From NCBI RefSeq assembly GCF_036321535.1, contig NC_087448.1, positions 60,512,001-60,576,000 of the forward strand: 64,000 bases of DNA, given 5' to 3'. The position numbers and the translations under genes are program-made. The notes under the pieces were generated by a model, which saw nothing but the letters and a program-made list of their open reading frames with translations, did no database searches and was not told the origin of the DNA. Source of the DNA: Camelus dromedarius. Taxonomy: Eukaryota. Of the stretch, positions 1 to 64,000 are shown piece after piece; within the stretch, counting starts at the first letter, position 1, and each line of letters opens with the position of its first letter.

Positions 1-3000
1 ATGTTTCAAACTACACTCACAAAAGAAAAACCAGATTGGTGCTGAGATGAGCTTCTGTTGTGGTCAGGTTGGATGTATAGGGGGGCTTGTTATCAGCCTT
101 GTCAGAGAGCTGAACCTCACTGTCGTGCCTTGCTCATTGTATTACCTAACAGAACTAAATCACATCTTAACAGGCATCATATTCTGTTAAGTAATTCAGA
201 ATTAATAGAGTTAATATAATGTAAAAATACAATCTGTGTATAAATGTCATGCCTGTACAATATAGATAATTATACAGTTTTAATTGGGAAGTCTAATCAA
301 CTAAAAAAACGTTTTCTGAGAATCAAAGAGACTGACATAAAATTTAAATGCAAAACTTAAAATGAAAACACGTAAATATTAAAAAATTATAAATGTATGC
401 GTATGGAGCCATATCACTTCAGAAGTCCTGAACACTGAAGAGATCCTGGCTCTCCCCCTCATTCCCTAACCCATATTTAATTCAAAGACAGAAATTTAAC
501 CTATGAAATCAATGTAAAGTTAGCCCTACAAAGTTCTGATTTTCCCAAAAAGACACTGAATTTCTTTTTTGGATGGAAATACTAAATATCAAAAAATCTC
601 TCTTTCTCTCTCTATCCTGATTAGCTGATATCACTGGTGGGTTATTTTTATATATGAATTTTTCCCTTGGGGAAATTTAATACTTCATGTGGGATCACTT
701 CCTTGCCCCCTTTTTCAGATTTAACTTTGAGGGACCATAAATAGGAGATGTGTATTCTTCAGTCATGAGATGGGTTTAGCACTGCAACAGTGAAAAGCTG
801 TCTCTGATTTACAAACACTGGGATCATGCTTTTTTCTTTGCTAAGAATCTCATGTGAAAAAACTGGAGTTTGGAGGAGGAAGGAGAAAGAGTAGGTAATT
901 GAAAGGTTTGTGCGTGAGAACAGTTGAGGATTGGGGACACCTAAGCGTGGGCAAGGGCTGCTGCAGAAAGTAGGTTGGCAGATGCCAAAGGTGGCAATCA
1001 CCTATTTGGGCTAATTTGGTATTAAAAGCCACCTGTACTAGAGGTTGAGAGGGTCTTAGCGGGCTGGCCACGGAATTTATCAGCATTGAGAACATCGTTT
1101 CTATAAGAAAATGAATTCCAATTTCCAAATGACTAGACAGAAATGAACACCACTTGTTCAGAAAGTGGGGCCGCCAGGGGTTAATGACATGAAAGATGAT
1201 TACCAATGATGAGAGATTCTTAGAAGCCAATGCATGTGAGAAAACTGTGTTAAGCTAAAAAAATTTCAGGTCCTGAGTGGGTTTCCTTCACTTGTTGATG
1301 CATTTTATTATTCGTGCCCTGTTTTCTGGTGGTAGTAGAATTTCATTTTAGGAGCAGAAGTTGGATGAGATGTTTGTCAAAGACAAACCTTTGTGCACAT
1401 AAATGCTTCACTTAGGATTTATTGGTTATTATGTGTTTATGTGGAGCAGTCATTAGGTGTTGCTGTGCAAACAATGGCAGGTTGGTGCCTGGTTCTTGCT
1501 TCCAAGAAGTGGCACCTCCTTTCTATGGTCATTGATACAGTTTATTGCAAATATGAGTTTAAAAGAAAATTTTTTAATACTGTATTGATTATGTCTTGGG
1601 GTTTTAAAATGTGATTTTTGTGGATGTCATAGTTGCTTTAGAAAGTTTATATATTTGGTTATTCACTCAACGTCATTTACTCTGTGCCTGCTGTACCTAA
1701 ACCGCCTGTGATAGGCCCTGAACCAGGCCTTTGGGACCACCTAGAAAGGTAACCACATAAAGTAACATAAAAAAATAAAATCCTAGTCTCCAGGCTTTCT
1801 TAGCTTAATTAGAGAGGGACAGATCAGGAAAGCAAATATCAAAATGTTCACCCCAGAGTAAGATTTTTTTTTAATGCAAAAAAATTGTGATCTATTAGGA
1901 TTTCTCCAATTTTTCCTGGTTAGAATTCCATTTTTACTGTGTGTGAATTTTGAGTCAGTCTTGACAAGGGTAATCAGAATGGTACCATTTGGGATTTGGG
2001 ACTCTAACTAGAGGTAAAATAGAAGGCAGTGTGGAAATAGGGATTCTGGCAGTAAGTCCTTGTGACAACTGAAGGATGCTGACGCTGTCCCTAGGCCTGG
2101 AATCACACCCCTGTGTCCTCCAGGAGAGCGAGCCATTGCTTCTCCGACCTCCCCCTCCCCCTCTGCTGGTTGAGGAGGGAGTCTGCACAGCCCCTTCTAC
2201 AGAAAACCTCCCCCGGGCCTTTTACTAACAGTTACTATAATGTACCTGTCACCAATAATGTGTTTAGATTTCTGTCTCCCCCTGTAGACTATTCATCATA
2301 GAGGGCAGGGGCTATGTTTTCTCTTGAAATGCGGGGGAGGCATTTGGATTTTAATCTGTAGGCACAAGAGAACTATTCAGTGTTAACCTGTGGTCAAAAG
2401 AGAAATACTAAAGCGTTTGAACAGGAGAATCACGTAATCAAAGGGGTGTTTGAAGGCCAGCGAAGACCATTTGAAGTGGCATGGTGTGTCTGAAAGCCCA
2501 TGTTACCACCTAGCGAAGCTGGTGAGACGGTGGTTGACACACCATGAACACCTTTGGCAGCTAAAAATGTGAGCTTCCTCGAACGGCCTTCCGTAACACA
2601 GCTCATTAGTGGTTCTTCTCCATCAGTTTATAATCTCACCCTTCAGGCAGCCTTTGGCCAGGAAACTCAACCTCCCACAATACACAATCAATAAAACTTT
2701 TTAAGTTGCCCACACATCATTTTTAAGGACATTTGAATTGTTATTCATAGCCATTTAACACTTTGGAGCTCTTCAAGTACAGCTCGGTGTTCTCCATAAC
2801 ATCACCTCAAGTAGATGGACTATGAAACCCACAGGGAGGAGATGCATTATGTAATTCTGCCTTTCAGAAGAATTTATTGTATCACATCAGCAAAGCAATG
2901 GGCTTTAGGTCAGCAGTTAACTATTGCATAGGGTTTAATAATAGAATGGTATCGATGAAACTGGATTTTACCTTCATTCAGGCATCATTTATTGTGCACC

Positions 3001-5189
3001 AGACCTGGTGGTAGGCTGTACGTGGCGTGGCCTGTGGCCTTTAGAAGGAGCTTGGCATCTCTGGGGAAAACAAGAAGACATAAGGAGTCAGGTGTGATGG
3101 TGCTTTTGTGGAGGTCGGTGCTGGGTGCTGGGTGCTTGGAGAGCCCAGAGGAGGTGTGCGGAGCTGGTTCACAATGCAGCCTGGGGGCCACGGGGAAGTG
3201 GGCTTCCAGCTCCATCCTGAAGGAAGAGCAGGATGTCGCTGCACACAGGCCTCCTGGGCAGATGGGAGGGAGTCCGGGCCAAGGGAGAATTGATGAGGTT
3301 GGGCATGTAGTGGGGAGGCCAGCGTGTGAAGAGTCTGGTTTGAAATTAGACACTAGAAGCATCGAATCAGCCCTTGCCCCGCAACAGTATTTACTGTTGT
3401 TTTTCATATAAGATATATAAATGCATACTCAGAGTAACAACTTGGATGACAATATTTTAAAGCACACACAAAGCACTTTTAATCCCAGCCCCTGGAAGTC
3501 GTCACTGTCCGTTCGGCTGCAGACTCAGCCAGGTGTGACTCGGGAGCAGAACAGGGTCAGCTCTGCAGTCCCAGTGACACTGCTGATTCACTCCAAGCTT
3601 GGGAACCAGAAAAACATGCTTGCTGTTTAAACTGAGTTGAAAATAGTTGCAAATAAGGCCCTGCGCGATCGTTTTTGTACACCGAACTGGTAACACATCT
3701 ATTTTGGCAGACAGAACTCTTTTTTGCTTGTTGCTTGTTCTCTGTTATGTTTTGTACAGACGCAGTTGCTGGACAGTCGAACTGAGTTCAGTTTTCACTT
3801 CATCTCTGTCAGGGTCCGTCTGTCTTCTCTCCTTCTCCCTCTTTCTGTCTGGTCCTGGAATTATATAGAAAGTATATATTGTGGGTTCAGAATTTCTTTT
3901 TTTTTGAAGTTATAGAATATTGTAATCTAAATTATACAAAATTCAGAACATCTCCCATGAAGTTACTCAACAGTCTGCAAGAAAACTCAAGAAGATAATT
4001 CACTGTATGGGCTCAGAATTTCTATCCACCAGCTCTGCTGGCTGATTAATGGCAGCTGATTGGAAAGAAAATGATGGCGTAATTTTAATTCCTGATGAAA
4101 TGCTGATATGTTGAGATGGTTGAGATACTGTATTTTTGATGTGAACGTTTATCTTCACCTCACCTTTTTTCCCCTTCTTCGCCTCTGATTTGTATCTGAG
4201 ATTTTTTTTTCTTTCTCTTTTTTCCTTCTTTTTTGGGACACCTTTTATTTCTACAATGAGGAATGCAGAAAGAATAAGGAGAGATATAACTACTTGTTGA
4301 TAATAAAAAAGAGTATCCTTACATAGTTTGCAGTTTTCAAATTGCTTTTGTACACATCCTCTCAGTATGAAAGGTAACAATTATTGTTTTGGTTTTACAG
4401 AGGAGGGAACAAGATGGAAGTGGTTAGTTACTTAAAGGTCCCAGTTAGTTAGGGATGGAGCTTGACTCAGGTCTTCATCCTTCAGTTCCTGTTTTTAATT
4501 CATTACATCATGTAGCCTCTTGCTCATGGAGTCACTAAATTAAGGACCTTTCCAAAGTTGGATAATAAAATATCACACTTGAGGGGTGGCGCACAGTGTT
4601 TCCAAGCATAGGCTGTCAGTGGGAAGGGTAGAGGTTGGAATGCTAGAAACTTACGCCATTATCTTCCTGAGGTGGTGTTGATAGTCTCTAAGTGTTATGA
4701 GTTGCTTACTCTTAAAATGTTTAATCTTGCTCTGAATATTCAAAATACTACATATTTTCCCCTTTTTCTGAGTGTTAGAAGCAAACATTATTTTTAAAAC
4801 CGTACTTCCCTCTTCCGCCCCAAACTACCACCATCAGAGAAAATTGATATGTTTCTATGAATCGGCATTAAGTGGAAGAAAGGATCTGAGAGGCAGGCAG
4901 GAAGCTGGGATGTCACAGAACCGTGACGGCCTGCAGTGAGTGTGGGCTGCTTCCGGGAGACTAACCTACCTGACGGGGCCTGGGTGTGTGTGCAGACTGC
5001 CCAGCGTTTCATCTGTCAGGGATTCCAGTTTCTTTCAAGGCTTCTGTGTACCAGTGGCACATTTCCCAATGCAAATTTAGAGTTTTAAGAAAACCTTCTA
5101 ATTTTGGCGGAGGGAGGCTTTAAATTTGTAAAATCCCTTAAAGGTGGTGAGGGAGCAAATTATTAAAACATTCGGAAGAAGACTTTTCT

Positions 5190-6110
5190 TGTGATAAAAC
5201 ACACATAAAGTTTACCATTTTAACCATTTCTAAGTATACAGTTCAGCGAGTTGCAAATCAAATGCACAATTAAGTGCATTCACATTGCTGTGCTGCCATA
5301 CCTCTCCATCTCCAGGACTTTTTCATCTTCCCAAACTGTAACTCTGCACCCATTAAACAGAAATTCCCCACTCCCCTTCCTCCCAGTCCTGGTAATCTCT
5401 ATTCTGCTTTCTGTGTCTGAGTTTGCCTACTTTGTTTACCCCATGAAAGTAGAGTATACAAAGTTTGCTTTTTGTCTCTAGCTCNNNNNNNNNNNNNNNN
5501 NNNNNNNNNNNNNNNNNNNNNNNNNNNNNNNNNNNNNNNNNNNNNNNNNNNNNNNNNNNNNNNNNNNNNNNNNNNNNNNNNNNNNNNNNNNNNNNNNNNN
5601 NNNNNNNNNNNNNNNNNNNNNNNNNNNNNNNNCTGCCTTTTGGCTACAGTGAATCATGATGCTGTGAGCATTGGTCTACAAGTGTCTGAGCACCTCTTCT
5701 CAGTTCCTTTGTGTTCATACCTAGGAGTGCAATTACTGGGTCATATGGTAATTTGGCAGTTAATTTTTAAGGACCTGTCAAACTGCTGAGCCATTTTACA
5801 TTCCTACCAACAGTGCACAAAGGCTCTGATTTTTCCACGTCCTTGCCAGCACTTGTTGGTTTCTGTTTTGTTGATAACAGCNNNNNNNNNNNNNNNNNNN
5901 NNNNNNNNNNNNNNNNNNNNNNNNNNNNNNNNNNNNNNNNNNNNNNNNNNNNNNNNNNNNNNNNNNNNNNNNNNNNNNNNNNNNNNNNNNNNNNNNNNNN
6001 NNNNNNNNNNNNNNNNTGCCCAATTTAAATTGAGTTGTTTGGTTTTTTGTTGTTGAATTATTTATATATTCTGGATGTGAATCCCTTATCGGTTGTGTGA
6101 TTTCTTTGGA
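5190..6110 (-). mobile_element. Old L1 3' end (L1MB-like), interrupted by N gaps
   Basis: Typical reverse-complement L1 3'UTR phrases (aagtttaccattttaaccatttctaagtatacagttc; ccaggactttttcatcttcccaaactg; gtgcaattactgggtcatatggta). Confidence 0.8.
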
Positions 6111-6702
6111 ATGTGGTTTTTATGGAAAGTGTCAAAAAAACTACTATAAGTATTTTCCACCTATTTGTGTATATGACTTTTCACATTTAAGAATTCTGTG
6201 GAATTTCATAACATAATAGTCATATAAATAAAAGGAGTCAAATTCTTTTTTAAATTGTTTCTAAGACCCACTAATCTTAGGTCACATTAATTTTAAACAA
6301 ATCACGGTTAGATTAGAGGATATCTAGCCAGCATGAGAGGTAACAGTCCAGTGTGTGATACAACATTCAGTGACACAGCATTTTTTCTGCAAATGAGATT
6401 AGAAGGTCCATTTAGCCTTGTAGCTCTAGACATTTGGATCGCTGAAGAAAAATTAGCTGCCTTCCCCTGGAGTCTGTTTTTTCCTCCTCAGATCCTCCTC
6501 ATTTCAGAGATTTTGTTTAAGAACATTGTAAATCAACTAGATTAGAAATAGGAATTTTTAAAACTTTCTTCTAGTTCTGCTTTTGACATATTGATCCATT
6601 GATAGTGCTACTAAAAATCCAGCAGCAACTCTTAACTAAAAACAAAGATACTAAAAAAAAAAGTGTAAGACCTTTGAACAGGATAAGGACAATAAATATT
6701 TT

Positions 6703-7118
6703 TAGTCTCACTTATATGTGGAATCTAAAAAAAAAAAAAAAAGCAGAAATGAAAAACAAAAAACCAAGGTCATAGATACAGAGAAAAGATTGGTGATCAC
6801 TGCAGAGGTGGGGGGGTAGGGGCACAATAGGTGAAGAGGGTCAAAACGTATAAGCTGTCAGTTATAAAATAAGTTATAAGGATGTGCTATACAGCATGGT
6901 GGCATATGATAATACTGTCTTGTATTGCATATTAGAAAGTTGCTAAGAGAGTAAATCTTAAAAGTTCTCATCACATGGAAAAAATGTGTATAACTATGTG
7001 TGGTGACAGATGGTAACTAGACTTACTGTGGTGATTATTTTGCAATATATGCAAATGTCAAATCATTATCTTGCACACCTGAAACTAATGTAAAGATGTA
7101 TGTCAACTATACTTCAGT
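6703..7118 (+). mobile_element. L1 3' end (L1MA-like)
   Basis: tctcacttatatgtggaatctaaaaaa; catagatacagagaaaagattggtg; aaagttgctaagagagtaaatcttaaaagttctcatcac; cacctgaaactaatgtaa. Confidence 0.8.
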
Positions 7119-7217
7119 TAGGAAAATAAGATTGTTAGGAAGAATAGACTAGAGGAGAGGAAGAGAACAAATAGAGTAGAATGACCGGGGGTCAATTTGA
7201 AGACATGAAGGTCTTGT

Positions 7218-7335
7218 GGGGAGGGTAGAGCTCAGTGGTAGAGTGCGTGCTCAGCAGGCACGAGGTTCTGGGTTCAATCCCCAGTTCCTCCATTAAAATA
7301 ATTAATTAATTACCTTCCCCTTAAAAGGGAAAAAC
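7218..7335 (+). mobile_element. tRNA-derived SINE (camelid Vic-1-like)
   Basis: ggggagggtagagctcagtggtagag (A box) ... gggttcaatcccc (B box), followed by an AT-rich tail (ttaaaataattaattaattacc). Confidence 0.8.
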
Positions 7336-7346
7336 AAAGTCTAGTT

Positions 7347-7595
7347 CAGCTTTTCTGAGCCCTAGCTCCACTGGCCTTTGGGGTCGGATGATTCTTCATT
7401 GAGGGGTGCCGTCCTCTCTCTGTTGTAGGATGTTTAGCAACATCCCTGGCCTCTACCCACTAGATGCCAGGGGCACCTTGTCCCTCCAGCCCAGTTGTGG
7501 CAAAAACGCCTCCAGATTTGTCACATGACCCATTGTGGTGGAGAGCGGGGGCGAAAATGCCTCATCTTCCTAGTCTGGGGTAATAAGAGCCTGAA
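7347..7595 (-). mobile_element. MER20 (hAT) DNA transposon relic
   Basis: tgttgtaggatgtttagcaacatccctggcctctacccactagatgccag matches the reverse complement of the MER20 core. Confidence 0.8.
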
Positions 7596-9349
7596 CTGAG
7601 TTCTAACAGCAGAATGATGATAAAAAGAGGATAACAAGTGAAATTTTGAGTAAAACAAGTTTCTGGTAATTAATTTTATGAAGCAGTTTCTATTTCCCAG
7701 GCACCAGCACTAGGAGACATAGTCATTTAGCATAAATAATAATAAACGTTTATTAAATGCTGATTTTATGCGAGGGGTTGATAGTAATAAGTATTTCTTA
7801 AATGCTGATTTTATTCGAGGGATGGGCATGACAGAGATAAGTAAGACGGTCTCTGTCCTTAAAGACTTTGATGTTTAATAGAAGAGAGACATATGAACAA
7901 ATAAATTACGATCCAAAATGAAAACAGTGCTGCGTACAAGCTACAGACTGAGAGGACAGTTCTGTCTGGGGACATCACAGAGGCACTGGTACTGGGCTGG
8001 GTTTGAGGGATGCGTAACAGTTTTGCCTCCTGGAGACGGTTTTGCAGATGAGGCGGTGAATTGCATATGGTCTTTGAGTCGCTTAGTTAAAGACCAAGTT
8101 GAGGCAAAGCTCTCTCCAGACTGTCCCCTCTGCCCAGGGAATAAAACTCCCAGATCATAATTAAACCTGGGGTGATGGCCTGGAGCAATTGTGCATTTTC
8201 CCTGAGGCTTTGAGTAGAGCATTTAGCACCTGGCAAATCCCAGAGCTGAGCCATTTTAGTGATGGTTTCTGTTCTTCACATATTGTCTTAAATCATGATC
8301 AGATGAGGAGGTATGTGTCTAATTCCCATAACAAATCAGACTTTATGCCAAATTATATCAGCACCACCTTGTTGATTTTGAGAAAGTCAAATAAGAGGCA
8401 TTTTTGAATCCTCTGGTGAACAGTTTCTTTATTAACCAGTAGGTGTGCTGTAATGGAACCTAGAAACAGATGGGGCCATGTGGCTTGATTTGTGAAGTGG
8501 CAGTATATTCCTTAATCTCATAGCAGCAGTATCTGGTATTATGCAGGACAAAATGCAATTATTCAGTGGCAGTGTACAAAATAGAGTGGAGTTCTTCATG
8601 CTGCCTTAATTATCTACATTTAAATTTCTTTATAGAGAAAAAGAAAGTAATGAGCGTCAAAGAAAATCCCTAATGCATTTCTCTTAAACTGCACTGCGTG
8701 TATCCTAGCTCTGCTTTTTTTCCGCTGGCTTCTGTCCCATTAGTAACAGTAGTGTTCAGACTTGCTGATGTCACTGCCCACTTCTGTAATTTGACTAAAT
8801 GTGATAAATGTGTTTATTTAAGATTTTGTTCAGAATTTGTTTAAAAGGTCAGTATGGGACTTTTGCATTGCAGGGTATGTTTCCCAATAGGATTATAAAA
8901 TTACACTAATTATCAGGAATAGTTATTTACATATACTGAAAGCTCTGGAGACTGACGGTAGGATGCAGACCTCTTTTCCCTCTCAGTTCAGAGAAAATGG
9001 TTCATTGTTATTCTGCATCGTCTTACCTGATGTCGTGTTTTTGAAAAATATAAAATGTTCAATGTGATAGCAACGAAGTGACTTTTAGCCTTAGTACGTT
9101 TGAATTACTGAAGACTGACTCACACAGCAGAATGTCTGCTGCTGCTCCTGCCTCCTGACAATAAAGTTTTGAAAGGGTCCCTTGTCACTGGAGCCCAAGC
9201 CTCAGTGACCCCACCTTCCTACTATTGCAGCTCTCCTCTCACAGGATTTGATCAACTGTGGTCTTGTCTTCCTCCCTCCTCTCTCCTTTCCTCCTCTCAC
9301 CGCCACAGTTTTCTCTGAGCTGTGGATGATTCTGTCTCCTCAGGATCCC

Positions 9350-9490
9350 ATTCATTCATTTAGTGAATACTAAGCATCTATTATGTGATAAACCCGATTC
9401 TAGGAGCTGGGCTACAGCAGTGAACAAAACGGACAAAAACCCACGTCCAAGTAGAGCCCCTGTTGTAGTGGGAGAGAAGAGACAATAAAT
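9350..9490 (-). mobile_element. L2 3' fragment
   Basis: cattcattcatttagtgaatactaagcatctattatgtg...gctgggctacagcagtgaacaaaacggacaaaaaccc. Confidence 0.7.
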
Positions 9491-9554
9491 AGTAAAAATA
9501 AATAAAATACAACACAGTCTTGAAAAAGGAGAGAATAAGGCTCATGCTTCCCAG

Positions 9555-10485
9555 TTGCAAACTACAAAGCTGCAGAAATCAAAATAGTGTGGTAGTTAGA
9601 GAGATCAATGTCATAGAATTGAAAGTTCGGAAACAAAACCAACCATCTGTGGACCTATGGCTGATTGATTTTTGACAAAGGTGTGAAGACCACTCTGGAG
9701 AAAGAATAATCTCTTCAACAAATGGTGCTGGGACAACTGGGTATCCACATGCAAAAGAGTGGAGTTGGACTCCTGTTTCACACTGTACACAATAATTGCC
9801 TGAAAATGATCCAAGACCTAACTAAAAGAGCTAAAACCATAAAACTCTTAGAAAAAGGCACAGGGGTAAAATATTCATGACTTTGAATTTGGCAGTGAAT
9901 TCCCAGACAGGACACCAAAAGCACAAGTAATAGAAGAAAAAGTAAATAATTTGGACTTCATCAAAATTAAAAACTTCTGTACATCAAAGGGCATTATCAT
10001 GAAGGTAAAAAGACAACATACAGAAGGGGAAATATTTGCAAATCATATATCTCAGTGTCTATCCAGAATATACAAAGAACTCTTTATATATTACAGTGCA
10101 ACACAAAAAGACTATCAANNNNNNNNNNNNNNNNNNNNNNNNNNNNNNNNNNNNNNNNNNNNNNNNNNNNNNNNNNNNNNNNNNNNNNNNNNNNNNNNNN
10201 NNNNNNNNNNNNNNNNNNNNNNNNNNNNNNNNNNNNNNNNNNNNNNNNNNNNCTTCACATCTACTAGGGGGATTGTAATGGACAGAGACCTGGAGAATAA
10301 CAAGTGTTGGTGAGGATGTGGAGAAATTGGAATGCATACATTTCTGCTGGGAATGTAGTTTTTCAGTTGCTGTGGAAAACATAAAATTATCATAGGACTC
10401 AGCAGTTCCACTCCTAGGTGTATACCCAACAGACCTGAAAACAGGAACTCCAACCAATATTCACAAATGTCCATAGCAACATTTT
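9555..10485 (+). mobile_element. L1 ORF2 C-terminal fragment
   Basis: ttcaacaaatggtgctgggacaactgggtatccacatgc; the frame DFIKIKNFCTSKGIIMKVKRQHTEGEIFANHISQCLSRIYKEL resembles ORF2p. Confidence 0.88.
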
Positions 10486-13235
10486 GTTTTAGCAGTTACT
10501 CTGAAACTGTTGAAAACCAACTTGTAAAATCTGTACAGGAAGTGATCAAAATCTATTTTTTTCAAGTTATGGCACAAGAAAGTATTATAAGTGAAATAAA
10601 AATGCTACTTAGAATTAAAATTGAAAGTTGAATATCATTCTGACTACCACAAACATTGGAAACAATATTTAATAACATGAAAATGCTTACAGTATTTCAT
10701 TCATTGAAAAGGTCAGAATATAAGACATCTGTGAACTAATCCTATTTTTAAATGTTTATTTAGAGGAAAGACTTGAAAATTCATAAAAATTAACAATGAT
10801 TAGCATTTCTGTGTGAATGAACAGTGGTTATTTAAGCCTTCTTTTTAAGAAATGTTCCCATGTTTTTCTAGGGTTTTTTTTTTTCTTTCATGAACACAAA
10901 ATGATTTTATATTCTGTGTAGTCTTCTAGGCTCTACTTTGTCATTTAACTTTTTATCTCTAAGAATAACCCTTGTTTGTCAGGACAGTGAATGTATTTTT
11001 ATTACTCTCTAATGTTTCACTGTGAGATTATTCCATCTTTTATCTATTCGTTCTCTAGTTGATGGGGTTCTATAACCCAAAAGGAGAGAGACACAATCGC
11101 TCTCTCTTTCTGTATCTATGAATCTATCACCTCAAAAACTTCAGGATACCCTACTTTTCCCTCCTCTGAGCAATGACTGATAAAAATCCAGTCTTTTTTT
11201 TTTAAATGCTGTTAGAACCTAATAAATTGATTGTCTTAATCATTTGTACTTGAGGATTGAAAACTAGGACCCACACCAGGTTGTGGAATTGCTCAGTCTA
11301 ATGATACGCAAATTTCAGCTTCAAGAGCTGATAGCAGATTGCTTCCCAAATGCTGATCCATCTATTCAAATCAACTTTTGTTAATTACATTCTTATCAAC
11401 ACTTGGTACTTCAGACAGAGTTAGGTTTTCAACAAGAAGTCTATTAACTTAACAAACCAAGTGAGGACAGGTTAATGATTTTTGCTCACGTTCTAATCTT
11501 ACGACTAAAAATTTCTAGCCAAATAAAGTGCCAGGATTTCTGGAAGACTGGGGAACACTGAGTTTTTCTGTATTCTGCTTGAGTTCTTGCTTGGCAGTGT
11601 CTTCACATTCTCTTTGCTTAAAAGTACATCTTGCTGTAGTTGCTGTTTGTTTTGCTGCTCAAGTATGCAAGTCGTGATCTACCTCAGTTGTGGCTTCATG
11701 CTGGATTATTTTAACTTTAAGCATCACTGAAATATTATCTGCCACGTAACAATTAAACCGACTGAGAAAACAGCTATGTTGTCCCTGATGCATGGAACAC
11801 ATTTCACTCTAAAAAGACTGAAATTTTTATGGACGGTGGTGATGTTAGTTTTTAAAGCTCAAAGGATCAGTTAAGCATGAGCAGGCTGTTTGATGGAACG
11901 TTTTGGTTGATTTTGTCAAAATGCACTTTTTTGTAGACCCAGCCCGCCATCTGAGGCTTCACAGAGAGAACTAAGCTAGCTTGTGGCTCTGGTCATCATT
12001 TTTAAGTTGGAGGATGTCTTTCGTGCTGTTTTCTTTATACTTGCTAAGGGAGTGCCTCTTTGTGAAGGGGCACCTCCTCTTGGCTCTTGCCGTGTTTATG
12101 ACTCCTTAGCATGTAAGAAATCTACTTGTTAGTCTAGATTCCGTGACTAGATCTACAAAGGAAGAATTTTTGCTCTGCGCCATGATTGACTTCATTATTC
12201 CTGGCTATCCTCTTGGTTAATGCGCAATCAGCCATAACCCTGTAAGGCATTTTCCTTATGTCTGTCTGACCTGGGTGACTCCAACAGGAGGTAACTTCCC
12301 TCCAGAGTTTAATCTTTCAAGCCAGTGATACAATCAAGCCTAGTCACCTGGTAATGCCATGTTGTATATACTGCAATGATATTATCATCATCTTTGACAA
12401 AAATGTTTCCAGTGTGGTCCTGCAGCCTGTCATGCTCCTGGGCGTGTGTTCTTCTGGCTTGAGAACATACAGAACTCATTACAACAGATGAGCTCACTTT
12501 TACTCCAGCCCAGATACAGTTTTTCATTTTGTTTTGTTTTGTTTTTAGTTTCTGGAATTCTTTCTCAACAGTGAAAATCCAAATCTTAGATCTAAAGGAG
12601 CACTTGCTTGCACAATGGGAAAGTAGCACTTAACAGATACCAAATGTAGTGGAAGGAGGAGGTGAATTTTCAGCGCAGAAAGATTGGGAGTCAAGGCAGT
12701 GTCATTTCCTCAGTTACACGGTGTCTATGTGTTCAGAGAGAGCACGCGGAGAAAAGTGTAGCAAGTTGGAGCAGCTCAAGTTCATGTCTCATGGTCCATC
12801 CACAGGTCTAGGGGACAGGAAAACTGTCCTGGAGGTGCCAGTTACAGATTGTGGGTCTTGCTGGGCCTGGTACAACGAAGAAAATAGATTGCTTTTGGGC
12901 CAGACCAGAGTTTTACACTCTCTGCGGTGAAATCACTCTGTTGCCACCTATATTTAAAATGGAATAAAACAAAGCAAAATTCCCCCATCAACCACTTGGT
13001 AAAGCCAAAAATAGCCCCCCATTTATCTCTTGTTGCATTTTTAAGACTCTAAATATTTTGACATAGTTTAATGGCATTGTGTCCTGACTGAGATTCTTTT
13101 AATTCCTTGGGTAATTAGGACTTTGAATCTGGGAAGCTATTGTGTAATTTTAGCACACAATGTAGCACCCAGTGCATTGTAGAGACTCAGTAAATATTTG
13201 TTGACTGAATCAAAGAATGAATGAAAATGTGCAAG

Positions 13236-13428
13236 CTACCAGTCATAAAATAAACAAGTCACAGGGATGTAATGTATGGCCCAGGGCTGTAATGTACAGC
13301 ACAGGGAATAGAGTCAGTCATAGTAACTTTGTATGATGTGTAATCTGTGGAAATATCGAATCAGTATGGTATACACCTGAAACTAATATGATGTTGTAAG
13401 TCAAATATACTTCAATAAAAAAGAAAGA
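13236..13428 (+). mobile_element. Short L1 3' end
   Basis: cataaaataaacaagtcacagggatgtaatgta...tacacctgaaactaatatgatgttgtaagtcaaatatacttcaataaaaaagaaag. Confidence 0.75.
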
Positions 13429-16379
13429 AGATGTTGAGGATTATTTTAAGATGGACATTTGAGAGGGATTTTTACAAATCATCCTCACTCCTAGTAGTGC
13501 ACCTAAACACAGGGGACAATAGTGAGATGTCTTTGGTGGTACCAGGCAAATGGACATTCATTCTTCTACAGATTTGCGTTTTTCAGGGGAACAAAGTAGG
13601 AAGGAGGAAGAGTGGAAGGTCACTTGTGTTTTCCACAATTACAGGCTGGAGTTATGGAAATAAATTTTTAAAAACCTTTTTTTTTTTTTTTTTGAGTAAG
13701 CCCCCTGTACATTATTTGTGTGTTGACGTATGAGAGGTTCTGAATGAAAAATAGGGAAAGTTTTGAAAAAACAGGTTTCTGTCCTCTCTGTGGCCTGGCT
13801 GTGATACATTGTTCCTACTCTGCCACCCAATCACATTCCCCAGATTTGGGCTGAACTGTGTTTACTGAGAAACACACACATTTATTGAGGGCAGGAGGTG
13901 AGGAAGCTGAATGTGTTTAGTTCCTAAACACTCATCAGATTTAAAAATGACATCCAGTCCAAGGTGTCCTGGGGTGACTTTCTAACAGTGAAAAGGTAGA
14001 AATATACCTCCTTTCCTGTAAAACCAATTTCAAAACATCTATTTAAAAAAGGGAAATATCCCTTTTCTGAATTTGAGCTAAGTTATTCTACATGGATGTC
14101 ATCTGATATTTAGAATAATACAGTTTTCTGAAGGACACACCGGGAACATTTTTAAAAAGTGGTTTATTGCTTACAAAAATGCTGGCACAGTTGTAAAATT
14201 CTTAAAGTTTTAAGGATATTTGGTGTTTTGATGGGCAAAGTGTTTAAAAGATAAAGCATCCCCCAAACTAATTTGATTTGTTCTGCAGTTTGCTAACAAT
14301 GCTGTTCTTTTGTGCCCAACGGAAATGTTTAGATAAGATGGCCAGAATGCATTTTTGGAGTTCTATTTTAGAAGTAGCAATGTAAGGTGAGATCTCTTAA
14401 TTCTACTAAGGAATCTAGATTGTTTCTGACTATTAGATATACTTTAAAAGTAAAATTTGTGAAGTTTAACATTTCATTCTAGAAGCCTCAACATAGAGAA
14501 CTTGGTAAATGTTTCCTGAATGAAAGGGTATTTATTCCTGAAAAAGCTGTACGTAAATCAGATTTTTGTCATTTGAATCATACTTTTACATTCATTATGA
14601 TTCATTTTGTAAGATAAATAATCTCTCCCAAATTTATATTTTTGGTAAACCCAGATTTTCATAGGTCAGAATTGCTGAGAGTAAGGGCACCTTTAAGATG
14701 CTTTCAGTCCTGTAAGATCTGGTTTATTCTCTTTGAGGTTGCTAAGATACAGAAAGTTTGTTTTTTCTTTTAAAGGGCAACAGTTATTCACCAGTTTATA
14801 AACAATCCAGTAAAAATAAATTTCTGAGGACCTTCAATTTGTAATTGATAAATCACTCATGCTGAAATAGTTGACCTTGATTCTATTTTCCTTAAGAATG
14901 TGGGATGTTGTATAAACACATTAAAAGTCACAAATATATAAGAGGGAGGAAAGAAAGAATTGCACTGTTGGTAATTGATGATATACAATTTTGCATACAT
15001 GAAATTTGAATCAAAGCATTCTAATACAAATAAAGAACTGGGTCTAAATTAAGAATAGGCTGTAAGTAACACATAGTCTATTTTGTTGCAGCTCGATTTG
15101 GGTCCTACTGTGAGTTAAAGACCTATTTCCTTCCTGTTACCTTGTTTCTCTGCTGGGTTCTGGTGCTGTAATTCAAGTTTTAAGACAAGTTAAGAGATCC
15201 TGATGAAGTTTGTCTCTTTGTAAGATGTTCCCTTCCTGTTGTCCATCTGGGAGTGCAAGACTTAACCTGGGAGTAAAAAAAAACATGGTACCACATTTTA
15301 CGGTAAATAGCAGACCACCTTCCGAACAGATGCTGGAACTCCAGTCTTCTTGTAGTTTTAACAAGAGCTGAATCAAGATCTGTAGGTAACACAGAGAGAG
15401 TAATCACATGGTACTGCTTCAAAATATGTGGAGGAAATGTGGGGGGAAAACAACCTACATTAATAAAAGGTTCATACAGAGAGAAATTCAGGTATAAAGC
15501 TGAATCAATGCTTGGAAAAACAATGGGCAAAATATTTCCCAGTTTCTTGCAGTTCTTTTCTCAGTTTTCTATTGGGATATTTCAGATACTGGAGGTGTTT
15601 TTCAGTTGATACAAAAGTCAGAAAGTACAGAAGTAACGTGTCTTCCACCCTTCTTCTCTCCAGCCACCGTGTTCTTTCCAGAAGCATCTAATGTTGTCAG
15701 TTTCTTGTGGATCCTTTGAGTACTGAAAGTACTTATCTCCAGTTTCTTCCTCTAAACTATTATATTAAAGGGTTCAGAAAGCAATCAAGTTAATCACTCC
15801 TTTCTTTAAGGAACACGAATTCTGTGTATTAGCACTCCAGATTGCCCTTTGACTTCCTGATTTCCAAGTGCTGAGTGGCATGATCATCACAAACACACAC
15901 ACAAATTTAGAAGCATTATTTTTTTTCCCACTCGAAGGCATTGCCTACATTAGCAGGAATGTGACCAACTTATATTTTGAGAGTGTGTCGTGATATTTTT
16001 GCAAGACCTACAGATAAGTGCCCAAGAACCTGCTTGGCTGTCCGGCTTCTTTATCCAGCTCCGGTCACCCTCTTGTATCATGAAGGGCAAAAGAGCTCAG
16101 TGCTAAAGGGCCCAGGTTTCAGTCTGAGCAATGAGCAATGCTTCTTTTCTAAGAATAGATCTATTTTTTCTGAAGCCCTCGAAGTGGGACCCTGCAGTGG
16201 CTTTCTTGTCTGCCACCTGGCAGACCGGCCCCTGTAGGAGCTTGTCTGTGGTGTTCTATCCACATTTCAGAACACACCCTCTCTTCCCATTCTCTCCCCA
16301 CTTCCCACCTTTTTCTCACTCCAGGTCTCTCATCCCTCCTCCCAGTCTTACTGGGGCTTCATCCAGACGTTGACCTTTC

Positions 16380-17920
16380 CGAGGGAATGCTCCCTTGCGT
16401 CCAGTGACCTGATGGGCAAACCTACCCGAATCTGCCCCATGCTCCCCTCTCCCCTTCCGTGGACCCACTTTCTCTGTCTTTTGCAACGTGAATCTCTCTC
16501 TTTTTAAACTAGTTAATTCTTCTCATTCTGTAAGATGCTCTCTAGCAGACCCATCTGAAAAACACAGAACACTTTGCTGATTTCCACCTTCCCCAACAGC
16601 TACCGCCCCCCTTAGATCTGCTATGGTCTCTCATCTGCATGGTGGTGTCTTCCCGCTGGGCTCCCTGCTTCCTCTCCCATCCAATTCATTCTCCACATAA
16701 GCAGCCAGTGTGACCATTTGAAGATACATCAGACCATTTAACTTCTCTGGTTTTTAAAAACCCTCAGAGGCTCCCCCTTTGCACTTAAAATAAAATTCGC
16801 TTTCCATACATTGCCTTCAAAGTCCAGCACAAGCTGCCTCCAGCCCCACCTTCACGGCTCACCTCCTTGGCCACACAGGCTTTCTGTCAGTGATCCAGAC
16901 ACACCAAATTCTCCCACCCCTATGCCACCCTTTCAGAATTTCTGCCTGAAATTCTTATTCCACAGCTTCTGAAGAAGCTGGCACTTTCTCTTCTTCTCTG
17001 TTTATGATCGAACTAAACCTGGGTCTTCTCACCCAATGCTCATCAAAGCCAATCTACGAACACCAGGTTGTGGTGAAGGAAAGCACAGTATTTATTGCAT
17101 GGCCAAGCAAAGAGAATGGCGGCAGCGCAATCTCAAAAGACCCGAACTCCCTGATTGCTTTAATGGAAAGGGTTTTTAAAGGCAAAGTGAGGGAGAGGGT
17201 TGTGGGGAACATGATCAGCTCATGAACAATTCTCTGATTGGTGGATGGTGAGGTAGCAGGGTGGTATTTTGGGAATCTCAGTCATCAACCTTCTGGTTTC
17301 AGCCGGTCTGGGGTCTCCATGCTAGTGGTCAGCATGCAGTTAACTTCTTCCACCTGATGGGGGTTTTAGTGTCTGCAAAACAATGCAAGGACATGGCTCA
17401 GATTTTATCCATAGCCGTTGAGGAGGGACTAAAAGTCCTTGACTTTGTTTTATGGCTAAACTGTTATGATTTTGTCTTGCTTGACTGCTGTCCTGTGTTT
17501 CTGCCTTTTCTCACTTCTCTGATTAAATTTTCCTTCTTTGCAACTTGGGGAAGGCCTAGGAAGCTAAAGCTTTTCTAAAAACAATAGGTGGGGGACATGG
17601 GGGCAGGGTGGGGGGGGGGTGGTCCATCCCCTGGAAGGCCTTACAGGGTCCTGCTCTGTTCCAAGTTTAATTGTTACCTCCTCGATGAGGTCTTCCCTGG
17701 GAGGTCCAAGGACATCCCTGGCCCCTGCTTTTATCCATTGCAACACCACACTTGTTTCCTGTACTTCCTTGTACTTCCCGGTTTGTTAATATTTACTTGT
17801 TTAATATCCAAACAAGAGGTAGGGGCAAGGACCACGTCTGCTTTGCTCAGCACTAGGCAGTGCCTGGCACAGGTGAACATTCACAGTAGGTGTAGTTATT
17901 GAAATGTATGAAATATGAAT
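16380..17920 (+). mobile_element. L2 fragment split by the LTR at 17005-17664
   Basis: L2-type phrases (gatacatcagaccatttaacttctctg; ccttcaaagtccagcacaagctg; ttacctcctcgatgaggtcttccctg; gcagtgcctggcacagg) lie on both sides of the LTR. Confidence 0.65.
17005..17664. mobile_element. Solo endogenous retroviral LTR
   Basis: About 660 bp, begins TG and ends near CA. Contains aaagccaatctacgaacaccaggttgtggtgaaggaaagcacagtatttattgc, which I recognise as ERV LTR-like. GTTTA lies on both sides (17000-17004 and 17665-17669). Family not assigned. Confidence 0.7.
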
Positions 17921-18224
17921 ACTGGTGAACAAATGAGGCTTGGCTCTGGTTTCTCCTTTAGATACAGAGCCTGTTCCTTTGGGACAGAAGCCAGCGCTCT
18001 GGTTGTACTCCATGCCACTTTAGAATCACACCTTGGAGACTGAAGAGGACTCAGAGGGCTTCTAGCTTGCCTTCCTCCCATGCACGCCCCTTCCCCAATC
18101 AGCCAGCTCAGACCCAGCTCAGACCCGGCCTTGGGTCCCAGTGCTCTGTTGCTCCCAGGCTGAGTGTGGTGGGGGAGACACCCATTGTAGCTTTCCTCCC
18201 ATCTCCTTTGGGAGCCAGATTATG

Positions 18225-18440
18225 GTACAGTTGCTAAGGGTGTGGGTCTGGAGCTGGATTGTGGGGTCTGCATGCTAGCACTGCTCCTTACTAGTTGTGT
18301 GATCTTGGACAAATTACTTCATTTCAATGTGCCTCAGTTTTCTCGTAGATAAAGTAGGGTTAATAACCACCCACAGCTGAGCTGTGATTCAGAGAGTAAG
18401 TGCATGTGAAACACTTGCCATGACAATATTTAGGACATGT
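18225..18440 (+). mobile_element. MIR
   Basis: ctagttgtgtgatcttggacaaattacttcatttcaatgtgcctcagttttctc (MIR core). Confidence 0.8.
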
Positions 18441-18499
18441 TAACATTATCCTTTCTTACCTCTACTTTGTTTTCATTATCTCCACTAACTTTAGTCTTT

Positions 18500-21400
18500 A
18501 AAAAAATTTTATTGTAGTGAAATACAAATACGTAAAATTTACTGTCTCATCCATTTTCAAGTGTGCAGTTTGGTGGTATTAAATACAGCCATAACCACCA
18601 TCCTTCTGCAGAACTCTTTTCATCTTACAAAACTAAAATTTTATACACACTAAACAACCTGCCATCCCTCCCCTGCCAACCCTTGGCAACAAGCATTCTA
18701 GTTTCTGTCTCTAAGGATTTAACTGCTCCACGTACCTCAAATAAGTGGAATCACACAGTATCTATCCTTTTATGTCTGGCTTACTTTGCATAATGTCTTC
18801 AAGGTTTATTCGTATTGTAGCATGTCTCAGAATTTCCTTCCATTTTAAGTCTGAGTAATACCCCGTTGTATGTATGCATCACTTTTGTTTATCTGTTCAT
18901 CTGTCAGTATGTATTTGGCTTGTTTCTACTTTTTGGCTATTGTAAATAATGCTACTATGAATATGGGTGTAGAAGTATCTGTCCGAGTCTCTGCTTTTAG
19001 ATTTTTTGACTATATACCCGGAATTGGAATTGCTGGATCATATGGTAATTCTACATTTAATTTTTTGAGAAACCATCATATTGTTGGCTCCAGCAGCTAT
19101 ATCAGTTTACATTCCCACCAATGGTACACAAGGCTTCCAATTTGTTTGCTAACATCTATTATCTTCTGAGCTTTGGGGTTTTTTGGGTTTTTTGGGGTTT
19201 TTTTGATAGTAGTAGCCATTCTGATGGTTGTGGGCGTATCTCATTGTAGTTATGATTTGCATTTCCCTAATGATCGGTGATGTTGAGCATCTTTTCATGT
19301 GCTTATTGGCCATTTGTATACCTTCTGTTAAGGTCCTTCAGACATTTTTTATTCAAGTTATTTGAATTTTTATGGTTGNNNNNNNNNNNNNNNNNNNNNN
19401 NNNNNNNNNNNNNNNNNNNNNNNNNNNNNNNNNNNNNNNNNNNNNNNNNNNNNNNNNNNNNNNNNNNNNNNNNNNNNNNNNNNNNNNNNNNNNNNNNNNN
19501 NNNNNNNNNNNNNNNCATGAAGTCCAGTCTGTGTATTTTTTCTTTTGTTGCCTGTACCTTCGGCGTCATGTCTAAGAAATCATTGCCAAATGCATTGCCA
19601 TGAAGCTTTTCCCCAATGTTTTCTTCTAAATTTTTATAATTGTAGGTCTATTTAAATCTTTGATCCATTTTGGGTTCATTTTTTATATGGTGTTAGTAAG
19701 AGTTCAACTTCATTCTTTTGCACATGGATATCCAATTTTCCCAGCATCATTTGTTGAAAAGATTGTCCTTTCCCCATTGAATGGCTTTGACACCCTTGTC
19801 AAAAGTCACTGGACTGTGTATGCAAGGGTTTATTTCTGGACTGTCTGTCCTATTCCACTGGTCTGTATGTCTGTCTTTCTGACATTACCACAGTTTTGAT
19901 TCCAGTAGCTTTGTAGTAAATTTGAAATCAGGAAATGTGAGTCTTCTGGCTTTGTTCTTCTCTTTCAAGATTGTTTTGGCTATTCAGGGTCCCTTAAGAT
20001 TCCATATGAGTTTTAAAATGAGTTTTTCTATTTCTGCAAAAAAGCTTTATTGGGATCACTTNNNNNNNNNNNNNNNNNNNNNNNNNNNNNNNNNNNNNNN
20101 NNNNNNNNNNNNNNNNNNNNNNNNNNNNNNNNNNNNNNNNNNNNNNNNNNNNNNNNNNNNNNNNNNNNNNNNNNNNNNNNNNNNNNNNNNNNNNNNNNNN
20201 NNNNNNNNNNNNNNNNNNNNNNNNNNNNNNNNNNNNNNNNNNNNNNNNNNNNNNNNNNTTCTTTTTCAGGTTGTTCATTTTTAGTGTATAGAAATGCAAC
20301 CGATTTTTGCGTGTTGATTTTGTATCCTTCTTCTTGGCTGAATTTAGTTGTTAGTTCTAACAGGTTTTGTGTGTGTGGAATCATTAGGGTTTTCTATATA
20401 CAAGATTGTATCATTTGTGAACAGAGATAATTTTACTTCTTCCTTTCCAATTTGGATGCCTTTTATTCTCTTTCTTGCCTCATTGTTTAAGATAGGATTT
20501 CCGGTATTATGTTGAAAAGAAGTGACGAAAGTGGGCATCCTTGCCTTGTCTCTCATCTTAGAGGAAAAGCTTTCAGTCTTTCAGCATTGAGTATGGTGTT
20601 TGCTGTGGGTTTTTCATATCATGGCTTTTTATGATGTTGAGATAATTTACTTCTATTCCTAGTTTACTCAGTGATTTTTCATGAAAAGATGTTGAATGTT
20701 TTCAANNNNNNNNNNNNNNNNNNNNNNNNNNNNNNNNNNNNNNNNNNNNNNNNNNNNNNNNNNNNNNNNNNNNNNNNNNNNNNNNNNNNNNNNNNNNNNN
20801 NNNNNNNNNNNNNNNNNNNNNNNNNNNNNNNNNNNNNNNNNNNNNNNNNNNNNAGTGTACTGCTGTTTATAATTGTTATTTTTTGCTGTATTAAGCCTTC
20901 ATTAGTATGTAATGTCCTTCTTTATCTGTTGCAATATTTTTTAATTTAAAGTTTGTTTTGTTTGATATTAGTATAGTCACCTCCTGCTCTCTTTTGATTT
21001 GCACTGGATATATTTTTCCACTCTTTCATTTTCAATCTACCGTGTCTTTGAATCTAAAGTCAGTCTCTTGTCAACAAAATATAGTTGAATCTAATGCTTT
21101 TATCTATTTGTCAATCTTTGAGGGTTTAATCCATCAATTACATAAGGTGATTAATGATAAGGAGGGGCTTCTTCTAGTTGGCTATTTGTTTTATATATGC
21201 CTGGTAGCTTTTTTGTCCCTCATTTCCTGAATTACTACCTTCTTTTGTGTTAAGTGAAATATTTAAATTTCTTTCTCATTTCGNNNNNNNNNNNNNNNNN
21301 NNNNNNNNNNNNNNNNNNNNNNNNNNNNNNNNNNNNNNNNNNNNNNNNNNNNNNNNNNNNNNNNNNNNNNNNNNNNNNNNNNNNNNNNNNNNNNNNNNNN

Positions 21401-23330
21401 NNNNNNNNNNNNNNNNNGCTTTGTTTCCATCCCTTTGGGTTGATGATGCCCCAAAAGTACATCTTTATACATTGTGGACCTCAAAACATCAATTAATAAT
21501 TATTTTAAATGCATGGAGTTACAAACCAAAATTACAATAGTATTAGCTTTTAGGCTAATAATTAAAACACATTATTCTCTTAAATCACATAGAAAACCAA
21601 AAGTGGAGTTGCAAACCTGTGTTACAGTAATATTAGCTTTCATGATTGCCCCTGTATTTACCCCTTACTGAGATCTTTATTTCTTCAGATGGCTTCCGGT
21701 TACTGTCTTGTGTCCTTTCATTTCACCCTGCAGGACTCCCTTGAGCGTTTCTTCCAGGGCAGGTCTAGTGGTAATGAACTCCCTCAGCTTTTGCTTATCT
21801 GAGAAAGTGTTGCTTTCTCCCATACTCTTTGGACAGTTTTGCCAGATAAAGGATTCTTGGTTGCCTTTTTTTTTTCTTATTTCGAGCACTTTGAGTTAGG
21901 CCAACTTTCTAATGGCCTTGGAAACTTTTCTGATGAGAAGTCTGATAATCTTATTGAGGATCCCTTACGTGTGATGCATTTCTTTTCTCTTGCTACCTTC
22001 AGGATTCTCTCTTTATCTTTGGCTTTTGAAAGTTTGATTGTAATGTGTCTTTGTGTGGGTCTCTTTGAGTTCTCTTTCTTGGAGTTTGTTGAACTTCTTA
22101 GCTGTTTATACTCATGTATTACATCACATTTGGGGAATTATCAAGCATTATTTCATCAAATATTCTCCTTCCCTTTCTCTCTCTCTTCTTTTTCTGGGAT
22201 TTCCACAACACATATATTAGTCTCTGTTCTCTTTCCTTTGATCTTTTTTTCTTTCTGTTCCTCTGCTTGGTAATTTCCACTGTCCTATATTCAAGTTCAC
22301 TGATACTTCTGCCAGCTCAACTCTGCCTTATTTCATTTACTGTACTTTTCAGCCTCAGAACGTTTTTGTTTCCTTTTAGATTTTGTCTTCTTATTGATAT
22401 TTCCATTTCCTTCCTACACAATCTCCTTGAATTTCCCTACATCTTCCTTTAGTTCTTTGAGCATCTTTAAGATGGTTGTTTTGACATCTTTGTCTAGTAG
22501 CACTGCCGTTAGGTTTTTTTCAGGCACGGTTCCTGTTGATTTCATTTGGGATAGCCATACTTTCTTGTGTTGCTTGTATGGCTATGATTGCTGTTATTGA
22601 AACCTGAACTTTTGAATCTAGTAATGTGGTTAACTCTGGAAATTTCCCTTTGCCAGAGTTTGCTGGGTTTTGTTATTATCTTTCTTTTGCTGTTTTTGGT
22701 TTTTTGATTATTGTAGGCTATGTCTGTGCCAAGGATCAGCCTGGGGTGTTAACTATAGGTCTTCTCTGGTCTCTTCTGAGCCTGCACCTTTGCCTAGGCA
22801 CGCAAGTCACTTTGTAATTTTCCCCGTATATGCAGTTGCTTTTTATGTCCTAATCATTAATGTCTGACTCTCAAAAGGAGAAAAAGAGAAAAATAAAAAG
22901 GAGGATGAGGTGGAGAAAGGGTGTCAACCTTTTAAATGCCCCACTTCAGCTGGAGGGGGAGGGCTTGCAACAGTTTAGGGGGGTGCAAATCAGTAGCTGC
23001 CGCCCAGTTTGCAGTTCTGTGATCAGAATCAGCAATCAGGACCAGAGCCCAGATCCGCAAAGTCTGGAGGACAGGGTCCTTTTTGCCTGCCTTGGCTCCC
23101 TGTGGAAGCTGTGCTGCTGCCAAGGGGTGTGGACTAGGCAACGGCTCCTTGTGCCAAGACCTGAAATTGACCCAAATTAGTCACAATTTACCATCCAAGC
23201 CTTCCCCTGAAGTTCCTAGCCTCCGTTTGACTCCAGAGTTCCACAGTAATCACATTAGACCGATTCTGCTAGTGTAGTAGTTGTCTAGAAGGGAAGGCAG
23301 ATTTCTGGTGCTTCATACTCTGCCATCTTC
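18500..23330 (-). mobile_element. Large old L1 (3'UTR, part of ORF2, ORF1, 5' region), antisense in SMAD9 intron 1
   Basis: Minus frames [25 protein letters not shown] and [36 protein letters not shown] (ORF2 RT region), and DKQKLREFITTRPALEETLKGVLQ (ORF1 C-terminus). L1MB-like 3'UTR at about 18500-19300. Contains four N gaps. Confidence 0.92.
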
Positions 23331-24769
23331 TTAGGATTTGTTTCCTCTAATCCTCTGAAAGGCCCTGCCCAGCACCCAGTTTAGTCAGAACAGCCCACCG
23401 TTCTCCTCAGTCTCTTCAGCTTGTGCCCTTCTCTCTCTGACTGTCTCCTTTTCCTCTGTCTTCTAATTCAGTGGTTTGTTTTTCATTTGTTCGTTTGTTT
23501 TTTTTACCTTTTGATAATCCCAGGTTCTTTTAGGAATTTGAAGAAAAACACCTATGGACTGTCTGCCTGGAAAAATCCATGTCTGCAGAATCACCCGACA
23601 TGAGCAGACAATTCAGAGATCCATAGTGCCCTGAAACCCCACCATGGGAGCCCCTGTTATAAAGATGCATGTCTGTCATCTTTCCTTGACACTGACAGGC
23701 CAGGTGAAGTGAGGACAGATTTGAGTTAATTAAATATACATCTGTGTATTTCTCTGTGTGGGTCTGTGTGTGTGTTTGAAGCCTGGTTTCTCTTCAAGTG
23801 TTTATAGTAATAAGATGTGATATATATACATATATGCCAGTCGTGATGACAGTCATTTTGTAAACGGACAGTCCTTTAGGTCTGTTTTACACTATAAAGC
23901 ATTTATTGCCGTATTAATTACTGGTATACAAAAAGTAAGGTAAAAGTAAGAAGCAGTCAGTCCCTTTAAGGGGGTTAAATGTTCCTTTAGCAAGTGTGTT
24001 CAGATTCTAAATTTTGGTAATGATCTGTTTTATGGAGGGGATACCAGGATATACTTAACGATGGCCATGAATTAGAGGGTCAACACTGATAAGGTTGAAA
24101 AATTTAAAAACAAAACAAATAATGAAATACCAGTGTTCTGTTATGAATGTTTCTGGAGTGGGCCCTTGCAGAATTGACAAATGCTACCTGATCCTCGCGC
24201 TGAACAGGGTGTACAGCCTGATAGGTGATGCAGACTTTCCTTGGCCACATTGACCGAGAAGCAGTGCCCACGAAGGATCGTTCAACGGTTCCATGTCCAG
24301 AGCAGACAACCAAGATATCCATCTTAAACAGTATTTTTTAATTTTATTTTATTTAGGGTTGAATTCACCAATTGACTCTTCCAGTGAAGCCAAGTAAGTG
24401 GAAATAATCTTGAGTAACTGCTAACAGGAGTTGAATTTAAACTGACAACTTAAGAATAAAAGAATCAGATCTCCCAAACTTTCATGCAGCCTGGCAGATT
24501 GGATTTTCGTGTGGAATTGTGTACAGTTAAATCATGCTATGTGCTTGTAGTCAGTGCTGCTTTCTTTTAAGTGGTCCTGTTTATTTAAACAACTTGAAAA
24601 TGAGAAGTTGTTTTGCTCACTCGGTCGGGGTTTATTGTAAAACTCGGATGCCAGAGAAATAAAGTGCAGTATTGTTTTTGTGCTGTGAGTGCATGAACTG
24701 GGGAAGGCCTGGTCATGGTGCTTTTTCCCTTCCGCCCAGACAAGGAAAGCTCTGATGGTCAACAGGTGG

Positions 24770-24840
24770 CATTGGTGGATGTCTGGCGTTGACATGGGTG
24801 AATGTCTGGCGTTGACATTGGTGGATGTTTGGCGTTATGA
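24770..24840. repeat. 23-bp tandem repeat, 3 copies
   Basis: cattggtggatgtctggcgttga / catgggtgaatgtctggcgttga / cattggtggatgtttggcgttatga. Confidence 0.9.
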
Positions 24841-25714
24841 CGGCCTTGATGATGTTGCTATAAAAGGTGGCAAACACAGTAATGCCATGTGTACATTTTC
24901 GGTCTTATTTCTTAGCTGTGATAAAAATAATAATAATAATAATGCCAGAAAGAAACCAAAAAAAGCTGGAGAGAAAAGTGGGCACTGTGTTTTGTCAGTA
25001 GATGGCATTTGTCATAAAAAGAGTCAGTTTGACAACCGTGGGAAGACGTTGTTTTGCCCAGCTCTGTGCAGTCTGGCTTCATGGCTGCAGGCTGGCCCCC
25101 AGAGCACCCAGGGGCAGCGGCCTCGCATCCCCTGCTGTGGGAGTCACACGATCCGCGTGGCACAGGCAGCCAGCAGCCCTGGAGTCAGGGGCCCATCACC
25201 CAGACAGACCCTTCCAGCGAGGCTGAGCCCCATCTGGATCGGCAGACGAGGAAACGAGGGGCCCCGGAGGGACTACAGGACTTGCTGAAGATCAGGCTCA
25301 GGTGGCTGATTAGGACACGATTTTCTTACAAAAGTGAGAATTTAACCATAGAAAAAGTATTAGGAAAGTATCCTAATCTACTAGTTTAGCTTATCTTTTA
25401 GCTGTGACTTAAATGCTTCTAAATGCAGCTTAGAATCCTTCTAAGATCATCTTCGGAATCCTCCCAGAGCCCCCACGCCCCCCGCCCCTGGGTTGGGCCA
25501 AGGCCTCTTCCTCCTCCATCATCTCCTGCCTCTCTCTTCCTGTAGCTCTGGTTATATTTTGTACAAATTATCTGGTCATGTTTTTGTTTATAAATCCTCC
25601 TTGTACATTCATCTTTATGGTTTATTTTGTTTCATTCTTTTTTGTAGTTTATAGGAACAGAATAACTGTAAGCAACAGTCACACCCCCCCCATATTTGTG
25701 ATAGTTTAAAAAAA

Positions 25715-26150
25715 ATTTTTTTTATTGAAGTGTAGTTGATTTAGTGTTAGTTTTAGGAGTATGACAAAGTGATTCAGTTATACATTTTTTTTTCAGATTC
25801 TTTTCCATTATATGTTATTACATGAAATTGAATATAGTTCCGTGTGCTATACAGTAGGTCCTTGTTGTTTATCTGTTTTATATATAGGAACGTGTGTCTA
25901 TTAATCCTCAACCCCTAATTTATCCCTCCCCACCCTTTCCCCTTTGGTAACCATAGTTTGTTTTCTACATCTGTGAGTCTGTTTTTGGTTTGTAAATAGA
26001 ATTTGTATCATTTTCTTAGATCCCATATATGAGTGATGTCATATGATATCTGCCTTTCTCTTTCTGACTTACTTCACTTAGTACGATGACCTCTAGGTCC
26101 ATCTATGTTGCTGCAAATGGCATTATTTCATTCTTTTTCTATGGCTGAGT
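25715..26150 (-). mobile_element. L1 3' end (artiodactyl-type)
   Basis: tttttttattgaagtgtagttgattt...gattcagttatac...gtgctatacagtaggtccttgttgtttatc...gttgctgcaaatggcattatttcattc. Confidence 0.85.
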
Positions 26151-27047
26151 AGGGTGCTCTTTGTTAATTATTATGGTGAGTCTGGCCAGTGGTGTTTCCA
26201 GGATGTCGTGCTAAGTTAGAGCATATAGTCTATGGGAACCTAAATTGTCTGACGGTGGGAAACTGTTCTGAATCAGACTGACACTACTGAACAAGCTTGG
26301 GTGGGGTGGAGGGCCTGCACTGTTGTCAGTGTGATGACCACCTGGAGATAAACTAGGACCCTTTGTCTACTAGTGGCTAAAACATTATAGGAATGAGAAT
26401 GGAATAAACTTTATGAACTCTAAACCCCACCCCTAGACAAATAGGAACTAGTAAAATACACAAGAACCTGAAGCCTAAATGTCAGTGAGATTTCAAGTTT
26501 GATTCATTTTTTTTAACATTTCATTTTCCTATTAGAAAATATATCAAACAAGTGTAGAGAATCATACTTGAACATCTGTGGACTCACTACGAAGCTTCAT
26601 TAAACTTTAACTTTTTGATATTTCGTCTTTTTCCTTTCCTACCCAGAGGTCACTTACGAATTTGGCGTTTATTACTCAGAGGTTCTAAATTTGACTCTTT
26701 GGGGCCTCCTCCCATGCGAGGGCCTCTGCGTAATGGGGCAGGAGCTGTGTCTTGTAGCAGTAAAATCATAGTTTTGGAGCCACTGTGAGACTCATAAAGA
26801 TTTGAAATGTGGCAGCAAGATCAGACTGCAGAGCCAGGGTTCCCAGATCCCAGGTTCCTGACTAGCTGGGATTTCCCCAAGGCACGAGGAGGGACGGGGC
26901 CCCTGAAAGTCACTCATCAAGGTGAACCTCAAACAGACACCGCTGGAGGAAATGTATGGTTTAGGGGTAATGCTTTCAAACGTTTTGTGATTGTAACCTG
27001 CAATACCGAAGACATTTTGCATGATGACCCTTGACACGCACACATGT

Positions 27048-27072
27048 ACACACACACACACACACACACACA
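27048..27072. repeat. (CA)n microsatellite
   Basis: About 12 perfect AC units with degenerate flanks. Confidence 0.9.
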
Positions 27073-29468
27073 GACTCAGATACCTGCTCACACACATACA
27101 CACACGGAACACCTACCTCTGAATGAAAGATTTTGGTGAGATAGTACCTATTCTTCCTTTGTTAGCTGCACTGCTATACAGTCCATTTTGTTGTTTTTAC
27201 AAAAGCTGTTTTGTTCCAATAAATTGATTTCATAGGCCATTAATAGATAGGAACCCAGAGTTAGAACAACATCAGCCACCCCCGGTTTGGAGCACTGTGC
27301 TTGTTTCATGGAGCAAAAGGTTTTCAAAGGGTCTATTTAGTTTAACTCTGCTGAACATCTTTATAAATAGCTTTTTCTCTACTGCTGACCTAAGCTTAAA
27401 GATTTATGCCACAATTTACTAATAACAAATCTCCTGCAAAACTAAGCAGGATGCAGAGCTCTTTGGGGGTTCGGCTGCCCCTGTGTCCTGTTACTTCTCC
27501 CCGTCGGAGCTCCCGACCCTCTCCAGCCTTTGCTTCCAGGCAGCCTGTCTCGACTAAGTAAACAGAGCTCGAACACAGTGACTTAACTATACTTTATAAA
27601 TTCATGATTGTTGAGCCACAAAATCAACCTTTCCAAATAAAACTGAGCGTAAGTCAAACTGCCAGGAGAAAAAGAACAGCTATCGGGCCCTTAACTCTCC
27701 TTTTCGCCCTGGTTTCCCTCTCTCCATACGATGCTAACTGAAGTCTGTTGGAGGAATACAGTGATACGTGTTGCTTTGTGTTTACTGAAGGTCACTGATT
27801 TGGGGGGAACTGGGCTGTCATCCTCCTCACAGAGCTGCCTGCTGGTGATCACGACTTAAGGAGGGGGCCGTTGATAGAGCGCCTTTGTTCAAAGCCGGGT
27901 ATGGAATTGAATTCAGAAAGGTGCAGCCGTCCCTCTAGGGAAGCAGAGGAGAAAATGAGATTTAATGCATATTAAACAAGCTCTTGTTGAAGACGATGGC
28001 GCTAGATTGATTCCAAGATACTGAGATGAGTCAGCTTGCTTCAAAACGTTACCAACAGCCACTTTAAACATTAATTAGGTAGCTGGTTTCTAAGATCTGG
28101 AAGAAGCGGAGGGTTTTGTTTAAGCCAGCTGTTTCACCGCAGAGGAAGGGCATCTCTAGCTCAGGACGTGTAAATGGGCCTGTTGAATAACTGGGAAAGA
28201 ATGTGTCCTTTGGGGGAGAGGGCAACGAAGAATGCAAGTGATTTTCAGGGAGGACGAACGTGACAGCAGTGCTCTTTTGTGGACTTGTTTGTCTGTGACT
28301 TTGTGTAAGTTCTAGAAATTTTTGGTCTTATGACTCCTTTGTACTTTTAGGAATTATTGAGAGCTCCAAAGAACCTTTGCCAATGTGGCTTATATATATA
28401 TATATTTTTCCAACCATTTTAGGAATTAAAACTGAGAAACTTAAAAATGTTTACTGATTCATTAAAAGATGATAATAAACCCATTATATAGTAACATAAG
28501 CATTTTTATTTAAAAAAACTAGATCTTTCCCCCAAATACGGAAAAGGGTGTTACCGTTTTATAATTTTGCACGTCTCTTTCGTGCCTGGTTTAATAGCTG
28601 ACTGACGCTTGGATTCCCATGTCTGCTCTTGCACAGTCTGTTGTGATGTGTTGTTTGGGTTGAAGTACATGAGGAGAATCTTGCACACACAGGTGTGTAT
28701 CTGGAAAAGAGAGGGCCCCACAGCCCCCAGGAAGGGGCTCGGGGACTCCCACACTTGGAGAACCACCGTCCTGTAAAGTTGGAAGAATTTATGAGTGGTG
28801 AGCTTATTAGCGATCCTGATTTTTCTCTTTTTCATTTCTGTACATTTTGTACAATGAGGATGGATCACTTGTGCAGACTGTAACTGAGAAAGAAGAAGCA
28901 TAAGTCTGTTGAGGAAAGATCACAAAGGCCCAGGAAACCCAGGCAGAAACGTTTATACTTGGGAAACCAGGGAGCCACTGTGATTTCTCTTACAGGAAAA
29001 TGGCTTGTTAAACCTTCTATTGGGGAGTAAGTGGATTAGAATTGGCAGAGAGGAGCTGCTTCAGAGGTGACGCAGTAATTAAGGGGAGAGGTGAGGTGGG
29101 GTGGGGCTCAGATATTGGCAGAAAAGGAAAGGAAGTTTCAAAACCTGAAAGCCATTTCAAAGGCAGAATTACCAGGACTTAGATATATGGAATAAAGGAG
29201 AGGAAAGAATCAGAGATAACTAAGGGTTTTCAAGTCCAAAACATCTGAAGAATGTTTTCTCTCTTACATCCAACCTTTAACCTATTCTGAAAATTATCCT
29301 AATTAACTGAAGTCATATATATATTTGTTTGTTTGTTTGTTTCAGAGTTAGCCAGCCCATTCCAGGGCTTTAGGAGAAAGTCAACACACTTCCCCGCCGG
29401 AATCGATCCCAGTTAATTCCAGAAGGAAGGGAAGACCTATGATGCCCCTGGAGAGTTGGTACCTATGA

Positions 29469-29996
<528 letters not shown>

Positions 29997-31149
29997 TGAG
30001 GTCATGCTTGTTATAAAAGTTAAGGGGGCGTGTCCCCGCTGATGGAGCGTGATGGAGCGCCACTGGGATAAGGACCCACCTCCCTGGAAGAGAGGGAGGT
30101 TCAGTTTGGAGGAACTAATGCAAAATGTTGTGGTCAGAAAAATCTAGACAGAAGCTATTTCATTTCAGGATATGTGTGAGCTTTGTGTGATTTTGAAAAG
30201 CGCAGTTTTGTTTTGATGTATTTTGGAGTCATCATCCAGTTCTTGGAAAGTCTTACTGTGGCCTTGACATGATCAACTATAAAAAAATAAACATCCATGT
30301 TCCCATCCCCTCTCCCTGAACTCACCTGTACTGAATGAAACCGCTGCCACTCTCCCCAGGCTCAGGTAAGTGGAGGCAGCTCATCTCTGGGTCTGAAAAC
30401 AGCCCTTGGAAGAGTTGCTGGAAATCTTTCCAAGACTGGAAACAGCGGTGGGTAAGGAAGATGGGCAGCTGTTCTTCAATATGGCTTTAAATATAGGAAA
30501 GTATTGTTCCTAAAACTCATCACACACCTCTGTGTGTGTATACATATATTTCATACTCACACACCCCCTTTTGGAGAAGTCTGGTGTTCATCTGTGTTCC
30601 TTCGCACTGGCTATAACAATTTGGCTGCATTTCCCTTTGGATTGAGTGTTCCTGTGGCTACAGGGATGCAGTTTTTCTGGGAGCTTCCTCTCCCTGATTG
30701 GCCGTCTGCCCCGTTCCAGGAGACCAAAGGGCTGGCACACGAGATCTGGGAAGTGGCCCGTGTCCATTAAGAGGAGGTTCTGTCTAGGAAGGTAGGCAGG
30801 CAGTGGTGGGCGTCCAGCCTGCTGCCTGGCTCCCGGGTTCAAGTAGCCTTACAGCAGTCCTGGGTAAGTCGTACCCAGCCTGTAGCAGTCTTAGCTGGTG
30901 ACCTTTCAGGGTCCCAAGTCTTGCCATCATGTTGTAAAACTGTTGTCAAGGAAATCACCTTCCTGAGTGCGGATGCTTCTAAAAGTCACATCATCCGGGA
31001 TACAGGATGAGACTGTGGTGAAAAAGGCTCACGTTCTTGGTGAACCTGATGTATCTTCCCCAGGTCATATAGGTCTTTGCTTTCTTCCCTTCCTTCCTGT
31101 TTCTCTCTGGGCTTTATTTGCCGGCTTTAAAAAAAAAAAAAAGTCATTG

Positions 31150-32130
31150 ATGTCTGAGGATTTAGCTAATTTATATTGCCTTCATCCTTTCTTCCTCGTC
31201 TCAATCTGTATTTTAGTTTATAGTTCATATTATTTTGGGGCAGTTCTGTTAGTTTCCACTGTGCGATTTAGGGGTAAGAATTGTTTTCCCTTTGAAGCAT
31301 GTTGGTCCATTGCCTTCTGCTGTCTAGCATCAGTGATAGGAAGTCATGAGTCAGTTTCTCATGTCCTTGTAGGTGACTTTGAGGCGAGCCTCTGGAAGCT
31401 TTTAGAATACTCAGTTTGTCCTTAGATGTTTGAAATTCAAGATGGTGTGACCAGGTCTGGATCTTTTCCCATTAATCAGGCTGTCTACTCTGTGGCTCTT
31501 TTCACTCTAATGACATAGATCTTCTTTCGCTCTGAGACAATTTCATTTTTTTTTTGTTGAAGTATAGTTGATTTATACTGTTACGTGAGTTTCTGGTGCA
31601 CAGCAGAGTGATTCAGTTATACATAAACATATAAAAAATATGGAATGCTTCACAAATGTGTGTATCATCCTTGTGCAGGGCCTTGCCGACCGTCTCTGTG
31701 TGGTTCTGGTTTTAGTACGTGTGCTGCCAGAGCGAGCACCAGCTCTGACACATTTTCTTCTGTTGTTTCTTTGATCACTCCCTCCCTTTCTCTGCTTCTC
31801 TTTCTGAAACTTATGTTGGTCAGAGGTGACCCCTCAACAGTACTCATGGAGTCAGTTCTTGCTGCCAAGCCTGGTGACACTTGAGAAGTCAGTAGGAGCC
31901 AGGAATGCCTAGATTTTGCTTTCCCTTGAGAATTGCATCTGTTCCTGTTTTTGTATAGAATCAGGACCAAGGACACTCACGTTCTTCTTAAAGTGCGAAG
32001 CCCAGAAGGAAACATACTAAAATGAACAGATTTTATTTGTAAGTTCTCTATTGATGCTTCTCTTTTACTTATTCACTTGTATTATTGTTCACCGTTTATC
32101 TTTTCCTTTATAACTTTTCTTTACCTTTAG
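31150..32130 (-). mobile_element. Very old L1-like fragment with a short younger L1 3' end inserted at about 31545-31640
   Basis: Phrases like the ORF1 region of old L1s (ccattgccttctgctgtctagcatcagtgataggaagtc) plus ttttttgttgaagtatagttgattta...gtgattcagttatacata. Confidence 0.5.
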
Positions 32131-32699
32131 ATCGTTCTGGTAAAGACAAGCAGAATGTTTTTACTTAACCAGCCCTTCTGAGCCTAAAAATGTAGCCTGG
32201 TCATCTAAATAATTCAACGTGGTTTCTGAAGTAAAACTGTTCTGGACATTACTTGGAGTTTCATTGCAAGCAGTAGAAACCAATTTTGCCATTAAAAAAA
32301 AAAAAAAAAAGCTTTATTGGCTGAGTCAAAGGAAGACGTGCATGATTCCATCTCCAGAAGGCCAGGTAATAGAGCGGCCTGGCAACTTCTGGGGTAGGAA
32401 TGAATCGGCAGTTTCTTTTTAGAATGTTGACGTCAGAACGATTCCCCTATGAACTTTTCGTTCATTGTGGCACCCAGCCTAAGATTCAGGCTGCTAGGAG
32501 CGAAACCATTGCTTTAGCTTGATTTCACAAACTCCCTTTTTGGGAAGAGATGAGACCTTCATTGACAAGGTCACGATAAGCACAAAGAATGATGGACAGG
32601 CAGTTCCCAAAGGAAAAACAATTTTATAGTCAAAAAACAGAGCCAAAAACAGCCAGCGTCCCCTCTATTGGGGGCGGATGAGCCAGCGTTCAGCTCTAA

Positions 32700-32987
<288 letters not shown>

Positions 32988-33897
32988 TGAGGCTGCCGTC
33001 CGCGGGGGACAGAAGGGGGGGCCCTCGGCATAGTCATCTCTGTCTCTCACATTCGTACGGAGTGTACAGTTCACACAGCCCTCTCCCGTGGTTGGTCGGA
33101 CCCTGCCCCCCGTCTAAAATGATCAGGACTGTACCCTTTTTGGAGCAGTCTTCAGTTTCTTTTAATAAAATATGGAATATCCTGAGCTAACAAGTTCCTC
33201 CGGGGCGTGCAGAAGTGCTTTGGGGTTGGTTGGTGCGATCTCCTTATTCGTTAATTCCTACGCTCATGTATTTAACAGGAATTTATTGAACTCTCATTAT
33301 CTGCCAGCATTGCCTTTGGGTGCATGTTCTGGTTCTGATCCCCTGGAAGTTCTCAGAAACGAAATGGATTTGAACAGCATCCCTGGGAATTTCCAGGGAT
33401 TTTTTTTTAAGGAATTAAAAATAAGATTATAAAATACTTCTCTAACAGAAGTAGGAAGACGGCCTGAGAGCAAGCAGTGTGGGGGATCAGCACAGGCTTT
33501 TTCTTTCGCTGCTTCTTTCAGCAATCCAGGGGAGTCCCTTCCTGCAGAAGGTGGACATGGAGTTTCAGTAGGGCAGAGAGGGGGGCCCAGCTCCAGCTGG
33601 CACATTCTCCCTTTTAGCTACCGGAAGCCAGCGCACGCAGCATCAAGAGATAGAGCTGGTCACTAAGCTCACTACAGAGAAGGTTTAGCTGTCTCTGTTT
33701 TGAAAGCCAGATAACAGACTATTCTGCATTTGAGAAAAGCTAGACTAGCTCCAAGATTTGAAAATCTCATCATGAAGTCATTTGAACTCCATAACTCGTA
33801 AGTAGGAAGGAAAAGGAATCAACCCTTTAGTGAGGAGCTCAGGACAATCATCTCCTGGAGGATTGTCCTGACGTCACGACAGAATGGCCTCTTTAGT

Positions 33898-34035
33898 AGG
33901 GGGCAGGGTATAGCTCAAGTGGTAGGGTGAATGCTTAGCATGCATGTGGTCCTGGGTTCAATCCCCAGTACCTCCTCTAAAAATAAATAAATAAACCTTA
34001 TTACCCCTCCACCAAATCTCTTTAAAAAAAAAAAA
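33898..34035 (+). mobile_element. tRNA-derived SINE (Vic-1-like) with poly(A) and 15-bp TSD
   Basis: gggggcagggtatagctcaagtggtag...gggttcaatccccagtacctcc...aaataaataaataaacc...A13. TSD AGAATGGCCTC(T/C)TTA at 33881-33895 and 34036-34050. Confidence 0.88.
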
Positions 34036-34188
34036 GAATGGCCTCCTTACATTACTGGTCTCTCTGCAGCAATAATACTACCCACCAAACCAAACCCAGG
34101 AGTTTAACAGCAGAGAGGTTGGACCAGGCTGTCTCTGTGCAGTCAGTCTGTCAGTTGGACGTTCCTTTGTTTCACTGCTTTCTTTTAG

Positions 34189-34287
34189 TTGACACACCAC
34201 CCCTGCCCTATCAGGCCACCAAAGCCCCAGGGACCCAGAATGACCGACCTGTAGATGCCACAGCTGATAATCATAGCTGTTTTCCTA
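34189..34287 (+). pseudogene. SMAD9: Remnant of SMAD9 optional linker exon 4: intact acceptor, 3' end and normal donor missing
   Basis: Acceptor ttctttttag-like tract (gctttcttttag) then (V)DTPPLPYQATKAPGTQNDRPVDATADNH, matching my recollection of human exon 4 (VDTPPLPYHATEASETQSGQPVDATADRHVVLSIPNG). Similarity stops at about 34274. There is no GT at 34300-34301, where a 111-nt exon would end. The end coordinate given is a weak in-frame CTA|GTATTT site. Confidence 0.8.
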
Positions 34288-34724
34288 GTATTTCCTATTA
34301 CCACCCCCCTTTCCCCAAAACAAATTGAAAAAGAAAAAGAAAACAAAATGTGCTGGCCAGCTAGTTCACATGTGCTTGCTTTAAGGGGCGGATGGCATGG
34401 TTTTGCATTTTAACTGTGGCACCTCAGTAGCATAGAGTGAATGTTTTGTGTGTCATCTTGGTTGGTAGAATAAGTAAATTTTAACCGAACATTTACAGGT
34501 TTGTAGTTCTTGATGTTTTACTGTGAAATTAGGTATTTAACGAGTTAGTGATTTGGTCCCATCTGTGTCTTTACTATATATAACAGGTTTATGGTGGTGT
34601 CTTTTATTTGGCTTAGAGGGGGTGCTCTTTGAAATATATATACATAGGATTTTTACATAATTTTTTGTGTCTTATGATAGGCTAGATAAATGTTGCTCAA
34701 CTTTAATGTTCATACAGACCATCT

Positions 34725-34860
34725 GATGATCTTGTATACATGCAGGTTTTGATTCCCTAGGTCTGGGGTGGGCTCCAAGAATCTGCATTCCTAACAATCC
34801 CCCGGGTGATGCAGGAGCTGCAGTCCCAGGAACCACACCGAGTGGGGAGGGTCTAGAGGA
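34725..34860. mobile_element. MER5A-like hAT relic
   Basis: gattccctaggtctggggtgggctccaagaatctgcattcctaacaatccccgggtgatgc. Confidence 0.75.
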
Positions 34861-35628
34861 GTTTACTATTTAGCTTATCCTAGAATGAATACGTGAAGGC
34901 CTGTTTGTAAATTACATGACGACTCCCTAATTTATCTCTTTTGTAAATTTGTATTTTAGTGCATATAGGGACACACTCTAGATATAAGAATTACTAGGAT
35001 ATTCAAAGAAAAGAAAGATACTATAAACAATAGAAAAGCAGAGAAAGAGCATGGGTGGCAAAGAAAGAAAAAAAGAAAGAAAAAAGGAAAGAAAGAAAAA
35101 ACTCTGAATTTTTGTTACTGGCAACTTAACTTCGAAAAATTTGAGGTAAGACCAAAACATTCTTGGATTTCCTGATGAAACAGATTTCTCTCTTTAACGT
35201 ATTTTTAATGCCATAAAATAACGAAGCATCCTGTATGTACACAAAGGAGAATGTGAGTCTACGTGGAACCTTTTTTTTCATTCTTAAATAATTTAAAGTC
35301 CTATGCAGTATTTTTGGCTTGGTTTTTCTCATATCCAAACAATTATTTTCTCATCTTTAGGTTGTTAGAAAAGGATGCTCTTTGCCACAGGGATTCAGTT
35401 TGGCGCAGTAATGGTAACACGTCTCCCATCTGTAAAGATGAGGTTACTTGCCAGCCTTCCTTTGGGGGAAGTTGTGTTTCCTTTAGCGGGGTGAGGTTGA
35501 CATGGATCTGTTCATATCATTGTTGCCTGGCCCCCTCGATACTTGTGAGCATGTTTACAAATGCTCCAAGCATGGGAGTCACGAGGACGTTGCCCCTGTG
35601 CCACAGGTACGAGGACCAGACGAGCTAA

Positions 35629-36249
<621 letters not shown>

Positions 36250-37429
36250 TAGGAGGACAGCCAAGATGAGGACTGTGAAAGCAGGCTGAAACTGCAGAGT
36301 TAAAGTATTGTGAATTACTTTTGAATTGCCTCAAATGCACATAGGATAGCTTCTGAAGAAGAGGAGGTCTGGTTGGATGATTATTTATATCAGGTGAAGT
36401 TACCTTTAGAGACCAAGAAGCTCGGTGGTTAAAAAACCACAACTTATTTCTGTTCGGAAACCTTTGGTAGGTGATTGGGTTCTCCTGTGTCCAGGTGTGG
36501 TTACAACAGCTGAATAAACGCAGGGCTCACTTGGGGTCTGGCTGTGATGCTTTCAGAGTCTGTCTCATGGGCGTGATCAGTCCCAGCTGAGCATGAGGCC
36601 TGGTTGAGGCTCTTTCTTTTCTGTTTGAATGGTTGGCAGTGTCCGAATGATGCCTGCTTGTCCGCTGTTATGCTCTGGAATCCCAGGTGTTAAGGAGCCT
36701 TCAGAGTCAGCTGATCTTTTCTGTCCCCAACCAGCAGTGAGACCACCTTGGGAGGTAGCCGCGAGCCTTTTCTTTCGGATTTCTGGGGAGATCCATTATT
36801 TCCCTTGTGATGCTTCCTGTGTTCTTCCTAACGTACCTCCTAGGTGCCTCCTCGTGTAAACCTGAAGACCCTTGATTAGAAACACGTTGAATTTGTTCAG
36901 CGATGTTGAGTCTTAATGGTGACTGTTTTATCCTGTATCTTTCCACAGTGGCTTTGAGGTGGCTTACAGGAAATATTTGTGGTTAAATGATAAATGCAAA
37001 ATAGAAAATGAGAAGCTGGGGGTAAATGAGTGGAGGAGAAGAATACCGGTATGGCATTGTGATTGTGATTGTGATTAAGATTTGCCTCTGGCCTTCCTGA
37101 CAGGGAGGTCAGAAAAGGGAAACTTACGTGTAATGTAATTTTTATCCCCAAAGGGGAAAATCTGTAGCCTTGCAACAGTTCACTGGTGCAGGGGGAATCA
37201 AATCTTTGACTTTGACCTCACTAATAACAAAGTGCTTTAAATAGCCATTAGCGAGTTAGCACTGGAATAAGCAGAGGCAGAACCCAGAAGAAGCTGGACC
37301 ACTGCGTTCTAACATGAAGTCTGTCCACATTCCTCCTTGAAAACCAGGTACACCACTTGAACTCTTTCAAATGACTGATAACTGCCCCCACGGATTCGCT
37401 AACCTGTGTGAGGGACCCTGGCTGACACT

Positions 37430-37590
37430 TACACGTATTAAACTTTTATAGTCAGCCTACAAGTTAGGATTTCTTAGTCCCTAGTTACAGATGAGAGAAC
37501 AGAAGCTCAGAGAGCTCAGTGGCTTACCCACGGCCCCACGAGTGATGTCGGGACCCGCACTGTGGCTCTGTCACTTAGGCCCAGTTGCTC
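37430..37590 (-). mobile_element. MIR
   Basis: ttacagatgagagaacagaagctcagagagctcagtggcttaccca. Confidence 0.65.
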
Positions 37591-40500
37591 CCTCCTGCTG
37601 GAGGGGAGGGACCCGCCTGCTTTTCTGTCCCTCTTAGCTCACTGGTCGAGGAATCGAATCTTTCCACATGGAATGAAAATACTTACCATAAGCCACAGCT
37701 GCGACATGTCATAAGCAGCTCTGAGGTGTTGAAATTAAACCCAGATAGTACTAAAGTGATGACGTTTTACAGTGATTCATTTGAAAATGTAAATCGGAGA
37801 AGATTTTACATTTTCCTTACATGACTTCTAGACAAGGAGACCACACTGAGTTACACAGAGCCCTGTGGGAGGCTCATAACGATCTTTATAGAAAAAAGGA
37901 GAGGAACTGTGACATATCATACCTCTCTTGTGGCTGCACAAAGTAAAGCGAAGGTTATTTCCTGATGGTTTGGGAATGATGAATGATGTAATAGCCAGTT
38001 TGGACCAGTGGAGTATAAAACATGACTGCTTTTTTTAGAGTGGCTTTTAGGATGGCCCTGATTTCCGAATAATAAGGAAAAAACCGCAGTTTTGAATTGA
38101 TGGCATGTGCGTGGCGTGTGCTCTTAAGGTAATTGAGGTTGGATTATATTTCTTAGATGTGCACGACTTAATATAATCATCACCAATACTACTGTCATTT
38201 CTGAGCACCGTGATTTGTGCTGTAACTGAAGTCAGTGGCATTAACCCTCACAATGAGCCTCTGCCAGGTTCTTGGTGTGAAATTGACACGTGGAGGGGGA
38301 CAGGCACGTTTCTTTGCAGCTATAGACATGCAGCACTGGTCCTGTATCGAAGCTGTTCTTCCCCTAGTGGAAGAGAGAGGGGGTCATTATAATAATTAAT
38401 ACCCGAGGCATTAGCCCCAGGTACTGACCTCATGGGGCAAGCCAAGACTTTTCTGAACATAATTATCATAGATTCTGAATCATTGAATTGCTTTTGGAAG
38501 AAGTTTTTCATCTTTTTATGAATCTGTATTTTCTCACACATCTGAAGTTTTCTGTGGAGTTCTAGTGTACTGCGCTTCCCTGTTTTATGAAAGGAATTAT
38601 CCGGAGGCAAGGGTTTGGTCTGTCAGTTCCTTAGGTCTGACCTACAGGTGATTTGGGGATTGCTTCCTCTCCCAGTGGACTTAGTTTCCGTCTTTCAAAA
38701 TGTCCTTCCCATTCTGCCTTTGAATATGTACAAGGTTTCTTATCCTTGAAAAAGTAAATCCTAAAACATTTTAACACAGAATGTCTTACTATTGCAGTCA
38801 TTACATATGATACTGCAGAACACTTAATGCCATGAGAAAATCTTTACAGCATTTTAATACATAAAAAAAGTTGTAAGAGATCCTGTAGAGTATGATCCCA
38901 ATTTTGTTTAAAAATGCACATAAAAGGTTGGAAGGTATATAACAAACGTTAGCTTTATTTGTGGGCTGTGGGTTTGTGGCTGGTTTTTATTCTTTGCATC
39001 TCTGTATTGTCCAGATTTTCTCTAGCGGGCTTTCTTGCTCTTGTGAGGATGGGGTGGGCCCTGGCATGTACAGGCCTGCTCAGATCACTGCATCAGTACT
39101 GGAAAGGAAGAGGAAACCACACTGCAGCCCGGCCCAGAAGAGACGTGAGGGTATGAGTGGCAGCGTGGGGCATTCATTGAGTTCTGCTTGGTCACCACAT
39201 TGTCCAGAGAGACTTAAAGTCTTCAAGAACAAATTTAGGGGACTGGCTTTGTTCCCAGTGGAGAGGCAGCTTTGTGTGAATTGGAAGGATCCTCTTGCTC
39301 AAGAGAAGTTACTGCCATCTGCTGGAGAAGTCTTGTAATAATTGTACAAATCTTAGACTGGGACACACCCTGGGGTTGTGCAGTGCACAACTGCAGGCAC
39401 AGTCCTGGGATGGGACCACCTCCATCCTCTGGAACAAAGCCCTGGTGTAATCTGGAAATCTTATATTTATATTATTATTTTGATTGTGCATTAAAATCGT
39501 TTTTATTTTGGAAAATTTCAAAGATATGCAAAAATAGTCACATAGTAAATCTTCATATTACCGACTCCAGCTTCACTAACGAGTTCCATTCTATTCTTTT
39601 CCTCTGTCCCTCCACAATATTTTTATGAGACTATTTTAAAGCAAATCTCAGACCTCATATTCTTTCTCCTGTATATTTAAGTATATTGTCTAACTACATA
39701 AGGAATTTCTAAAAGTATCATCATCCTCAGAAATATGTGCTTTCTTAAAGTTCCAGATGATCTTTACAATCAGCCAGATTTTAAAATAGTTGTGCAGAAG
39801 AGAGGCAAGGGGAAGATCAGTTACTAACTCCAGGGAAGGTGTTGAGTTTGTGCTCGTAAGTTCAGGGTTTTTTCTACGCAGAGTGGAGAGGCATCAGGGG
39901 TCTCTGATCAGGCCAGTGGGGTAATGAGCTGTACTTTCCATGGGGTTATTTTTCCCTCCCTCCCACTCAGGAAGGGATCCATGCATGCTCCTTCCACTTT
40001 GGGATGCTGACTTCCCTCTGACTTTTAGTAGATTCCACAGCATCGGGACCCGCTCACCAGCCTAACCAACCCGCCCTCCTCCCAGCCTCCCCTCCGTCAT
40101 TGCTCTCATTCAAGGCTGCAGATGACCACCAGAAGGAACAACTTTCAGTCTGACTCAGAAGGCCCAAATCAAACCCAGAGAGTCCTATTAACCACAGCCC
40201 AGGGCTCCAGACTCCCTAGCTTCCTAAAAGGTGGGTGCAGGCACACACAGATGGAAAGCTCAGATTAAGAAAGATGCAGCCCAGGAAGAGATGTGGTCCG
40301 AGGTGCGGGCAGAACTTGCCTGAGGACCACATTGCCTGACTTGTCTCCTATGGCACCATCGTTGGACATTTACCATTACTGCTCTCTGTCCTCTGTGGCG
40401 AGCAGGGAGCACCTCACACATGTGGTTTAAAGCCACTCTTCTGGCCTGTCAAATGGATGCAAGTAAAATAACTTGCCTACTTGACTCTAGGTGCTGCTGT

Positions 40501-42341
40501 CTCTAGCCAAAACCCAGCCCCCGTTCACACCTTGTCCTGGTGCTCAGGGCAGGCTCCAGCTTCTCCAGGCACATCCCGTGGGCTCTGCTCCCTCTTCTTG
40601 CTCAGGATGCTAAACTGCTGCCCATTGGCCAGCCTCTTCTCTGCTTTCTGTGCTCTGCCAACTTGTCTGTGGTTGCAGGTAAAATTTTAACAGGATTGAA
40701 AATCATCCCCTGAATAAAGACTGGAGTCAGATAACAAAAATCTTATCTGTTCTCCTTAATAGGTTCTGGAAGGATTATACATTTGAAGGTCATTCAGTTC
40801 AAAGACATCCTGCACACTTAGCAGCCCCATGCTCTGACTTTCTCCACCTGCTCTCTCTGAAAAAACCACAGCCGCCCCAGAGGCAGGCTTTCCCTGGGCG
40901 TCCTTAAAGGAAGTCAGCTTGGATTTGCCCCACCTCAGCCCCTACCTGTGGGTCCAGCCTAAGAACTAGGTCGCAGCCAATTAGGACCATCCTTCTGCTG
41001 ACTCCTCACTCCAGGGCCACGGTGTCAAACCCTAGGCTGTCTAGGCAGTGAGAGAGGAAACTTGGCCTGAAAATCAAAAGCTGTGCTTCCTCTTTGTGAC
41101 TCTGGGTCAGTTTCTTCAGACAGTATTGGCGTCTGTGGTTAGGATACGTGATACTGAAAACCATTCTTTCCCAAGATTGTATTAAGGGAAAGGAGATGGG
41201 AAAATGAAGCCATGAAGCTGGCGGGCAGTAGCCACCTGTGACGCAGAATTGCCTCCACTGATGCTCAGACCCTGACAGGCTGAGCGGCTCTCTCAGCACC
41301 GTTTCCTGAAAGCAGAGCCCTGCAGCTTGGGCTCCAGGAACCCCTGGAGGTCTGCAAGCTCTACTGTCTTAAAATTTTGTATTTTTATTTTTAAAAGAGC
41401 CATAATCTGTCACTCTCAGTCTATTCAGGACCATTTCTGCGAACCCCTTGTCACTGCACGGTGATTATATTTACAATCACGTTGACGCTAGCTTAGTGCT
41501 GGAGAAGTCTGTTTCTGGTAAAAGGCTGGACAGTGATCGTTCCGGTGTTTAGTCCTCACTAGACCAGAACATCTTCCTTGTCTCTAACCCCAGGCCCTGC
41601 TGTCAATTTATGTTGAATTTTAAACCCAGACATTTGGAGGGAAAGCATCAACTAAAGTTTACAGGGAGCTGCAGCGTCCTCAGGATGCTCTTTGCCGTTT
41701 AGCTCCAAGAACATGAGACAAAGGAGCATGGACTGCATTTGGATTGTGAGTCTTTATATGCTATCTGAAATGGTGGCATGAATGTCACTGTCCATGTAGG
41801 TAAAAAAAAAAAAAAGGCATTGTTTCTATGGTCTGCAATTGAATGCCATAAGCTTTAAAAGGGAATAGTTCTCTTTGAGGTATGTATTAAGAAAAATGGA
41901 CTTATAGTTGTTGGTAAAATACAATTTAAACTTCTTGCTCCCTCTGAAGTGGACTTAGTGTATGCACCTAAGTAACATTTCCATGGTATCATCTGCATCC
42001 AGTTCTTGTTTTCTAAATTTGTGTATGTACCTGAAGGACTCGCTGATGTTTTCCACGTTATGCATTTATTTTGCATCTAATATGAGATCTCCCTTTTAGA
42101 ATGAACAAGCATGAGATGGAGAGTGACCAGAGTAGCCCAGGGGAGCCTGCATTGTTCTCAGCGGTGATTGTAAACCAGGGTTGCTGTTCGCTTTAAAATG
42201 GGCTCGTGGGAAAAAATAACACAGATTATAATGAAAGCAAGTCAGCCTTTGGTGCACGCATTTTACTAGTCTATGATCAGTGATATTAAAATTAACCTCA
42301 CGGGTGACAGTCACATCTCTTGAGGTTACAGAGCTGGGTGA

Positions 42342-42737
<396 letters not shown>

Positions 42738-44039
42738 TGACGTGGCAGTCAGACAGCCCGTGCAAGTAGACAGCATTTGGGGGGCGGGGGGGGGGGGAGC
42801 AGCTCTATTTAATTGTTTTTCAGAAGAGCTCCTCTGTGAGTTTGAAATCTCTTGCTTAGCAGTTTTAAGAAAATTCTTAAGCATATTACTTTTGGAGGAA
42901 AACCAAGTTAAGATAGTTATCTGATTTTTTTTTAATGCAGAAGATAAAGTAACAATGATAACTGTATAGGACTTAATGCTACAGAGATTTTTCCGTCCCT
43001 TAAATTGCTAAGCACTACTGTCACTCACTAAATGTTGGTCAACTTCTGAATCAAATAAGACACTCTCCTTACTCTTACAAAGCATATAGGCGAACGGAGG
43101 AGATGATATTTACAAATAAGCTACAAAGCAGACAGAACTGACTCTAAGATAAGATAGTGTGATTTAAGTGCTGTTTATAAAGGTTTAAACAAGTTGGGAT
43201 AGAAACATTATGGAAGGTATGATTAATTCTGAGACAATAGTAGTAGATGTTCTGTTTGTATTTGTTGAATTTCTCAAATTAGATCTTTTTAAAGTTGATG
43301 TGAAGGTTGGAGAACAGAGGAAGGTACTTAGTGGGAAGGAAAACCAAACTGGATTTGCACATTGACACTAAAGACCTCAGTTTCATTGTCTGCTGTTTCA
43401 TCTCTTGCAAAGCACTTGCAAATAATGCTAATATTTCAAAATCTGAACTTGTTTATCAAACTATCAGTTTTCAAATTGTCACATATCCATCTAAGGAATC
43501 AGTGTGGCTTGTTCCAAATTTTTTTTAAAGTGAAATCTATTTATTAAGCTTTTAAAATTACCATGAAAAATAAGTGTGCTGTTTTTCTTATATCTATTAT
43601 ATTTATAATTTTAGTAATTACTTAAAAATAAGAATCGAAAATAATTTCCAATTTAAAAAGTCTCCTTGAACCCATTTCTTTCATGGTGACAAAGCACTTT
43701 TTTTTTCAGATTTACTGTTAAGCTTTAAAAGCACTTTTACACTGTAAGGCAATTAACAAATACCTGAAAATCTTTTCAAATGTTTTGATGCTTTATAGCC
43801 AGCAGAGGGCATTAAATTGCTAGTAATGAACAGTCATTTGAATTTTTAAAATTAGGATGAAATGCCAATATCTCAGAGGTAATTATTTCACTAAGATAAG
43901 CTTGCATAAAAATCTGATTTTTCTAAGATCAACTAGATGTATTTCTCAGATTACAACATTTAAATTCATAAAGCTACACAGTTCACAGGAAAGAAACTGT
44001 TACTCATATTGCAGGGACTTTAAAAAAATAAATTCTTAG

Positions 44040-44380
44040 CAAATATAACTACAAATAATAAGTTTAAAATAAATCTAAGAGTTCCCATCACAAGAAAAAA
44101 AAATTGCAATCATGTGAGGTGATTATGTTGATGAAACTTACGGTAATCATTTCACAACTTATGCATATATCAGACCATTATGTTGTGCACCTAAAACTAA
44201 TACAGTGTTGTATATCAATTACATCTGAATAAAAGTGGAAAAAGGAAGACTTAAAAAGAATGTAAAATATCTTATTGGTAATTTCATAATGATAGGATCA
44301 TATTTTGGTTTTACTGGGTTGAATAAAATGCATAATTAGAATTTAAATAAAATAAAGAATAAAAGAAATTATAGATAACT
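44040..44380 (+). mobile_element. L1 3' end fragments
   Basis: aaatctaagagttcccatcacaagaaaa...gtgcacctaaaactaatacagtgttgtatatcaattacatctgaataaaagtgg. Confidence 0.75.
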
Positions 44381-44464
44381 AAACACCGGTGGCTACCACT
44401 GGGAAGTGATGGACTAGACTAGACCATCTTCAAAGTCTCCTTCAACTCTGATTTTACTGATTCT

Positions 44465-45067
<603 letters not shown>

Positions 45068-48000
45068 CGGTCCTGTCTTAATCCACATTTCTATAGAACA
45101 GATGCTGTTGCAGGCAGTGGCTTATATCATTTCAGATTTGCAACTAACTGAAGTTTCTGATTACAGGTGTAAATACATATAATATGTACTACTCCTATTT
45201 TGTATCACCATGTGTTTCGTGCTTTCTGGTTAACTTGGTGCCAGTCCGATGCGATTTCAAAAGCAGGTTTGTCCCGCCTATGTTCTAGTAAGAAGCAGCT
45301 TCTTTTCTGGGAGAAAACAAATGAGAGGCAACTGCGTGGATAGTATTTGAAGGGTGTTAGCAGAATAAAGGCAGCTTTCAGCAGCCGTTTCATATAAGGC
45401 ATGTTGTGTGGCTAGTCCAGAAAAAAAACAGTAAAATTGTTCATGTTGCAGAAATCAGGAACTTAGCAGCACTAGAGCAAATAACACTTGAAAACAAAAC
45501 AAAGCCCTGAGACCCATATAATTTAAATAACCTCACTTTTAGTGCTACTGGCAAAAAAAAAAAAAAAAAAAAATCAAGCTTGTAAAATCAGTTATGTAAG
45601 TCACATGAACTTTCATTTCTGAAGTTGAAACACCTGTAACTGGACTCTCGTGCTGATGTGAATGGTACATTCTGAACAGATTTCAACTGTGATTGGAAAA
45701 GAGAAACTGTGAAGCTGAGGATCGTGCTGCCTTGTCATCTACCACTGCAAAAAAAAAAGTCTAATATGGGAAGATAAATATGAAAATAGCATGAAATGAG
45801 CCATGTTCCCAAATTGCAAAATAAGAGCAGAACGTAGTCCACAAATCACCCACGGAGGTGCCTGCTTTCCACGTGGGAGATCAGGTTCCTGTGTCCCTGG
45901 TGGTTCATGTCAGGCAGCTCTGCAGCCTTCGGAGTCTGCAGCCGTGTGTGTGAGTCTCGTGTGCAGGAGGAGCAGGTGAAGTACGAGCACTGGACAGAAG
46001 CACCAGATGTTTACTGATACCACCCCACAGTCCCACGTTAAGTATCTAGGTGAGGGCACTCTTTTTGCCACACTTTCCTCACATATTGGCAAATATTATT
46101 TACAGATTACCAAAATCATGTGATGAAGCCTTTGAGAAAATCTAGACACACTGCTAGCATCAAATTTATGAGTTATCCAATGTAATGTCTCTATTGATTA
46201 AATCACCTGCTGACCACATCTGGTAGCCTGTTGTAAAGCTACAGCCTCAAACCTGGAAATAACTTCCCAAATAAAATAATAATTTCATAATCCTTATCAT
46301 TTCTGGGGAACAGTGGTACTGAGTAACAGGACTTTGAGTGAATATGTACACAAAATCCAAAACCTGTTCTTATTTACCCTTGGATGATAAAGAGAGAATT
46401 CCCCAAATTTCTAGGTACTTTCCACCCACCAAAAACTGCATTGCTTGGAAAAATATTTCACATCCTCTTAAAAATGTATAATTTAAGAAGGTAATTATGC
46501 TTGTAACAGACGGTACTTCAGTGATCCAAGAGGTTTCTTCATTTATACAATTCTGTCTCATCTCTTTCTAGCATTAGTGCACATAGTAGTCGTTTCTCGT
46601 TAAATTGTATTCAAGGTAGGAATGATCGTGTGAAAAAGATGTGTGAGTGAGCTGGTACTGTCACATCCTGTAATGACTAGTGTTATCTAATAGAAGCTTT
46701 CTATATACAATAGAAAATATTACATTTTACACTAAAGCTAGGTGGTCCATTTAGCATTTAGAAACCCCCCATGGTGTACTGGTTTATCAACTATGTGTTG
46801 TGCACTTGTATGTACCGGGCACAGTGTTCGGTACTGTGGAATCAAACGCAAACGAGACCGTCCCAGCCCTCTGGAGCTGAGAGTCTAGTAGTAAATCTGT
46901 AGAACCAACTTCATGTTTTTGAACTTTTAAAACAAAACAAAACAGGCGATTTTTCTTTTGCTTGAAAAAAATGGAATTGATTTCTTAATCAGCTCTATTT
47001 CGAAACAGATTTCCCTTCTCTTCTGAGCAGTCAGGTAATGGATGAAGACTTCCTTGGAAAAATGCTGCTTTTCTTCTGTGTCTCAAGGCTGGGTTTTTTT
47101 TTTTGCTTTTTGTCTCCTTTTGCTTCTTTGTTTACCAGTAATTCCCCATCTCCCCTCTTCTTGGAAAAGGCGTTAATATGGTGAAGTCTTCCTCATATGA
47201 GTACTGTTGCATGAAAGCGCATTAGATACACTGATTTTTTGCTCCAGAGATCAAACAGGGCTTTTTCAATCTCTCCATAAGTGGTCAAACTCATCCTTTG
47301 GTAATCTTATACCTTTACAGAATTAATCGGTAATGGTTGCTTATAAACTACATTAAAAAAAAAACACTTTGGATTTTTCATGCAGCTTTGAGAAACTAGG
47401 ACAGAACATCCCAGTGAACCTGAATTGTTTCTCGAAAAATAAATGGTTAAAGTGGTACATGTGCGCCATCACTAGCCCAGTCTCAGCAGAAGCCTTTATT
47501 AGGGGACATGAAATTCAGAGAATTTAGAATTGATGAGAAGTTAACCCTTCAGTCATTGTAACGTTTTCACGTTTTAACCAGACGTTGGAATTTTTTACTG
47601 GCAAGGATTGTCAAAAATTGTAATGCAGTATTTGAGTTCAGGCTTCTGTATGTGCTCATTTAGCATTCACTCCCTGAGGAAAACAATCTAAAAAAATGTC
47701 ATAGCATTTCTTCTGTAGGATAACTGGCAACGTGGATGCGCTAAGCTGTTAACTGCATCAGCAGTGCCAAACATGTTTCAGGTTGCCACGGACAAGGGTC
47801 ATGCAATAGAGAATAATAACCTGGCCTGCTCACAAGACCCAGAACATTGTGTTGTTCAAGCCTGTTTTTTTTTGTTGTTATTTTTCCTGTTAAAAAACTG
47901 AGATGTGAAAAGTTTGTTTTAGTCATTAGATGATATTTTAATACCTGCCAGTGCTTTGGAACTGTAAAGATGTCACTTTCCAATACATTTCCTTTATGTT

Positions 48001-48425
48001 TGTTTGTTTGTTTTTTTGTTTTTTAACAGTATAAGTCAGAAAAAGTTGGACAACAAACTAGCATTTAGAATCTCCTTTTCTTTGTTTTCTAAGGAACTGA
48101 ATACCCCATCACAGCAACAAAAGCATTTTATAAATACCACTTGCTAGACTTTAAGCACCGGCTTAACTCTATGTCCCAAATATTCGGTGTATATAGTCAA
48201 CAAATAAAGCAAAATATAACACACATTCCAGATTTTGTCTTTTCCTGTTATGGATTTAACAGCTGAGCTGTATGACAAGATTAGGCGATCCTGGCATATG
48301 TTAAGTTCAAATTAATGTAAAACAAACAAAAAAGAAACTTTCTATATAAGTAATGTTTTTGTTTACTATAGCTAGGCTTCAGTTATCCTTCAAATGCACA
48401 CTTACACTGTTATCTGATTGTTTAT

Positions 48426-48431
48426 AATAAA
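48426..48431 (+). terminator. Candidate distal SMAD9 polyadenylation signal (AATAAA)
   Basis: AATAAA followed by T-rich sequence about 3.4 kb after the stop codon. Other AATAAA hexamers occur (45364-45369, about 48204), so the site actually used cannot be determined from sequence. Confidence 0.35.
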
Positions 48432-48710
48432 GAATGCTATACCTATACATCTTTTGGCTCATTTTTTTCCCTGCAAACCTCAGAAGGATTCATTGCATTT
48501 GGATCCTTAAGATGCTCTTAATCCTATTTTGAAAATGGGATGTTTTTGAAATCCAACGCCCTACAGAGAAATTAGGTAACAGTTTCGAATCAAACATCTT
48601 GGGATAACTGATGTTAAATACAGAATCTTGATGATACCTTGCAGTAATTTTATTTCATATATTTATTAAGCACATTTCCTACTCTGTATAATAGCACTGT
48701 TCCCCTGGAG

Positions 48711-48899
48711 GGGTGCACTGTTCCTGGAGGTACTGCAATACCAGGTCAGTGCGTGCAGTGGACGGAGCAAGCTCCTATTCCAATTCCTTGCTCCAAAAAT
48801 CCATTTAATACACTGTCCTCGGATAGAGAATGTATCAGATATTAAACTGATAAGAACAGATACTACAGTTGATCTTAGCCAAAAGGCCGAGAAGCCAAT
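48711..48899 (-). pseudogene. Full-length U2 snRNA retrocopy
   Basis: Reverse complement reads ...GCTTCTCGGCCTTTTGGCTAAGATCAACTGTAGTATCTGTTCTTATCAGTTTAATATCTGATAC...ATTTTTGG (Sm site)...GACCTGGTATTGCAGTACCTCCAGGAACAGTGCACCC, with roughly a dozen differences from canonical U2. It is flanked by the 16-bp direct repeat CCTTGCAGTAATTTTA (48637-48652 and 48900-48915). Confidence 0.95.
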
Positions 48900-49299
48900 C
48901 CTTGCAGTAATTTTAGGAAGGATATGTACAGAGCTTTTTTCCCCTGGATATTAGCAAATATTAAATGATATTACAGTATATAGGAGAGAATGAACAATTT
49001 GATTATGGTAAACATCTGTACGTTACTAGACAGTACCCATTAGAAAGGTGTTAAAGAAGGCTACTGCGAAAGAACTAAGATGAAATCCAGGAGGAATATG
49101 AACATACCTAAAAATGTAAATTCTGTCTTCCCTCAATTTAAATTTTCTGCCAGTCTATAAGTGGAGGGGGAAAAATATGCAAATACTTTGAGAAAACTTA
49201 GCCTTTTATCAACTTGATCAAAGTTTTCCTTTTAAATTTTTAAAAAAGAAATGGAGCCCTTTATTCAAAAGAAATAATTTGTGGAATTCCAAAATATAA

Positions 49300-50040
49300 A
49301 CATGTGAAAGACAAGCTACTCTGGCTCAGATGTAGGTGGAGGTTATGGTGGATAGGTGGATAATAGCTAAAGTCAGAAACTGAGGGAGTGTTAATGGTAA
49401 GAATACTAAAATTCCTATGTCAATTAGTTACACAAAAGAAATCAGGACTATTTGACAATCTGTATTATTTCTATTTTCTAATTCTAGAAAAAAATGGGAA
49501 ATTATAAATCAACAACCATTTGAAAGATCCCAAATTGAGGCCTTTTAAGCCAAGACTGGAAACCCACAAGCCATAAAAGAAGTGTCAGATATGCTGAAAT
49601 ACTCAGAAACTGAAAGCTTATACAGCAAAAGATACTATAAAGACATACATAAATAGGCCAATTTCAGAAGTGGATAAAAATGACACAGGGTTAATTTTTA
49701 TAATAGTCACCAGACTTCTGCCATTGAGTAGAAAAAAGGAGCCTAATCAAAATAGACAAAGGATGTGTCTTAGCAATTCACAGAAAAGCAAATCTAAGTA
49801 GCTTAACGTAGAAAAGGGTGCTCGAATTTTCCGGTATTCAGGGAAATGCTAGTAAGTTTAACAGTGAGTGGTACGTAGCTGTCAGAATGGCAAAAGTTAA
49901 AAAAGAACAGTCACTCCTACTGCTGGCAAAGATGTGAGGAAAATAAATTCTCCCTTGTTGCTGGTGGACACGTGAAGTGATACAGCCTGCCGTGGGGAAA
50001 GGAATTAACAAGTGGAGTCATCCACACGTTATTTCTGTCT
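49300..50040 (+). mobile_element. Old L1 ORF2 3' fragment (L1ME-like)
   Basis: aatagacaaaggatgtgtcttagcaattcacagaaaag; cagaatggcaaaagttaaaaa; tgctggcaaagatgtgaggaaa. Confidence 0.6.
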
Positions 50041-50249
50041 GGATTCTTTCACGACATTATGGGAGAATCAGCTGTCTTACTGGGTGACTACACTCCCAAC
50101 CAAAAATTCTATTATGAAGAAAGAAGGGGAAGAGGTTATCAGGAGACTTAGCGGGCTACTAGCTACTCGCCGTCTCTTACTGACTTCAATGTATCTTTCT
50201 AATTTTTCCCCTTTTCCTAAAGCCTCTTATCAACTCCTCTGCTCTTCTT

Positions 50250-51170
50250 GACTCCAGAATAGAAGATGGCTTTGCTGGAAAATGGAAGCTGTCAATGACT
50301 TTATGTTATTACTGCAAATATGCTGCATCTATACATCCTCTATCTCCTCTAGCCTCAAACTAGCACAGCATCATTCTGCCATATTCTGTCACAGGGCCTG
50401 TCTGGATTCAAAGGGGTAGAAAAATAAAATCTGGTTCTTAATAGGCCACATCACGTAAGGCCACATGTGGGAGCTTTTGTTGTGGCCATCAGAGCAGTCT
50501 ACCATGCCTACCCTGAAAGCATTTGCACAGCTATTTAAAACCACAGTAATCATATATGGAACTGTGAGATAATAATAAATTGTTGTTTGAAGCCACTAAA
50601 CTTTCGGGTGATTTGTTATACAGCAATAACTACACAGCTAGGTGTATCAGTTACCTACTGTCTTAAGAATGCGGCATAACAAACCACCCCACAACTCTGT
50701 GGCTTACAATCATAAGCATTTATTATTGTTCACAAGTCTACAGGTCGGCAGGGTGGTTTTGCCAATTTGGGCCAGATCCAATGTACCTGAAGTTGGTGGG
50801 CAGGTTAGCTGGGGGACAGCCACTCTAGCACAGCCTCACTCACATGTCTGGCTGTTTATTGGCTACTTGCTGGTACAACAGAGGTGCCTGGGCCATGTGT
50901 CTCATTATCCTGCAGGATAGGCTGGTCTGGGTTTGTTACCATGGCAGCTGGGTAGGATTCTAAAAGAACAAGTGGAAGTGTTCAAAACCTTTGGAAGTCT
51001 ACTCAGAACTGGCATATTATTATTTCCTCTATATTCTATTGGCCAAAATAAGTCACAAGGCCAGTCTTCCAGATTTAAGGGATAAATAAACTCAGTCTCT
51101 CAGTGGATGGAACAGCAAAATCATACTGCAAGACTTATAAATACATGGAGGGATAAAAATTTGGGGACAC
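50250..51170. mobile_element. Cluster of MLT1 (MaLR) LTR pieces
   Basis: aataaattgttgtttgaagccactaaactttcgggtgatttgttatacagcaata (MLT 3' end); tgtatcagttacctactg...gcataacaaaccaccccacaactctgtggcttacaa; cctctatattctattggccaaaataagtcacaaggcc. Confidence 0.75.
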
Positions 51171-51232
51171 ATTGCAAGAAATCTACCCCAAATAAGTAAA
51201 AATCATATCACTGTTTTTATTTATATATATTT

Positions 51233-51242
<10 letters not shown>

Positions 51243-51298
<56 letters not shown>
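51243..51298. repeat. Compound (TG)14(TA)14 microsatellite
   Basis: Read directly; the flanks are also AT-rich. Confidence 0.95.
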
Positions 51299-51305
<7 letters not shown>

Positions 51306-52411
51306 TATAAATTAATTAATTCAATCCCTTTCCTTTCAGTTCAGCTCTCACTGGCCTGTTACTTTCCCTACTTTCCTAATCCTCATACTCCACTGGAAGA
51401 AAGATAAACTGGTTTTTTCTTTTTTACTACAAAAGTTAACTTACACTGTAGGGATTCAATAAAGCTCCCAACACCATAAGTAAGAAAAAAAACTAACAGT
51501 TAATCACAAATGTAAGTGAATTCCTTTGCATCTGGTGGGAAGCAACTAAAGAATAGAATAAGTGAGTAAGAGTAAGACAACTTAAAGGTCAACAACTGGA
51601 CTTTAATGAATAGTTCTTGTAAAAGCATTTTTGCACAGATATGCAAGTATAAAACACATATTAAAAAATGAACAAAAGATTCCTTCTCTTCTTAAGTACT
51701 TCTTAGAAAAGCTATGACTGAAGTTTAACCTGATATGTATTTCAGAGCTTAAAGCCCAAGAGACTAGCAAATTTTTGCATAGTTTAACTTGAGGCACATG
51801 CATTTACTGTCTTAACACTGGAAATACTTTCTTGAGATTTGATTTGATACTCCTGATGGTAACTTTTGCCTTTTAAGTTTTCCTAGGGGAAAATATAAGA
51901 AAAAAGTATCTATCCAGATTACCCATCACTCTCTGAACATTACTTAGGAACAACATGATCTTAAAATAGCTCAATGTTGAAAAACAGACAAAATGCTGGA
52001 GTGTTATTCTTATTTTCAGGATCTCTTTTTGAAAAAAAAAATGAGTGTAAAAAATTATTTCTATCCTGACATTGGTGGGATGAGATACATTCATACTGTT
52101 CACAAATTCAACACACAAGAGTGTCTGCTTCAAAAGAGCTCGACACTAATAGGGAACATGAAGTGGAGAAGCCAACTTGAGGAGATGCACTCATTCCAGA
52201 GTACTTAGATAACCCATCTCAGGTTTTACCAGCACATCTCTGAAAAGACAGGCACATCCTAATTTCACAGAGATTTAACAAGATCACTGTCCTCAAAGGT
52301 ATAAAATACGCTTACCTCTTTGACAGCTCCAGTCTTAACTGCAAAGAAGAGGTTATTACGAGAACCTGATTCCAGGTGCTGCAAATACATTTTATCATCA
52401 CAAGTAGCTCT

Positions 52412-52591
52412 CAGTGTTTCTTAAGAGGAGTATTATTGGCATTGTGTGCAAGATAATTCTTAACTGTGGGGAACCACTCTGGACACTTAGCATTCCTGGC
52501 CCAGTCACTAAAACCCATCAGTTCAAGGTCACTGTGACAAGCAAAAACACATCCCCACACATTTCCAACTGCCCCTTGATAAGAACCACTG
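52412..52591 (-). mobile_element. MER20-family relic in the RFXAP 3' region
   Basis: Minus strand cagtggttcttatcaaggggcagttggaaatgtgtggggatgtgtttttgcttgtcaca...gggccaggaatgctaag...aagaattatcttgc...aagaaacactg, with MER20-like terminal repeats. Confidence 0.7.
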
Positions 52592-52932
52592 AGCTAGATG
52601 ATCCAAGATCAGTATCTATTGACTTCGTGACTTCCACAGAAAGCAACTGCTTCAATACCTTCAGTAACAATGACTGAAGAGAAACACTTTGTTTAAAAAA
52701 AAATGTGATTAAATATTATTTTGGAAAGATAAGCTGATTCAAATCCATGGTAATCTGAAAGGATCATGTGCACAATGTGCAATACTCATTTGTCCTCAAA
52801 CGCACACGTACATTTACGTGAAAATGACTGTTTATGTTCTATTGGCATATCTCACCCCACTTATCTTTAGTATAAAAATATGTCCATCCACTAAAAGAAG
52901 ATAAAAAAACATGTCAAGCTGGATAAATTCCC

Positions 52933-53043
52933 TCACACCGATGTTCCTGGAAACTGTTGTTGTCTTTGCTCCAAAACTTGCTGATTTAATAGTTGTTGCT
53001 GTTTCTGTAAAAATTGCACCACTTCTGGACTTCTCAGTAATGA
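52933..53043 (-). CDS. RFXAP: RFXAP last coding exon (Gln-rich C-terminal domain)
   Basis: Not in the ORF track. Acceptor tctttttcctttttaag, then SLLRSPEVVQFLQKQQQLLNQQVLEQRQQQFPGTSV* (111 nt). Confidence 0.97.
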   Translation of the reverse strand, partial: SLLRSPEVVQFLQKQQQLLNQQVLEQRQQQFPGTSV

Positions 53044-53869
53044 CTTAAAAAGGAAAAAGAAAAAATATATTTATTAACAGCACTATTCTTATGGGATTAG
53101 ATTGTATTCACACTATAAAATTACTCTGACATATCATCACACAAGATATAATATGCTTACAAAACAAGTCTTTGCATCTGATGCACTGTAATTAAACTGC
53201 AAACTAATAATAAAATTTGATGTCCTACACCAAAATACTAAGACCTAAAAATAATGGGTGAAACCCGATCTTACTGGTGACTTTACTTACAAAGAAAATG
53301 CTTTTATGACATGCCAGCATGTATACTCTTTATGAACATCAGAGCGAAGAGCCAAGAACAGCACTGGCCCACGATTACAGCAAGAAAAAAAAGGAAACGA
53401 AAAGGTGCCCATGTGAACACGGCAGTTAAATATCAGTTTAAAAATACATACATGTAAGACTAGTACTGGAACTCAAGTTCCTCTCACTAGCTTACAAAGA
53501 TTTCTGAAGAAATTAAAAATTATGGATGTGTGTATAGGTATATATGTATTAATAAAAGTAATATTAGCACATTACCAAAATTTCAGAAAATACAACTGCT
53601 CTAAAACAACCAATATTGTTCTGCACACTTACCACCTTTAAATATAGTTATAATCATATAACAAATACAACAGACTATGGCTAATATGTCTTTATTGTAA
53701 TAAAATGCTTATATAAATTAATGAAAAAAAAACTTTGGACCCAATAAACTGAACAAGAGAAACAAAACACAGTGCAAATACTATCATTAAATTCTGATTT
53801 TTAGAATTTAATATTCTAGCATAGTACATTTTCTATTTATTAAATAGTTTTGTTTAAAATTTATTTGTA

Positions 53870-54590
53870 AAGACTGCCCAACCTTCTATTAAATAAGTGA
53901 ATGTACAATAGTCTACTTAGCTGTTATGAGACTGTTGAAAAAGGAGGTTGTTTGAACTATTATTTTACTATTTGTGGTAAATACATTTCTGGCAACATCC
54001 TTATGCTTAAGTTTGTCCATATTTAGGATTCATTTCCTGCGAGTGTCTTCACGGTAAGTATGATTTCTGAGTGAAGGGATGACCACTTTAAGGACTCCTG
54101 ACACGTACCGCCCAGCTGCTTTCTGAAGTGTTGTACCAGCATGTGGTGGCGTCAGCAGAATAAGAGTGCGCACCTCATGGAAACCTCAACATCACTGTGT
54201 GTTACCACTTAAATAATTTGCACTCATTGTACTGTTTATTGCATGATTTTTACTGATATTAAATACCTTTCCATTTCATTTAATGGAAGCATTTCTTCTT
54301 TTTTTCCTATTTATATTTTTTGCAATGTGTTAAAGCCAAAATTTTTTCCTCATCCACTTGTATGAATATTTTGTATAACAAAAATATCAGCCACATTAAC
54401 CAGTCTTTTATATCTCTCGCAAATATTTTTCCTATATGTTATTATGAAGTTTGCATAATTTTACTGCCATTTTTGACTACAGTCTTCATTTTTAGGTAGT
54501 CGAGTTCGTATTTTCTTTATAATTTTGTCTTTATCAGATTCCAGCGTGTATTCTATTCTGATGACCAGTTCAACAGGTTTTAAAATCTCA
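53870..54590 (-). mobile_element. Old L1 (L1ME-like) in RFXAP intron 2
   Basis: Reverse-complement L1 3' phrases (gcccagctgctttctgaagtgttgtaccagc; cctcatggaaacctcaacatcactg; tttattgcatgatttttactg). Divergent, so boundaries are loose. Confidence 0.55.
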
Positions 54591-54599
54591 AAATCTAAA

Positions 54600-54731
54600 N
54601 NNNNNNNNNNNNNNNNNNNNNNNNNNNNNNNNNNNNNNNNNNNNNNNNNNNNNNNNNNNNNNNNNNNNNNNNNNNNNNNNNNNNNNNNNNNNNNNNNNNN
54701 NNNNNNNNNNNNNNNNNNNNNNNNNNNNNNN
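54600..54731. other. N gap covering most of RFXAP exon 2 (one of nine N runs)
   Basis: N runs at 5485-5632, 5882-6016, 10119-10252, 19379-19515, 20062-20258, 20706-20853, 21284-21417, 54600-54731 and 60646-60787. Confidence 0.95.
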
Positions 54732-54737
54732 ACTTTC
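54630..54737 (-). CDS. RFXAP: RFXAP exon 2 (inferred; only the acceptor and first 6 nt are visible, the rest is in an N run)
   Basis: The minus strand reads ttgcattttatcttttatctcag|GAA AGT (E,S) and then enters Ns (54600-54731). I recall human exon 2 as 108 nt starting ESADNIL; that length would end at 54630, inside the gap. Confidence 0.8.
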
Positions 54738-56839
54738 CTGAGATAAAAGATAAAATGCAAATAGGATTAAATGCTGATAGAATAATCCATGATTAGAAGC
54801 ATTTCACTGATGTAATGGACAGGTCTTTGCCTATCTTCCTTCTTGTCCAGTCCCTGTGGCACATTGCGAAAGTCCCTTTTTAAGGCACAGGCAAAGTGTT
54901 GGCAGTTAATTTTATATAACACTCCTCACTCCCTCTCCCTCCAGGATTTCCAAGCTGGGATCTTCAGTCTCTAGAAGGTCCCAAAATCAATAGTGGGGTA
55001 GGGGTAGGGATAGGGGACCTATTTTATCATTTGTGAGTGATTTTCGATACTACAAAAAAAAAAAAAAAAGACAAATGGAAACTGTGCATTCTCTTCAGAT
55101 AAAGCTATCCAGGCCAGAACAAAGATTGCCTGCCTTTGGATGGCATATATGAACACAAAGGCAATTTATATAGTGCTAATGAGACAGTCTTTATAGCTTT
55201 TTGCCCAACAAAACAGTAACAAACAAATTAACAACAAAAACATGGCAGGGCCAGTAAAATATTACTTAAAGAAGCAACTGATAGACAAAGCTTTCAAAAT
55301 TTGGAAGTCACCAGGAGAAAAATGATAAACTGGCTCTGAAAAGACTGCACGCACTGGTATAAGTAGCCTCCTGCCAAGATGACATGATACTCTGCTCCAT
55401 CCTGACTCAAGCAGGATCAGCAGAGCTCCCTCCCCAATGTGCATCCCCAGTTACCTGATAGAATCGTCAATATTTATGAATTTCCAGGCTAACAAAATAT
55501 TGTTCTAGTTTACAGAAACATTTAGGCTCTTATAAAACCATGATACAATACTGAGCACTTCCAAAAATTCTGACTAGACATAATATAAATAGAAAACTAT
55601 AAATGTTTCATACATACATAAATTCACATAAGCCGTGCCTTGTATGAATTTATTCTTATCTCTGTGCTCTTTATTTAGGTTATTATTGAAGCTAGTTTTC
55701 TCTCCTGACCGTCTCTCTACTGGCCTCCGAGTTTCCTTTTAGAATATTGCTTCTCTCTCTTTCACTATAAGTTTATCAATCTGATGCTAAAAAACATTCA
55801 ATCCCTAAACATCTTAGGTCTCACAATGTAAAAAACTGTAAAGAGAGTATTCTACTACCCAGAGAGAACAAAAATAATTTTTTCCTTCCTCTCTCCCCAT
55901 AGGATTAACTACTTATGGGACTGTTTCAGTGGGACTGTTTCACTTATGTGCACAAGAAATGGAATGCTGAAATCGATGTATTCTTACAACCTCACACAAA
56001 GCATATGTAGATTCAGAATGTTAATAACACAAAAATCATAGAAGCGTGTAATGAAAATAACCTTGAGTCATCCAGTCCAAACTTCTACAAGTGCTGGAAT
56101 TTCCTTTTCAAAAATTTTCAACAGTTTTTGTCCTAAGGAGTTACCAACTTTTGGTTTTGAATAACTGACATTTAGGGAGCATTTACTTAGGTTCAGCTGA
56201 AATACATATCCCTTGTGATCGTCACCTAAAAGTCCTAGTTACTTCAGAACTATGCAAAATAAATCTGCTTCTTCCAAATAATCGCCTTTTAGATATCTAA
56301 TGATACTGCTCAATCCCACAGGCCAGTTCTTTTATCCCTGGTTCCTTAATATGTCTCTTACACAGCACAATTTCTAGACACATCAACTAAATATTATATA
56401 CATTTGTTCCTCATTTAACCTTGATTTGTGTAAGAAATACTGATCTTTAAATACCTTAATCTCCAAGTTTGCTGCTCACACTACGGCAGGAGACCCCGTC
56501 ACCACCTGTCAGTCCTCCTGTAATCATCTCCTAACAAGTCTTTAAATTTACAGACCCTTCACTTTAATTCACCCCATCAGAGTAGGAGCCCCTGTCACTC
56601 TCTAATTAGAAACTTTCATTTGAAGACTTCAAATTCAAATCCCATAGCCTGGCATTCAATACTATCCTCAAACTGGCTTCAAACTCTTTCCAAATTTGTC
56701 TTTCGTGAACTTTCCACATAAATATTCCACTTAAGCTAGAACAGTCCCCTTGCTGTCTGCCCACAAGTGTCTTCTGTATTCCCACTCCCCTTCCTTTATG
56801 AAGACGTGCTTCTCTTTTTACCACAAAAATTCTAGGGAA

Positions 56840-57035
56840 GCAGTATAGCATGGGGATGAGAGCGAAGGCTCTAGAATCAGATAGCTAGGGTTTGAGTACT
56901 TGCTGGCTGGATGACCTAGACCAAGTTACTCAACCTCTCTGTGCCTCGTATTTTACGTATGGGAACTGAAGTACCTGTCTCATCGCTGAAGGGTCTGAGA
57001 CTCCACTCACGGCACAGCACAGTGCCTGGCACGTA
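56840..57035 (+). mobile_element. MIR
   Basis: ggctctagaatcagatagctagggtttgag...gatgacctagaccaagttactcaacctctctgtgcctcg...cacagtgcctggcacgtaag. Confidence 0.8.
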
Positions 57036-57619
57036 AGAAACTTACCAGATTAAGTGTAAACTTTCAGCACCCTTTCTGGCTTATACTGAGTTGTATTTTC
57101 TCTGCAAAGAATATCTCAGCCTACAATATCGCCACTACTAAAGCCGCGCTGTAAAGTTGGCCCTTACTGTAACCTGACTGTCCCCATTAGTTATTTTCTT
57201 TACACTCAGTTCAACAAAGATAAATACTTGCAGTTGTTGATTCCTCAGAGCTGGTGAAGTGTCCCATAATACAAATGGCTAGTATCTGCTGCTTATAGCA
57301 ATGAATTCTCTTCCCTAAAAAATCATGCAAACTACTTTAGAGTAGGAAAACTAAGATTCTTTTTGTTGGGGGAGGTGGAGGAGGAGACTAACTCAATGTC
57401 TGTTTCCTTTTATACATTTTCCTCAAATTGTAGATGTAAGTGCTAGACAATCAAAAAAAAGAATGGAGCTACAGGTAAAATACTTTTTTCTTGAAAAGAA
57501 GTATATTATCTCCTCTCTCTGGAAAGAATTCTGGGGTGAATGAGTACCTTTGGAACAAACAGAGAGGCAAATGACTACCCTTACTTTCATTCTGTAATAA
57601 GCAAGATGCTTATTTACTG

Positions 57620-57821
57620 AGAATTGGGGCACTAAGAGTAAAATTAACTGAGAACAGAAAACTAAGCATAGGGTACTAAGAATAGAGTATTGAGAACAGG
57701 GTTAACAGAGAATTTAACATTAAGAACACTAAAAGTTACTCCTAATAGGGGTACTGAGAACAGGGTACTAACACTAGGTAGACTGAAAAAAGGATACTAA
57801 GAATAGGGTAGTGAAAACAGG
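57620..57821. repeat. Degenerate 14-bp minisatellite (consensus AGGGTACTRAGAAY)
   Basis: Units at 57671 agggtactaagaat, 57685 agagtattgagaac, 57748 ggggtactgagaac, 57762 agggtactaacact, 57791 aggatactaagaat, 57805 agggtagtgaaaac. Confidence 0.75.
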
Positions 57822-58205
57822 AAGAGATTACCTTCTCCAAAGTACCAATTTCATCTAGGTTCCTAATTCTCTCTGCCTGCTCCTCCACTGATGAATCAGA
57901 TCAGTCATTTAGTATCTGTCCTTCCAGCCCATATCCCAGATCTTTGAAATGACAGCTTTGCTCACATGTCAATCATTTTCACTGAAATGTATTCATCTAT
58001 CACAAGGATGCAGCAGAACTCTTAAGACTTTTCACACATGTGTATAAACTTCAATTTAGGGCAAGCACTCACTAACTCTGAGCCACAAGTCCAGCCACTG
58101 CCACCTGACCCGTTTAGGAGCTGGTGGGCAGGCTCCGGGAATGCAGTCTGCTTAAGAGTGGGGTTTCCTCTTCCACCTCCCACTTCCCCAGACCCCAGAT
58201 GATAC

Positions 58206-58832
58206 CTCCAGTTTGACGTTTCCTGAGCTGCCAGCCGAGGCGGCCCCACCACAGTTCAGGGCCTGATCACTTTTCTTCTTCTTGTACTTGTCCTTGTACA
58301 TCTTGTTGCGGTGTTTTTTGCACATCCACGGCTTGCGCTGCTTGGCCACCTGGCTCGTGGTCTCGTTGCAGCCCTCATAGGTGCAGGTCTTGCTCATGCT
58401 GCCCCCGCCGCTGCCCCATCTCCGGGCTCCCCCGCTGCCGCCTTCGCCCCCCGAGTGAATTTCCTCGTCTTCCAGATCCTCCAAACTAGCCGTGCTCTCG
58501 CCTCCCCCCGGGGGGTCCGATGTGTCCAGCAGGTCGGCTTCGTCCTCGCCTGCCTCCTCCTCACCATCCCCTGCCACTTCACACAGGTACTGAATCGGCT
58601 TGCCCGCCCCGGCGCTGCCCCCTAGGGCCGAAGCCTGACTCAGGACGCCCTCGGCCGCAGCCTCGTCCTGCCCTCCACACGGGTGCATCACCAGCAGGGT
58701 GAACTGCGAGGCCGGGGCCGGGACGGGGGCTGGAGCCAGGGCCTGGCCGAGAGTAGAGGCGGGGGCCCCGGCGCGGAGCGCGCCGCCGGCGGCGCCCGGC
58801 CCCGCACCCTCGGCGACACCCTGCACCTCCGT
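58206..58832 (-). CDS. RFXAP: RFXAP exon 1 coding part (627 nt, 209 codons, starting at an ACG codon)
   Basis: Translates TEVQGVAEGAGPG...SQFTLLVMHPCGGQDE...DLLDTSDPPGGGES...MSKTCTYEGCNETTSQVAKQRKPWMCKKHRNKMYKDKYKKKKSDQALNCGG...NVKLE, with donor GAG|GTATCA. The start codon is uncertain (ACG at 58832-58830; first in-frame ATG at 58688-58686). Confidence 0.93.
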
Positions 58833-59170
58833 GCTGCCGAGACCCGGCGGGGGTCCACGACCCCTGCCTTTCAGCACCTGCCGGGCCCAACTGCACTTAG
58901 CAAACCAACGACCCCGGCCCGCTGAGAGGAAGGGGGACGGGCTCCACGATGGCACCCCCACTGCGCCTGCGCGGCTGTGGCCCGCGCGTGTGCGTCTCGA
59001 CGCTTTGTACCTTTCAGGGAACCCGGCGTCTCTGAGGGGCGGGGCTGAGCGTCCCCCGGGGCGGCTGACTGCGCATGTGCGATGGGCCCTGGCGGGAGAT
59101 GCTACGCTGCGCGGGCGCCGCCGCTGCCGGCGGCTGTGTGAAGTTGAGGTCTTGCCGCGCAGAACAGGAC
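58250..59170. promoter_or_regulatory. CpG island / RFXAP promoter with GC box and NRF1-like motifs
   Basis: Very GC- and CpG-rich relative to the flanks. GGGGCGGGGC at 59036-59045. NRF1-like TGCGCCTGCGC at 58962-58972 and TGCGCATGTGC at 59070-59080. No obvious TATA box. Confidence 0.85.
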
Positions 59171-59909
59171 GGTGGTTTTTGACTGGAATCTACTTTGTCT
59201 AAAACGTTCAAAGCACTTTGGTACTGGAACTCCAGAATGTAAATTCAGATTGTTCAAAAGCGTTCTTATGACTTGTGGCGCTCGTTATAATGGTATTTCG
59301 CCCTAAACTGCCTGAAATGGGAGATGTGAAGCTGGGAGGTGGCAGTGTCACCACTGGGCACCACTAGTTAGCAAAGAAGGCAGAGGCGGCCCGTTTGAAA
59401 ATGGTACAGTGGAGAAGGAGTGGACCGGACCGGGGGCCACGTCGTATTTGTGTTGAGAACTCCATGACTTAACGCTTGATACATTTTGCTCTCGTGGAAA
59501 CTTCTTTATTTTTATACCTTGGCATTTCCTATGACCTCTGAGGTAAGTTTTAAATAACGTTTTCATTAAACACGGTGAAAGTGTGTGAAAAAGAAGGTTG
59601 AATGACAAACGTTAAAAAAAAAAAGTCAATGAATAATCTATCACTTCTACCAGTTGTCTCACAATTGCTGGTTGCTGAATGTGGACTTAGCCAAATCTTG
59701 GGAGGGATTGGATCCTGTCATGTCCTGAATAAAACTGTCAGGTAGATGTGCACTTTCCTCTTACTTCTTCCCCCTCCCCTAGTCAGGTTTCACATTCCAC
59801 CTATTGGAAAGGAAAGCAGTGGTTATCCAATAAATGGTAAATCCATTCCCGTTAAGATATTTGCGTTTTGATGTGTGAGTGGGTCACCAGCTACATTTTA
59901 AAGAGAGAC

Positions 59910-60060
59910 AGGGTGGAAGAGAGCAGGTTTGGAATTAGACCGACCTGGGCGGCCCTGTCCAGTGTGACCAGGGCTAGTGACTGACAGCCTCTCTGAGCTT
60001 CAGTTTTCCCATTGGTAAAACGGGTAGTCCGTGGGTGTGTGTCAGTTCATGAGAACCTAC
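59910..60060 (+). mobile_element. MIR
   Basis: ggaattagaccgacctggg...gtgtgaccagggctagtgactgacagcctctctgagcttcagttttcccattggtaaaacggg. Confidence 0.75.
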
Positions 60061-60369
60061 TGTTAAAATTTCACAAATTTAATTAAAAATAAAGTTACAT
60101 AAATTTATAATTAAATTATGATGAAAACAAAGGCCAAAAAACTCAAAACCCATCTTTTTCTAATTGTTTTACTCTTAGTTATGATGATAAGATTCTGTCT
60201 ATTGTACCTGTACGTGGAAATACGACTCAGTGGTGCAATACTGCGTATCTCTTCCCAACTCTGCATTCAGGGGTGTCATGCTGGTAGCATATCATGGAGG
60301 GCAGTGCTACTTAAATCCTAGTACAAATTCCTGTAATAGTATTCAATAAATGACAGCGGGTTGGTTGGG

Positions 60370-60810
60370 TTTTTTTTCTTTTTAAGTTTTATTGGGGTAT
60401 AATTTACGTGACATAAAAACTACTCACTTGTACAACTTAATGATTTTTAGTAAATGTATAGAGTTGTGCAACCACCACCACCACAACGCAGTTTTAGAAC
60501 ATTTCCATCACCCTACCTAAGATCCTTCCTATCCAGTCTCCATCCTATTCCCAGCCCCAGGAAGCCACGAATCCACTTTCTGTCACTACAGATTTGCCTT
60601 TCATGGGCACTTCATAGAAATGTAAGCATATAATATGTGGCCTTTNNNNNNNNNNNNNNNNNNNNNNNNNNNNNNNNNNNNNNNNNNNNNNNNNNNNNNN
60701 NNNNNNNNNNNNNNNNNNNNNNNNNNNNNNNNNNNNNNNNNNNNNNNNNNNNNNNNNNNNNNNNNNNNNNNNNNNNNNNNNNNNNNNNTTTCTAGCAATG
60801 TTCCATAATG
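60370..60810 (-). mobile_element. L1MB-like 3' end
   Basis: ttttattggggtataatttac...atgatttttagtaaatgtatagagttgtgcaaccaccacc...gttttagaacatttccatcaccc; contains an N gap. Confidence 0.85.
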
Positions 60811-61089
60811 ACAACAGGTGTTATTATCTAGTGCTTAGCACATAATGGGCTCTCAAAATATTTCCTGAATGGATATATTAACAAATGAATGAGTCAGGGT
60901 GAAAAAAGTAGCCTGGATGGACACGAGATTTTTTGGTTCTAGGCCTGCCTCTCCCTAAGTGTCAGTGTGACTGACCAGGTGGGGAACCAGGAGTCGCTGG
61001 GCTTTTGTTTCTCAGCTATAAAATGATCAAGCTGGTCTAAATGATCTGTAAACTCTTTTCTAAGATTAGAATAGAATAGAATCTATTTA

Positions 61090-61215
61090 TCTTTCACTGT
61101 GCTTTGGCCACTCCTTGGGATTCTGATTCTGTTGGTCTGACATGGGGCTGGGCATGCATATTTTAAAAAAGGTCTCTAGGTAATTCTAATACGTAATCAG
61201 CACTGAGAACCATTG
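61090..61215. mobile_element. MER5-like hAT relic
   Basis: gattctgattctgttggtctgacatggggctgggcatgcatattttaaaaaaggtctctaggtaattctaat...gcactgagaaccattg. Confidence 0.65.
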
Positions 61216-61654
61216 ACTTATCTGTTATAACTAAAACATAATCTAGTAGACTTACATATATAAACAGATGTCCTAGCTCTGGGATTCAGTAACATAGTGT
61301 ATTTGTCACCATTCAATAAAGATTTTACATATATAGTATTTTTTTAAATGCTAAAAACTCAGATTATTGTCAAATCAAATTTTAGCACTATTTCTGTGGT
61401 CATTATTTCATGTAGATTCTATCCATTTAAATATTCTTTGAAGACTTATTACTAGAGACAAGGCATTGTGTAAATTCTGGGTGGGCTTTTTCATTTCTTC
61501 TGTTTATCTCTTTACTATTTCCCTATAACTATGCACATTCTTTCTTCTGTGTGTTTGAAAGCAATGTTTATTTGTTATCAAGAGTCCGTTTAAATGAGAA
61601 ACAGTGAGATGAAGATGTGCTTGTCTTCTTTTTGCGGTGCATGGTTTATATGGG

Positions 61655-62551
61655 CTTTTTGGTTGTCTGTTAAAGGGGACTCAAGCTCTGGTGGGGGGCG
61701 GGGGAGTCACTACCCTTTGGGAAGATCTGCTATGACAGATAAGCAGAGCACAGTGAATACGAGGATTCTAAGAGGAAAGCTAAGCATATGAAGCTAGATT
61801 GGAGACACAGCTAGAACAAATTAAACGGGAAGAGGGACCTTCTGCCTGAAAATAATGGACTACATGTGGAGATAGACCTGCCCAAAGGAAAGTCTGAAGA
61901 GCAATATTCAGAAGGCTCCCAGGAGATCTGTGCATTAGAGGATGATATTGCATAGACTAAAGTGATTGAAGAGCAATTAAAGAAATATGTCGGGATGGGA
62001 ACAAACAAATGATGATTAGAGAGAGTATGACAGGTCACAGTCATTACTTTGGATGAAAGAGCAGTGCTAAATCGAGCCATTGAAAGAAATGCCTTTGGGG
62101 AGAGTGAACTTAGAGAAGAGTTTTCTGGAATCCATCCAGCATGGAAAAGGAATCGGTCCTACAGCACCTAAGCCAAAAGGATGTACACTGACTGTGCCAT
62201 CCATGGACCTGGTTCCAGTCTAGATACAACTTGCATGGTCCTGTGAGGTATAGAAACCCCTTGATCCTGTGGATCGATGAGTCTGCCTTCAAGAATATGG
62301 TATTGTGAAAAGTAGGGTATTGGAAACCAAACCTGCATTCCTTTGAAAATTCAGGTAGGGTTTAGTCTTCAAGCTGAGCAAATGTCACAGCCTCCTGGTT
62401 GGGGAGTAAGGCAGGGATGACAAACAGTCAACAGCATGTTTTTGGATAATGAAGGGTTGGTAAATGCCTAAATTTGGGAAACTACATTTTAATATTTGCT
62501 AACAATTGCTGATGATCCTAGTCGTCTGAGAGGACAGTCAAGATGTTGCTT
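61655..62551 (+). pseudogene. NDE1: NDE1 processed pseudogene (decayed, intronless)
   Basis: Hand translation gives WEDL.MTDKQ (61718-), LETQLEQI (61799-61822), ALEDDIA*TK (61932-61961), LNRAIERNAFGESEL (62067-62111) and terminal VKMLL (to 62551), collinear with NDE1 as I recall it. It has several stops and frameshifts and no introns. Confidence 0.88.
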
Positions 62552-64000
62552 GTTTTACGTCCTTACCCTTTGCCTCTTTTTATGCTAGTCTCCGAGCAAA
62601 ACAGCGGTCATCCTCATTAGTTGTGCGGTTTGAGGACCAAGCCAATGACTGGTGGCTGTCCCCTGCAGCCTTTGGTGTCCATCCTCTTGAAGTGTATTCT
62701 GGCACCCCTGAGTCTCACTGCAGTGATGTGTGCAGCTAGTCCATGAGCCACTTATTTTGTGTGGGAATGGCTCTAGGGTGTGGATGTGGTCAATCATATG
62801 GCCAGAATCTGGGTCATCCCAAGAGCCTTGACAAGCTGTGAGAGGCTTTTGATGTCCATGACTCCTTACATGAGCCTCAGCTCATCTTTTTGGCTGACTT
62901 TGTCCTTTAAAGTGCTCAGAATACAATAAACAGAGACCAGTAGTCTCTCTCTTTCTTCTAGAGCAAAATCTCCAGTGCTTTATGGACACTTTACAGATCG
63001 GTATACATAATTCATTTCTAAAACTTTAGCATATAGCTTCTGAATGCTGCATTTTTTTTAAATCATAGAGTACCTTTGTGTCTAGCCAAAAAGGTTTGAC
63101 CTGATTCTCTACATGAGGTTATTTAAGGTTTGCTAGTTTGAGCCTGACTGACTTAGGGAAGATTTCATGTTGACCAGGGTCAGTGAAACTCTACTTATTC
63201 CATAGGACTGTTTGCACCTCCGTGGGGTTAACTTCAGCTCTGTCTCTTGGAACCACCTAGACCCACTGTAATGCAGCCCCTAGGAACAGGACTTTCTTAA
63301 AAACATGTTGAATCAATCAATCAATCAAGAAGTCATGCAGATAAAGTTAAAAAACAAGGAGGATTATTGTTAGAAGTGCTTTTTCAAATAAGATCAACAA
63401 CACCACCACCACAACGAGCCCAGGTTTCACAGCATCTATATTATGTACACTCACCACTGCTTCTTAAGCACTGTTGTGCCACATTGACAGACAAGAAGAA
63501 AAAGAATGAACTAACTTCAGGGCTGTATCCTTTGGAAGAATAATAAAAATACTTTTGAGTTGAAAATGTATCTTTAAGTGCTACTGAAATTCAGCAGAAG
63601 AATTAAGTCATAGTGCCAGGTTTGTTAACCAAGTATTGATGTTAGAAGTACTTCATTTTTCCAAAAGAAAAAAAAAGAAGTAATTGTCAGGTAGTTTCCA
63701 GCTGGGCAGTAACTCCAAGTTGATATTTAATGTTTTACACTCTATGCATTTGTACATCTATATTTTCTCAATATGATCAAACGCTATTTTTGATTTTTCT
63801 TTTCTTTAACAAAGCAAATTTGAAAAAATTGAATAGCGTTTAACATTTTTTCCATTACAGTAGTCTTTTTGGAAATATTTTTGGGATGAACAAGGGTATA
63901 GTAATGGTATGTCAGTATGGCAAAAGCCCAAGCTGGGAAGACAGCAAGCCTTGTGGAGCAGTGTTAAGCTGGGCCTGGGGGCAGTAGTAGGTGTGTCCAC

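What the first reader, a model, noticed from the sequence alone, without database searches (positions are those of the whole stretch)
58830..58832. RFXAP appears to start at ACG, not ATG
Seen: the minus strand reads GGC AGC ACG GAG GTG CAG GGT GTC GCC GAG (T-E-V-Q-G-V-A-E), with A at -3 and G at +4, a strong Kozak context. No in-frame ATG lies upstream within the open frame; the ORF-track start at 58961 is GTG. The first in-frame ATG is 48 codons downstream (58688, LLVMHPC). Recalled: human RFXAP begins MEAQGVAEG, so this codon is the orthologous initiator. ACG is a known near-cognate start codon. RFXAP is required for MHC class II transcription, and its C-terminal region assembles the RFX complex. 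Inference: this lineage or individual either initiates at ACG (possibly lowering RFXAP dose), makes a protein 48 aa shorter, or uses the in-frame GTG/CTG codons in the open leader. A base-call error in a GC-rich region is the trivial alternative.
Basis: partly seen in the sequence, partly recalled or inferred. Interest (0 to 1): 0.7.

Follow-up and report, generated by a model that had tools for sequence, protein, structure and literature searches.

The report
Camel RFXAP's conserved ACG start codon
The camel gene for the MHC class II regulator RFXAP has ACG where the human gene has its ATG start, but this is the normal, ancestral mammalian state (already curated as an ACG start in mouse), not a camel oddity or a sequencing error.

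Summary
On the minus strand, ACG lies at 58832-58830 with A at -3 and G at +4. There is no in-frame ATG upstream, and the first in-frame ATG is 48 codons downstream, at 58688.

It is not specific to camels or to one individual. All 8 mammals whose DNA I could read have ACG in the same context. Of 48 RFXAP protein clusters with enough upstream sequence, 47 read Thr at this site, and the opossum is one of them. Met appears only in catarrhine-like sequences and one vole gene model.

Protein-coding conservation begins exactly at the ACG:
- All 8 gap runs between the ACG and the downstream Met are multiples of 3, against 2 of 15 in the leader.
- pN/pS is 0.47 in frame, against about 1 in the leader.
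- Variability by codon position is 28/14/36, against 31/29/30 in the leader.

Mouse Rfxap (NM_133231) is already listed as a curated, experimentally supported ACG-initiated mRNA. The camel gene is therefore an orthologous instance of a known non-AUG start, and the primate ATG is the derived state.

Two by-products:
- The public camel model reaches an upstream ATG only through an implausible 40-nt "intron".
- The in-frame AUG at codon 49 is the first AUG downstream, so a shorter second isoform made by leaky scanning is likely.

The scan's earlier notes held no finding on RFXAP or its ACG start; they did record non-AUG (CUG) starts in two other camel genes.

The parts
58830..58832 (-). ACG codon at the position of the primate ATG; proposed main initiation codon of camel RFXAP
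   Evidence: ACG in 8 of 8 species. Thr in 47 of 48 cluster representatives; the mouse orthologue is curated as ACG-initiated.
58829..58835 (-). Kozak-type context A-G-C ACG G (A at -3, C at -1, G at +4)
   Evidence: -3 A, -1 C and +4 G are invariant in 8 species; conservation jumps at -1/+1 (0.88 and 0.98, against 0.46-0.60 upstream).
58206..58832 (-). RFXAP exon 1 coding part, 209 codons from the ACG to the GT donor at 58205-58204.
58689..58829 (-). Codons 2-48: N-terminal segment translated only if initiation is at or near the ACG; it shows a coding signature
   Evidence: 8 of 8 gap runs are multiples of 3; pN/pS 0.47 in frame against 0.80 and 2.04 out of frame; variability by codon phase 28/14/36.
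58686..58688 (-). ATG of Met49 (GTG ATG C context): first AUG downstream of the ACG, in frame; likely secondary start by leaky scanning
   Evidence: it is the first ATG in any frame after the ACG in 7 of 8 species. Several public models start here.
58833..58961 (-). GC-rich, ATG-free leader (5' UTR; the 5' limit is inferred, not observed)
   Evidence: pN/pS 0.9-1.04 in all frames and no codon periodicity; 13 of 15 gap runs are not multiples of 3; no ATG; the mouse 5' UTR is 96 nt.
58962..58972 (-). Conserved motif GCGCAGGCGCA, 117-158 nt upstream of the ACG in all 8 species; likely a core promoter element
59014..59076 (-). Upstream ATG inside the conserved motif CACATGCGCAGTCAG, followed by a 20-codon out-of-frame ORF ending in TGA. 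Probably promoter sequence; if transcribed, a uORF.
   Evidence: the ATG is absent in Miniopterus, Diceros, Choloepus and Microtus, and its frame varies.
59030..59069 (-). 40-nt GT..AG 'intron' that the public Camelus ferus model needs to join ATG 59076 to the RFXAP frame; judged an annotation artefact
   Evidence: joining 59076-59070 to 59029 onward reproduces the first 39 residues of P0001 (all that the joined test piece encodes).
52933..53043 (-). RFXAP last coding exon (SLLRSPEVVQFLQKQQQ...GTSV, stop TGA at 52935-52933)

Best explanation
Window 58832-58206 (minus strand) is exon 1 of camel RFXAP, and its long protein is initiated at the near-cognate codon ACG (58832-58830) in a strong Kozak context. 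Scanning ribosomes cross a GC-rich leader that has no ATG. A fraction of them start at the ACG with initiator Met-tRNA and make a protein of about 281 residues. The rest probably continue to the next AUG, the in-frame Met49 at 58688, and make a product 48 residues shorter that keeps the acidic, basic and C-terminal RFX-assembly regions. This arrangement is the ancestral therian state, already curated for mouse Rfxap. The ATG of catarrhine primates arose from it by a single C-to-T change at the CpG. Shown here: the codon, its context, its phylogenetic spread, and coding-type conservation that begins at it. Inferred: that ribosomes actually start there in camel, and the two-isoform outcome.
For: Spread of the codon:
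- ACG with invariant -3 A, -1 C and +4 G is present in camel, deer, mouse lemur, naked mole-rat, sloth, vole, bat and rhinoceros DNA.
- Thr is at the site in 54 of the 120 listed cluster representatives, while 61 show no motif because they start downstream. It is in 47 of the 48 that have upstream sequence.
- These include aardvark and golden mole and opossum.

Where coding begins:
- In an unguided DNA alignment, all 8 gap runs between the ACG and Met49 are multiples of 3, against 2 of 15 in the 156 nt upstream.
- pN/pS is 0.47 in frame, the same as just after Met49 (0.49). It is 0.80 and 2.04 in the other two frames and 0.9-1.04 in the leader.
- Variability by codon phase is 28/14/36, against 31/29/30 in the leader.

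No other start fits:
- In-frame stops lie 15-25 codons upstream in deer, mole-rat, lemur and rhino, with no ATG between them and the ACG.
- A 1-nt indel 3 nt upstream in mole-rat and a 4-nt indel in deer break any common upstream frame.

Precedent:
- Mouse RFXAP NM_133231 is listed with start codon ACG at position 97 among curated, experimentally supported non-AUG mRNAs, citing Peretti et al. 2001.
Against: There is no direct evidence of initiation in camel. The primary mouse paper could not be read, so the experimental basis rests on a secondary listing. Only 8 species gave DNA. pN/pS of 0.47 is moderate constraint, and the segment is low-complexity and GC-rich. No significant downstream hairpin was found that would favour a weak start (z from -1.65 to +1.09).
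Confidence: 0.85

Rival explanations
1. Translation starts only at the AUG of Met49 (58688). The ACG-to-Met49 stretch is untranslated leader conserved for other reasons, and primates gained an N-terminal extension when ATG arose.
For: Met49 is invariant and is the first AUG. Several public models start there. ACG is a weak initiator by general knowledge.
Against: The segment evolves like coding sequence: 8 of 8 gap runs are in frame, pN/pS is 0.47 only in the right frame, and second codon positions vary least. The leader just upstream shows none of this. Mouse is curated as ACG-initiated.
Confidence: 0.07
2. Camel initiates further upstream at an in-frame GTG/CTG (for example codons -15/-14, or GTG 58961) in the leader, which is open for 120 codons.
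For: The camel frame is open to 59192. GTG and CTG sit at codons -15 and -14 in camel, lemur and rhino.
Against: The leader has no coding signature. Indels there break the frame between species. Deer has an in-frame stop at -15. Residue conservation starts at -1/+1. Fox and pangolin models read the same DNA in another frame.
Confidence: 0.05
3. An upstream ATG is supplied by splicing, as in the public Camelus ferus model of 349 residues.
For: P0001 begins MRNAGFPERYKAS, and a GT..AG pair allows the join.
Against: The 'intron' is only 40 nt, too short for normal mammalian splicing by general knowledge. The ATG lies in a conserved promoter-like motif, is missing in 4 of 8 species and sits in varying frames. 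Models of other species use different devices to reach an ATG.
Confidence: 0.02
4. The ACG is a base-call error or a private variant, and camels really have ATG.
For: The region is 75% G+C, which is hard to sequence.
Against: The same codon is in 8 of 8 independent assemblies and in the Camelus ferus protein cluster. 14 DNA runs from at least 9 samples under two organism labels hold all sampled words of 58600-59200.
Confidence: 0.01

Closest known systems
Mouse Rfxap mRNA NM_133231, curated ACG initiation codon (Peretti et al. 2001, as listed in PMC2396638)
   Same: It is the orthologous gene with the same codon at the same position. The related vole has the same ACG and context in its DNA, and muroid ORFs read Thr there.
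   Different: The camel N-terminal segment is longer: 48 codons to the internal Met, against 27 in vole. No experiment exists for camel. The public camel annotation does not use the ACG.
Catarrhine (human-type) RFXAP starting MEAQGVAEG at an ATG
   Same: The protein is orthologous and the N-terminal peptide aligns residue for residue from position 1.
   Different: Catarrhines have a cognate AUG, so initiation is presumably efficient and leaks little to the internal Met. The comparison here indicates this is the derived state.
Other mammalian mRNAs with conserved near-cognate starts and leaky scanning to an in-frame AUG (the class compiled in PMC2396638)
   Same: A near-cognate codon in good Kozak context, an AUG-free leader, an in-frame AUG downstream, and coding conservation upstream of the first AUG.
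   Different: In RFXAP the near-cognate codon is the principal annotated start in mouse, not an optional extension, and one clade has converted it to AUG.

Membership tests
RFXAP (RFX complex subunit) | RFXA_RFXANK_bdg domain (Pfam PF15289) | tested here: met
   E 1.1e-26, 93.8 bits against a cut-off of 26.1. Only the first 50 of 122 profile positions lie in exon 1.
RFXAP (RFX complex subunit) | Best matches are RFXAP orthologues along the whole of exon 1 | tested here: met
   near-identical (rounded to 100%; one residue differs) to Camelus ferus RFXAP and 80-91% identical to other mammals.
RFXAP (RFX complex subunit) | Complete three-exon coding structure including the C-terminal Gln-rich part | tested here: inconclusive
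   Exon 1 and the last exon were found.
Non-AUG (ACG) initiated mRNA, as curated for mouse Rfxap | Near-cognate codon orthologous to the known start, in a strong context (purine at -3, G at +4) | tested here: met
Non-AUG (ACG) initiated mRNA, as curated for mouse Rfxap | No AUG in the leader and no in-frame AUG upstream | tested here: met
   the nearest upstream ATG is 197-259 nt away in the 6 species that have one and none lies within 300 nt in the other 2; it is never consistently in frame. One search shows in-frame stops upstream.
Non-AUG (ACG) initiated mRNA, as curated for mouse Rfxap | Coding-type evolution begins at the candidate codon | tested here: met
Non-AUG (ACG) initiated mRNA, as curated for mouse Rfxap | The codon lies within the mature transcript | tested here: inconclusive
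Non-AUG (ACG) initiated mRNA, as curated for mouse Rfxap | Direct evidence of initiation (initiation-site profiling, N-terminal peptide, mutagenesis) | not testable with these tools
   No such data were reachable, and the primary mouse paper is not held.

The most novel reading that the evidence does not exclude
The weak ACG start is not merely tolerated. It has been kept by selection for roughly the whole of therian history, although one CpG transition would make a perfect AUG. On this reading it sets a low RFXAP dose or a fixed ratio of long (ACG) to short (Met49) isoforms. Catarrhine primates then changed the translational control of this MHC class II regulator when they fixed ATG.
Probability: 0.3. 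Interest if true: 0.5.

Novelty: already known. Interest (0 to 1): 0.27.

Why it matters
RFXAP is essential for MHC class II transcription. Knowing its true start matters for gene models, antibody and construct design, and variant interpretation in non-primate mammals. The practical result is a curation point. Public models for camel and many other mammals are truncated at Met49, left 5'-incomplete, or extended to spurious upstream ATGs by artificial introns, because the pipelines do not accept the ACG start that is curated for mouse. The evolutionary point is modest but testable: ACG is ancestral in therians, AUG is derived in catarrhines, and a second isoform from Met49 is likely.

Tried and rejected
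Later searches used 58374 and up, other species' proteins, or horse residues 1-145.
Direct read-level confirmation and mapping of the 5' end were therefore not possible.
- Peretti et al. 2001 is not held.
- Literature searches for RFXAP with 'near-cognate' or 'translation initiation' added nothing beyond PMC2396638.
- Five of 12 contig look-ups returned no DNA: elephant shrew, tenrec, koala, sugar glider and aardvark. Marsupial and afrotherian evidence is therefore at protein level only.
- A hairpin downstream of the ACG that might aid a weak start was tested and is no better than shuffled sequence.
- The Rfam scan of 58400-59600 found nothing near threshold. The bacterial promoter/terminator scan is irrelevant and empty.
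- The representative search with the horse N-terminus found only mammal-like proteins, so the state in non-mammals stays unknown.

Full report
**Observation.** The minus strand reads GGC AGC ACG GAG GTG CAG GGT GTC GCC GAG, with the ACG at 58832-58830, A at -3 and G at +4.
- The mechanical ORF starts at GTG 58961.
- The frame is open upstream to a stop at 59192-59190 and contains no Met.
- The only ATG within 300 nt upstream, at 59076, is out of frame.
- The first in-frame ATG is at 58688, 48 codons downstream.
- Exon 1 runs to a GT donor at 58205 and gives 209 codons from the ACG.
- It carries the start of the RFXAP Pfam domain. Its best matches are mammalian RFXAP, with Camelus ferus first.
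- The last coding exon is at 53043-52933. The middle exon was not found and may lie in the N run 54600-54731, which I left alone.

**Not a camel peculiarity.** Orthologous proteins show Thr, in the motif S-T-E-V-Q-G, at the position of the primate Met.
- The species include cetaceans, rhinoceros, horse, cattle, lion, fox, meerkat, bats, lemurs, hare, squirrel, beaver, pocket mouse, chinchilla, shrew, desman, pangolin, aardvark and golden mole.
- Among the 120 listed cluster representatives, 54 read Thr and 61 show no motif because they start downstream.
- Met appears only in catarrhine-like sequences, one of them a His-tagged construct, in one Microtus oregoni model and in one low-quality paralogue-like entry.
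- Muroid ORFs read Thr.
- A search with the horse N-terminus recovered an opossum protein that also reads S-S-T-E-A-Q-G. The state is therefore ancestral for therians.

**DNA evidence.** Seven orthologous loci could be fetched: deer, mouse lemur, naked mole-rat, sloth, prairie vole, bat and rhinoceros.
- All seven, like the window, have ACG, with A at -3, C at -1 and G at +4.
- In five of the seven the public model starts at the internal Met, so those five were not chosen for an open upstream frame.

**Where coding begins.**
- *Gap runs.* In a MAFFT alignment made without protein guidance, all 8 distinct gap runs between the ACG and the internal Met are multiples of 3. Only 2 of 15 are in the 156 nt upstream.
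- *pN/pS.* Pooled pairwise pN/pS is 0.47 in the RFXAP frame, equal to the 0.49 found just after the internal Met. It is 0.80 and 2.04 in the other two frames and 0.9-1.04 in all frames of the leader.
- *Codon phase.* Variability by codon position is 28/14/36 in the segment and 31/29/30 in the leader.
- *Residue conservation.* Across 48 protein clusters, agreement with the consensus is 0.46-0.60 at positions -9 to -2, 0.88 at -1, 0.98 at +1 and 1.00 at +2.
- *Upstream frame.* In-frame stops lie 15-25 codons upstream in four species, with no ATG between them and the ACG. A 1-nt indel 3 nt upstream in mole-rat and a 4-nt indel in deer break any shared upstream frame.
- Translation must therefore begin at or immediately next to the ACG.

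**What is already known.** A 2008 compilation of curated, experimentally supported non-AUG mRNAs lists mouse RFXAP NM_133231 with start codon ACG at position 97, citing Peretti et al. 2001. I could not read the primary paper. The camel codon is thus an orthologue of a known ACG start.
- its spread across therians;
- the conclusion that the catarrhine ATG is derived, by one C-to-T change at the CpG;
- the state of public annotation.

**Annotation artefacts.**
- The Camelus ferus model of 349 residues begins MRNAGFPERYKAS. Joining 59076-59070 to 59029 onward across a 40-nt GT..AG gap reproduces its first 39 residues.
- That ATG lies in a conserved motif, CACATGCGCAGTCAG. The motif lacks the ATG in four of the eight species and sits upstream of a GC box and of a second conserved motif, GCGCAGGCGCA. 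It looks like promoter sequence.
- Other species' models are 5'-incomplete (starting with T), start at the internal Met, or shift frame to reach other ATGs.

**Mechanism.** No ATG occurs between the ACG and the internal Met in 7 of 8 species, and that Met is in frame. Ribosomes that pass the weak ACG should therefore start at Met49 and make a product 48 residues shorter. This two-isoform outcome is an inference. No downstream hairpin better than shuffled sequence was found, and no Rfam family matched.

**Limits.**
- 14 DNA runs from at least 9 samples, 6 studies and two organism labels hold every sampled word of 58600-59200. Six RNA runs hold 52-75% of them.
- The camel transcript's 5' end is therefore inferred from the 96-nt mouse leader and the conserved motifs.

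**Verdict.** The feature is real and correctly observed. It is explained as a conserved, already known ACG start of RFXAP. It is ordinary for the gene, of modest interest, and useful mainly for curation.

Noticed in passing
window 59030-59076 (-): The public Camelus ferus RFXAP model (349 aa) can be reproduced only by joining ATG 59076-59070 to 59029 onward across a 40-nt GT..AG gap. This looks like a gene-prediction device to obtain an ATG start.
   Followed up: yes
window 59065-59079 and 58962-58972 (-): Two conserved GC-rich motifs, CACATGCGCAGTCAG and GCGCAGGCGCA, flank a CCCCGCCCC box. All are shared by up to 8 mammals upstream of the RFXAP leader and are probably core promoter elements (they look NRF1-like and Sp1-like, from memory).
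   Followed up: partly
window 54600-54731: The middle coding exon of RFXAP (about 36 codons) was not found anywhere in the window by exact peptide words. A 132-base N run lies between exon 1 and the last exon and may cover it.
   Followed up: no
window 5485-5632, 5882-6016, 10119-10252, 19379-19515, 20062-20258, 20706-20853, 21284-21417, 60646-60788: There are eight further N runs of about 130-200 bases, similar in size to the one inside RFXAP. They are masked stretches or gaps.
   Followed up: no
proteins P0073, P0083, P0064, P0126 (cetaceans): Gray whale, narwhal and pilot whale each carry a second, degraded RFXAP-like sequence. One reads the leader in a shifted frame and one is a chimera. 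They may be processed retrocopies, which would also record the extent of the mRNA leader.
   Followed up: no
protein P0033 (Logan contig): A catarrhine-type RFXAP is fused to a His-tag/enterokinase leader, so a recombinant expression construct is present in a public sequencing run.
   Followed up: no
protein P0102 (Microtus oregoni XP_041514796): This vole model shows Met at the start site, whereas Microtus ochrogaster DNA (L005) has ACG. It is either a real second ACG-to-ATG change or an annotated non-AUG start. Its DNA was not seen.
   Followed up: partly
window about 58220-58245 (-): There is one residue difference between the window (GGAASAGSS) and the Camelus ferus RefSeq-type protein (GGASSAGSS). 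An older C. ferus model matches the window. This is a species or individual polymorphism.
   Followed up: no
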